DNA of 64,000 nucleotides, from assembly GCF_041956535.1 (NCBI RefSeq), contig NW_027192193.1, positions 450,235 through 514,234 of the forward strand, written 5' to 3'. This stretch comes from Calcarisporiella thermophila CBS 279.70. Lineage: Eukaryota > Fungi > Calcarisporiellomycota. Position numbers and translations under genes: made by a program. The notes under the pieces were generated by a model that saw only the letters and a program-made list of their open reading frames with translations, made no database searches and had not been told where the DNA came from. Positions 1-64,000 of this stretch are shown in pieces; position 1 is the stretch's first letter, and each line of letters begins with the position of its first letter.

Positions 1-270
1 AGTTACTCTTAAAAAACGATTTCCGTAAGAGTAGCATTTTTATTACAACAAATATCAAAAGGGTGAGAAATATGAATATAAATAAAGCATAAGAAGAAAT
101 ATGCTTGTCGTGAAAGTAATGATCCATCCGATACAAGAAATCAGGGTTAGTAAAAGTTAAATGTACATAAAAACTTTTGGTTGCGTGTTATGTAAAAATG
201 AATATAAGAAATGAAAATACTACAAAATGTAATTTTCAAAGATGAGAATAGAGTCCATCAATTTTATGTT

Positions 271-795
271 TTATACAGAGTATGCAGGAGGCCTGTCCAG
301 ATTTTCGTAAGCAGGTGGAGCCTCTAACCACTCTTCCTTTCCATCCCGTCTCATCAGAGGGTTTCTCTTTCTTGCCATGGTCTCGCTCTCCACAATCATG
401 TTCAAGTAATCTCGGAATGTATCTTCGCCTTTCCCCATCCATAATTCAATTTTCAGACTTTCTCCGTTCAACAATGTGGCCACTATAAGTAAAGATCGTT
501 GGATTGTCCTCTTAACAACCTGAATTTTATGGCATCTTGCTAAAGAAAGGGAGAAGCTCTGAAGCGGAGAGTGGGAATGGGTATTGGGAAGTAGGATAAG
601 TCGGTGTGAGGTGAGAAATAGTCGACCCCGGATTGTTTTTCCATTTGCATTGTGAACTTGGGGGAATGAAAATTGAATCTTCTCATCTTGGAAGTAAAAG
701 CCTTCTCCTTCTTCTGGTACTGGCACTAACGCCTTATCTTTAGGGCGAGAGTGAAGGAGGACGGTGTTGAAAAACGAATTAAAGTATAAGCTCAT
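271..795 (-). CDS. WW-domain-binding protein 2 (WBP2)-like GRAM/PH-like protein
   Basis: Single-exon 174-aa ORF; GRLFLTSHRLI GRAM-like motif; two C-terminal PPxY motifs (APPAYE, RPPAYS). Confidence 0.75.
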   Translation of the reverse strand: MSLYFNSFFNTVLLHSRPKDKALVPVPEEGEGFYFQDEKIQFSFPQVHNANGKTIRGRLFLTSHRLILLPNTHSHSPLQSFSLSLARCHKIQVVKRTIQRSLLIVATLLNGESLKIELWMGKGEDTFRDYLNMIVESETMARKRNPLMRRDGKEEWLEAPPAYENLDRPPAYSV

Positions 796-1257
796 ATTAC
801 ATGAATTTTTTAGTTTTCGTCTATAATAACAGAATTAAACGTTTCCTTATTTTCAGAAAACGCAAGCATATATATAGAGTGTTTAACGACTTATCCTTTT
901 GAGTCGCCGTTGGCTTGGCCCTCGGAAGTAAAGTCGTGGAAAATTCTTGAACGAATTTTATCAACCCAGAAAGATTCCATTTTTAGCATATTAAAACTGA
1001 AAATATTCAGATAAAATATTCCAAAAAAAAACAGTAGGTGACTAGCTATGAGTTGAAATTTGCTCATTTCGGTGTGGAACAAGGGCTTTGTTTCCAGGCA
1101 ACCCAAATGTTTCTTCGAAAAAGAGAATCTAGAAAATACCCAAATTTTCTTCGACGTAAAGAATAAAAGGAAATTTTCAGGCAACCTTTAATAACATCAT
1201 TCACAAAAAAAAAAATAAACACAAACATAATGCATACCACTAATTTTCCCACTCCTC

Positions 1258-2284
1258 CTATTTTTTAATTGCTGCCATCCTTTGTCTCTCGCCTTCCAAC
1301 TAATGAAAAATCGAGTTCAAAATTAGCACCCAACTATAACTATCGATATAATAATAAAAAAAACTTACCACTTTCTGTACTCGGGCTAAGGTTCCAGCCG
1401 CAGGTGCATTCGCAAGGCAACTCTCAGCAGTGTACGGAGGGCGAATCACTACCTCATCCAAGACAATAATCGTGTCTTTGTGCCATCGGCATGGTAATCT
1501 AGATATTATATAAAATAGGTTAAAATTTTTTCGTCTTGCTCTATATCGGTCAAAAATGAATAAATTTGGTAAATTGAGATAGAGTGTATATCCCCTGAAA
1601 GACACTCTTCAGCTTGAAGTTAAAACGGGAAAATAGTTCGTATACATAATGTATATGCATTGGAGTCGCAGATACATTGCGTTATTAACAAGGCAATAAT
1701 AAAAAGCATGGCCAACTTACGTCTTGCTCAATGCGTCGAATATTTCTTGGGCTTCTCGTGTCACTCCAACACCAATTCGCGATAGTGATGTCCAAGTTTC
1801 TTGTATAGCCCGCTTCTCACGTCCTTTTATCCGGTCAATAGGTACCGGTCCCACGGCCGGTTCCACTGTTGCAAACGTACTCACATCCCAGCCATTCGAT
1901 TCCCCAAGTGGCGTGACTTCCTTGATGCAATTCGTTTTGATGATGCGATAATCCCGCTTCGTAATACCTTCAGTAGAAGTAGTGCAGGATGGGCGAGGAT
2001 ATTGAGTATGGGTTGGTTGATGTGCGCACTTGGAATTAAAAAAATATGCGGAATGATTTGAATATTAATTCATTTAATATATACTAGTATTACATCATGT
2101 GGATATTGGCTCGAATACTTACTTCAATGGCCAAACAGTTAATCACGGGATCAAAGGCAAATATTTTGCCCTCAAACTCTTCATCGTTCACCGTTTTAAT
2201 GCGAACCCAAACATCAAGCATCCACTCAAGCCCAGACTCTTCCACAACACCTCCTCCAGTCTTGGTACGCTGTAGCGTTTCCAT
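1258..2284 (-). CDS. LSM12: LSM12 homolog (Lsm domain + anticodon-binding domain), 4 exons
   Basis: N-terminal VRIKTVNDEEFEGKIFAFDP Sm-like fold; later exons give LPCRWHKDTIIVLDEVVIRPPY...LARVQKV|LEGERQRMAAIKK*; GTAAGT donors near 2121, 1720 and 1368. Confidence 0.88.
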
Positions 2285-4495
2285 CCTGAGCTTGAAATCA
2301 AATATAATTAATTAAATTACGATGGATCAAACTCTTCAATGAGAAGAGAGCGAATTTAGATATGCGTCCTCCTAGCTTTTCCAGAAATCTTAGTGAAATA
2401 GGAGCGAATCTTGATTAATTTATTATTCAAGGAGCGATCGATGATCTTGTTTTGTGTGTCACGTCTTCCTTACTCTCTCTCGTGGTCCTGAGAGGATATG
2501 TATATCTAAGAGATAGAAATCGTCATCAATGCTGCGCCTCATAATTATTGGTCCTTAAATCACATTTACTTCCAAGATTTTACACTTGATTGGACAGATA
2601 TTGAAATAAAGTAAAATATGTTTCTTTCATATTGATATGGTTTATTTATGCAAAGGTTATAAAAAGGCACGGTAGAATAATCGAGTTCAGATAAAACTAT
2701 ATATTTATAAGCAACTTTGACATGGTGACATCAACTAGTAAATATTAATTAACCAATTTTATTCGCTTTCTAAGAAGGGTATTCTATACTAACACAATAT
2801 TTAATAAAGCTCTTTATCTATATCTTACTCGTTAATATTGGGCAAATATGTATAAAACTCGAAAGAAATCACAACTAATCCCAGATAATGCTTAGTAGGA
2901 TGTTTGTCATAATAGTAAATGCTTATATATTAAGAATTACAATCATATTAGTATATAATTGCAGGGCATTTGAAACTAACAAAACTCTATTGACTAAACT
3001 CATAATATCACCCAGGAACTCACTGATCTTCATCCTGAAGTTAGAGAGAACACTTTACTAGCAGCAGCATTTAAAAGGAGATTTTTTTATGTAATTTTTT
3101 TAATGTCCTAGAGCCAGTAACGGTTTATAAGAACCTAGCATTAAAGAATTGATAATGCTTTGCCTTTTCATTTTGAATTAAGTGGTTTAAATACTTAAGA
3201 AATATCTGGCTTAACTATTCGAAACGTCGAAATATAGCTCTGATATATGTTAATACATATATTTTCTATATATGGAAAGTAATATTTGATTGGATCAAAT
3301 GCAATGATTGGCTTAATAAGATCTAATGATAAAATAACTCTTCTTTGAAAAATATAAAAGAGCAATGTTAGTCCAAGGGGGATTAACTACGCGATATTCT
3401 TTTTATAAACTCGAAAACCACAGTGGTGATTCAGCTAGTGTGGATATTTTATCAAATCATAAGCTATGGCTGACAAACATTTTATCATTTGACCATGAAT
3501 TTCGACCCGCTTTTTCTCAGAGATTAATATTTTAAAGTGCTTAGGGAATTGTACCGTAAACTGGATTGTTCATGGCAATGTTATTTGAAAACGATTTTAT
3601 ATTAAACGAGCCGCACCCTACACGCTAGAAATTACTATATTGAAATAAATGCGTTTGAATACTTAGAGCAAGACAATTGATTTACTATATACCTTATGTT
3701 CAAGGATCATAAACTTAATAATATAATGACTTAATCCAAATTAAATTAATTTTACCTTTGAAATGTAAATAGAGATTTAAAGCACTCTATGAATCAATGT
3801 ATTAATTATTTAAACTTTGTATACAAGTGGAGGATTGCAATATCCCTGAGCTACTCTATCATTTTTCAAGTTTGATATATGTTTAAATTTGCTGTATTTT
3901 TCATGATTATTTCTTTTGCTATCGATGAGAGGTCTACAACTTGGAATTTAAAATACAAATAAAAGATATTTAATTGTTCTCGTTGGGATAAAAGTATAAA
4001 CGTATCCCAGTCTTTCAACTAATGATTGATTAGCCTTGTTTGAATTAAATGCGGAGTTTGAATTATGGGTTACCATTAATAATCTAAATATCTTTCAAAG
4101 CAATGTTTAACAAAGCCTATAATTACAATTGTTTTCTTTACTTTATATTTTCATTGCAAACAAAGAATTGGCCTTAGCTTAAGTATCATTCTATCAATAA
4201 TATGTCAATTATGAGTGATCTTTCATCTTTTTAAAATTATACCGTCTATATTGGTTATATTATTTGAGCGGGTTTGATAGCTAAATTTATTCGATTAAAA
4301 TTTTCAAATTAGTTGAGGACTTGAGAATAATAGTGAAAGGGATAACAGCAGGAGAAAATTGTATGAAGCTGTAGGAAGATGAGAAAATTTATTGAGCTAA
4401 AGCAGGGTCAAACTTTTTTTGCACAACTTTGAAGCAAATGATGTATTCAAATTTTCAGACATATGGGATATTTTTGCAAATCAAAAATTGAAGTC

Positions 4496-5065
4496 CTAGT
4501 GCAGTACGGGATAATCTATTAGTCTCTCGCCTTCCAACGAGGAGAGGAGTTCTCTGAGCTCGCGGACCACTTTTTTCAATGTAAAGATCGATCGGTTGAG
4601 TCCGAAACTTGGCTTCCCTTCAAGTAGTCGGCGTGATTGCTGCCGCTCGTCCTCTAAATCATTCAATACGACTGCAAGTTCTCGGATGACGCGCCGGAGA
4701 ACTCTCAGTATCCGAAATCTCCCAAACTCCTGCCTGGCCTCAAGTTTCTTCGGCTTTTCCTTGAGCGGGATATTAATCAACTTGTCAGCCTGGAGAGGAT
4801 TCTCAAGGGCATTCAGAACACGGCTGAGCGAGAAGATAGATGTCCACATTATCTTTTCCATACGATCGATGGTGGAGCGTGAGAACTGGACCGGCTTCTC
4901 TGGCTTAATGGGCACAGTTTCTACTCGGGCAGCCGGGGTGGGCTTGATATTGGCTGCAGCTCCAGTCTTTGTAGGCGCAACGGAGACAGCTGCTGAAGCA
5001 TTGAGAACAACCAAGACAACCAGCGTGAAGAAAACAAAGAAACTGAGCTTAATAGTTTTACACAT
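4496..5065 (-). CDS. Orphan secreted protein with repeated amphipathic helices
   Basis: ATG at 5065 starts a signal peptide (MCKTIKLSFFVFFTLVVLVVLNASA); TATAAATA at about 5173-5180; intronless 189-aa ORF. Confidence 0.7.
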   Translation of the reverse strand: MCKTIKLSFFVFFTLVVLVVLNASAAVSVAPTKTGAAANIKPTPAARVETVPIKPEKPVQFSRSTIDRMEKIMWTSIFSLSRVLNALENPLQADKLINIPLKEKPKKLEARQEFGRFRILRVLRRVIRELAVVLNDLEDERQQSRRLLEGKPSFGLNRSIFTLKKVVRELRELLSSLEGERLIDYPVLH

Positions 5066-6243
5066 TGCAAAAATCTGGGTTATAGGGAGGTTTTTCTTTT
5101 GGTTGAATAGGTTGCTGGGAAGATAGAGGAGATGCTTTGTGTTTTTTGGGTAGTGAAGCAGGTTCGCTTGGATATTTATACACACTCGCTGAGCGTGGAA
5201 TGCAATGGTTTGCCATGAGCTTCTTCTACTAAATGAAGAGCATGTTACAGAGGTAATTTATTTTTAACCTTTCTCATCTTGGGCAAATAAATGTATTTGC
5301 CCTGGCTCTTCTCGCCCATTTAATAAGCTCAATTTTTTTTTCATTTTACGAAAGTCTGTCTCCAAGCAATGATAAAGGCATAATCCTCTATCGACATAGT
5401 TAACTGCCATAACTGATTGCCTACCTCTTCATCTTCAGCTGAATTAGATATTTTACACTGCCTCTATTGCAAAATTTAAAACTATACTCTAATAATGTTA
5501 CTTCATGAAGCCTGGGATCAAACAAAATAAAGAGCATAGTGAAAATACCTCATTTCTCCAGTTCCACCCAATTTTAGAGGCTTCCGTTATAATGTTTCGC
5601 AGGGAAATTTTGTCCCCAATGAACAAGTCTAGGATATAGAGTATTTTACCTTAAATAAATTTCAGCAAAATGACACTAAAAAAAATATAGTTTGGGGTTT
5701 TTCAGTGTAATGGTCAGCAGGATATTCCTACGAAATCAAATTTTAAAGTTTTTTATTTTCTAGCATGATCTAACAAGTAAATATATAAGGATTACACCAT
5801 CGATTAAAAAATAAGAAAATGAGAGAATTTACTCGACATGTTATTTATTCCATTTAAGGTAAATAACCTAATAATATCCTAACCTATCAGTAAATAACTC
5901 TCTCTACGGATGCTATAGCTAAGCTATTCAATACCAATAGTATATAGGTAGAATAGTTATAATTTTTTTAGAAGGCTTTTGATATGTTGCTGACTTATTT
6001 TCCAGATAGCTTAGTTTTCTAATTTCTTTTCACTTATTCCTGTTCCTTTTCTGACATTTTCAATCACAAATTTTTAAAATACGTGTGTACAACAGAGACC
6101 ACAAACCTCTATAAGGTTTGCCCAACTTCAAAACTTTGTTATCTGAGGTTTGTTATTTCTTTTTCATTTCTTCGCTGTTGGTGAGCCTCTTATGTTTGTT
6201 AACTAATATACCCTTTCATAATATAACATACAACTTCAACAAA

Positions 6244-9200
6244 ATGGATCTAACCAGCATGCCACCAAAATCATCAACTCGCGATCATTCCACTGCTAGT
6301 AAATCAGAACCTCAGCAGACTCAAAAGCCGTCTAGAAAAAGGAGAGGGCGGAAGAAAAAACAGCCACAGCCATTAGAGGAACACGTTAATAATTTAACTC
6401 ATTCTACATCAAAAGAAACAGCTACGCCTATGGCTGTAGAGTTAAATCAGGCACCTGGAGATTCTTCTGAAGGAACATTAATCCATAAAATATGTAAGCT
6501 CAATATTTTTTTTTTATTTTACTTTATATTAATCCACAAAATCTTGAAATCTTTAACTGGAAAATCTTTTTTTTTTTGCACTACTATTAATCTTTAATAT
6601 ATTTTCTCCCTTCATTATAACACTTTATTTATTTTTTTATGTTAGTTGCCAATCGTGGTCCCAACAAACGTCGTATCAAAGTAAAACTTGCAGATGATAT
6701 GAATATATCAGTGGACGAAGACTTAAGCGAGGATGATGCGGATTTTGTTTTTAATGGATTACCTGATGAGGACGAGTTGAGCGATGTAGATTCTCACAGC
6801 AGCCAATCTGAAGATGAGGCGAATAAAGTGTACAAGGAAGATGATGAAGAAAAATATTCGCCGCAAAAGATCGCTGAGTGGTTAGCAGAATGGGTAAGAC
6901 TCGATATTTCGTATTGTTGACATGGCAAGTTTATATCATAATTTTTTATATTCTTCTTTAATGTAGAAGGACAAAGACCCTGAAGTGTGTTGTGTTTGCA
7001 CAGAAAACAGCACATCGGACAACAATGTTTTCGTTTATTGTGATAATCCTCGCTGTGAAGTTTTAGTTCATCAACGTATGTTTAAATGATGTAGCAGTGT
7101 TACAACATACTTCCATTTATTTAACTTGTCGATTTACAGAGTGCTATGGGATCACAAAAGTGCCTGGTCCTGATGAGCCCTGGTACTGCGATCGTTGCAA
7201 AGCACAGCCTGGTGAATTAGTGGTAAATCATTAATTTTGACACCATTTAATGATTGTTTAGAGTTTACTAATTTTCAAAATTTCAGTCTTGTGTCCTCTG
7301 CCCAAACACTCATGGGGCATTTAGAAAGCTAGTAGACGAAGACCCCAGTCAAGGATGGGTGCACATTGTCTGTGCTCTCTGGATGCCTGGCTCTAGTTTC
7401 CATGACCGCGAGAGACTAGATAGCATTTCACTTAAGGGTGTCCCGGCTAAGCGATGGGGATTAGTAATACTTACTATTTTATTCACTGATTTGCAGGTTG
7501 GATATTAATATATTTTATTTTATTTTTCTTGTATGACATTATTTAGACATGTTCTATATGCGCTGATCCAGAGAAAGCTCGCGTAGGAGCTTGCCTCCAA
7601 TGCGATGCTGGTGGTTGTCGTAAAAGTTTTCATGTTTCCTGTGCTGAAGCGTACTCTTTAACCGAAGTGATTGAAGATACCCCCGAAATGTCCGACCCTT
7701 ATTTTGTATATTGCAAGCAACATGGCGGTGCTGGCGGTGGTGACCATAAGCTTAATGGATGGGAAAAATGGGTACGCAAAAGAGACAAGTTTTTAGCTGA
7801 AGTTGAAGCGTATCATTCACATCGGCGCGCAAATGCTCTCAAAGCTAAGTTCGAGAATTTAGAAATTATTGATATGACGGGTGTCGGGTTTTTAGAGTTT
7901 TGGGAAAGCCAATATGTAAAGGTATCGCGTGAAATGGAAGAAAGCATATCTAAGAAACGACGTGCTGTTGTGGCGCTAAGTGCACAGGTCAACGATCTCA
8001 CTGATCAGGCGAATAAAATTCGTAAAAATACTTCAAACGATATCGCGTCAAAATTGGAGCAAGCACGGCGCGAAAGGGAGACTCTGGAGCTTCAAATGGC
8101 TGAGCTCAGGCTATGTCTGAAAAGATGCTTCAGTATGATCGACCTATATAATCCTCAGACTCTACGTTTTCAGCCTGGAATACCACATTCAGATGATCCT
8201 GTAGGAGACTTCCGAAAACTTCCTCCCAATAGCCGTTGGAATGCAAATGCGTATGATATCATTCGATCAATTAAACTTGCTGAGACTCCAAGTGAAATAG
8301 CAAAAGTCAATGCTAAGGAATATTCGCCTATGCAGCCTGCAGCAATTCAAATTCAGCCTGAAATATCACCGCCTGGGCTATATTCTGGGTCAAATTCGAC
8401 TTCAAACACGAAAATGCGACAAACGAAACGTAAAGTTGGGAGGCCGCGCCTGGATTCGCGCGATAGTCCTCAACAAAAGCCTGCGCGCAAGAAGAGCAGA
8501 TTAATGCGGGCTCAAACTCCTCCATTATTTAGTCCATCTTCCGGTTTATCCAATGTTTCTGCTGCTACAAGCCAATCTGCAATGTCAGCGTCCACATTAC
8601 AGCCTCAAGCTAACCCAACTTCCACAGTTTCTGCATTAGCAACCCAAGAAGGGGAGCGCCTAGCCGACCAATCAATTAATCAGAATCCAGGAGCTTCGGT
8701 TAAATCGCAACAACCATCGCATGGTCCAGTTTATACCAACTCAGCAGTTTCATCAACTGAACATAATGCTGGCGGATGGCGGCAACCAACAGTGAGCAAT
8801 CTTCTAATGACTTCACCGTATCAGAGTTTCGATCCTTATTCTCATGAATCCCCCTATGACACGCATACTGGTTCATACGGAACCCACGCCTCTACCTCTG
8901 AATCGACCGAGTTGAATCCTTCTAATTCAACAAATGTACATGTGGCCCAACGTCCAATGAGCTTGCCTGCAAGAGTATCATCTCCACGAACGATAAAGCC
9001 ATTTACGTCGCCTGATGTTACACACAGTCAGGAACAGCCTTGTCAATCGTCGTTTGGGAGATTCTCTCCAGACCAACGTGCGTCCTGCCCACCCCCACCC
9101 TCCCATTCTTTAACTTGGTCCCCTGTTGCTTTAAGAGACATCCAGCAGAATTCAGAAACTCAATCAGGTAGCGGTTATTCTTCTGAGCCACTCCCGCCAA

Positions 9201-11282
9201 TGCCACCACCAACACGAGGTGTTTTTCACCCTGTAATTACTCAATCGCAGCACACTCCATCTTCTCAGCATTATGCATGGCCTTCGCCTAAAATTCCGCC
9301 TCCCTTTTCTCCAGATATCCATTCTGACCGACGGAGAAGCCTTAACCAAATTTCGGCTCAATCATCTCATGAAAGTGTGGCTATGTCCCCACAAACAGAG
9401 ATGGAAAACAACATACTACCCCCTATACAATCAAACGGTGGCCAAGTTGAGCCTTCGATGCAGCTGATTTCTTCGCGCCCCGATACTCACTTGCACTCAA
9501 ATTCTCAGCAATCCGATAATATGGTTGGCTCATCATTGCCTTCTACTACGCAACCTCTTCTGATACAGGCCGCATCTCCACGCCAGTCTGCATATAAATC
9601 CAACAACAATTCATCAACAGAGTACTATACTTCTCCTGAATATAATGCCCAGCAAGCAGATTCTTCTAGTGTCCAGATGGGAAATTCATTACAAGCTGAA
9701 GACAATGAGCGAAATAAGTTGCCTGCAGAGACAGTATATAAGAGAGGCACAGGTGAAAAATCGAAGCGCAAGTACAATAATCAATCCATCGGCCATGAAC
9801 CTGGGCAAATGAGAGATAATTCTTCATTAGATATATTGGAATATAAACCTGAAAGGAAAAGCAAATTAGCTACTAATGATCTTTCTGATGGAGGTTCTAA
9901 CAAATCTGCACCTACAGCTGTTAATGAGCCTACTCATAAGACAAACTTGGCGGAGACCTCAAGTGCAAAAACTTCAGGAAGTCCAGTCCCTTTAGCCTCT
10001 AATCGCAATGACCAGCCTGGAGTGATCGGTCCGCAACCACATATTGCTGAAGGAGCAAATATTATGATAAATAATACCCCTCCACATTCTTCTTCGATTT
10101 CAGTCTCATTTAAGCAAAAAACGAGTCCAGGTCTTCATGGAATCCCAGGATCAAGCTGTTTTCAACTCGAGAATTATGTACCACCTCCACCTAAGATAAA
10201 GAAGAAAGATCAATCTTCGATGCGTGTATTGTTACCTGCCCCTTCGCAATCAGATAGTGCTACTTCCAATATACCTGCTACACATAATCCAGCTGTTCAC
10301 ACTTTCAATGCAACCCTAAACAAGGGTACAACCGTGATATCTAATGGTTTGATTAGCGGTGAAGAAGTTTCGGAAAGAGCACAGGTACAAGAGCTATCAA
10401 AATTTAGAGCTGACTCGGTAAATGATTATTTAAGATTGTTTTAATGGCTTCAATAAGTAACTTTTGGAATATTATTGGGATAGCCCGCAAACGAAAGAGA
10501 TAGAGCAGTTAATGTTTCGAACTCACCTGTACCACAGTCCTCTGGTATAACTGCGTCCACCCTTATTCCGTTCAAAGAGGAACATAAAAAACCTTTGAAT
10601 GAGGATGCTCACCAGGAAAATACTTCGACACCAACTCCACGCCGTAAAGTTGGAAGACCACGAAAGCACCCTATTGCACCAGTAGCAGGAAGTGGTGAAG
10701 GCGATGATCGCAATGAAACAAAATTACGAGTGAACCGTCATTCATCTCGCCAGCCAGCTTCATCTCCTGTTGACAATAGTACCCCATCCCCCACTACTGC
10801 GCGTAGTTTAGTTCCCAAAATTTGTGATCTATGTCATCAACCACATTCCCAACCGCGACCTCAAGAAGAGATTGCCAGCCTATCCCCTACAGCTGCAAAA
10901 ATTGACCCCGACCATATCGTTACTTGCGCAGAGTGTGGAAGGTCATTCCATTATGGGTGTATTTGGCCACCAATGGGAAGCTTGCCAAAGAAGTGGGTTG
11001 ATGTATAGAAATCGTATTTTTGTCCTTAATTAATATGTCTTCTTATATATGTATAGAGGTTATACCTGGCGTTGCGGTGACTGCGAAAGCGATGCCCGTG
11101 CGAGAGTTCAATACAAAGAGGCAGAACGAAATTTGTTGCAGGTTGCTAAGAAACCGCATGCTGTTGGTAGTAGTGTGGACGTCAACGAAGGAGCTTCCAT
11201 CTCCAATCTTATTTCAGATATGTCAGATGAATCGCGACGATTGCGACGTAAATCCAATATTAGCTATAAAGATCAACTCTAA
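6244..11282 (+). CDS. PHF14-like PZP (PHD-Zn knuckle-PHD) chromatin protein with AT-hooks and C-terminal PHD
   Basis: Spliced exons give CCVC...YCDNPRC..VHQECYG..WYCDRC, CVLCP..GWVHIVCALW, GACLQCDAGGCRKSFHVSCA, DPYFVYCKQH; AT-hooks KRKVGRPR and RRKVGRPRK; C-terminal CDLC..CAECGRSFHYGC..WRCGDC. Confidence 0.85.
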
Positions 11283-11588
11283 GAGTATAATTAATATTGT
11301 AGTTATTACGTTTCTTTTTCCTTTTTGTGTTTATTTCATATTGTGTGTATAAGCTTATTCATTCACAAGCCTCCTTTTTACCTGCTACGTAAAATTATAT
11401 TGTGACTGTGTTTTGTAAAAAGGAAAAAAAAAAGTGAGAAAGGCCAGAAAATAAAATAAAATTTCTTTTCTTCTCTGTTCTCTGTGAAAAAGAAAATATT
11501 GCTGTCAAACAAAATATTCATTAGCAATTTTGGTCCTATTTTCTTCGCATATATTAATTTAAGTAATTTCTAGATAACCTTTTCCCTC

Positions 11589-12245
11589 ATGACACCCCCA
11601 CATTGGTCTGAAGAACGTAAAGATAATTGTGAGTAAACAAGCGGGAGAAATGACAATTCATGAGCATTTACGCTAAATGACACTTTTCATTTACTCGTCT
11701 TTTTTCAGCTATTGAAGCGCTCAATTCCTCACAAAAGACCAACCATCCAGATATACCCAATTCAGACGCAATACAACCACAAAATGAAGACTCTGCACGG
11801 GTCTCTACAACAGTTGGAACAAAACGTAAGCAATCAGTTGCTGAGGATGAGGACGAGGATATACCACCGCGTCCCAGCTTAGGGAATAATGCAGGGAATG
11901 GCGGAAATGGGACAGGATATAAATGTAATGTTTGTCGGAAGGAGTATAAGCATTTAAACTCACTTAGCAAGCATCAATGGGCGAGTGTTACATTTTCATA
12001 ATTCAGTTTAATGAGCAAAGAATATTAACTACAATTTTATCTCTCAGGAACATCATTATGCGTGGCAATCGGCATTACGTTTCAATTTACGAAAGAGTCA
12101 GCAAGTTGCTCTCATGGAGGCTGCACAGATACTGGTTGATATGCGGGGATGTTCTGCACCTTCTCCAACATCAACTGTACAAGCACAGGCAGCTACAGCA
12201 GGAGTGGGAGGAAGTGATACGGGAAGAGAACGTCATCGTAGATAA
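11589..12245 (+). CDS. Small fungal C2H2 zinc-finger protein, 3 exons (absent from the ORF track)
   Basis: Spliced product contains YKCNVCRKEYKHLNSLSKHQW|EHHYAW...QQVALMEAAQILV, resembling a conserved fungal C2H2 family; introns 11629-11708 (GT-AG) and 11981-12047 (GC-AG). Confidence 0.8.
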
Positions 12246-12540
12246 ATATTTTATTTATTATTTTTCCTAATTTTGTTGTGATTTTTCATGCAGGGAAATG
12301 AAAAAGAGTTAGGGGAGCTGGCACTGATAAATTTCACTTTTCTTTTTATTATATTCTCGCTATATATAAATTTTGAATATAAAAATTTCTTTCCTGTAAT
12401 TAAGAGTTGGAACAGTTATGTAACTGTTGAAATATGTCTTAAATTTATCTGAAATAGATCTTGTTTGAAACGTCATCATCGCGTTCTTACACTTATTTCC
12501 GAACACTCTTCAATCCCTAGATCTCAGTTTTCACCTTAAA

Positions 12541-14747
12541 ATGGATACAGATCCACAAGCGTTAAAAAATCATTCCTGGTCTGTCTTTGAAAAGCTACTG
12601 CTTGCTCAGGCTGTCTTTAGATGGGGTGGTGATGATTGGGCAACCATTGCGCAGGCCATGCGTGGGCACCCAATGGTGAAACGACCAGACGTTTTCACAC
12701 AACAAGTACATACAGTCTCTTTAAATTTGATTTAATTAAGTGAAATGTGTGTAGAAACTGATCGTTTTTTTTTTGTTAGACTTGCTCCCAAAAATACGCG
12801 AACCTCTTGGAAGAATTGGAGCGCAGTGAGGCAGAAAAGTAATACCACAACTTTTGATTTAAATATTACCTTAATTAACTTTTTTGATAAAGGAAAAACA
12901 AAAAAAAGAAACAGCTTCTGAAAATCCTGTTGTCAAAATTGCACGCAGGCTGTACTGGGAGCGAATTGCAGAACTCAAAAAAGCAATTAAGGAAGATGAA
13001 GAGCAATTTCGGTATGTTTATTATATAGTACACGGATATTGACAATATCAGATCAACTTAGAATTTGTAATTATTTCTAGTAAATTGGTTACTGAAATTG
13101 ACGAGATACGTTCGGGCAAGTGGGATGATCGCCTGCGCGAAGAGTTAAAGAAACGCGGAATAGATGAGATACATACTACGAGCGTTGCTCCAGATACAAT
13201 CAAATCAGAGAGTATGATTAATGATCAGGAAACTCCGGAAAACAATGAATTGGTTGCTACAGTAACCCAGGCAACCAGTATTGCAGAATCAACCACGGTG
13301 GAAAATAAGAGTGGACTTATGAATGAAGATGATATAACTCAACAATCTTCCGAGCATACCTTGAAAGCGGATACGAATACGGAGGAAACCGAACAAGAGA
13401 GAGAACAAGGAAAAGTACATGAATCGAAGCAAAGCGAGAAACAGATTCAAGAAGAAAAAAAAGGGCCAGAACAGAGAAATGAGAACGAGGATAAGGGCAT
13501 TAGGAGTATCGGGAAAGTACCTGAAGAAGCAGAGATATCGGAAGAATATTCAACACCGCATTCTATTGCTCCCGAAGAGACTAATTCATCTGCAACCAAA
13601 CCAGATGCACACCATGCTGCAACTGTTGCGCCCCTAAAGTCACATTCTCCAATAACTCCACCTCCCCCTAAATCATTGGATACGCATATTTTAAATACTA
13701 TGCCTGAGAAATCAGAGATAGGTGCTGTACCAAATATCCCACTAAAATCAGCCGGAGAAAATAACGATACAAACGATGGGGCGAAGATCAATGAAATTTC
13801 GGCAGGAGTAGAAGACATGCCAGTATCTAATAATGATCCAACATATTTGAGCAAGAAGCAGCGTGATACAGAGAAAGACGAAATTAAAAATTCACCCAAA
13901 TCTCCTGTAGTTGGTAAATCTTGCGAAGACGTGACCATGCGGATAGAAGAAGACGTGAAAATAAAAGAAGAACATAGAGATGAAACACCTATGTCAGAGG
14001 ATGAAGCTCAACTGCATACTTCTGAGATGGTAGCCCCTATAATGCAGAGAAAAGATGAGTTCCATTCCAAAGGGAAATCTGCCAATTCGGTAGTAGAGAG
14101 CGATACGGAAGGACGAACTCCAGAATTATCTGGTAACTAGGAGCCTTGAGCTAAAATGGATACCATGTATTATATATTTTATGCCATTTTTTCTATAGCT
14201 GATAGCCCAGGGCCTTCCTTTGAGCGCAAAAAAGATGACGAAAGACAGAAAACTTGGCTCAAATTAATTAATATGGTGTGGCGGGACATTGCGAATCATA
14301 AAAATGCTGCCGTATTCATGAACCCCATTAAGGAGCAGCAGGCACCTAACTACTATGAGATTGTAAAACGCCCCATAGATCTCAAATCCATTAAACAGCG
14401 TGTTCGGGATGGGGTATGAACAAAACAAGGCAATATTTTTAATTGTGATTATTAACTTGTTTAAATTATATTAGAAAATAACTACAACTGATGAGTTTCA
14501 CCGTGACGTTATGTTGATGTTTGCGAATGCTGCAATGTATAACAAAGAAGACTCGAATATATACAATCTTGCGCAGGAGATGAAGGAGGAAGTAGAGCAA
14601 ATTATACTTGCATTTAAGCGAACGGAAAATATTACGCAGAAGGATCAGAAAAGACGTGGGGAGACACCTCCCAGTGAGGCGGAGCTCGAGGATGCAGAAT
14701 CACCGTCGGAACATGAACCAAAACCAAAGAGGAAACGGCATGCATGA
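12541..14747 (+). CDS. BRD8-like SANT + bromodomain protein (NuA4/Tip60 subunit)
   Basis: N-terminal WSVFEKLLLAQAV..GGDDW SANT-like region; acidic linker; bromodomain IANHKNAAVFMNP..APNYYEIVKRPIDL..LMFANAAMYN. Confidence 0.85.
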
Positions 14748-15025
14748 TCTTTAGATAATGCTCCAAAATCTCACTGTGTATTTTTTCTCTCACTGCTTTT
14801 TAACTTTGTATAAACGATTTTTATCCCTGAAAGTAATGTTTGAGCAACATACATATGTTTGCTTCTTTATCCTAATGTATATAGTTGATTTTTTCTGAGT
14901 ATACTCTTAATACGACCAAAATGTCTTCTGATATGAATCAATAAGGATTATTATTAAGATAACTTCTCTTTATAATTAAAAGGAAATTTACATGAATATT
15001 CCTTGAGCATTCTAAATAGTTACAT

Positions 15026-15875
15026 TTATACTGAAGCACCGGGCTCCACAAAATAAATTCCTTCCACTGCAGAGAAAGTGGTATCTTTGCTACGGCTTTT
15101 CATGGCAGCAACCTCCAATTGCCCATGAATTGGATGACCGAACGTATATTTTTTATTCATCCCGAGATATGCACCTGTCTCGTCGTGCTTGAAATGAACA
15201 GATTGTTCACGATTCCATACAGTAGCCTTTTTCTCATTACATTCAAGCATCCAATTATCACCGGTATCCCCATTCTCAAACGCCGATACTTCTTGTTGAT
15301 GAGATAATGGTGACGCATGATCGCGGTGGGAATGGAGGAATTTTTGAGTGTTAAGATGTTCGAGTCGAATAATAGAATTACACGCTATCTCATCTCTAAA
15401 TATTAAAACATGAGATAATATGCTCGATGCAGTGCAATTAAATTATAATTACCCGATCTGACACGTCTCGCCGTGTTTTGCGCGTACTATCCAGAAACTG
15501 CTAGAATCGTGGGAAGAATCAAGACCTGTGACTGATTGTTGGCCACTTCCTGTCCCTAAAGTGGTATACTATTAGAACAAATGTAGAAATTAAAATTATC
15601 CGACAGCGTACCATAGTTAATTGAATGTGAATGGAGTTTGAAAGATGAAGAAGTATTTTTCAACTTAATGACGCTCCCACAAGTCACCTTTTCATATCCT
15701 ATTTAAAAAATTGAATAACGTAAAACTCTTTGATCTAGTAAAACTAAAATAAAAATGCAACAGAGTTGAAGAGAACAGTACCATCTTCAATATTAGGAAC
15801 ATCATCCTTCGATGCCGTTTGGGTGATTGTTAACGCTGTCAGTAAAAGGCCAAACAACGATGCTTTTTTGAGCAT
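15026..15875 (-). CDS. Stromal cell-derived factor 2 (SDF2)-like MIR-domain ER protein, 4 exons
   Basis: Signal peptide MLKKASLFGLLLTAL; VTCGSVIKL..KLHSHSINYG|TGSGQQSVTG, FLHSH..SPLSHQQEVSAF, GDTGDNW, EGIYF. Confidence 0.9.
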
Positions 15876-16051
15876 TTTATAAGCAATAGTCCCCTATTAT
15901 ATGTCGAGTTTAATAAAATAGTCGGAGAGGCTTAAAACATTTTAGTACTAATGGCTTAGATGGAATGCAGCTATTCCTAATATCGAATTAGCCTTTTTTC
16001 TTGTTCTGTTCGATTGAGAGAGCTCATTCCTCCGTTTAGAGAACAAAGGAA

Positions 16052-17494
16052 ATGTTGAAACGCTCTCACGTCAGGCTATTACTTGCATTTTGCCTGCTAC
16101 TTGCGATATTCCATTTCTCGCGGTTCTATCCATGGAGAAATCATTCAAAGGCTCAGTCTTCTAAAACACCAATTCCGAATTATATACCGGAATCGCAATT
16201 TTCTTCTTCATCTAATTCAACTCGGCGCGCAAAAGCTGCTTTCGTTATCCTTGCTCGTAATTCGGATATTTACGAACTAAGGTCAAGCCTGCGCCAGCTA
16301 GAAAACCGATTCAATAAAAAATTTCACTATCCATACGTGTTTCTTAATGACGAGCCCTTTAACGAGCAATTTATTGAATTGACCAAGGGTATTATAAGCG
16401 GAGAGGCAAAATATGGTGTGATTCCTAAAGAACATTGGAGCATTCCAACTTGGTATATATTTTCTCTTGAATGGGAGATTGAATGCAAAATTAATTCTAT
16501 TTAATTTTAAATTCAGGATTGATGAAGAAAAGGCTCGCCTAGCAAGAGAAGAGATGGAGAGAAAACAAGTAATTTATGGAGGAAGCTTGCCATATCGTCA
16601 TATGTGCAGGTATACTTTTTCTTTTTCATCTAATACAACTATTTTTAATGGAATTATTATTTAGGTTCAATTCGGGCTTCTTCTTCCAACATCCACTCTT
16701 GGATGAATACGATTTCTACTGGCGAGTTGAGCCTTCTGTCGATTTTTACTGTGATCTTGATTATGACCCCTTCCTCTTCATGCAGGACAATGACTTGAAA
16801 TACGGTAGAAAGTAGTTTAACACTGGGGATACATCATTTTACTAACACATTTCTATTATCTCCAGGCTTTACTATCTCATTGTACGAATTTGTGACAACC
16901 ATAGAAACGCTCTGGCCTACTACATTGGAATTCTTTGAAAAGAATCCTCAATATCTTTCAAAAGATAATCTTATGGACTTTATAAGCGACGATGGCGGCA
17001 AATCGTATAATCTATGCCACTTCTGGTCGAACTTTGAAATTGCGGATCTACGTTTCTGGCGCTCTGAGCCGTATATGCGCTACTTTGAATATCTTGATAA
17101 AAAAGGCGGCTTCTTTTATGAGAGATGGGGTGATGCGCCAGTTCATTCGATTGCTGCTGCCTTAATGTTGAATAAAAGTCAGATCCACTTCTTTGACGAT
17201 ATAGGGTAAGTACGATGTCCTTTCACTGGAGAGTATCCAGTCTAAACACTCCATTCTTTTTTCCAGGTACAAGCATCCTCCGTATTCACACTGCTCCCAG
17301 AAAAAGGAGGTCCAATTGAAATGTCATTGTGATCCTGCATCGAATTTTGGTAATAATGCCTGTTTAATTATATTAATTAAAAGAATACCTGTTTATGCTG
17401 TTATCCTATAGATTTCGATGGCTACTCCTGCGGTAAACGTTGGTTTGATCTTATGGAAAAATGGAAGATAAAACCTATAGCTCCACCTGCCTAA
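16052..17494 (+). CDS. GT15 alpha-1,2-mannosyltransferase (KRE2/KTR family)
   Basis: Type II TM anchor; [44 protein letters not shown]. Confidence 0.95.
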
Positions 17495-17675
17495 AATATT
17501 TTGCATTATTTGTGCATGTACACATTTCTCTGTCTCTCTTTATATATAAAAATATATTTGGGTTAAAAATAAACGCTGACTTTTTAAAATGTTATGTTTT
17601 GTTTAAATAATATCCTAATAAGAATGGGGATTGCTTCTTTTTCAAGGACTTTTATTATATGTGTGAAACAACTCC

Positions 17676-20148
17676 TCATAATTCTTCATGTTTATGTTCA
17701 TTGGCTTGGGGTTTCTCTTGAGATCGCTCCACTCCATTCTCTTGATGAGCCTGCTGATTAATAGTCTGTGCTTCAAGAGGACATGCAGCAGGGCTCATCA
17801 TTTTAATGAAATACTCGCATTTCTCTGGTTCAGTCACGGAGGTTATTTTGTTCTCCTTTCCGCACTCAATTGACACCTTGAAATTAAATATGTTATTAAA
17901 TGTAATTATAATGGGCGGGTATAATAAAATAGTTACTTTGACGCTACGCTCAGGCCCGTTCCAGCAGCGAGTGCCATGTTCGTAGAGCTGACCAGAATAG
18001 TACTCGAGCGTACCTTTCTCTCCAGATCCAGCCCATCTTTCAAAAGAACTACATCATATGAATCAGATTTTGCGTGTTCCATTAAAAAGAAGGAAGAAAA
18101 ATAGGTAAAATACCCAAGATGCGTCGAAGCGTAATCTCTATTAGATTTCTGAGTCGCACTGCCAAACAAACATACTGAGTATGTATACCTACAGTATGCA
18201 GATTAAATAAAGAAACTAATTTATCGCAAATTATCATAAAATACGTACTCTCCCGAATCGAACGATAAACACTCTCCATTTAATTTCGCCCATTCTTCTT
18301 CGGGACCATAATCTTTCTCTAATTCTGCCTTGTTTTCACTTATACGGCGTTCTACTTCACGAACTTTCTCATCAATCTTATCGAATTCTCTGCGAGCTGT
18401 ATCTGCGTCTATATAAAAGAAAAACTTAGTGCATTGGTTTACCAAAAAATAGAAGAATACGATAGTATTCTTCCAACCCTCATATGTCGAGGAGAGTCTA
18501 ATACCGTATCTAGTTACACCAATAAAACGAATGTGCAGCGATTGTTGAACACGCCTTGCCAATGAGCCAATAAATTCTTGGACTCTCGATGGCAAAATAA
18601 CGTTAAGCAAACGTGAAACAGATGATTTACCTTATTTTCGATAGAAAGATGGGGAAACATGTTTGAGAGTATGCAAGCAGATAGTAAATGCAAAGATTAG
18701 ATATCTAATATACCATGTGACAAATAATTTCAAAAAAAAGACAAAGAAAATAGCTTACCTCTTACGATCTCAGTTGTCTCCTCATCCATCTGACCGTTCT
18801 CTACAACTTCGACATTTGTAGTCTCAATTTTCTCAATCGCCTCATTAAATAATCCATCAAGTTCTTCATCAACGGTTTCACTTTCAACTTCATTTGCTTC
18901 CCCGCCGTCTCCAACAATCGTCTCCTCTTTTTCAAACTCTCGCTCAAATTCCTCTAGTGCCGTCACAGCTTCTTTCACAGCCATATCATGATAGTTCTGG
19001 TTATGATTTGCCTTTAAATCACGCAATACTTGGAGAAGTCTATCGACGTGCTCATCAAATTGATTCACTTTCTCTTGCAGTTTTTCAACTCGCTCACGCA
19101 CTTGGCTGCGAAGTGTAAAGAGAGTATCCCGTGCATTGGAAGAGCATTCTATGGGGCATTGAAGAGTTTTTTTGGCAGATTTCGATTTAGCTTCTTGCTC
19201 TTCCTTCTCCAATTTCTCTTTTTCAGCTGCAATAGTTCAGTTTCTTGGATTAATAAAAACTGCACAAATTATGTATAATATCCACTTAACTTACATTGGA
19301 CCTCGCCTAACCTCTCCTTGAGCACAATTATCTCTGCTTCAAGTTTAGCAAGTTCAATTTGGGCTTTTTTTTTCTTTTCTTTTCCAAACTTAATATACTC
19401 TCGTTTGATACGTGCGCCCTATAGGGTTAATATAAACCAAAGGCCAGTATTAAGATATTTGGAGATGGAGCATTTTTAGAGTAAATTCCGAACCTCTGAT
19501 TGAATTGCAGCAATTTGTCGCAGCATCTTTCTATGCTCTTTACCGACTTCTTTACAAAGGTTAGGGCATTGAATCTTGCCATCATACTCATCTGTGCCAT
19601 CACAGCACTCAGCATCTAGAAAGAGTTATGGTACAAATATCCGTAAAAATAGTATATGCGTAAGAAAGCATGCTTTTTATATTTTCATATACGAACCACA
19701 GACTCCATCATTGACACGGGACGAGCGAATATATGCAGGTATATGGCCTTCGTTAGCACAGTAAAATTTGCCATTTGGGCAAGCCGATGTTCCTACGTAA
19801 TATATAAGAATGCTAAACCAGTTCTTTATGGCCGAGGATATCACAATACCTACCAGGTTCGTCAGAACCGTCTGGGCAGTCACAGTAGTCATCATTAATA
19901 GCCGAGAAAGGAATTTTTTTTGAGCCATCTAAGCAAATAAACTGGCCATTTTTCTCTTGGTAGAGATGCAAATCTATATGATATACTCGAACAATTAGAT
20001 GAAAAAAAAAGAAATTCATCCGAAATATAAAGAGCAGCTTACTCTTTTTCTCGACACCAAGCAACCCCAATGAAGAGTTGGCCACAGTTTGACTAACTAA
20101 TAATAGTGTCGATAATATAGATATAAAGAGCACTGAGCTAACTGCCAT
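17676..20148 (-). CDS. GTB1: Glucosidase II beta subunit (GTB1/PRKCSH)
   Basis: Signal peptide; [35 protein letters not shown]; coiled coil; MRH domain ([20 protein letters not shown]); C-terminal HEEL ER-retention signal. Confidence 0.95.
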
Positions 20149-20488
20149 ATACGCCCACGATAAAAATGTCTGATTCTAGGTTGGTCGAGAATATCGAAAT
20201 ATAAATTGGCGAGCCTTTTACCGCGTTTCTCCATTTCCCTTGACTTTCTAAGCCATAAAAAGGCGCAGCATTTGAAGGAGTAAAGAGTTAGCAACTGATA
20301 TGGTCGAATATGTTCATTAATTGAGGATCTTTTGTTTTTAATAATTGACTTTTGTATTTCTCTTTTTTATATTTTCTTTTTGTCCATAATGATATAATCA
20401 TTTTCAGTTCTTCTTCTCTTCCTGCGTTGATATAGAGTTTGCATAGAATTTTATCTTGTCTTCAAAGTTCCGATCTCCACCCCTTACA

Positions 20489-23251
20489 ATGCCAAAATTA
20501 CCTATAGACAGCCATCCACCCTCCCGAAATGACAATGGATTGTCTGCAAATATCACAATAGAAAATGAAGATTGGTACGCGAATCGCAATTACGGAATTG
20601 TCATTGATGCAGGATCCTCAGGGTCGCGAGTCCAGGTATATTCATGGAAAAGTCACTCCCACGTTCAGAATACAGTCCCGCTTGAACAATTGCGATGGCA
20701 ACTGCCCGTTGTGCAGCGAGGTGACAAAGAAGGATTAAAATGGCAAACCAAGGTAGATAATGGTAAGGCATATATAATTTTTATTGTTTCAAGCCTTGCT
20801 TTATGTATTCTATTTTCGACTAAAATGGAATAATGTTTTTTCTTTTAAGGTATCTCTACGTATCAGCACAAGCCTGCTGATGTGGGAAAGCATCTGACAC
20901 CACTCCTAAATTTTGCGAAGGAAGTAGTTCCGGTTGAGAAGATCAAAGAAACTCCAGTTTATCTTTTTGCCACTGCTGGAATGCGCCTTCTTCCTACCGA
21001 AGATGCCCGATCAATTCTCGAGCATTCATGTAACTTTATTCGTGATCATTACGACTTTAAAATTGGGCAATGTGAAGAACATGTCAAAGTTATATCGGGA
21101 GAGAGGGAAGGTATTTATGGATGGCTAGCTGTCAATTATTTGATGGGTGGATTTGATGTGAATGAGAAGGATAATCCACCTACAAAAGATCATACCCACC
21201 CTTGGAAACCGACATTTGGCTTTTTGGATATGGGAGGCGCAAGTACACAGATCGCTTTTGAGCCCACAGTAGAAATCGCGATCGAACATAGTCATGACTT
21301 AACTAAGTTGTCATTGCCAACTTTGGGAGGGAAAGTGCTGGAATACAACGTTTTTGTTACTACCTTCTTAGGGTATGGGAGTAATGAAGCCCGGAGGCGA
21401 TATATTGAAGAATTGGTACGTATGCAAGCTTCTGCTGCAACTAAAGCTGGGAAAAATGGGATTTCAGCTCCGAAATTGGAGAACCATCTACTCTCACTTG
21501 AAGATCCATGCCTTCCATCAGATTTAATCCTTGAAGATACTCATACGAGTGTGCCTGTAAAGCTGCATGGCACCGGGCAATTCTCGGAGTGCCTCAAGAA
21601 CGTATTTCCACTGCTTAATAAAACGACGGAATGCGTCACGAAGCCCTGCCTATTTAATGGAGTGCATACACCACGAATTGACTTTTCAGTGAATCACTTT
21701 GTCGGTATCAGCGAATACTGGTATTCGTCGCACGACATTTTGGGTTTAGGTGGAGTTTATGATTTTGTAGAATACGAGCGTAAGGCGACAGAGTATTGCA
21801 GCACTCCGTGGAATAGAACCCTCTCAGATCACAGACATGAAGGAGACATCATTTCTTCATTTGAGCTACAACGTCTCGAACTACAATGCTTCAAATCGGC
21901 ATGGATCGTAAATGTATTACATGAAGGCATCGAGCTCCCTCGCATCGTTGACCCAGGAGGAAAAGGAAGTAAAAAAGAGGAATCGGCTGTACTCGAACAA
22001 AGTATTCAGTCTGTGCAAAATAAGGATTGGGTTCCTCCTTTTCAGAGCATCAACACTATCAATGATATTCAAGTGAGTTGGACACTTGGAGCAATTTTAA
22101 TGCATGCCACTCAATCGATTCCGCCAATCGATAAAGTATCCGAGCCGCATACGGTGGTACCTGAACCGGCATTTATACCCATTTCTAAAGACGAAGCCTC
22201 AACATATGACTATATTTCATATAACACAGTTGTGATAGTTGGAATTATACTATGTTGCCTTGGTGTTTGGTGGCTGATATCTCGGCGAAAAATGAAGCGC
22301 ATCCGCTCTGACTCTGGCTCCGATGTAATCTATTCAAGGTTGGAAACAGGCGCAGGAAGTGGAGGTCTAAGTGGGGGAGGACTCCGGATTAACCGCATGT
22401 TAAGGCCACTAGCTCTACTTGGAAGAAAGTTTTCCTCGCTACTATCATCGAGTCGCCTTTTCCCTAGTGGATGGTTTGGAAGTGGCTCGGTGTTGAGCAG
22501 CGGGCTATCGTCGGACGAAGATGTAGGAGTGTTCCCACTTGCATCCCGAGGTGTCTCTCCTGTTCCAAGTGGGGGTGGACGTTACGTAAGGCATGCAAAA
22601 AAGGGCTCCGATAATCCACCTATATCGTATAAGAAGAGGGCGAGCGGAGATAGCCGTAGCTCTATGATGGACATGCCTCCAATTGAAGTTATGGTGATGG
22701 ACTCTGGAATCGAGGAACTAAATACGGGAAATGGAAACACTAGCATAAGTAATGTCCCCACTGGAGGAGGGAATATTGCCCGCGTTCATAGTTTCACGAA
22801 TCTAGCGACGAGCGCTAGTTTAAGTTTAGGCAGCAGTGAACTCATAAGTCGTGCAAGTTCCAGTATGAGTTTAGCGGCTTCTCCGGATACGAACACCGGA
22901 GATGCCGGGATGGCAAATAGTGGCGGCACAACGGGACTCTATTATTCATCGAGACCTCCATCGCCCTCGCTTTCCATGCTGCTTCAGTCAAGGGGACAGT
23001 CCCGGCGCGCATTTTTGGTGGAGGATTCTGAAACTGGAAGTTCAAATGGGCCAGCAACTGTGCTTTCGCGAACATCATCCGACCATACAGGGCGACTATC
23101 GCCCTTTCCTGGCTCAGTCGGAGCCAGCAGTTTGTCCTCTACAATCCCAACGCGCACAAGCTTTGACATACCTGCTCGGCCAGGATCTCCACGGAGGACA
23201 AACATCAGTAGTCCCCGACTAGCGCCCAGATCGAGTTCTGAGAACCTATAA
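20489..23251 (+). CDS. YND1: GDA1/CD39-family Golgi apyrase, YND1-type (C-terminal TM)
   Basis: Apyrase motifs IDAGSSGSR, ATAGMR, EGIYGW, DMGGASTQ, SWTLG; TM helix VVIVGIILCCLGVWWL; one intron 20763-20849. Confidence 0.9.
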
Positions 23252-23579
23252 ACTTAAATTATTACTTTATTTCTTTGGTACTAGAGGAGCAGCATTTTTA
23301 TCAGGACTTCGCAATATATATTCTAGACATCCAAGGTCTGCCTTCCGACTATCCGTCGACACCCATTTCTCCTTAATTGATTCCCTTTTGTATTTTTTTT
23401 ATTTTATTTTTCTTCCCTATAAATGATTGCGGCATTAATTAGCAAAAATTTATTTTTAATGTTTTAATGAACAAAAGCATTATTATAAAAATAACAAATT
23501 AGTTGTATTAAGATAAAAATCGCTTCAAAATAAAAAAATTCAACTCCGAAATTAGAGGATCAAAGCATAACCAGTAAAT

Positions 23580-26500
23580 TTAGTAAATGTCATCATCTAT
23601 CACATCCCATCGCCCCAGACCAGTCCCAGAAAGGCGCTCGTTAGCACAACGCTCCCTTTCTTGCCAATACTCATGGGTATAAAACCATCCCATCTCCCCA
23701 GTGACATAGTCAAACTTGCGTTGGAACCATCGTGGCACATGTGGCGGTAGTAGAGGTGGTTGGTGCTCCCTCTCCCGTCTCTTGGCACGCTGTTTCTCCT
23801 CGAGTCGGTGCTTTTCTGCACTGGCTAGCTCAAAATCACCCATCTCCAGTGCTCGTTGATCCGGTCGGAATCGTGAATCGGTTGGGCAAATGAATGTCCG
23901 TAAAGTAGCTGGAAGTTCATTAAGCGTAGCTGCAAAGGGAGTAAGATTGAAAGCAATACGAGAATCAGGGTTTTTGCGCCATAAAAGGAGCAAAGGAGCA
24001 TCTTCATTTGTCTCGGGATATGGCTCCTCGACAAAAGTAGCATCCTCTTCCTCAGCCTTCTCTAAAAGATCTTCTGCATCCCCGAAAAGCGAAATACCTC
24101 CCCCAAACGATCCAGGAACCTGCACCTGGTCCTCATCGTCGGATTCATTCGCATGTTCTCTAATTCTCCTTGCCACAAGTTTATCATTCCATCTGCCAGC
24201 CAATTCCCACACTCCTTTCCCGTCTTTATCTTGCACGGTCCCTCGTACCTCGAATGCATCCCTTCCGCGCCACCCTCTTGCCTTGAAATTCAGTGTTGCC
24301 TTTTCGCCAGTTCTATGATTGACAATGGACATCTCTCCATAGTGATCAATCCACGGCTTCCCGACGATTAGGTTATGCACACAAGTGGTCGGTTTTCGCC
24401 AAGTATAGTGCTCGAGAATATTCTCTGATGGATCCTTGGCCGTGTCTGGTTCGATTAATTTGACCGGGACTTTGAGCTGCAGGTGAACAAGCCCTTGAGG
24501 CATGACTTCGAATGATTTACCCCAAAATTTGGATTTGACGTCAGTATCGGCAAAGAAGTTAAAGTTGGATGACTCGCAAAAACATGCACTAACGGGAGGA
24601 TGATGAGAGACTTGTTCGGCAATATAGCGGTAACCCTTATCCTCTCGAACATACTCGAACGTCTCGCCCTATGAATCGCTTAGTAATTTGAAAATAAAAG
24701 CGAAGATAAAAAGAAATGCTCTTACCAAAAGAGGATTGAAAGGCTTGACAACTCGGTCACTGGTACTCGCATAGTTGCTCATTGCAAATGTCGCCACGTA
24801 CATTAGGCGTTCTATGCTATGTTTTTCTCGAACCGCTCTATCGAGCAATTCGGAGTACTCCATATCCTCGCACAGTCTTTGTAGCATACTTGTGGGCTCG
24901 TTGAAGATTACCGGGATGCTCACGCGTGTTAGATCTTTACCGATAGCATTACGTAGGATAGAAAAGAGCGAGATATTGGGCTTCGGTGCATCTGGATCAA
25001 GTGGAAGCTGTGCACGAAAGTTTGAAGGATACCCACGTGCGGATTCGACTAGTAGTTTTAGATAGCGATCACTAGTAGGCTTTAGAATTCGCTGTGCCAG
25101 TGACCTATCTAAATTCTCTAATCGTTCGGTTTTGGCTGTATCAGTCACAGTAACATATGGAATATCGGAATGAGTATCAGAATTGAGCCTTGAATCCAAT
25201 ACTGTTGTTGAGGTCTCTTCTGTTTTTTCGCTGTCGACAACCTCCCTTGACTCTGCTTCTTCGGTTGGTATCGCTTGAGTATCTGATTTGAGCTTTGGTT
25301 CCAATACCACTGTTGAGGGTTCCTCTACTTTTTCACTGTCGACAATCTCCCTTAACCCTGTTTCTTCGTTCGGTATCGCCTGAGTATCATCCTTTGAGCT
25401 AGGTATTACAGAAATACTCTCTTTCTCTCTTTCTTTAATGTCTTTATCCTCTTTATCTTGCCCTAATCCCTCATCCTCTACTTTATTTTCTGCAATATTC
25501 TTTTGACCTGTCGGCTCGCTGTTTGCTATTTCATGTGCTTCATCTTGATCTCCTACCGCTCCTTTTACCTCCAGTGGCTCCACTTGGTCCGAGTGAGGTT
25601 TCATAATGGGGTCAGCATGTAATATCGGAGTATTGTCAGTGGGCTTATGTATTGCCAGAGCATTAACGGTGGTTTCCATAGAAATGTCTTTGGCTTTTTC
25701 AGTAGGGGCGACTTCGCTAATATTTAAGGCATTATTATCTTCCAATACATGCTCTTCCTTTTTAGACATCTCGCAATTATTTGATTGGAGTGTGTCCGAA
25801 GGTATTTTGACATTTTCCTTAAACTCCTTCTCGGCTATTTCCATCCTCTCTTCCTCCTTTCCGTTGCTCTCACTAGTAGATATTTTAAGTTCTTTGGATT
25901 CCTTGTTTAAGTCAGCATTCGTTTCTCCATTGGCTTGTCGCATGGCTGCACGCCATGCCTTTCTCTCCTCGACTGCTCGTAAGATTACCTGCTCCATCTG
26001 CTGCTGCTCCACCATCAAATCACGTAAGCTCTGTTCCCACATATCCTTTCTTTCAGATTCCAGCTCGTATTTGGCTCGCCAAAAGCGTTCGCGCTCTTCG
26101 GCCATGTGAATAGCATCATCCAGTAGCCAGCGTAGAGAGCCTAGAGCCGTGTGTAAGGTTTTTTGGGCATCATTCTGCGCTCCGCTGCTCGCGTTTTCCC
26201 CTTGATTTATAAAGAGTGAACGTATGAGTTGTTCGAGTGCTTCCAGCTGGGTATGAACCGATGTGATCGTAAGGGGGTAGGTCTCCTCGTGTGGAGGGGA
26301 ATTGATTTCTTCCTCCTCTTCCTCTTCTTCGTAATTCTCACCGGCTGTATCCGTGCCTCCAAAAGGTGATTGGCATTCACTTGTTGGTGATATAAACATT
26401 TCTTCGGTCCCAGTCGTACTCACCAGCGACTTCGATGCGGTTGTCAGACTTCGTGTCAGTCCTCCTTCACCTGCGATATTTCCAGTCGCACCGTCAGATG

Positions 26501-27896
26501 TTAAGGACCGCCGTCTGTGAAACGATGAAATACTACACGCGTCATCAAATGAAAGACTTGGCCGTGCAAAGCTACTAAAACTAGAACGGCTCATGCCCCG
26601 GTTGCCAGTTAATAACCCTGCACCTAGATGTGGTCCTGTAGTACTAATCCCTTCTGCTTTAACATGATCGCGCATCCATTGTTTCGATTGTGTAAGGGCA
26701 AATATCCATCGCTTGGCCTCGATTGGATCACCTGCCCGTAGATGATATTGCACCGAGCCTTTTCCTACAACGATAAATCGATTTTTGTCCGTAGGGTCAA
26801 TTCCAATTCTGGCAACAAGCATGTTGATGGAGCCGCGACACGCGTTTTGTGTATCCTCACGATTTTTGTAATAAGAAAGGATACCTAATTAGATTATAGT
26901 TGAGCTTATAAGATAGATCATCTTTGAAAGTATACAATACAATATTACCATTTTCCAGCACAAACCATCGCGGCTTATAACCGCCGATTACGTTTGTCCA
27001 TTTATTCAGAATACCTTCTAATCGAGGTGCTTCACCGGGACTAAGGGTTTGTATAATGGCTATATCGGGTATATCCTTGAGTACAGCGCGAATTTTACTA
27101 TCCTTTGTCAAGTCTCGTGCAAGTTTGCCCTTTTTATCGCGGATCAGCACATCTGCACCACAAGAAATACAGAATCGAACCATCTCGATATTTCGCCTCG
27201 CAGCTGCTTCGTGGAGAATGGTGTAGCCAGTGGCAGGGTCTTGGTCGTTAATATTGAGGAGTCCCGCTCGTGAATGCGAGAACAGCTCTTTCAGCGCCTC
27301 TAGATTGCCTTCACGCGCAAATTGGTGCATAAGTGGCATTTTCTCCGCCATAAATATCTGCCTGCTCTCATTCATCACATTCTCGATGTCAAGCGTGCGG
27401 GCTAACTCGATAGCTTCTTTGTTCTCCTTGTTCTTAATGGTGTCGTTTATTCCTTCTTGCACCATAAGCAATTTCACTACTTCAAAACGTCCAAGGCGGG
27501 CTGCAAGATGTAGCGCGGTATTTCCTTGTAAATCTTGACGATTCAAGTCAAGATAGTAACGTAAGGGCGAAGTAAGGAGAAAAGAAATTGTTGATGGAGC
27601 GGCACATTGCACAGCTAAGTGCAGAGGAGAAGGTGGCTCTTTGTGTGAGCCAGTAGATTTGCTGTGGGTACTATCAGAAGGAGAATAAGATATGTCCTTA
27701 GGAGTGGAAGGTGGTGGGTTATCGAGAATTTGGGTGAGTGCAGTGGTATCGCCTGCGCGTAAAGCTTCAAGAAGCTTTGCTGTCCGCAGAGCTTCCTCCA
27801 TCCCTAAACGAAAGTTTAGACACATATGGATCAAGGCTTCAACGAAATAATGCTCAACATACCGGAAGTTAACGCAGTGTCCTCACTATACAACAT
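23580..27896 (-). CDS. Oxysterol-binding protein homolog, OSH1/OSH2 type (ankyrin-PH-ORD)
   Basis: Ankyrin repeats (GNTALHLAA), PH domain (GILNKWTNVIGGYKPRWFVL), ORD signature EQVSHHPP, KPFNPLL, PTDSRFRPD; 4 exons. Confidence 0.93.
25170..25388 (-). repeat. 105-bp in-frame tandem duplication (about 2.1 copies) in the OSH linker
   Basis: DTQAIPNEETGLREIVDSEKVEEPSTVVLEPKLKS / DTQAIPTEEAESREVVDSEKTEETSTTVLDSRLNS / DTHS; Asp codons at 25388, 25283, 25178. Confidence 0.9.
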
Positions 27897-28370
27897 AGTC
27901 TTAGTGGCGAGCTAACGAATATCCAACTCGTTTAGCTGGAGAGTCTCTAGCTGATTAACACTCGTGATTCCTGTTGAAGAGCGAGAAAGAAGGAAAAGTG
28001 GGGATAAACCTTAAAAGAGGTAGATGACCCCAATTAAGATAACCAGTTTTTTTCTGCGTCACAAAACCTCGTTTTCCGCTGCAAAGCTCTGTAATCTGTT
28101 TGCTCATTCTATCGAATTGGATATTTGTGCAAGATGACATAAAACTAAGAAAAGCTTTTGCTTCATAGATCCATTTGCTTTCAGAAGAAAGGATCACAAA
28201 AATTGTTCACTGATATTCTATTCAGAATCAACCACTCTCACTCGATAAACCGATCAAAAAGTATAGGAAAGCAGAAAAAGAGAAGATTATACAAAGAAAA
28301 AAAAAATAGCATTTGAGTGAAAAGTAAGGAGAACAACATAAAAACCATGATATTAATAGAAGCCTCAAGT

Positions 28371-28868
28371 TCACCATAGAGCTCTCCTTCGCTCTCTTTC
28401 ATACGCAATTCTCTGCCGACGATATCCTCTCTTCAATTGGTTGTTCTCGGCCTCACTCTCTAATTTTTTCAGTCGTTCTTTCGGGCAGGGAGCAACAATT
28501 CCAACAAACAGCTGACTGCACTCAAATCGCTCTGCTAACTTTTTTCGTGTCCATGTCTCCGGATCTTTTGCTCTTAATTCGCGCATCTCATCGATTTGCT
28601 CCGGAGTAAGATGATATTTCTTCTCATGTATAGGAGTAAGCGGGGGTGGAAGCTGGGAAGGCGATGGCAAGGGCGTGGGCTCAAGGGGGACGCGCGAAAT
28701 GAATATGGAACCGTCAGAGAGCTCTTTTGTAGCGATCGTCGAAGGAAGTTTGGCTGGATCGATAGGCTTTGGTACAGTGAGATGGCGATGTCTTCGAGGA
28801 ATGAGTACAGGTAGAATGCGCTGAAGAGCCTTAGATGGCTGGCCAAAGCGGGAAGTGGTCTGTATCAT
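28371..28868 (-). CDS. MRPL20: Mitochondrial ribosomal protein mL58 (MRPL20-like)
   Basis: Arg-rich presequence; KKYHLTPEQIDEMRELRAKDPETWTRKKLAERFECSQLFV...RERRRALW. Confidence 0.88.
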   Translation of the reverse strand: MIQTTSRFGQPSKALQRILPVLIPRRHRHLTVPKPIDPAKLPSTIATKELSDGSIFISRVPLEPTPLPSPSQLPPPLTPIHEKKYHLTPEQIDEMRELRAKDPETWTRKKLAERFECSQLFVGIVAPCPKERLKKLESEAENNQLKRGYRRQRIAYERERRRALW

Positions 28869-30094
28869 TATGCTATCGATAATGTGAACCAAAATTCTTG
28901 AAGAGCAAATTTGTTTACTCCTATGTAATTGCAACTACAAGCCACTTAGCAGTCACAAATGATTCTCTGAATTGAATTCTCTATAGTGTTAACATGGTTA
29001 TTTCTATTAGTTATTTATTTGGACATGAACAATCATACCGCCCCAATAACCTGCAATATGGTATAGGAGCGTAACAATCTAGAAAGTTCGTTGCCAATAT
29101 CACCTTGATACTTTCCAATCTCTATAAAGTCTTTCATTCACTGGAGTGATAGTGTTCAAAGAATGCGCTTCCACTATGACAGGCTTCAGATGCAGGAGCA
29201 CCAAAGGGACCACATCAAGTTATACAACAAGCGGTTTTCGCTTAATTACCAGGCTCAGAATATAGTTTATATGATGTAAAAGCGTGGAATTTTCGTCCAA
29301 CATCTTTGCCCCGCTTCTTTCATCTCCGAGAGTAATTACTCTTAAAAGCCTCTGAATCATTCCCTAGTATTTTCAAGGTCTAACCTGGATGTTGAGTTGA
29401 TTTAGTCGCTGCCCTTGTATTTAGGCTTTTAGAGTCTATCGATTTGGCCAATCTTACTGAAGGATAAAATTACCTGAAACTTCATCTTAATTAGCCTCAT
29501 GCATCCAAAGACTAAACTTATGGAAAAAGAAGTATTCTTTTTACTCTGGTGAAAATTCTATTTGGATAATCTTTCAGTGCGAATTCCGAAGCTGCATTTT
29601 GCTCCGAAAATAAAAACAGTCTTTGTCATTAAGGTATTGTAACCCTGGTCGACTGGTCACACTCTTCTCAGACAATTTAGGTTTTCTCTACAAGCCCCTT
29701 ACTCTGCGAGCCGTTAACCAGTGCTCCCAAGCCTCTTTTACATTGCTCTTCGTTTTTTAGCACTGACAAAACTCTTACGCACATCTTCCCTCTCCCTAAC
29801 TTTTTAGCAAAAGTTTGGATCAGAGCTTCTCATTCAGTCTCTGCATCTACACTAAAGTTTTAACAACCAGAGAGTGGATAGGATAGTGCCCATTCTAATA
29901 TTCTATAGTGATCAATATATAAACGCGCTCAAAATATTTTATGTATCTGAATAACATATACATGAGAAAAGGGTAAAACAGCTAAAATAGGTTGGGAAGG
30001 AAAGAGTAAATAATAGAACATGGTAGAATAAAAACGTATTTTATCCAAGACAACGAGCTCGAGAAAAAGTAAAATGAGTGAAAAGCTAAAATAG

Positions 30095-30465
30095 CTAATC
30101 ACAGCATTCAAGACAGCAACAAAGGCAGCTTCCAATAGCACATCCAAGACAACTATGATTTAGAATATTGTAATGAGAATATAATCAGTGGTAATTAACT
30201 ATTTATTTTGCTTACAGATTTCCGCAGCAGCCGTCATCTTTCTGAGGAGGAGGTTGTTGGACGTATACGACATTGGGAGGGGGATTGGGAGCATAGCCTG
30301 TATTCAACAGAAATTTGGGCGATTGCTTAGCCTTGTTGCATCGGACATATTTTTACTAATATTACCTTGCTGAGGCGGGGGGTAATAGCCACCTTGGGGA
30401 GCACCATAGGCTTGCTGCGGTGGGGGTGGATATCCATAATAACCCTTGTCTTGCTGGCCGCTCAT
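30095..30465 (-). CDS. CYSTM-domain protein (Pro/Gln/Tyr-rich head, Cys-rich tail), 3 exons (absent from the ORF track)
   Basis: Spliced: MSGQQDKGYYGYPPPPQQAYGAPQGGYYPPPQQGYAPNPPPNVVYVQQPPPQKDDGCCGNLCLGCAIGSCLCCCLECCD*. Confidence 0.9.
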
Positions 30466-31051
30466 GTTATCAACCGGAAGTTTTAATTGAAAATGGGAGA
30501 GGGGAAGACGGGATAAAATAGAACAATAGAAACGAAAAAAAAGAGTGGGTGGTGCAGTGAGAGCTTTTTATTTGGGATCACAAAGGAATTTTTAACACCA
30601 AGTTATTAATTCAATTCGAGAAAAACAAGCGTTTCTTCTTTGCCAAGAATTGATAAGATTGACCAATATCCATCAAGTAAATGAGCTGACCATTCATAAT
30701 CAAGAGAAAATAAGGCGGAACGGAGCTCCCACTGTCATTCCTCAACAATCTTAATCATTATTTTTTGCCTGCAATGTCCACTGACTCAACTGTTGCCATT
30801 AAGTTAGTCTTTTAATACACATTCTTCAAGATCTGTAACACGAAGTTTATACAGTGTTGATGTTGTAGCTTGGGTCTTTTATTCCGAACCTCAATAAAAT
30901 TAACTTTACTAATAGTAAAAGCTACGAGAATACAGTTGATAAGATATAATTAAAACGACCTCCAACTAAAAAGGCCATCCATAAGATTGTGATATATGAA
31001 ACATATTACATTCGAGATAGTTAATAAACAATAATATATATGGCGAATTCT

Positions 31052-32904
31052 CTACTTAGGCGACTCTGGCGACTTAAATGCCATCGCTACTTCCTTGTCA
31101 ATGCTGATGGGGAGGGGGGGCAACGGTGCCTTCGGAGGAGGTGACGGTATAGACAAGGAAATAGGTTCTTCCATTTTTGTGATCGCTTCAGGTTTCGTTG
31201 TAAAAATCGGAGTAGGACCAACTATCTTCAGCTTATTTAGCAAAGACTGTCGAGTGCTTGTCAATTCACTCAGTGCCTTCTCCAGCTCATCTTCTGCACT
31301 TGCACTTTTAGATTTGTTGTTCGATGTCACTGACTCTTTATCTAGAGCTGAAATGCGTTGACGCCGTCGAAGGAAGATGGCCACTAGGACGAGAAGCAGA
31401 ATAAAAGCAATTCCGGCACTTATGGCAGTGCTCACGGTGACTATCGGGAATTCCTGTTTGCTAACATCAGTGTTGGGCAATAAGCCGGATGAAGTATTGG
31501 CTGAGGAAGCGTAGGCGTAAGCTGAGTTTCTAAGATTCGGGGTATAGGTAGTGGAGGGCCGCCAGTGTTGGGTATCGATCACATACATTTTAGAGTCAAA
31601 GATGTCCTCATTAAACGCAATTGTCCCTAAACAAGTAAACATGGTTATGCAGGTGTCCAGTAGTCTCTCTAAGTAGATCCATTTTACCGAAAAATATTAC
31701 AAGATTGGTTCCAATGAGCTCCATCGAATGGAACGCGCGTGGCGGAGGTGCGGACACCTGGACTTGCTCCCATACAAGTTTCCCATTGCTCCCTTGTAGA
31801 GCCCAGATGTCGCCAAATAGGTTGGCTCCTTTCCCTCCATAGATGAGGATAGTGTCATCGGTCACTAAATTAAATTCCGTCAGTCAGACACTTAACAGAA
31901 ATTATAAATCAAAAGCTCCTCGTTACTTACTGACAACTGCAGCGTGTCCGTATCTTGGTGCAGGCGCATTTCCATACACATTGCTTTGCCCCCAACTTAG
32001 AGTATAGGTATCAAAAAAATGGACAAAATGGAGTGGAGCAACATTGTAGCCATTGTATCCTCCAAGTACAACCAGCTTTCCATTAGATAACATTGACACT
32101 ATCATATTAAAACTACATATTGAATCCAGACCTCAATTGTTTAATTTTGTCGACAATATTACCAGTATGCCACACAAGATTTCCAGGAGATTCTGGAGCA
32201 TTAAGACTTGACCATGCACCTCCGATCAAATCTAATCTCTGTAATCCCGCATATTCCTCTGTGCCCATCATGTTCTGAGCTCCTGGTATCAGTTTTCCCC
32301 CATAAAACCAGATGTCATTTCCATCCCCACTTGGAGCACCCGCACCAAACTTAGTATCTACAGGCTGATTTCGAATAGTCGGCTGGTAGAATTGGTGGGT
32401 CTGAAGATCAAAGTAAGTGAGGGTTCCGTCAGCCCAGAGTCCGAGGGAATTTGTGGGATGCACAGGAAACAAAACTGCGCTATTCGTGCGCGGAGGTAAG
32501 ATGGTATTAATGCTGTTGTTTTGCGAAAACTGGGTTGAAACTTGTTTGACTGGCAAAGAAGAGATATACACGTTATAGGGAACGGAGGTGGTCTCAAATG
32601 ACTGCGAAAGGTCCAATTCGAGAAGATCGTATAGTGTGCTGTCTGCTACTCCATAGACGTGGCTGTTTCCTCCAAAGAGATATATGCTTATATGTATATG
32701 GAGAGTTAAAGAAATTACAATAAGTTAAAGCAATTTTAGTCAATTCACTTTAATTTACCTGTTGTTGATAAGGGTATGTCCAACTCCAGATCGAGGTCCA
32801 GGGTCAAGATTAGCCATCGCATTTGCGAATAATGCGAAATGAATAATTAATAAAGGTGACCATTTCAAGAGGAAATAGTTAATAACGTTTCTTCTGTTGA
32901 TCAT
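31052..32904 (-). CDS. Type I membrane protein with extracellular Kelch beta-propeller
   Basis: Signal-like N terminus; Kelch GG motifs (IWFYGG, LVVLGGY, PAPRYGHAAV, ILIYGG, PPPRAFHS); TM AISAGIAFILLLVLVAIFL followed by RRRQR. Confidence 0.8.
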
Positions 32905-34156
32905 TGTGATAAATAAGAATCTAAACGTTGAATGAGGAGGAATGTGGGAGGGTATACTCATACGAAAAACAAAATGTTCAATTTCTTGGAACCATTTCAC
33001 ATGTAAAGAATCGCATAAATAAAATGAGTAGCTGGATATAAGTAAAGCGGAAAAGATGGAAAGTATCTACTTGCAACATGCCCAAATATTATCCAATGCT
33101 AAAAGGTATGGAGGTGCTTCATGTTAATTACATTCTGCAACCCAAATCCAGGATTCCTCATAACCTCCTAAAAAAAATCTGTTCTTGCAGTCTTGACAAA
33201 TTTGGACATATTTTAATATGCTTCAAATCTCTTAAAACATTTCTCAACAACATGAAAAAACAGCGTGGGTTAATGGTGGACATTTTTGTAGTAGGCTGCA
33301 GTGCAATATATCAAACGAGGATTAAGCCGGGTGGATGAGGTGATACTTTGGTGCAGAGTGGAGAAGCAAAATGTGTCAATCTTATCACTAGGCATTTCTC
33401 ATTTCAGAATACCCAAGTATATACCAGGACATAGAGAAATGCACCCTCTCACAAAAAGGCCATCACAGAATAAGAAAGGCAGATGACATGATTCATTCTG
33501 GAGGCTAAATCCTTTAGGGTATTACGCCGGTGGTGTCTAGAATGGAATGTAGAGTTAGAATTAAAACTAAGGCAGTAAAGCAAACTGAAAACGCTGGATT
33601 GGAATTTTCAACTATACCAGATGAAACATTCAGTCTATTATTTATCTGAAACCTGCTATACTTTTGTCCAGTTGAGTAAACTAAAGTATACTTAATTTCA
33701 GAGGATGCGATCTAAAATTCAGAACGAACACCAATGTTCTGATTGGCCTCTCCCGAAGCGACTGCACGCAGATACTATATGATCTACCCCATGAGCCGCA
33801 AGACATGCAATTGCCGCGGGACAATTCATCCTTAATCAAGTCAGTGTATGGAGCCAAGAAGTAATACCAAGAACCCGCACAAGCTAATAATCCACTATTT
33901 TTAGAACCAAGCAGTAGCCACAAAATTATTGGGAAAATTTCCGATCGCAATATTTCATGCCCAATCCATTGCCAGCTAAATTAAATGATCAAACTCTACT
34001 TGGCACTGGAGGCCGGAAGCTTGTTCAAGTGTTTCAGCTTGTTCGATCACAATTAGGTGCTTTATAAGAGTCGAATGGTTTCCTGGGTTAAATCTTTTTG
34101 TTGTCTATCACATTTCTTTTATTATTTTTATTACCATATATAAGACTTCGATTACA

Positions 34157-34881
34157 ATGGCCAAGCTGCAACGTCTATTTTTGCTTCTAGTAATTATCAC
34201 CGTGTTCTTCGCGGCTATTACTCGAGCTCAGGATCAGGGCGAGGATGCGGGTAGCGCTAAAGTGACATAGTTAAATAGTGTCTATGAAAAGCTGATGGTT
34301 TAAATTTAGGGAGTATCGCAGATAATTCTCAGCAGGAGAGCGGGGCAACAGATGAAGCGGGTGCTACTTCTGGAAATGGTGCTTCCAACACTGATTCCAC
34401 GAATTCAGATAGTAACGCAATCGCAGTGGATGAAAATACTGCAGATAATGGCGACTCCGTAGATTCAAACAATGATCAAGCAGCAGATAATGGATCTCTC
34501 AACGGAGATTCTGATTCCCCAACTGTGGTGGTAGATACAGCCAACGATGCTGAAGCTACCGATACCTCAAGCTCGGCAACGGAGCAGGCCTCTGCTACAA
34601 CCACAGGCAATTCTTTCGACATCACCAGCACCAGCGGTGCTCAAGTCTCCTCATCGTCCTACTCTTTTACTTCTTCCAGCGGATTTAGTTCTCCTATTGC
34701 AACAAGCTATAGCTCATACAAATATTCTTCCTCGAGTAGCAGTGGCTTGGCTCCAACTGCTGCTGTGAGTTCGACAAGACCATCGACAACTCCAACCTCA
34801 GGAGTATCAAGTGCTTATTCAGTTAAAACTGCTATTGCAGGGGGTCTGCTGATTCAAGGACTACTTCTAGTGTTTCTCTAG
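34157..34881 (+). CDS. Ser/Thr/Asp-rich GPI-anchored cell-surface protein
   Basis: Signal peptide MAKLQRLFLLLVIITVFFAAITRA; intron about 34251-34309; S/T-rich stalk; hydrophobic C terminus after SGVSSA. Confidence 0.82.
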
Positions 34882-35141
34882 TACATTTTCTTTTTATTTA
34901 TTTAACAGATTTGTTTTGAGGATAGTTTATAAATACGCATTCAATATTCATACTAAGTATGCCGAAACTGTCTACTTGTTCGCTATTTTAACAAAAAAAT
35001 GACAAATTTAAAAATCAAGGTCTTTACTTATCGTCGATCGAATTTCTATTTCAGTTAATACGCTCCCATGATTTTGAGGATATCACATGAAAAAGACTAC
35101 ATCACTATATTAAATCAATATATTTTACATTTCGATTGAAG

Positions 35142-38100
35142 TTAGAACGATCCCAATCGAGCCAACAAGGAAAATGCCTTGGACTCGGCTTCAAATTTGG
35201 CAGCGACACTACGCATACTTTCAAAGTGGGAGTCTAGCGTATCTTGAGGCAAATGCGTGATATGCTCATTTCCCGTTGTTTCTCGGTCACGCTTACTTAA
35301 GCGATGTAAATTTTCAGCCGCAAGCTCATAGACTTTTTCCTACGATAGCCATGATTAAATAAGCTTGGCTTTAGCCTGCGATAGTTGAAGGTACGTACCT
35401 GGTCCCGTAAATACACTAATATCAGTTTAAGTATTCCGTTGATTCTCTCAGTCGAATGCTAATATAATATCTTATGTTAATTAAAAAAAAAGTTGATTTC
35501 ATAAAGGCTTGCAAATGAGCGCTAACCCCTTTGTCCAGCGAAGAAAATAGTACTCGTTCTTGCAACATTTTCAAATATTTTTCATGCACTGTTAGCAATT
35601 CATCAAGACCCACTGCACACTCCATGTCTTTTCTGAGATTGTTCCATGCACGTTCTATACCTTCGAAGAGTATGACGTATTCCAGCTGGTTCAAAAAATG
35701 GAGCATCTGTGAAGTAGCAACTCGAATCCATTGAATATTGGGGATGGCATCTAAAAATTCACAACATCACGTTATCTCTTCCTATTGTAAGATAAATCAC
35801 CAACCATACCCTCTAAATTCGGGAATTCTTTTGAATAATACATTCCCATCTTCCATCCCCTCATCAGCATATTCGCCACTCGTTTGATCCTCCACAGGAA
35901 TCTCCATATTCGCCTATACTCCTGCATTGCTTTCTCGTTCAATATGGTATCCAACGGCTTCTCGACCACATAGTCCAGTCTGAAGATGTCCCAACCCGTT
36001 AAATTTTCATTTTGTGATTCTATAATACGTGCATCGAGGCGGCTGGCACAAGGGTCCTTGCGAGCGCTGGAATGGAGGGAGGCGGATAGGATAAGAGAAT
36101 GGAGTTTCTGACGATAAATATATCTTGCCGGCTCATTCAATGTTTCCCTAGTGATAGAAACAAATGTTATTTATTTATAATACAACAATTCAGCAGAAAC
36201 TATAATGCGCACTCCATCACATCCATCAATCGCTGGGTCCAGTCGCCTCGACACAAGAGAAAATAGTCCTTCAAGGCTACGAGGTGCGTCATCAATCCAT
36301 ATTTTTCTAGCAGGATGGATTTGAGACGCCGACTTGTCTTCACGTGGTTGGTCTCAACATAGGATTCAAGGCTAAAGATGCTTCTGGGTATTGACGCTGT
36401 TAAGATTGAAGTCTACAAGTTAGCTCATTTATCAATTAATCCATAAGAACACCACTACCTTCTTCCTCGCTTTTCTCGTCGCGAGTTAAATAGAGTTCTT
36501 CACATCGATAGCGAATATAATTGATATTTTTGCCAATCTCTAAGATCTACTAGCATTTCTATTGATTTAGTCCCCGAAGCCGCCAAAATAATATAAGTAG
36601 AATATCACCTTTTGAGAGAGGGGTTTCGTGATATATCGCGGGCGCATTTTGTCCCTTACAAAATATCTTTTTTCCCAAAACAATTCGTCGGACACATCTT
36701 GGTTTATACCAATGAAGAATTCTTCGTGTGGATCATTGACCTCTCCCTTGTAAACCCAGGAATCTAGCATAGCATGAAGAGGTCTTGATACCTAGAGGTA
36801 GATGGGGGATGAGCTTGGATATTAAAAAAGGGCGGTCAACAAATTTACTTCTTCTAAAAACGCTTGGATAAAGCGATTTACAAAAGAGTCACCATGCTTT
36901 CCATATGAGTGTATATTGTCAACAAGAACACTCCCTTTATCTTCTATTGAATCAATAAGAAATTCATATTAGAGCTGATGTATGAAATTAGAAAAAGAAT
37001 AAGGAAGAATACCTCTACAAGCATCGATCATGCCTTGTAGTAGCGACAAACGCCGGTTCCATTCCTGCATACCAACATACAGCCGTTTTAAAGTCAAATC
37101 TGGATCACCAGCTTTAATCTCGGCCTCATCTATCTGTTTTAGAAGTATTCTTTCTAAGACTTCAATAAACCGTGTATATCGGCAGAGTTCGTTCTTCAAT
37201 GCATCACAAAAGCTCTAAAGGAATAAACAAATAGGGTAAAGTTATTCGACGCTACGCCTCGTTTAAACGAAGAGGTATTCAAGTTACCTTTTCTAATTGC
37301 CCGGAGTTCTCTTCCTTTTCATATTTGATTACAAATTGTGAGATATGGCTATACAGCTGTCCGATGTGTGAGAGTTTTTCAACTAGGATTTGGGCAGAAC
37401 CGGATATTTCCGCCGACGAATGGAAAATATATTTTTCCTTCTTGGTACTATAAGAGAGATAGCAGCCATCTATACCCCGCAGAGATAATAGCACATCGCG
37501 GAGAAGCATATTTTCTGGGATTTTGCTGGCATTCTTATCTGTTGAACAAAAAGATTAGAATGTTTATTGGTTAGGAGTCAACAAGATAATCAGTAACTTT
37601 ATATACCTATAAACTGAAGGTAGCGCTGATAGGGAGTCTCTTGGTAATCAATTTTATTTGAAGGGAGGATAGAGCTTGATTTTTTGGTAGGTGCTTCGGA
37701 CGGCACGGCTGGCAACCTCGAAATCTATTAAAATATGGCTTCTTAAGTTTATAAGTTCCAGAAACAAAATAGAGATTCCAGTACCTTTGTGTCTAAATTC
37801 TCAAGCTGATTCGTTCCGCTTAGCAAATATAGGAACTTGAGTATTTCATTTCTTCTCCTTAATGTCGTCTATCGATGGTGAGTTATTTTAGTTATAGCGT
37901 CTAATGACTTTGTGAATAGAAGCTTACCTTTGCTTTTATTTTGGAATATAAATATGTGTATCTTGTTATGATAGACTCATTTTGTGCCAAACTGGATTCG
38001 CGAATAACTAACATAGTAATAAAATGAGTTTGGTGCTAATGCAACAAGGAATAGAAAAAATTTTCTTACGTTTTTTTCGTATTAGATTGGATTGCTCAAA

Positions 38101-38428
38101 TTCATCTCTGGTCAACGAATCAGTAAAATCGCTTTTGGAAGTAAAATATTATAACTTCAATAATTTTCCCTGAATTGACCAAGGATGTTCTGCCGTCAAA
38201 TTACCTGTTCAGTATATTTATACAGAGATTTAATATTCGCCTCCAATTGACTTCGCTTATATGCTTATTTGAAAAGCACTTTGAGTTGCTATAGTTTATG
38301 GAAGATGGCTGGGACGAGGACGAGGAAAGAATGTGAGTAATAAGCGGATGAAGGAATTGATCGATATGCGGATCGTTCTGTTTTGAATGATGGGTAATTG
38401 AATTGCATTTTAATTGCGAATGTGACAT
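35142..38428 (-). CDS. Gamma-tubulin complex component, Spc98/GCP3-like, multi-exon
   Basis: LLRDVLLSLRGIDG, WVYKGEVNDPHEEFFI, HLVALKDYFLLCRGD, GWDIFRLDYVVEKPL..YRRIWRFLWRIKRV, HFLNQLEYVILFEGIE. Confidence 0.82.
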
Positions 38429-38739
38429 GCCTAACATTATTTTTCGATAAATAATGAATGCGGTAAGAACGCGTTAGATTTTCATCCCTTAGGCTGAGTT
38501 GCAAAAATGGAGTGACACGCTATGAAACTAACCGCAGGAAGAGAAATATTTAATATAACATATCTCGGATCCATTTCAGTACGTTCCTTTATTTTTTATG
38601 TTGTCTTGAAATTTTGCGATTTTTTTTTTTTCAAGGAAAATTGGTTCTTTCTGAATAACATTTTCCCCTTCATTTGTCTTATTTTTTTATTTGCTTATTT
38701 AAAAGTGCCTCCAGCAATAGCTCAGAGAGCCTTGTAGTG

Positions 38740-39542
38740 ATGAGGGAGTTGAGTGTACTATTTTTCCTCATTCTTTTCCGCATTTCTTCTCCAGCCCCCG
38801 TTCCCTTCGTAATTCCTGCCCACGAATTGCCAAGCACCCCTCCTACCCCCAATTCTTTAGAAATGTTTAATGATACAACTCAGCGTCCCTTTGACACTCA
38901 TCAGCTCTCCGTGTACCTCTCACAGCACTACTATAGCTCGCTTGATCCAATCATTGACAAAACCGCTAGCCAAGTTGCGACCATGTTCCGTGAGGCTATC
39001 TCTTTAAATGCTAACCCTTTGGATTCACGAGTCGACGTAGGAATATTGCAGGCACAAATAGAAGCTGGCATTAATGGTAAAGCATATAGTACTGTATTTC
39101 GTGAAAGCTAGGACATATTTTTCATTATGATACCACCAATATAGCACATGTTAAAGACCAAGTCATCTCTACATTAATGGCACACAATTCTCTCCATGAA
39201 ATGCTCTCCCCAACAGCCCTTGAAACTACAATCCACGCCTTTTGCCAATCTCCTATTCAACATCAATGTCTCCATGAAAAGGCTGCGAACATTATGACCG
39301 TATTAGACGCACAATTTGCATCCCATACCCAGAAATTTCCTATACGAATGGAAAAGAAACTTATTCCTGTGCTTTGGCGAGGAGTCAAGCGGGACGTGAA
39401 GACCGTGGTACGAGAATTAGGCGAGGTGAAAGTTGAATTCCGGAATGAAGGAGAATGGAAAAAACTGAACAAAGCAGAAGCAGTACACGGTGGGTCGGAA
39501 GTATTGCGTAGATTTGTGAAAATGGTGGAGGATAGACTGTAG
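38740..39542 (+). CDS. Orphan secreted protein, 2 exons
   Basis: Signal-like MRELSVLFFLILFRISSPAP; GT-AG intron about 39077-39143 joins two ORFs in frame. Confidence 0.65.
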
Positions 39543-40056
39543 GCGAAAACAATCGGAGCCTTTATATCTTTTTATTTTACAACATATTTTATCTTTTCTG
39601 TAATGGTTGATTTGGGAGATTACAAAATACTAATAAAAATCTAAATTCAAAATCATATCAAGGAGAACGGATGCTGTTGTGAGTACAAATTGCCTCAAAA
39701 GATAAGATATTTGAAGGCCGCACTTTGTCATTAAAGCATCTTTGCGACTTAACGAAGAATTATATTAAATATATACAAGATACATTCGAGGCTTAAGAAC
39801 ACTTTTTGAGTCCGACATTCTCAGTAATATCAATGAAAAAATTGGTGTATGGCAGGTGTATAATATAGCTTCGGTGATGGAAGATATGGACTAATAGTAA
39901 ATATTTTGCTTTTAATTTGGATACCGTTTTACTTTAATATGCAATCCAAATGGTGAAATTTAACGAGCCCGAAAACTACAAGCCGCAGCGAATTCTTCAT
40001 ATTTGTGTAATAGATAAATTTATTTAAAATCTTTTATATCCGTGCCCTGTCACTCA

Positions 40057-41746
40057 ATGTCCATTTTAAATGGGGAAGAGAGGTGGGAATCGTTTGTTTT
40101 GTGGGCAAAGAGCGAGGGATTGAAAGCTGATGGATTGGTGGCATCCGATTTTCCAGGTTTCATTATAGATATATAAACTTTTATATTGAATAAAGTCTCG
40201 CTATAAGTGTTTATCAGATACAGGAAGAGGTTTAAAAGCGCTCCGAGATTTCAATGTAATTAGGGCTTATTTGTTTGTTCATTTGTTGATTGACTAATCG
40301 GAGAACATATCTACAGATCGGTGATATCATTTTGGAAGTACCTGGGAACATAATTATTACACCTGATAGCATATTAGAGAAAGCTTGTAATCCAAGGTAA
40401 TTTGTCTAATTCTATTGCAAAATTACTATGCGCTCACATATACTCGTGAGCCAGTAATGTAAAGCTTAGCGCACACCAATCGATTGCATTATTCGTGGCT
40501 TTGGAACGAAGGAACTTGGGAAGATGGAAAAAGTACATGGATGTACTTCCTCAAGAGTTCGATACCATGCCCGTCTTATTCTCTGAAAAGACAATGCAGT
40601 GGTTTCCGAGTTATTTTCAAGGTTAGTTTCTAACCTTCTTAGTGCATTTCATGGTTTATCAACCTTACGCTTTATATATCTTACATGCCAGGAGAGATTG
40701 CGCGTCAAAGAAAAAAAATAAAGATGGATTGGAAGCAGGCCCAAGACTTCGTCCGTACCAGCGGTTGCAATATGCCGTTATTTGAAGATTTTCTTTGGGG
40801 ATGGCTATGTGGTATAGTAGTTTGCCCAAGTTTCAGTGATGATTTCTCTCTTATGCTTCCAATAGTAAATACTAGATGTGTGTATCTCGACGGGCATCCG
40901 CTTCTTCAAAATCCGATTGGTATGGCCCCATTTTTTGACATGTTAAATCATAATCATACCGCCAAGGTAATGAACGAATTGTAATCCTTTTTTCACAATT
41001 TTAATCTAATGCTCTCCTGTTTATTTCCGTTCCCAAGATTGAGAGCGAGTATGATGCCAAAAACGACTGTTTTCGCATAAAAACCCTCACTCCATACGCA
41101 CAAGGAGATCAAGTATTTATCTCCTATGGTGCGCACGATAACGCCTATATCTTCCTCGAATATGGCTATCTCCCGTTCGATTACAATCCTTACGACTCAA
41201 TTAATGTGGATGAACTTTTCCTAAACTTAAGATTCGAAGGAGAGCAAGATTTCAGGCAAAAGTTGGAGATACTCAAAGCGGAAGGCTATCTCGGGTAACA
41301 CAAGCGCCTATTCGTTTTCATCTCTAGCATTGTGCTCAAGTATCATGGGGATTAATTATTCTTTAGGGATTTCACACTGAGACTAGATCAAGTGTCCTAT
41401 CGGCTGTTAGTTGCTCTACGATTGCGTGCCATGCTGCGTGGAGAAAAAGAAGCCCTCTGGAGAGATATGCTTATGGGCCGCAGGGATATTATAAGCGTAG
41501 AGAATGAGGCCAAGACGAAGACATATCTTCGAGAGATGTGTTATGAATTAGTGAAGCAGGCTGACCATGTACTTGCTTCGATGGTTTGTATTTACTGCCG
41601 GCTTTTAATAGGTCCATTGATGTCATATTTTAAATAATTGATAGGGAGCCATTTCGCCTTGGACTGCACGTCTCGAAATGATAAAAAGGCTATGGCTCGA
41701 GCATAAAAATGTGGCCGAGAAAGTTATGAAAATGAAACAGCTATGA
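40057..41746 (+). CDS. SETD4/Rkm2-like SET-domain protein lysine methyltransferase
   Basis: DFP|DTGRGLKA, FLWGWLC|VNTRCVY, MAPFFDMLNH, QVFISYGAHDN..EYG, SYRLLVALRL across about 9 exons. Confidence 0.88.
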
Positions 41747-42133
41747 CTCTTCAGCCAGGAATATCACAACGCTGTATAACTGATTATCCCACTTGATTGA
41801 AGGAATCAGCTTAGATACGTTGTTCACCTTTGCTGTTCCCACTTTTTTGTTTGTTGAAGAGCTTTCCATCGGAGAGCTAGAGAGAAAGCTGCTGAGGTGG
41901 GTCAATTTAATGGATGAAATTGATACCATATTGCTGTCGGGACAATGCTAATAGATGATGACATTATGTTTATTTGAAATAATAAATTGAGAAACAAAAA
42001 TCGGAACGAAGCAGAAGGAAAGAAGCAAAGAAAAACTTTGAACGGGGGATTCAAAAATAGAGAGCCAAAATTTATAAGCCGGTATGAAGTGTAAACACGT
42101 GTGTGGCTTGAAAATTGTATACTCGAGCCTCAA

Positions 42134-43234
42134 TTATGCCGCGGGGCTTGAGATGCGAAGCTTTAGTAGAGTTCTGCGGTCAAATCCATGGGTACCAAGA
42201 TCCTATGGAATAGGAGTCAAAAGGTCAACCAGCATTAGTCGGTTTCTGAGTGCAAGTAGATACATACCCTTCTTGTCTCCTCTGGGTCTCCAAGAGTCTG
42301 CTCCAGATAGAACTCTAAGAATCCATTACATGTAAGCCAGCCCTTCGAGTTAGAATCGAATCGCATTCCAAGCTGCTGTGCAAACCCAGGGGGTGCATGG
42401 TCTCCATTGGTGGTAAAAACAAAATTATCCAGTTCTTCAGGAGCAAGAGCACCATCACCATCAGCATCGAAGTCGTTAAATATTTCAATTAGAGCCTGTT
42501 TGAGGAGGGGAGTAAATTGCCCATTCTCAAGGAGAGGCTCCTCATCCTCCGATCCCTGGTAACCATCGAGGATGGTGCGGATTTCTTGTTCGAGTTCTTA
42601 AATACACAAATTAGCATCCATTTTCTTAGATAGCTATTGATAAATCAAACAAAAAAAAAAGCCTACCCTCAATAGGCTCATAATCCAGGTCGATAGCCTT
42701 GCCGATCTCTAATACCTTTAGCGCATCCTCCAGTCTATTCAAGATGTACATTACCACTGCGATTAGATGGAAACACCCAGCATGTCCAGGATAATCCTCT
42801 AGAATCTTCATTGTGTTATCGCATGCCAGTTCAAGTTCTCTCCATTCCATCGTATCGCGAAATTTCTCGATCGACTTTTGAGCCATGGCAAAATTTCGGC
42901 TGGCATGTTCAGCAGCGGCATCCCAGTCTTTCTCCTTTTCAAATTGGCCATTGGCGTTTTTCGAACCAATATGAAGGCGGTAGAACTCGGCCCAGTCTTC
43001 AGGCTCATCCAACCCACTACTCACTTTAATTCCAGCGTCTCTGAGAATGCGTGTGACGATCATGCGATTGTAGAGTGGAATAAGCTCTTGAGCACATTTT
43101 GCTCGCCATAACTCCTGCCTTTGATTATGCAATGTGCGAGAAGTGGAGCTTAAACGAGCAAGCTCAGCGGGAGAAAGATGCTCACTAAGGGCAGAGAGAA
43201 GATCGCTGGGAAGGGATTCGAGCGGAGAGGTCAT
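42134..43234 (-). CDS. F-box + TPR-like + EF-hand protein, 3 exons
   Basis: N-terminal LESLPSDLLSALSEHLSPAELARLSSTSRTL; TPR-like YPGHAGCFHLIAVVMYILNRLEDALKVLE; EF loops DADGDGALAPEE and DSNSKGWLTCNG; last exon DLGTHGFD. Confidence 0.78.
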
Positions 43235-43389
43235 TACTTTTATATATAGATTTGTGTTTGTAAAAAAAATCAGAATTGTATACGATTTAAGGTTATCCGC
43301 AACTCAATAGGAGATGCAGTCACATTAGCTTCGACTTTTTTTTTCACTTTTCTCACAGTCTTGGAAGTATTCATCTCTCCATCCATAAC

Positions 43390-44211
43390 ATGTCGTCTCT
43401 AGTTGGCAAAACTATACCTCCGATTAGTGGCCTTATTCCTTTGCGCCAAGGTCAGCATGAATTGGTCAGTATTGGTTCTCCTGTAAATCCTGGCCAAACG
43501 AAGGTGACCGTAGTGGAATTCTGGGCAACCTGGTAATATGTTGACCGAAAAGTCTGTCACCGAAGGATATTCATATTCTATTGTTATGATTCTATGCAGG
43601 TGTCCTCCGTGTCGAGACAGGTGCTGAATCAGTACTGCCATTGGTTGTGTTAGTTACTGATTTGTCATACTTTGAATTTATTTTAGCATCCCTCACTTGA
43701 GTGAGCTACAGGAGCGCTATAAAGCAAAAGAGGTAGAAATAATTGGAATAACCTGGGAAAATGATGAAAATGTAAGGCGGCTTTTATTTTTTGACTTCTA
43801 CATGACATCTAACCGTGTATTACTCTTCAGAAACTGCGTCATTTCGTCAATTCAATGGAGGTGCCTATTACCTATACCGTTGTTATGGATCCAACCCAAA
43901 CCACCCGACAATCTATATATAGTCTTACTGGAGCACAGGGAATTCCCTTCGCCTTGATCCTCGTGAATAACGAAGTCAAATACCAAGGTCACCCGATGGA
44001 CTCGGCCTTTGCTACAGAGCTTGACAAATACACGTCAATGGCTTCTGTTAAGGAAGCAAAGCCGAAACCTATTCATGAAACATACGAACAGCTAATGCAA
44101 AGACACCCGGGCGAATTGCGAAAAATATTGGAGGAGAGGGGTATAAGTACAAAGGGATTACTGGAGAAGAAAGATTTCGCAAAAGAAATCCTTGATAAGT
44201 GTGGTCCCTAA
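43390..44211 (+). CDS. TlpA/redoxin-like thioredoxin (WCPPC) with C-terminal SAP-like helix pair, 4 exons
   Basis: VVEFWATW|CPPCRDS|IPHLSELQERY, GIPFA cis-Pro loop, YQGHPM; tail ELRKILEERGISTKGLLEKKDF. Confidence 0.88.
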
Positions 44212-44397
44212 TTACCGACCCAATCTGGAATTCCAGTTATCTTTCATTTATCAAAAGTTGTATGGACACTTTTATTGAATATCTAAACAAAGCTCACAAC
44301 TCTTCCAAAAGAGACCATCATCCAACAAATTAAGAGAATCCGTTGTTGTTAAATCCCTCAAGGATTTACAAGAGGAGGGGTTTGTCAGAGAATATTC

Positions 44398-44581
44398 CTA
44401 TCACGATAAAAAGATGGATCAGTACCATGTTGATGAATCCATTGTCAAGTCAATAAACAGATTGATATCAGACAATAATATAGTGATTCCGGAATGGTCA
44501 TTTCCTCATCAGCATCAGTAGAGGGAGACCATCAATCATCATATAAATGGGGACGTCATAGCAATCGAAAAGGATACTTAC
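44398..44581 (-). other. Predicted 3'-UTR intron of RPS12 hosting the snoRNA
   Basis: GTAAGT donor 23 nt after the stop codon; branch-like TACTGAT at 44424-44418; TAG acceptor ending at 44398; AATAAA near 44271-44276. Confidence 0.75.
44465..44545 (-). ncRNA. Box C/D snoRNA, SNORD100-like (predicted guide for the 18S site equivalent to human Gm436)
   Basis: Minus strand: C box ATGATGA (44542-44536), guide CTCCCTCTA, D' CTGA (44518-44515), C' TGATGA (44511-44506), D CTGA (44471-44468); guide is complementary to conserved 18S AGAGGGAG. Confidence 0.85.
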
Positions 44582-44604
44582 AATAAATATCTCGTGTTGA
44601 GGAC

Positions 44605-45045
44605 TTAGCGAGACTTGAAGTAGTCCAAGAGGACGTTCATGGCCTCACTCTCCTCACCGAAGTCCTTCACAACGCAGCAGGCGCATGCGACGACCTTGCG
44701 GGGGTTACCCTCACGATCGATCTTGCAGAGACCAACCCACTCACCGAGCTTCTTGGCATCAGAAACCTTGATCAGGTTAATGTTGTGCTCAGCGCAGAGG
44801 GCCTCAACGAGCTTGATGTACTCTTGCTCGTTGCAGGACTCAGCCAAGACGCAGAGGTGAGCCTGGCGGCGATCGAGGGCACGTGCGCACTCACGCAAAC
44901 CACGGGCAAGGCCGTCGTGGATGAGGGAGCGACGGAGAACTTCTTGGAGAGCATCCTCAACGGACATCTGACCTTTCACTGGGGCATCAGCAGCGACCTC
45001 AACCTCCTGAACTGGGGCGGGCACGTCATTTCCTTCAGTCGACAT
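44605..45045 (-). CDS. RPS12: 40S ribosomal protein S12 (eS12)
   Basis: [48 protein letters not shown]; strongly biased codon usage; CDS intronless. Confidence 0.98.
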
Positions 45046-45079
45046 GTTGGTGTTTTTTAAAGATTACTGTAAGTCTTCA

Positions 45080-45203
45080 CTATAGTAGAAGTCAAAAGTC
45101 GCAGATTAGGAATTAAGTCTCTGACATCCAAAGCGTGAACGATGTTTGAATGGATGGATGGATGGATGGATGGGTGGATGAACCCATGCAAATGTAAACT
45201 TAC
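45080..45203 (-). other. Predicted 5'-UTR intron of RPS12
   Basis: GTAAGT at 45203 and TATAG acceptor ending at 45080, 34 nt before the ATG; branch-like CTAAT near 45105-45109. Confidence 0.7.
45150..45180. repeat. (ATGG)n/(CCAT)n microsatellite
   Basis: About 7-8 ATGG units with one variant, seen directly. Confidence 0.9.
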
Positions 45204-45228
45204 ATGAAGTGCTTTCCGCTTTTAAAAA

Positions 45229-45270
45229 TAAAGGGAGGAAACAAGAATACCATCTCGATGCAATATATAA
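45229..45270 (-). promoter_or_regulatory. RPS12 core promoter: TATA-like element and pyrimidine-rich start region
   Basis: Minus strand TTATATA (45270-45264), followed about 20-30 nt downstream by TTCTTGTTTCCTCCCTTT. Confidence 0.45.
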
Positions 45271-46168
45271 AGTCAAACATTTCGGAGTATCAATTCAGTG
45301 GCTGAGCTCATCTCTAATATCCTAAAATATTTAAAAAAATATTGAAATTTCGCATTTCGTCTTTGAATTTTTCAAGTATAATGCAGTACTATTAATGTTA
45401 GCAATTGGATGTCTCCTATACTAAACTATTAAAGTCCAAGTTATAGTAGGTCGTATTTGTTTTGTTTTGTAATGTATTCCCGAGCCGTTCTTTGAAAATA
45501 AATGTCTAGGCAAGTGCTATAGAGATGCTACCAATCCTTAAATATATGAACAAGTTTAAGGGGAAAAAAGATGATTCACTTTGAACCAAAACCAGAACCA
45601 GATGTATATCGAGTGCATTGATTCTCCTTCATCAACAGAATTCTACCCTTGTATGGAGATAAGGCCCAATTGACTTTAAAATGAAATAACCAGATTATTT
45701 TTCACTTTGAAGCTACGTGTTTCCGGAACAGTTGCAATAAGGGAGAAAGAATAAAGATGTGCAATGGATATTGACTCGGCAAGAGGAGATTGCAAGGCAG
45801 CAGGCGCTTCCAACCCCCGCTAGTGAGCAGGAGACGAGCGGCTGTAAGACACAGCCTCGTAGTGGAGAGAAGGCCAAGGGAAGTTTCACCTCTCAGCCAG
45901 CTTGTAGGCGAGAGGCTAGGACTATTGTGGACTCGCCTAAGGCCCAAGACCCCCCAATCAAGGGCCGGCGTTCGGTAATCTCGAGCAGTTGCTTACGTTT
46001 TCTGGCCTTGTGTGCTCAGTGGAATCTTCGAGGAGACCCGCGGTGAATCACGGTCGGTCCCAAGCATCGGATACGTGTCTCGTGTAACGTCAAGTGAAAT
46101 TGAGAGCTCTGATCGATGGAGGTTGCTCTTGCACGCACGATTCTCCCAAATGCTCCATCTCCTTGTAC

Positions 46169-48729
46169 ATGCCGCCTAGTAAGCCACAATCACCCGCAAC
46201 CCAAGCAAATGCTGTCGAAAAACGGCGCCGTGTCAAGCAAGCTTGCCGCGCCTGCCATCAGAAGAAACAAAAATGCGATGGCAATGTCAATGGATGCTCA
46301 CGATGTCTCTCGCTTGGCATCCAATGCACCTTCGGAAGCGATAAATTTCGCAGAGGGCGCCCACGCAATCATTTCCTGCAACAGAACGAGAGAATCCTGT
46401 TTGATTTGAGGGAGCCGTCAGAGTGTAGAGCTTATACTAGCGGGAGTCTACTGGAGCGGTTAAGGCGATTCATCGTGAGACTCGATGAATTTAGCGAACT
46501 GAAGGTATTTCAGCAGCTAATTTCTCTGGATCAATTAGTGATGCTTTAACTCTCCCCCAACAGACCGTGTCATTCAATCCCACCATAGGCAAATCTATCT
46601 GGGAGTGGCGGTGGGCCAGGGGGATGCGATTCACCCGAAATCTGGGAACCAATGTGATTTCGAATGATATGCTGAGTATTCTAGTTGAGAAAATGAGCTC
46701 ACTGAGCATGGGCGAAAAGGTCGAGAAGAGTTTCCCGCTTCACCTAATCAACGCGGCAGACGACTTCACGGTAATGGATTTTTCCTACAGTGACCCGCTC
46801 AAAAGCATCTCATATCATCAGGCAATGACGCTTATCCACACCTGGTTCAGACTACATCCTTTTCCAACCATCCTCAACCGCTCCATTATGATCAAAAACT
46901 ACAGCGAGCAACGCATGGACCGCTTTCTTTACGCAGTGGTATTCGGTTATGCTATCAACAAGGCCCAAATACCAATCTTCAATCAGACAAAGTCTGGCTT
47001 GCCCGGTTCCGTTTTCCTTGAATATGCCATTTCATTGTTAGAGAACGAGACTCCAGAGCCGTCGCTTACGAAATTGCAGGGCTTATTCATACTGGCACTA
47101 CAGATGGTGAATATGGGGCAGTCGAAAAGAGGAATTCCACTGACCATCATGGCCTGGAGAATGGCAATGGAGCTACGCATCCCCGATCAAGATAGCCCGC
47201 TCTTCGGTGAAGAGCTGGATCCATTCGAACGAGAGCTACGCAACAATATCTGGTGGGCAATGCGTATCACCCTGACGTGGTCTATGTTCCACCTCGGGAG
47301 GAACTTGACTGAGGATATGATTTCAGCACAGTTGAAATTGCCCGTGAAAAACGAAAAGGAATCGGTGCTCTTCGAGCTGGACCAGAAACACGGGTACTTT
47401 ACCGCACCGGATGAATACGCCCACGTGCTCCGCTCGTTCTACAATAGCGCCTATTTGGCGGTGATCATGTCTGAAGTTTGGTTACATGTGATTCCATCGC
47501 CCGCATTTCGCTCGTTGTTTGACCCATTAAAATCTCTCCCGATGGCCCAGGAACCGGTCCTGTCACAAAAGAACCTGTCCACCGTCTGCTCCAACCTCTC
47601 CAGATTAATGAACGCAATTCCGCCCGACCTTGAGCCTATGGGCGCCGCAGAACTACTTCTCTACCTTAACATCCTCATAATTCACCTCCATTTTCCTAAA
47701 TCGAACAACAACCTGTTATTTTTCCTCGAAGAGGGCGTGCTGGAGTGTATCACCTCGGCCGATATGATCGTCAACTTATCCGAAATTGTATTGGAACACC
47801 CAGATAGTTTGCCTCTCCACTCAATCGTTGCGTTCGGGCTAAATACAAGCTCATGCGTTCACATCCTTATTGCGGAATCCGGTACCCCCGAGCGTCGCGA
47901 AGAAGCTCTATTAAACTTACGAAGGACTCTGCGGTTGTTGGAAAGCGGGCGGCTCGTATGTGGTGATGTGAAGCTTCTACGCACATTGGAGGAGATGTTA
48001 GCGCGAGCAGAGAGTGGCGAATCCATTATTTCAAGGACGGCAAATGCTACTGATCAAAATGATGATTTACCCATCACACCTGTAGTCATTCCCCGTGTAA
48101 GTCTTGGATTGCTGGCCAACGTAAAGATGGCCGACGAGGCAGCTCTACCTCAATCGACCCTAACTGGAATGTTGGTGCGTTCTCAAAAAAAGTCGTCACC
48201 GGAGGATACAGCTGGTGTATCTTCAATTCTCTCATCCTCAATATGGCAACAACAACAACAAGGGCAGCAGCAGCAGCAGCCCACTTCATCCGAATCAGTG
48301 GACCCTTCTCTTGGAGTGGCTCCTCCTATAAACGCACCCACACCTCATTCTTACCTCTCTCCAACATTTGAGGTTAGCCCATCCAATAGCCTGGCGACTA
48401 CATCCAATGTTTATGGCAACGTAATCTCACCCGAGGCGAATATAAACATCTCACCCTCAAATATGTCAGAGACTATCGAAATCACTACTCCCGATGCGGC
48501 TTCAGTTAACTGGGATAATCAGTTTATGCACTCTAAAGAAGCACCCGAGCCTAATGCCGAGTTCTTGTCTAGCTTAATTGATTTCGCCTCTGGACCTAAT
48601 TTTACTAATGCGGTTTTAGAGCCTGAAGCGAATACGGAGAGATTTCCCTCCGTTGTTTTGCCTGGAGACATTGGTTCAAATATCGTCAGTGAGAGCTTCT
48701 ACCAAGGAAATGATTCAATGAGATCCTAG
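46169..48729 (+). CDS. Zn(II)2Cys6 transcription factor with fungal middle homology region
   Basis: ACRACHQKKQKCDGNVNGCSRCLSLGIQC; intron about 46506-46564; ERELRNNIWW motif; poly-Q and acidic C terminus. Start codon uncertain. Confidence 0.9.
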
Positions 48730-49485
48730 CTTGTCAACCCAAAAGATGATCGGTAGGTTGATAACCGAATTATGACCACTTCAGCTATTATTCACAAGTG
48801 CACTGTAGCGAATAGTTCAAAAATTAACGAAATGGCTAGGGATCAAAAAGGAAAATAGAGGAATCGTGATTGATTTCAATAATACCCATTTATCCATTGT
48901 ATCTGTAGATATGCTAAGTCCCTTTTTTTGTTTTCTTTTGAATTGTTTTATCAGTATTATTTCAGGTTTAGCATTCTAATTAATAAAATACTAAATATTA
49001 ACAATAGGTGGGGAGAAGATAGTTCTTGTTAGGAAATGAATAACTACTCATTATATTATCGGAATTCTGTTGGCATCAGCGTTTTATATGTTTTGGTATC
49101 TCCTCGATAGGCTGTAAGTACTAAAGGAAGATATCATTTTGTGTAGCATGCGTCATGTCTGAGTTAAGAGTGTAGCCGTATGTCGAGTCTCTCATTAATG
49201 GTTTTAGGCGCTCCAGGGATTTAGATTTCTTGGCCGCACTATAAAAATCTAGGTCGCACAATTTTAAAGAACGGCAAGCTGAATATAATTTGCACCTCGT
49301 TTCTATAAACGATTGATCCATTCAGTGTTAATTAGTCGCTTATATCCTATAATCCACTAATTGATTATTCTTTTTTTCATACGAAATTCTCGAGATCTTT
49401 TCCTCATTATTCTTTAGTCACATCGATCCGATATTTGGTGCTTTTGTTTACCCTCTTATAATAACTTCATCCTAATACAACATTA

Positions 49486-50559
49486 ATGTCGGCAAAAAAT
49501 ACTGATCCTCTCTCACAACCAAAGAAGGAAAACTCATCCAATTCTCCGCGTATATCGACTGAGAGAACAGTAACAACATCGCCCATTTCCTTTGCTCAAC
49601 TGCCTCCTTCTGCTGATGACAGCTCATCGACAGAGAGAGTAGAATTGGAGCAGACTCGTCATAATCGCACCCAGTCAAAGGTTAGTAGCATTGGCAGCAC
49701 TACCAACACTTCCCTTACTAGCACCTCTCGGGTTAACCCTATTCCACCTGGTGTGCGCCCACTCAGTCCAACAAGTGAGGATGCACCACCCGATCCATTG
49801 CAAAAGTCATCTGCACAAAGTCGATGGTCCACATTGGTCAATCCCCAAGGGCAACTCACCTCTGAGACGCATGTCAAAGGCAAAGAAGGACCTTCTACAG
49901 ATACAAAGCATGAAACTCACATTGTGGTTCCGCCTCCTGACCCAGAATGGTTCCGCTCCCCTACTCCCAATGATGGGGACACCACAATTGAGGGTAATGG
50001 TATAAAAAACCCAACCACGAAACTCCAAAGTCTGATTGAGCAGAGTGTCTCGGTCCCTCTTATCATCAAAGGGCTTATTTTCATATTCTCTTTCATTTGT
50101 ATGTGTATTTCGGGCAACCTTATCGACCTCACCTCACGATTCGGTGTCGCCTCCGTTTCGAGCTCTTCGCTTACTCTCATGGTTGCCACCGTAGCCATGG
50201 TGTATCTCGTGTGGGCTGCGTATGACGAACACTTGGGAAAACCGATCGGATTACGCCGAACATCAACAAAACTCATCATTATGTCGGTCGATTTGGTGTT
50301 CGTGGTGTTGTGGACGGCCGCGCTCTGTACCTCCTTCACTGTTCTCTTCACCACATGGGGCTGTGCCACTGGAGACGGTTTTGTAACTCGCAGCCCTAGC
50401 GTTGACGAGCGTGAGAGCTTCGCTCGAGCCTCCGCGTACTTGTGCCCGCGACTCTCGGCTCTAATAACTTTCAACTTTTTTAGCCTTCTCCTCTGGTATC
50501 TTCAATTTCTCGTTGGGCTAATTAGGATTTTCGAGAAAATGAGGAGTCATCGAAAATAA
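49486..50559 (+). CDS. SRF1-like (regulator of phospholipase D) four-TM membrane protein
   Basis: Disordered N terminus, then four TM helices with YDEHLGKPIGLR..KL..DLVF, a motif recalled from fungal Srf1. Confidence 0.72.
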   Translation: MSAKNTDPLSQPKKENSSNSPRISTERTVTTSPISFAQLPPSADDSSSTERVELEQTRHNRTQSKVSSIGSTTNTSLTSTSRVNPIPPGVRPLSPTSEDAPPDPLQKSSAQSRWSTLVNPQGQLTSETHVKGKEGPSTDTKHETHIVVPPPDPEWFRSPTPNDGDTTIEGNGIKNPTTKLQSLIEQSVSVPLIIKGLIFIFSFICMCISGNLIDLTSRFGVASVSSSSLTLMVATVAMVYLVWAAYDEHLGKPIGLRRTSTKLIIMSVDLVFVVLWTAALCTSFTVLFTTWGCATGDGFVTRSPSVDERESFARASAYLCPRLSALITFNFFSLLLWYLQFLVGLIRIFEKMRSHRK

Positions 50560-50946
50560 GCAGCACTAAGGCATTCTCCAACCCTTGTATATCAGTATAT
50601 CAATCTTATTTATATCTTTTCTTTTTGCGATTTCATTCTTCATATGGAATCAGATAACCCAAAATATATACAGTGTTACACCCCCCCCCCCACCTCCGAC
50701 CCTTTGCCCGTGGCTCATCCACTTTCTCCTGCTAATGCATCTCTAAATCTATTCCGAAAATTGGAGTGTTTATTACATTCTCGTTTGTTTCTTTTTACCA
50801 TTGACATATTAATCAATAAGAGGAAAATTACAGCTAGATTTTACCAAGTGTGAATACAAAAGTCTTAATAAAAGGAAAGGGCGTGTGTCAATCCACCAAG
50901 TTTAACAAAGCAAATACAGACCTCCTATTGCTCGAGTATACCATCA

Positions 50947-53015
50947 TTACCGAATCTTTGGATATAACATATCAGACGTCTTCCATCTTAGATATGCGAT
51001 ATTAATAGCGTGATAGACTCTATGGACCGTCATCTCAGCACGCCTTCTCCTGTAATCCTCTTCAGCCGTGGGCGATATAGGCGGGGTTATATCATCTTCC
51101 TCCTGGTCTGTGCCCTCAAATTCCGCCGCGATATTCTTTTGGGCGTCCTCCGGCACCTCTGCCTTTTTCTCCAACTCCATCACCTGCTCGTCTTTAATCC
51201 GCAGTCCCTTCATATTCCGAACTAGCTGTTCAAATACCTGATTCTCTACCTGCTCAGGCTTTTCAGTAATGAGTACTCGTACTCCTACAGGAAGATGGCC
51301 CGAGATCTGCTGCGGTGTTTCGGTTGAACGATTTTTCAGTCTCTCATCCATTGGGGCTGACGCTGAATGCCGAGGTGAGCAGTTATCTGAATATTTGAAA
51401 TCAGTATTCGCCGTTCGAATCGATTGGTATCGAACTTCATTCGTGCGTTCTCCCAGCTCTTTTCTCACCCCGGCTCTAACCTCTTCCTGTTCCTTCATAT
51501 CCTCTACATCCTCTCTATTCACCTCTTCCTCTCCTTCTCTATTTGCTTGCATTATTCGTCGCATCGGTTGTATATTATGGGACCATTCGTTCGATTTAAT
51601 CTGTGCGGGTTTGGAGGGAACCATCTGTTTTACTGAGGACTGCCCTCCGCCAAACATGGGCAATGTCTTTGGTAGTCCTTTTATTGAGCCGCATGCCCCC
51701 CCTTCCAGATGAAGGAAGTCCGTCGGTTCAACATCCTCCCAAGCTTGCGAGGGTATCAGCACGTTGTAATCTAGGGGAATGGTTGGGTCATGCATCGGCT
51801 CAACAGTGAGGTCAAAAATTGAGTTGGAACTCATCGTGCTAAGATTAGGGTAAAGGGACGTTTTGTCTTGGTTGTATAGGGGGTCCATGTTTCCTGTTTG
51901 CATGTCGATGCTTTTGGATAGATCGCAGAGCCACTGGTTGATATCTGCAAGTTCATCGTCATTGCGCACAATCCGTGAGACAAAGTCCGAGTCAAGACTA
52001 AAATTGGTCTCCAGTTTACTTAATTTGTCCGCCATATCTAATGAAAATAAAGCAATATGTGTTGATAAGTAAAAAAAAATAAGGAGGGGGGGGGGGATAT
52101 ATCCTGAATTATGTTGTTACCTTGGTTATATTCTGGTTTCAATTTTTTCGATTTTACAGCACCATTGACGAACTCCTCTATTAAATCTTGGATTTCTCCA
52201 TTGGTGTCTTGATCTATCTGATGATTTCTGCGCTTGCATCCTATTTCCGTGGACGGTTGCGGCATACTGTATAACTCATCAGAGAACTGGAACAGGGTTT
52301 CCTCGTAATTAGATTGGGATGGGAATAATATATATGAGTCCGATAACATCGATTGAGGAGAAAGAGCTATAAAACAACCCCGATGATTAGTGAAGGAAGC
52401 CAACGGGAAAGAAAAAGCCATTATAGAGTTACATTCTGGAGAAAAACTAAGTGGGGACAGTTCGGCCTGCTCAGGTGTTAGTGTATTTTTAGTAATAATG
52501 AATGAGGAGGGTTCAGAGCCACCGGGGTATGAAGGGGGGGTGGGCAGGCGAGTTGGGTTTTTAGAAGAATCCGGGAGGCTGCAACCGTTTTTTGCCAAAC
52601 AGACCTTCCATTTCTGATTTACTCGGAGGGTTTGTTGATGAGCCTCCGTGTGAATCCTCTCATGCTTCCGTAAGTCCTGAGAGCGCTTGAAAGGCTTGCC
52701 GCATACCTGTGTAGAAACAAGTCAGTTATGTTTACAAAGTAATTAATTCGGTTAAAAGAGGCTCACATTGCAGGCGTGGGGTTTGAGTGGAACATGAACA
52801 CGTAAATGGCTTGTCATATGATCTCGCTTTGTCGTTTTCACGCCACATGAATCCCACTGGCATTCTAGACAAAGATTGCCCATGGACTTGCGACCAACAT
52901 GATGCTCACAGATATGAATGTAGAGAAGTTCAGCGTCATCAAATTTCTTATCACAATTCTTCCAACAGCAAGAAAGGATCGAGGCGAGATTGTAATCCGA
53001 ACTCGAGGCATCCAT
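50947..53015 (-). CDS. pacC: PacC/Rim101 pH-response transcription factor, 3 exons
   Basis: Three fingers: C.W..C..F..AELLY.H.CE.HVGRKS.GNL.L.C.W..C...[18 protein letters not shown].|[19 protein letters not shown]; YPNL and C-terminal YPKI motifs. Confidence 0.95.
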
Positions 53016-53150
53016 ACTTAATTAAAATCTCGATCGATATTTCTTCTACGTGAATAATAACCTTGAATGCAGAAGCATTACTTTAGCAATGGCAGTCAAA
53101 GCCGCGCGATGCAATTATATTGTATATTTATTTTAGACTTAGCGTTTCTT

Positions 53151-53230
53151 CTTGGCATAGAAAAAATTTCACTCGGAAAGAAGATTGCCAAGAAAATTTC
53201 ATTGTAATAAGAAGAAAAGAAAATGCCAAG
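53151..53230. promoter_or_regulatory. Cluster of three PacC consensus sites (GCCAAG) upstream of pacC
   Basis: CTTGGC 53151-53156, GCCAAG 53187-53192, GCCAAG 53225-53230. Confidence 0.75.
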
Positions 53231-54226
53231 GTTGACTGGCTATATTTCAACCTCCGCGTAGATCAAGCAATAACGTTATTAGTTTAGTTCCATGTTAGTC
53301 ACTTACCAGATTTTCTGAAACTTATCTTCGCTAATTAAGTGTATGGTACCATTAATCAGGGCAGGATGACACCAAAGCATACCCTATCTTGCTAGATAGT
53401 TCAGAAATACGCAATGAGATAACAATTGAGTTCTTTTCCGATGTACAATAATCGTGCCAGTATTTTAGCAGTTCAAAGTTCAAGCTAGTGCTAGCCTACT
53501 TTTTAATTGGCTTTCTCAACAGACAATCATTGGATGATGCTGCTAAAAAGGAATTGAATTCGAAAAAAGTTGAGGTGTGTGCATCGGAAATTGGATTTAC
53601 ACAAAATAAGCCTTAAGCGGGAAGTGTTCAAATGTAAGCCCTAGTTTTTCTTTCATCCAATTTACTCTCAAGCAAAGTAGGGAGACCTAGTGTTTCGATG
53701 GGATACATTATGGAGACAGATGTGTCTGCTCAAGAATTTCTGCCGCGTATGCAAGCTGATCTATCATAAGAGATAAAATATATAAAATTGGATATAATCG
53801 CCGTCAATGTACCGATGCACCAAGGACTGTACTTGGCAATCTTCACTATGAATCATCTTATCCCAGTTTGGAGGCAACCTATCATCCCACGTATGCCTTA
53901 AAAATACTAGATCTTAAACGTTTATTTTCATACTCAAGTAACTATCTGGGGCAAGGATTACACGCTGGATTAAAAACGCTTGAGATTTCATTAATTAAAA
54001 GGTTTTGGGTTCCAATCTCTGCGTATGAAATTACCAGCTAAAGCCATTTTTAGACGATTTGTTTTCAGCGTATTAAGTAGCAGAGGTGAACAAAATTTTA
54101 TTTCTGTTATGACTAATACGAGAGGAGGAGCATTGCCTATACAGGATCATGGATGAGCATTATCACGTAGAAATAGAAAAGAAAGCTGATATCATTTGCT
54201 ATGAGTGACCCTCCCAAGAATGACTA

Positions 54227-54968
54227 TCAAACATATCGGTGGTGACGTTGTCGCCACCAAGGGCGATTGGGTCGCCACCACCAAGGGTGATAAGGTCGCC
54301 TCCAAGACCTATGTCGGTGATACCTCCACCATGGACCCATTCTATCAGTAGATTCCTCCTCTTCGGGCATGTATAGCTCTCCTTCATACCCAAATTGTCG
54401 CTTGTCCAATGGCTTAGCAAGAGCACCAGCAGCTTCTTCCTCTTCAACACCGGCTTTTCTTACTTCCTCTAAGCCGGGAAGCTTCACCCCTTCCTTCTTA
54501 CCGACCTCAGGCGTTTTTAGGCCTTTGGTCACTCCACTAACTTTCTTTGCGCTCTTTGGTATTCCACCAATTTTCTTCATGCCTTTAGGCACTCCACCCG
54601 CCTTCGGTGCAGATTCGCTTGCGTACTCTACAATCGGGCCATGGATAAATGTGACTCCTCCTTTGGAGGGCTGGAAGGATTCAACCAGAGATCCTTCCCG
54701 AAATCCTGAAGGAACGGTAATTGGATAATTCGCTTCAATTGGCAGGAATAGCCCAAACCCCTGTTAATAAAATAAAAAATGGTGTACATAGGATAGACAA
54801 TGTCAGTAGCAGAAAGAGAAATGTGCCTCGAATGACGTGCGATGTCTCTACTTTGAAGGTTTTTAACTGTTCGGTACTTGGAAGAAGTTTCGGTTCCGCG
54901 CCCAATTCTATAGGCAAAGAGGTGACGCAGGAAACAAAGGCTAGGGTGATGAAAACGGCTGACTTCAT
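54227..54968 (-). CDS. Secreted prepro-protein with Kex2 site and C-terminal Trp/Arg/His-rich peptide, 2 exons
   Basis: Signal peptide MKSAVFITLAFVSCVTS-LP; intron with TACTGAC branch-like site and AACAG acceptor near 54761 (phase-0 donor ambiguous); exon 2 open to LDKR-QFG...WWRQRHHRYV*. Confidence 0.78.
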
Positions 54969-55813
54969 GATTTCCTGTTTTATTTCAAGTAAAGAAGGGC
55001 TTGCAGTGGAAGGTTGCGAAAAAAAATGAATAGAAAATGGTAGCGAGATAATGAATAACAATTAGAGGGGCATATTTATTACATTCGATTTTAGACCTCT
55101 TCATTAATATATGCTCTCCGTGACAAGCTAAAGCCTGCTTAATATGGATAAGCCTATTGTGAACTTCATTATAGTAGCCTCCTTCTTTACATGCTTTTTC
55201 AAATCAAGGAGATGAGGATGAGATGCAGTCTATTTAATTATTCTCGTGATGTTGAGTGCCTCCACAATGTAACCGGAGCCTGGATTTTGCAAATAAACTA
55301 CGGTTTTCTTAAAGGGTTTGTTTGCGCTTGCTACTACATTTTCCTAGTGTGTAAACCTTATTACGTATATTTTTTTTTTTTATTCGTAAAAAATAAACTG
55401 ATCTCCACATGAATATAGAGGAAAATATAATTCAATCTTTAGTCAAGTAAAATCACACTCTATATCATGCTACACTTTTTCCGCAATCAGCTTGACATTT
55501 CAATTTGCTACTCAAATAACAGGTCAACAATACAGAAGCTTCACAGTTTGCTAAATTTATCACTAATATTCACTTCAAGGCCTACACAAACAAGGTCGTA
55601 ATTTACAATGTTAATAGCTCTTCAAGGTTGTAATTTAAGGATGTAGGTAGAGCGAGAGAGACGCCAATAAATAAATGCAATACACTCAATTAATATAAGA
55701 GAGCAGCAGATATCTTGTAAAATATATGTAGTTTTGTAATAAAGGTTGGTACGTATATAGTTGGTACAGCAAGAAATGGTGAGTATTACGGCAGCTTTTC
55801 CATCCTTATTATA

Positions 55814-57918
55814 CTAATATCGCTTCTTGAACTTGAGCTTGATTCCCACAGGCCTCACCAACAAACTTCTTCCATAGCACAAGTCTTTTTCATCCTGTGC
55901 CAAACTTTCTGGTGCCAAAGTCCACTCATATTTGTGCACTATAGGATGATATTGAAAATATAATCAGCCAACTCCTTTAATCATTTCATCTTTGATAATT
56001 TAATAGAAAATGTGAAAACACTTACACAGCATCGAGAGTACAACCCGCTGTTCCACGAGTGACATACTCATCCCTAGGCAGAAACGAGAGCCGGTCGAAA
56101 ATGGAATGTAATGCATCGAATCCAGCTCTCTTCTCTTTTTCTCGTCTATTTCATTGAATCGCTCAGGCCTGAATTCATCCGCATCCTTGCCCCAAAATTC
56201 AATATCATGGTGGACATTCAAGACATCCAATTCTAAACTCGTGCCGGCCGGGATTATATATTCTCCCAGCTGTTGATCTGAGGTTGTACGGCGAGCACCT
56301 ATTCTGACCACAGGAGGAAAGTGCCGCATCGACTCACGCATCACAAGATTAAGATAGGAGAATTGCTTCTGTTGCTCAAATGTGGGGATAACACGTTGCG
56401 GTGAGTCGCCTAGAACGGAATATACTTCATCGCGGGCTTTGGCTTGGCATTCCTAAAAAGAATAGCAAATGATATTAACACTTTAATTCTGACCGGGCTA
56501 GAAAATTCGCCAATTACCGGATGTTTAGCCATGAAATAAGTAGCCGAAATGAGAGCGGAGGCAGTTGTATCATGCTTTCAAAGGATAAGATATGGATGAG
56601 CATCTTCAACATGTACTGAGCCGATTGCTCAATTAAACTTGATTCATGCTTACTCCCGCAATGAAAAACAAGACTAAATTGTCTCTCAATTCTTTATCAG
56701 TAAGGGTCGTTTCTCCTAATTCGTTGCTATTGGCAAGCAGCATCAGCGTCAACAGATCAGCCTTTTCTGGAACTATCTCTTGCTTCTTCTCTCTAATTTC
56801 CTGGCGCTTTTGGGCTATAATGTTGGAGAGCAACTGGTGAAACTCCTCGACTTTTTGGTGAGCGATCCGCCGCTGACCGAATGGGTATTTGTCGAGTATT
56901 GGGAGGAAAAAGTAAATTGGATGGCCCACCTCTAAATACACACATTAAAATATATTTATGTACATATACGATCCATTGTTATAGGTCAACCTACTCATAA
57001 TCTTCTCATAGTTCACCACTATTTCTGAATCAGGATTCTTTACAGCATCAAAATTGTAATTGAACAAGGCCTTTCCCAGAATATCTAGAGTTAACCTAAA
57101 ATTGAAAAAGAGAAAATTTAGACAAGCTCGCTTAGTTCGTCAAGAAATGAAATACCCTTGAAAAGCCTTTGCAGAATCGAAACAATCAAGATTTTTCTCA
57201 ATCACTTGATCGAGCACTTCTACGCATCCCCCAAATACTTGAGTATCCCAGCTGCGATGGAATGCAGGATTTACAACTGAAAATGGGGGTTAGCAAAAGA
57301 AAGATGGAACCAAGTTTGTAAGTAAGAGGTGTAATACCTTTGCGATATCGGCGCCAGGTCTAGCATTTAAATAAAAGATTGAACATAAATTCCCATTAAA
57401 ATCAGAATAAGCTTGGATTCAACACTCACCTCTCCGTTGACCATCACAATATTAGTACCAGCAAATTTGGAAAAGAGGTGATGTTTCAGTCGATTGTCCT
57501 GAGAAAAATCTCTCTTGGGAAAATTATCAGCGCGGTGGAGGACTTCTTTCACCAGCTTTGGGTCAGTAACCCGCACTATCTTTCGCCCCATAACTGTGTA
57601 CTATAGAGAGATATGCATGATGTGGGCAATACTTCTCCTTTGCTAGGCTTATATCAAGATATATCTTACTCGGAGAACGCCGGTGTTTTTTGCTCGTTTT
57701 CGGGCGGTATGTATTGACTCTTTTAGGTTGATGGGTTTGAAGCTGAGCATTCCGCGAACAATATCCCATGTCGGTAGACGTGGGATGCGGTAGAACTCAG
57801 GTGGGGCAGGGTTTGGGTCACGTATGAAGAAATAGTATATCAAGCCTACGACAAAGGCTCCCCAAAACATTGGGTTCTCAAAGGTAAAGTTGTTGACATT
57901 CAAGTATTGTAAAGTCAT
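55814..57918 (-). CDS. Cytochrome P450 (CYP509-like by general resemblance), multi-exon
   Basis: N-terminal TM; I-helix FFIAG|HDTT, ESMR (ExxR), FRPERF, heme motif FSTGSRFCLG. Confidence 0.93.
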
Positions 57919-58758
57919 TTTGGACGTAGTGATAATGCAGTTGTTTACCAGTTCTTGTCATAGGGTTACTTATAATTTTTTTTTCTCTGCCAAGTAGCGG
58001 GAATTGAGTAATACATCCCGCGGAATCGCACTCCCGAACCCCCAAATGCACCAGAGCACTTTTTAGGGAATATCCATGTGAGGAGGCGCTCTGGGGCATC
58101 TTCATATACTGTTTTTTAGTGTGCGAAATTTTGTCGGCCAACCATCACCTTCGCTTGTGTCTCACTATACCTTTTTAAGATCACCCATATGTCACATTTC
58201 GTCATAATTCTCCGATGCCCACGATGGTGATTGCGGGGGTATTATTATTAGAATCTTACCTAACCTAAGATGACTACAAGTAACTCTATACGTGAGTTGC
58301 CGGCAAAGCCATTGTAGTCATACCATGGATTTCAGATCGAAAAATCGCTTGATTCAAGCTTGCCACAAACCACATCCATCCGGTAAAGTAGGATAAATTC
58401 CCATATGCGCTTACATTCACTTAACTGGTGAAACTTATAAAATGGTATCTGAGATAGCACAAGTCTATCGATCATCGGAGAATCAACAGTTAAGCGGTTT
58501 AAAATTAATATACCCATTAAAAAATAAAAAAATACATCAGTGAAAAAAAAAGATAAATACTAATCCGTACAGTTGTAAGTTAAAAAAAATAAAGCAAGTA
58601 AAAGTGGAATAGGGGAAGAATGAAGCAAATTGAAAAAAAAAAATAGAAAAAACAAAAAAAATGGTATGAATATTTTAAAGAAAAATCAACAGAAAAGAGC
58701 ATGCAGATATGTATGTGCATAGGAGAGAAAAGAATTAGTTGGAAAACACAGAAAAGGG

Positions 58759-61700
58759 TCAGTAGCGCCATATATTTCTATCCGTGTCATTGCCTCTGCC
58801 AGGACCTCCACCTTGTCTATGGCTCTGCCATCGTTGCGGGTGTTGAGAAGTATTTTGCGGAGAGGATCCAGACCCAAACTCTCTTCTAAAATTCATCATC
58901 CCCTCCCTTGCCATGGGTATCATATTCATCCCAGCAGGCTGAAAATGTGGTCGAGGAATAAAGGGCTGTTGCTGAGGGATCTGCTGCTGCATGTGAGGAC
59001 GATATGCTGCATGAGGAGAGTGAAAGGGAATCCCGCTCATTGGCATTCCTCCGTAAAACATTGCTTCATTTCCGTTGCCACTCCCAGTATTGGCTCCATT
59101 GCTCTCATAGAAGCCAGGTGGCGGCATGCCACCATAGCTTGGATCCTCCAAACGTGGCTCGAAATCATTTGGCTTTGGTGGCATAAAATGCATCCCCATC
59201 ATTACCATAGTATCCATATCCATTCCCCAGGTTCCACCTGCACCTCCTTCGCCCGTATTATCGTAGGGCCATCCTCCAGCAAGTTGAGGTGGTGCTTGCT
59301 GGGGAATAGAATGAGGTGGAATCATGTTGTGGATAGGTGGCATTCCTCGGGGGCTAGGAGAGATATTGGACATGTTCACAACACCTAGTCCAACTCTTCT
59401 TCCAGAGGGGGGAGACATAGTAGGCGGAGGTGAAACTGCCGTTGCATTCATTCCTTTGATGTCTCCAGTGTCTACCCCGCTCCCGGTACCAGAGGAAGAG
59501 GGAGACGGCGCTGCTCGGAGAAAATCATCCACATGCACCGAGGGGGGACGACTTGTATTCGCCTTTCTGTTGTTATGAATACTACGGAACTCGTTCTTAG
59601 TGTAAGTCTTTCCTCCTCCCAAATTCTTTCCCGGTAAAGCAGGTTTGAGGGCTCGTTCGCGCAATGCCCGACTTGCCTGCGCAGCAGCATCATCCAGTTC
59701 CCTAAGGTGTTTTTCAGTGGAAAATAATGGAAGAAATTCCCTGGCGTAAGAATTGAAATCACTATTGACTCCGCAGGCAACCTGCTCAATTTCAGTATTG
59801 AATAAGCCGGTGGGATCCTTTGTCCAAGCTGAATCGTGATCGTTATTATCTTCCATGGCAAGTGATTCTGAGAGGGGTTCTAAGCAAGCATAAAGAAAAA
59901 AAATTACCAAAAAAGTTTCAATATAATGAGTTGAGCTTTTTTTATATAAACATACCATCTGCGGTATCAGTGTGTGTGTTCAGCTCCTGCCATCGCCTGT
60001 ATAAGATGCGGTATTGCTCATCATAATTAATTTCGCTCGGAATTTTCCGCGACAAATCATCCAAAATTTTATAAAACCATTCCAGAATATCGGCATCTTC
60101 AAATTGATACTGCTTAAGCACGGTTTCGGTTGTGGCTTTCCATTGATTAATCAGATTAAATGCTCCTTCTCGGTCTATTAGCGTTAATAGTGCATCGGAG
60201 GGTTCATTGATATCTCCCCCCGGAAGCGTGGACGACCAAGCACGATTCATGAGCAGAAGTTTAATTAAGATAAGACCATGTTTCGTGTTTCTGCTCGCTT
60301 CAGGGTTTACTTCAATCTCTTGCATTTTTTGAGTGGTCCAAATAATAAGCGACAACAGGGCTAGGGGCATTCGAGCGTTAGAAAGCATGGCAGTAAGGCC
60401 AACCATGTTCCTAGAGGATCTCAACAAAATTAGGATGGCATGGCGATGTAGTGAAGCGTGAGGAGAGAGCAACCAATCGATGCCCTGGTCAGAGATCTTA
60501 TGCAAAACTCTTTGTGTAAATACACCTAGCTGCTCACTGGACTCGTATATAAGATGAAACCTTGACAAAAGACGAGATAACAACTTGTGCGCTAATGCAC
60601 TTGCAATTCCATTGTCTTGCACCAGCTCGATTATGGTAAGCAATATATCCACGAGCCCTGTTTTTATTAAACCGCTTTCTCCAACAGATTCAATAGGGAG
60701 CATGAAATTTGCAATCGATGACAATCCATCGCTCGATAACGTTGTACACATTAACAACCTTAGCTGGCGCCCAACTATCATAGCAGCATTCATTGTCTTT
60801 GCAAACTGAGCTTCCTCCTCGCTCCTGTCAGTGCGATTGGCCAAGGGGAATAGAGCATTGCATACGTGTAAATTCTTGGTGGAAGAATCCAGCTCATTAA
60901 TTAATGCTGATTGGAGCATAGAAATTAGACCAGTGGTGCCTTCGAATTCCAGAGAGACAATGCGTTCTAAGAAATTGTAAAGGGCATCGTGCAAGGAGAA
61001 GGACCCTGAGGCTGAGTAAAAGCTCACCAAGCGAGCTATATCACCAATTACGGGGAGAAGTTGTTGTGACCAGTACTTTCGGAGTGTCTGGGTCTCATGG
61101 CCTGGGCTGCCGCTTTCCACTGGGAGTTGCGGTGGAGTAGGAAGGAGTTCTACAGCAACCTTTAGACACGTGAGAACATTCTCGGGTGCTTCCAGGGAAA
61201 ATTCAACAAGCTCGCGGAACACTTTCTCAGCTGAATAGCCGTCGAACACACGTCCAACCATTCGACCATTAGCGATGACGGTATCACTTGTGGCAGAGGA
61301 GACTGAGATTAGGATATTGTAAAGGAGGGGACGAATCCCATTAAGATCGTGAAACACCATTTCTTTTTTAACCCGATCCAATGCACAGAGCAACCGCAGC
61401 AATGAGCGAGTCAAGAGCGAGGCTAGTGAATGTTTAGTAAAGGGTCGCAAGCTGTCTGCGGTATTATTCAGAGAGACATCGCGCTGATAGGAGGACATGT
61501 CGACATAGGCGTATTCTATCACAGCCTTGATTAGGCAGAGGTCCCACCAAGCCAGATCCATCAACTCTGTACGGAGATCTACGTCATCTGGAAGTACAGG
61601 GACAGCATGAAATCGAACAGCTTTTGGTATGACGTTGGATTTGTCTACAGATTTTTGCGATTCTAGAGTGGTATCACTATGATTACTTGGGGCATTAGGT

Positions 61701-64000
61701 GTATTGGGTAATTCGCTTTTGCTTGCGGAATCCTGCCTGGAACTCTCGTATCTCTTTCTGTAATGCACTAATCTTTCCACCATCAAATTCAATCGCTCTC
61801 CAACGCGTGAAGCAAGTCCAAGGAGAAACACCAGTAGCGCATCTCCATTATAAACGAATTGCTCAGGCAACACACTTAGCATCTCCATCATACCACTCTG
61901 ACCCTTAAGCCAAACATGCGTTACCAATAGCCAGAGCGAGGCAAGATAGCGCTGTACGGTGGCACGGCTCTGCAGAGACTCGTCACGAATCGGCTTCATT
62001 AATGTCTGCAAAACACCAATGACCCCCATGTTCCGGTGGTATGACGATACAGGATCAATCCAGGGCGTAATCCCATTTAATTTCTCAACCACGGTTAATA
62101 GAAGATCATGATTGGATTTTTTGAGTGTAAATGCAAGCGCCAAAGGTGACTTAATGATGGTGGAAAGTAGGGTGAGTGCGTACTGTCGACAGGCTCCATT
62201 TTTTTCACTTATGATGGAAAAGAGAGTAGGCATTGCCTCCAGTCGAATAAACCCCGAAACAACCGCCTAGAGACAAAAATATCAATAATAAATAAAATGG
62301 TGTATTAGATAAGTGAAATTACCTGTTTTCCAATGTTAAACGTGGTTAATTCATTGAGAAGGCATAGAAGAGCACTGGCTTGGCCCGAATCGATATCACC
62401 GTTCACAACGCCACCAACAAGCTGGTCAATACAGCTTATCGAGTAGAGATGATAGGTGAGGAGGGCTATCAGATGGGAAGGATGGAAGTGTTCATCCTCT
62501 TGTTCCTGTCGAGTATGTCTGAAGCGCGGAACAAGGATGTCAGAAAGAGGCCTCTGCCATCCACGGAGTAATGCTTGAGGCTCGAACTTTTCTCTGGGTG
62601 TCGCCTCTTCCGCCACCCCTTCACAAGTTTCTAAAGAGTGACTGAGGCTATTGCGCCAAGCATCGAAGGGGCCTTGGGCAGTACGCACACTTCGTACATC
62701 AAACGCAAGCATTTTTCTATGATTTGATCCTAGCAATGCTTGAGTCAGGGCGGAGAGTAAACTCTCATCCTTACGATAATTGGAATGATAAAGCTCGTCC
62801 AGAAGGAAAGTCATCCCTGAACCTGAAGAAAGAGTCACTGTGAACAGTCGAGTAACTGCATTGACTAAGCAGTTGAACGTTTTGCTAGATTCCTTCAAGG
62901 GCTTTAGTGAAAATATCCTGGTGATATGGTGGAACAAGCACTTATGTTTCATGATAATAAAGCCTGATTGGTGAAGGCTCATTGTCTCTTCCTCTAGGAG
63001 ATATTCGGAACTGTTGCTGTGTGGTTTGCGAGGTGTAGACAAAAGCCAAGCTATGTCAAGTATAGCGCTGGAAACCTGCTGAAATGCTTCATGGTTCATT
63101 AAAGACTTTTCATCCGAACAGCGTGCCAATTCTGTGGCCGATTCTTCAACTTGAGCGCAAGCTTCGAGGAGTCGAACTAATTGAACAAGTTGCATCAAGA
63201 GTAACCCAATCCTTGCTGGACAGGCTGATTGATATACTAAAGGTAGTATGAGGGATTGATACAATGAAAGCTTAGCCTGGTCAGAAGCAGGCTTTCCCGC
63301 ACTTGCACTATTCCATCCAAGAATATACTCAAGGATACAGGGTTGGACCGTGGTGCCCACAATACACTTCAATATACGAAATTTCATAAGGGAAGTTATA
63401 TGCTCAATGGTAAGCAACTCAACCACCGAGTCAATTATACCTCGATCCTATGTAAAATAGAAATAAGATTAGAATCAGCTACATATCAGGGGAACATATG
63501 TATAGAAACTTGCAATAAAGATTTTGGCAAAATTCTCATCTACTTCGCAGCACTTTATTATTAGGTTTAATCCGCTTGTCAGTGTCCGAAAATTACTCTA
63601 GAAAAATCGTATTGTTAACACAGACCCTATACTATAAAATATCAATATATACCCTTGTATTTTTCAATTTAAGAGAAAAACTAATTCCATTGGCGATGCC
63701 ATTCAGGATATCTGAAAGAAAAATAAGTGTATTAGATACACTTAGGTTGCACACGATGAACTTCGACTAACCTTTGACATCTATATGCAGAGATCTCGCC
63801 CAAGTAAACCCCATAGCCAAAACGCCAAAAATTTCATCCATATAAAGAATGACCTGTGCATTGTATTTATATCGTTCTTCGTCTTTTGAGAATGGTGCAT
63901 GTTGATGAAGAAGGGAATTCAAGAACGCTACACGTTCACAGAGTCGTCTCCAATCGTCTTCCTTAGCCTTGTGCGTCTCAATATTAAATGGTAATGAGCA
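58759..64000 (-). CDS. Virilizer/VIRMA homolog (m6A writer complex scaffold); 5' end lies outside the window
   Basis: Long helical-repeat exons followed by RKANTSRPPSVHVDDF, matching the conserved virilizer NTSRPPSxHVDDF motif, then a Pro/Gly/Met-rich low-complexity tail. Confidence 0.85.

Follow-up and report, generated by a model that had tools for sequence, protein, structure and literature searches.

The closest described relatives of the RNA reported here come from animals and plants. In animals, the box C/D snoRNA SNORD100 (HBII-429; RF00609) is intronic in RPS12 from sponges to mammals and has been assigned to human 18S Gm436 (PMC3412847), the hosting intron in mouse being intron 4 (PMC10287158). 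In plants, modification of Arabidopsis 18S G392, which is guided by SnoR30, has been mapped by RiboMeth-seq (PMC8053127), and a published table equates human Gm436 with Arabidopsis Gm392 and holds no yeast counterpart (PMC3511168). The human host and target, as well as the lack of this methylation in Saccharomyces cerevisiae, had been stated in an earlier note on the DNA analysed here, and are borne out by these publications. Genes for plant snoRNAs are as a rule grouped in polycistronic clusters (PMC2780460), and no RPS12 host for snoR30 was reported in the literature searched. Among fungi, 45 of the 55 published C/D snoRNAs of Neurospora crassa are intronic, a guide for this 18S site is missing from that set (PMC2780460), and a survey of the fungal snoRNAome mentions neither SNORD100 nor snoR30 nor RPS12 (PMC5824354). 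In the literature searched, we came across no fungal orthologue of SNORD100/snoR30.

We analysed a 64,000 nt stretch of the Calcarisporiella thermophila CBS 279.70 genome (the window), in which a candidate for such an orthologue lies on the minus strand, directly downstream of RPS12 (Table 1). In our reading, which we hold with good confidence, the candidate is a functional member of the SNORD100/snoR30 family of box C/D snoRNAs, hosted by a spliceosomal intron whose 5′ end lies 23 nt past the stop codon of an otherwise intronless RPS12. A snoRNA host intron located after the stop codon is, to our knowledge, unusual. The complete C-D′-C′-D box set, the GT-AG frame, the offset from the stop codon and the uninterrupted coding sequence had all been described in the earlier note, and each was found on the minus strand where that note had placed it.

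Table 1. Features of RPS12, its candidate 3′-UTR intron and the snoRNA (positions are those of the window)
Feature	Position	Strand	Basis
eS12/RPS12 coding sequence, intronless, 146 aa; host gene	44605-45045	-	ORF
RPS12 stop codon, TAA	44607-44605	-	
3′-UTR stretch from stop codon to 5′ splice site, 23 nt	44582-44604	-	Sequence
Candidate spliceosomal intron of the RPS12 3′ UTR, 184 nt	44398-44581	-	Sequence
5′ site of candidate intron, GTAAGT	44581-44576	-	
Box C/D snoRNA, SNORD100/snoR30 family, ~85-88 nt	44461-44548	-	Rfam SNORD100, 35.2 bits, E 5e-6
Terminal stem	44548-44542 with 44467-44461	-	
C box, AUGAUGA	44536-44542	-	Sequence, alignment
Internal stem, 5′ arm AUGGUC, 3′ arm GACCAU	44527-44532; 44499-44494	-	6 bp, covariation
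D′ guide, CUCCCUCUA	44519-44527	-	Own 18S, duplex calculation
D′ box, CUGA	44515-44518	-	Sequence, SNORD100 consensus
C′ box, UGAUGA (44511-44506) overlapping family-conserved UGAGGAAA (44508-44501)	44501-44511	-	SNORD100 consensus
Accessory antisense element, UUCCGGAAUC	44485-44494	-	rRNA complementarity
D box, CUGA	44468-44471	-	Sequence
Branch-like motif, TACTGAT (CTRAY-type)	44424-44418	-	
3′ site of candidate intron, TAG	44400-44398	-	
Inferred second 3′-UTR exon, end coordinate approximate	44250-44397	-	AATAAA at 44276-44271

The identity of the host gene was established by comparison with protein families and structures. The ORF matched the Pfam L7Ae/S12e family (PF01248, 3e-27) and the eS12 chains of fungal, plant and animal structures in the PDB (down to 3e-57), and its closest database relatives, at 76–84 % identity, were the eS12 proteins of the early-diverging fungi Lobosporangium, Podila, Piptocephalis, Olpidium and Jimgerdemannia. 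No AATAAA occurs from the RPS12 stop up to the snoRNA, the first one appearing 3′ of the latter; because this sole poly(A) signal sits beyond it, the snoRNA probably falls inside the RPS12 transcription unit. A convergent thioredoxin-like gene (43855-44211, plus strand) stops at 44211, ~40–60 nt from the inferred RPS12 poly(A) site, and the mRNA 3′ ends of the two genes probably overlap or abut. On the opposite side of RPS12, we observed a candidate 5′-UTR intron of 124 nt (45080-45203, minus strand), with GTAAGT at 45203 and a TAG ending at 45080; it contains a short repeat of the CATC type, and is preceded by a pyrimidine-rich stretch that is a possible transcript start. If this intron is real, RPS12 would have introns in both UTRs and a coding sequence without any.

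The Rfam check proposed in the earlier note gave a divided answer. At the gathering score no match was found in the window, with SNORD100 reaching 35.2 bits against a threshold of 58 bits, and taken literally the refuting condition of that note, the lack of an Rfam SNORD100 hit, applies at this score. When the 301 nt surrounding the element were searched by E-value, SNORD100 (RF00609) came out as by far the best Rfam family (E 5e-6), and the next family had an E-value of 0.3. The score stays under the threshold because the 3′ half of the snoRNA departs from the animal consensus, and it is this same difference that led the global Rfam alignment to miss the true D box. Within the core, the guide, D′ and C′ sequences and the CCAU that follows are identical to the SNORD100 consensus; the resemblance cited in the earlier note is therefore real. 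Of the traits of the SNORD100/snoR30 clan (Rfam CL00073), the window RNA has the conserved internal D′ (CUGA) and C′ (UGAGGAAA) boxes with a stem that closes them, and towards its two ends a C box of the form RUGAUGA and a D box CUGA, together with a terminal stem. The guide sits directly 5′ of the D′ box without a gap, and the terminal stem comprises 7 bp with one mismatch, making it weak when judged by its longest perfect run. Our own family model (R1) scores the window snoRNA at 50 bits (44464-44542), and a search of the genome returned the self match only, such that the snoRNA is single copy. We filed the window RNA as a CL00073 clan orthologue by its target and core, and not as an RF00609 hit.

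With metazoan SNORD100 the window RNA shares the box C/D build, the guide-D′ core CUCCCUCUACUGA, the C′ sequence, a stem flanking the guide, the predicted 18S target (human Gm436) and, apparently, the RPS12 host. It differs in having one extra U between the GG and the guide core, in its accessory element (see below) and in its location, which is a candidate 3′-UTR intron of a gene with an intronless coding sequence as opposed to a coding-sequence intron. The likeness to plant snoR30 is one of clan and of predicted modification site (Arabidopsis 18S Gm392).

In order to define the target, the genome's own 18S (L001, on another contig than the window) was located by pattern search; it reads GAUUCCGGAGAGGGAGCC. 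The target named in the earlier note is present in it, and the guide forms eight Watson–Crick pairs, not nine, with 18S AGAGGGAG (duplex −18.3 kcal/mol). The register was likewise as claimed, with the fifth nucleotide from D′ (C44523) pairing with 18S G390 (numbered from the UACCUGG start). This predicted methylation site is the equivalent of human Gm436 and Arabidopsis Gm392. Past the eight pairs there is either a U:C mismatch or a one-nucleotide bulge, followed by two more pairs, and at guide position 1, next to D′, an A stands opposite a G. Eight contiguous pairs lie at the short end of the range for C/D guides. A second antisense element may compensate for this: the accessory element is complementary to 18S GAUUCCGGA(A), which lies directly 5′ of the guide duplex (−16.9 kcal/mol), and its duplex overlaps that of the guide by one or two nucleotides, so that the two together span ~18 consecutive rRNA nucleotides. 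Moreover, CCGGAAUC is invariant in all five fungal copies of the snoRNA that we identified (see below).

Extra snoRNA–rRNA pairing beside the guide duplex has been described for many C/D snoRNAs, HBII-429 among them (van Nues et al., 2011; PMC3116282), and the window RNA shows the same arrangement, with a conserved second antisense element adjoining the predicted methylation duplex. Compared with its animal orthologue HBII-429, however, both the accessory element and its rRNA partner differ. Whereas the fungal UCCGGAAUC pairs next to the target, the animal consensus has GUUACCC, which is complementary to GGGUAAC, ~25 nt further upstream in 18S; in this element the fungal copies are closer to protist-type copies from metagenomes than to animal ones. 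The possibility of a second guide upstream of box D was also considered and rejected: the D-proximal stretch matches just seven AU-rich nucleotides at 18S ~position 415, and is conserved in Jimgerdemannia only, as judged by eye. We read it as spacer.

A survey of RPS12 loci across early-diverging fungi had also been suggested in the earlier note, and we examined the RPS12 loci of thirteen other fungi together with 3 kb flanks. The same snoRNA is present at five fungal RPS12 loci, window included, the other four being those of Basidiobolus meristosporus (L026), Jimgerdemannia flammicorona (L027), Polychytrium aggregatum (L028) and Cladochytrium replicatum (L031). In Basidiobolus it occupies a 3′-UTR intron behind an intronless coding sequence, with GTAAGT 22 nt past the stop, a canonical CTAAC 13 nt before the TAG, and AATAAA following the 3′ site. 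The Jimgerdemannia copy lies in a candidate 3′-UTR intron with a weak 5′ site, GTAAAC, 32 nt past the stop, a later TAG and AATAAA downstream. In Polychytrium the snoRNA is found in the last coding-sequence intron, after the VVK codons, and in Cladochytrium it is intergenic, 2.4 kb upstream of RPS12 and on the other strand. The Basidiobolus and Jimgerdemannia copies are weak Rfam SNORD100 matches in their own right. At the loci of Lobosporangium, Podila, Piptocephalis, Conidiobolus, Rhizophagus, Rhizopus, Rozella and Sorochytrium (eight of the thirteen), no copy was found within 3 kb of RPS12 by relaxed motif scans, Rfam or the family profile R1. A motif scan with the window's exact A before D′ returned none of the orthologues, which the relaxed pattern did recover. 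Most of the sampled fungi have lost the snoRNA from RPS12 or moved it elsewhere.

The five fungal copies were compared with seven non-redundant copies from metagenome contigs. Little or no variation is seen across this set in the guide, D′, C′, CCGRAAUC and D, whilst the spacers vary. The internal stem, formed by pairing of the bases immediately 5′ of the guide with the bases immediately 3′ of C′, is maintained by covariation of its arms: GGUC/GACC in the window, Basidiobolus and Jimgerdemannia; GCGG/CCGC in Polychytrium; GGUGC/GCACC in Cladochytrium; UUAGCU/AGCUAA in one metagenome copy (L022); and AGCU/AGCU in several others. The extra U in the fungal guide is explained by this stem. We also considered whether the window might hold a decaying or inactive copy that no longer guides methylation, as could be argued from the short guide with its mismatch next to D′, the weak terminal stem and the sub-threshold Rfam score. 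This we regard as highly improbable, as all four boxes are canonical, the guide, C′ box and accessory element are (nearly) invariant across fungal phyla where the spacers diverge, the internal stem has undergone compensatory changes, and there is no other copy in the genome. An environmental metagenome contig (Ga0065711_1060270; L024) bears vertebrate-type eS12 exons with SNORD100-like copies, and is the sole metagenome match with RPS12 beside the snoRNA; it is likely animal DNA, possibly human. Although it was included in alignment A1 and model R1, no conclusion rests on it.

The layout expected for release by splicing is present in the window, with a canonical 5′ site, a branch motif, a 3′ site and the snoRNA ~50 nt upstream of the branch point. 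From the end of the D box there are 70 nt to the 3′ splice site and 49 nt to the branch A, in agreement with the spacings of 70 and about 50 nt given in the earlier note. The branch motif is CTGAT, as compared with CTAAC in a neighbouring intron. The intronic snoRNAs of N. crassa are similarly one per intron and similarly spaced (PMC2780460), and the window snoRNA, like these, leaves ~40 nt of intron on its 5′ side and some tens of nucleotides on its 3′ side. In a three-way alignment of the 3′ regions of the window, Basidiobolus and Jimgerdemannia, conservation is confined to the end of the coding sequence, the 5′ splice site and the snoRNA; the stretch between stop codon and 5′ splice site is short in each (23, 22 and 32 nt, respectively), and its sequence is not conserved. 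The 5′ site GTAAGTAT aligns between the window and Basidiobolus within flanks that have diverged, and in all three cases AATAAA is found only beyond the 3′ splice site. As the 5′ splice site is conserved, and at a conserved short distance from the stop codon, we infer that the window snoRNA, lying in a GT...AG frame between the RPS12 stop and the first AATAAA, is released from an intron by splicing.

An alternative is that the snoRNA is real but is cut from the unspliced 3′ UTR or a read-through transcript, or is made from a promoter of its own, the GT...AG frame being incidental. Non-intronic precursors are the source of some snoRNAs in fungi and plants, and the Cladochytrium copy is intergenic, with TATAAAA upstream and no clear splice sites. 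Furthermore, GTAAGT is not enriched in the window (20 occurrences in 128 kb, both strands counted) and is therefore not this genome's only 5′ site. Such a route is nevertheless unlikely in our judgement. The chance of a GTAAGT falling in the 62-nt gap that separates the stop from the C box is ~1 %, GTAAGTAT recurs at 22 and 23 nt past the stop in two fungi whose UTR flanks have otherwise diverged, and Basidiobolus adds a canonical CTAAC 13 nt before its TAG. In addition, the poly(A) signals are positioned after the 3′ splice sites, the 62 nt past the stop leave no promoter-like room, and excision of the snoRNA without splicing of the UTR would sacrifice an mRNA that encodes an abundant ribosomal protein. 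Taking together these odds for GTAAGT, the rank of SNORD100 as best Rfam family and the recurrence of the RNA at four other fungal RPS12 loci, we consider the arrangement to be beyond chance.

A different reading of the 5′ site was also tried. A U12-type 5′ site motif, GTATCCTTT, is present at 44569-44577 (minus strand), and the 5′ site can be read as U12-type GTATCCTT, 4 nt inside GTAAGT; no U12 branch consensus was seen near the 3′ end, and Basidiobolus and Jimgerdemannia both lack the motif, such that we rejected this as the main reading. The genome's full-length U12 snRNA candidate (L033, G000:C1:926673-926772) is sub-threshold in Rfam (44.4 against 53 bits).

Under the splicing-dependent reading that we favour, the RPS12 pre-mRNA would be transcribed through the snoRNA to the poly(A) signal ~120 nt past the 3′ splice site, and splicing would free the snoRNA-bearing intron. 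The snoRNP proteins would assemble on the C/D and C′/D′ motifs, and once the intron is debranched, exonucleases would shorten it to an RNA of ~85 nt. The D′ guide could then pair with 18S AGAGGGAG and the accessory UCCGGAAUC with the rRNA directly adjoining the guide duplex, allowing fibrillarin to 2′-O-methylate 18S G390. A single transcript would in this manner give rise to both the eS12 mRNA and the snoRNA. The placement of an intron in the 3′ UTR raises the matter of nonsense-mediated decay (NMD), as an exon junction located beyond roughly 50 nt downstream of the stop marks an animal mRNA for decay. The three stop-to-junction distances are all below this limit, and for that reason the spliced RPS12 mRNA may plausibly escape NMD; the short distance should spare it. 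In Neurospora, introns in 3′ UTRs are reported to elicit decay (Zhang and Sachs 2015, as cited in PMC8476143). An intron lying 22–32 nt past the stop, and kept only for its snoRNA, would offer a natural case in which to study how 3′-UTR introns escape surveillance in fungi.

With respect to the age of the association between snoRNA and host, the earlier note had proposed a pairing kept since the fungal–animal ancestor. Its antiquity is supported by the four other fungal RPS12 loci, whilst descent from that ancestor is only the more parsimonious account. The fungal linkage spans Chytridiomycota, Zoopagomycota and Mucoromycota, and was therefore present near the root of the fungi; as linkage in animals extends from sponges to mammals, a single ancestral linkage is more parsimonious than two. 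On this basis we lean, with modest confidence, towards common ancestry of the SNORD100–RPS12 pairing in fungi and animals. We favour, by a slight degree, the further proposition that this ancestral linkage survived intron loss by moving among mid-coding-sequence, last coding-sequence and 3′-UTR introns.

The competing account is one of convergence, in which the snoRNA and its 3′-UTR intron are real, but a mobile snoRNA settled in RPS12 twice, once in fungi and once in animals. Several observations are compatible with this. The hosting intron differs, being mid-coding-sequence in mouse (intron 4, PMC10287158), the last coding-sequence intron in Polychytrium and a 3′-UTR intron in three fungi, and the accessory element differs likewise (GUUACCC in animals, UCCGGAAUC in fungi). 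Eight fungal RPS12 loci are without the snoRNA, and for ten confirmed C/D snoRNA copies from non-vertebrate metagenome contigs, the contig in question carries no RPS12. Intronic snoRNA locations have, moreover, been argued to drift, with ribosomal protein genes as favoured landing sites (PMC3511168). Mobile snoRNAs would settle repeatedly in these highly expressed genes, and as a genome has dozens of snoRNAs and roughly 80 genes for ribosomal proteins, a single chance coincidence in each genome is not unlikely. Against it, the fungal linkage already existed near the root of that kingdom, the animal linkage reaches sponges (PMC3412847), and two independent captures by RPS12, out of ~80 such genes and each time at the root of a kingdom, are less parsimonious than one. 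The Cladochytrium snoRNA, found 2.4 kb from RPS12, would be expected there by chance only about once in 10^4; its proximity to the gene, whilst lying outside it, implies that linkage persists through rearrangement. Convergence is thus a tenable account, albeit one to which we give somewhat less than even weight.

Should common ancestry be correct, no older association between a snoRNA and a protein-coding host gene would be on record; the pairing would stand as a counter-example to the free drift of snoRNA locations, and would hint at a functional tie between eS12 expression and methylation of 18S at the G390 site. Comparative work has concluded that the positions of intronic snoRNAs are unstable over deep time, and the RPS12 case provides a test of constraint on host choice. 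The SNORD100/snoR30 guide and its 18S site were known from animals and plants, and the five early-diverging fungi fill the fungal gap; presence of the guide in these organisms dates its loss to later fungal lineages. No new mechanism is involved, as a known family and a known arrangement are here extended to a new kingdom.

A number of additional observations were made at the individual loci of other fungi. In Jimgerdemannia, the deposited RPS12 model of 212 aa (L027, 124-1127) ends exactly at the D-box TGA of the snoRNA; it seems to have missed the true stop (965-967) and run on into the snoRNA, and is probably an annotation error. In the host intron of Polychytrium, the snoRNA is followed immediately by a long repeat of the hexamer CAGTAG (L028, 3780-3875). 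The Cladochytrium snoRNA (L031, 545-637, minus strand) lies ~150 nt upstream of the start codon of a peptidase M13 gene, downstream of a pantoate hydroxymethyltransferase gene and ~190 nt downstream of its TATAAAA, and may be independently transcribed. Finally, in Lobosporangium transversale, where RPS12 is without the SNORD100-like RNA, a different box C/D snoRNA is present at ~2727-2819 of the locus (L002), with AUGAUGA ... CUGA boxes and a terminal stem of 8–9 bp, the same sequence being found in a second assembly (L003); it sits in an apparent 5′-UTR intron (2581-2969 of L002, plus strand) with GTAAGT at 2581 and AG at ~2969.
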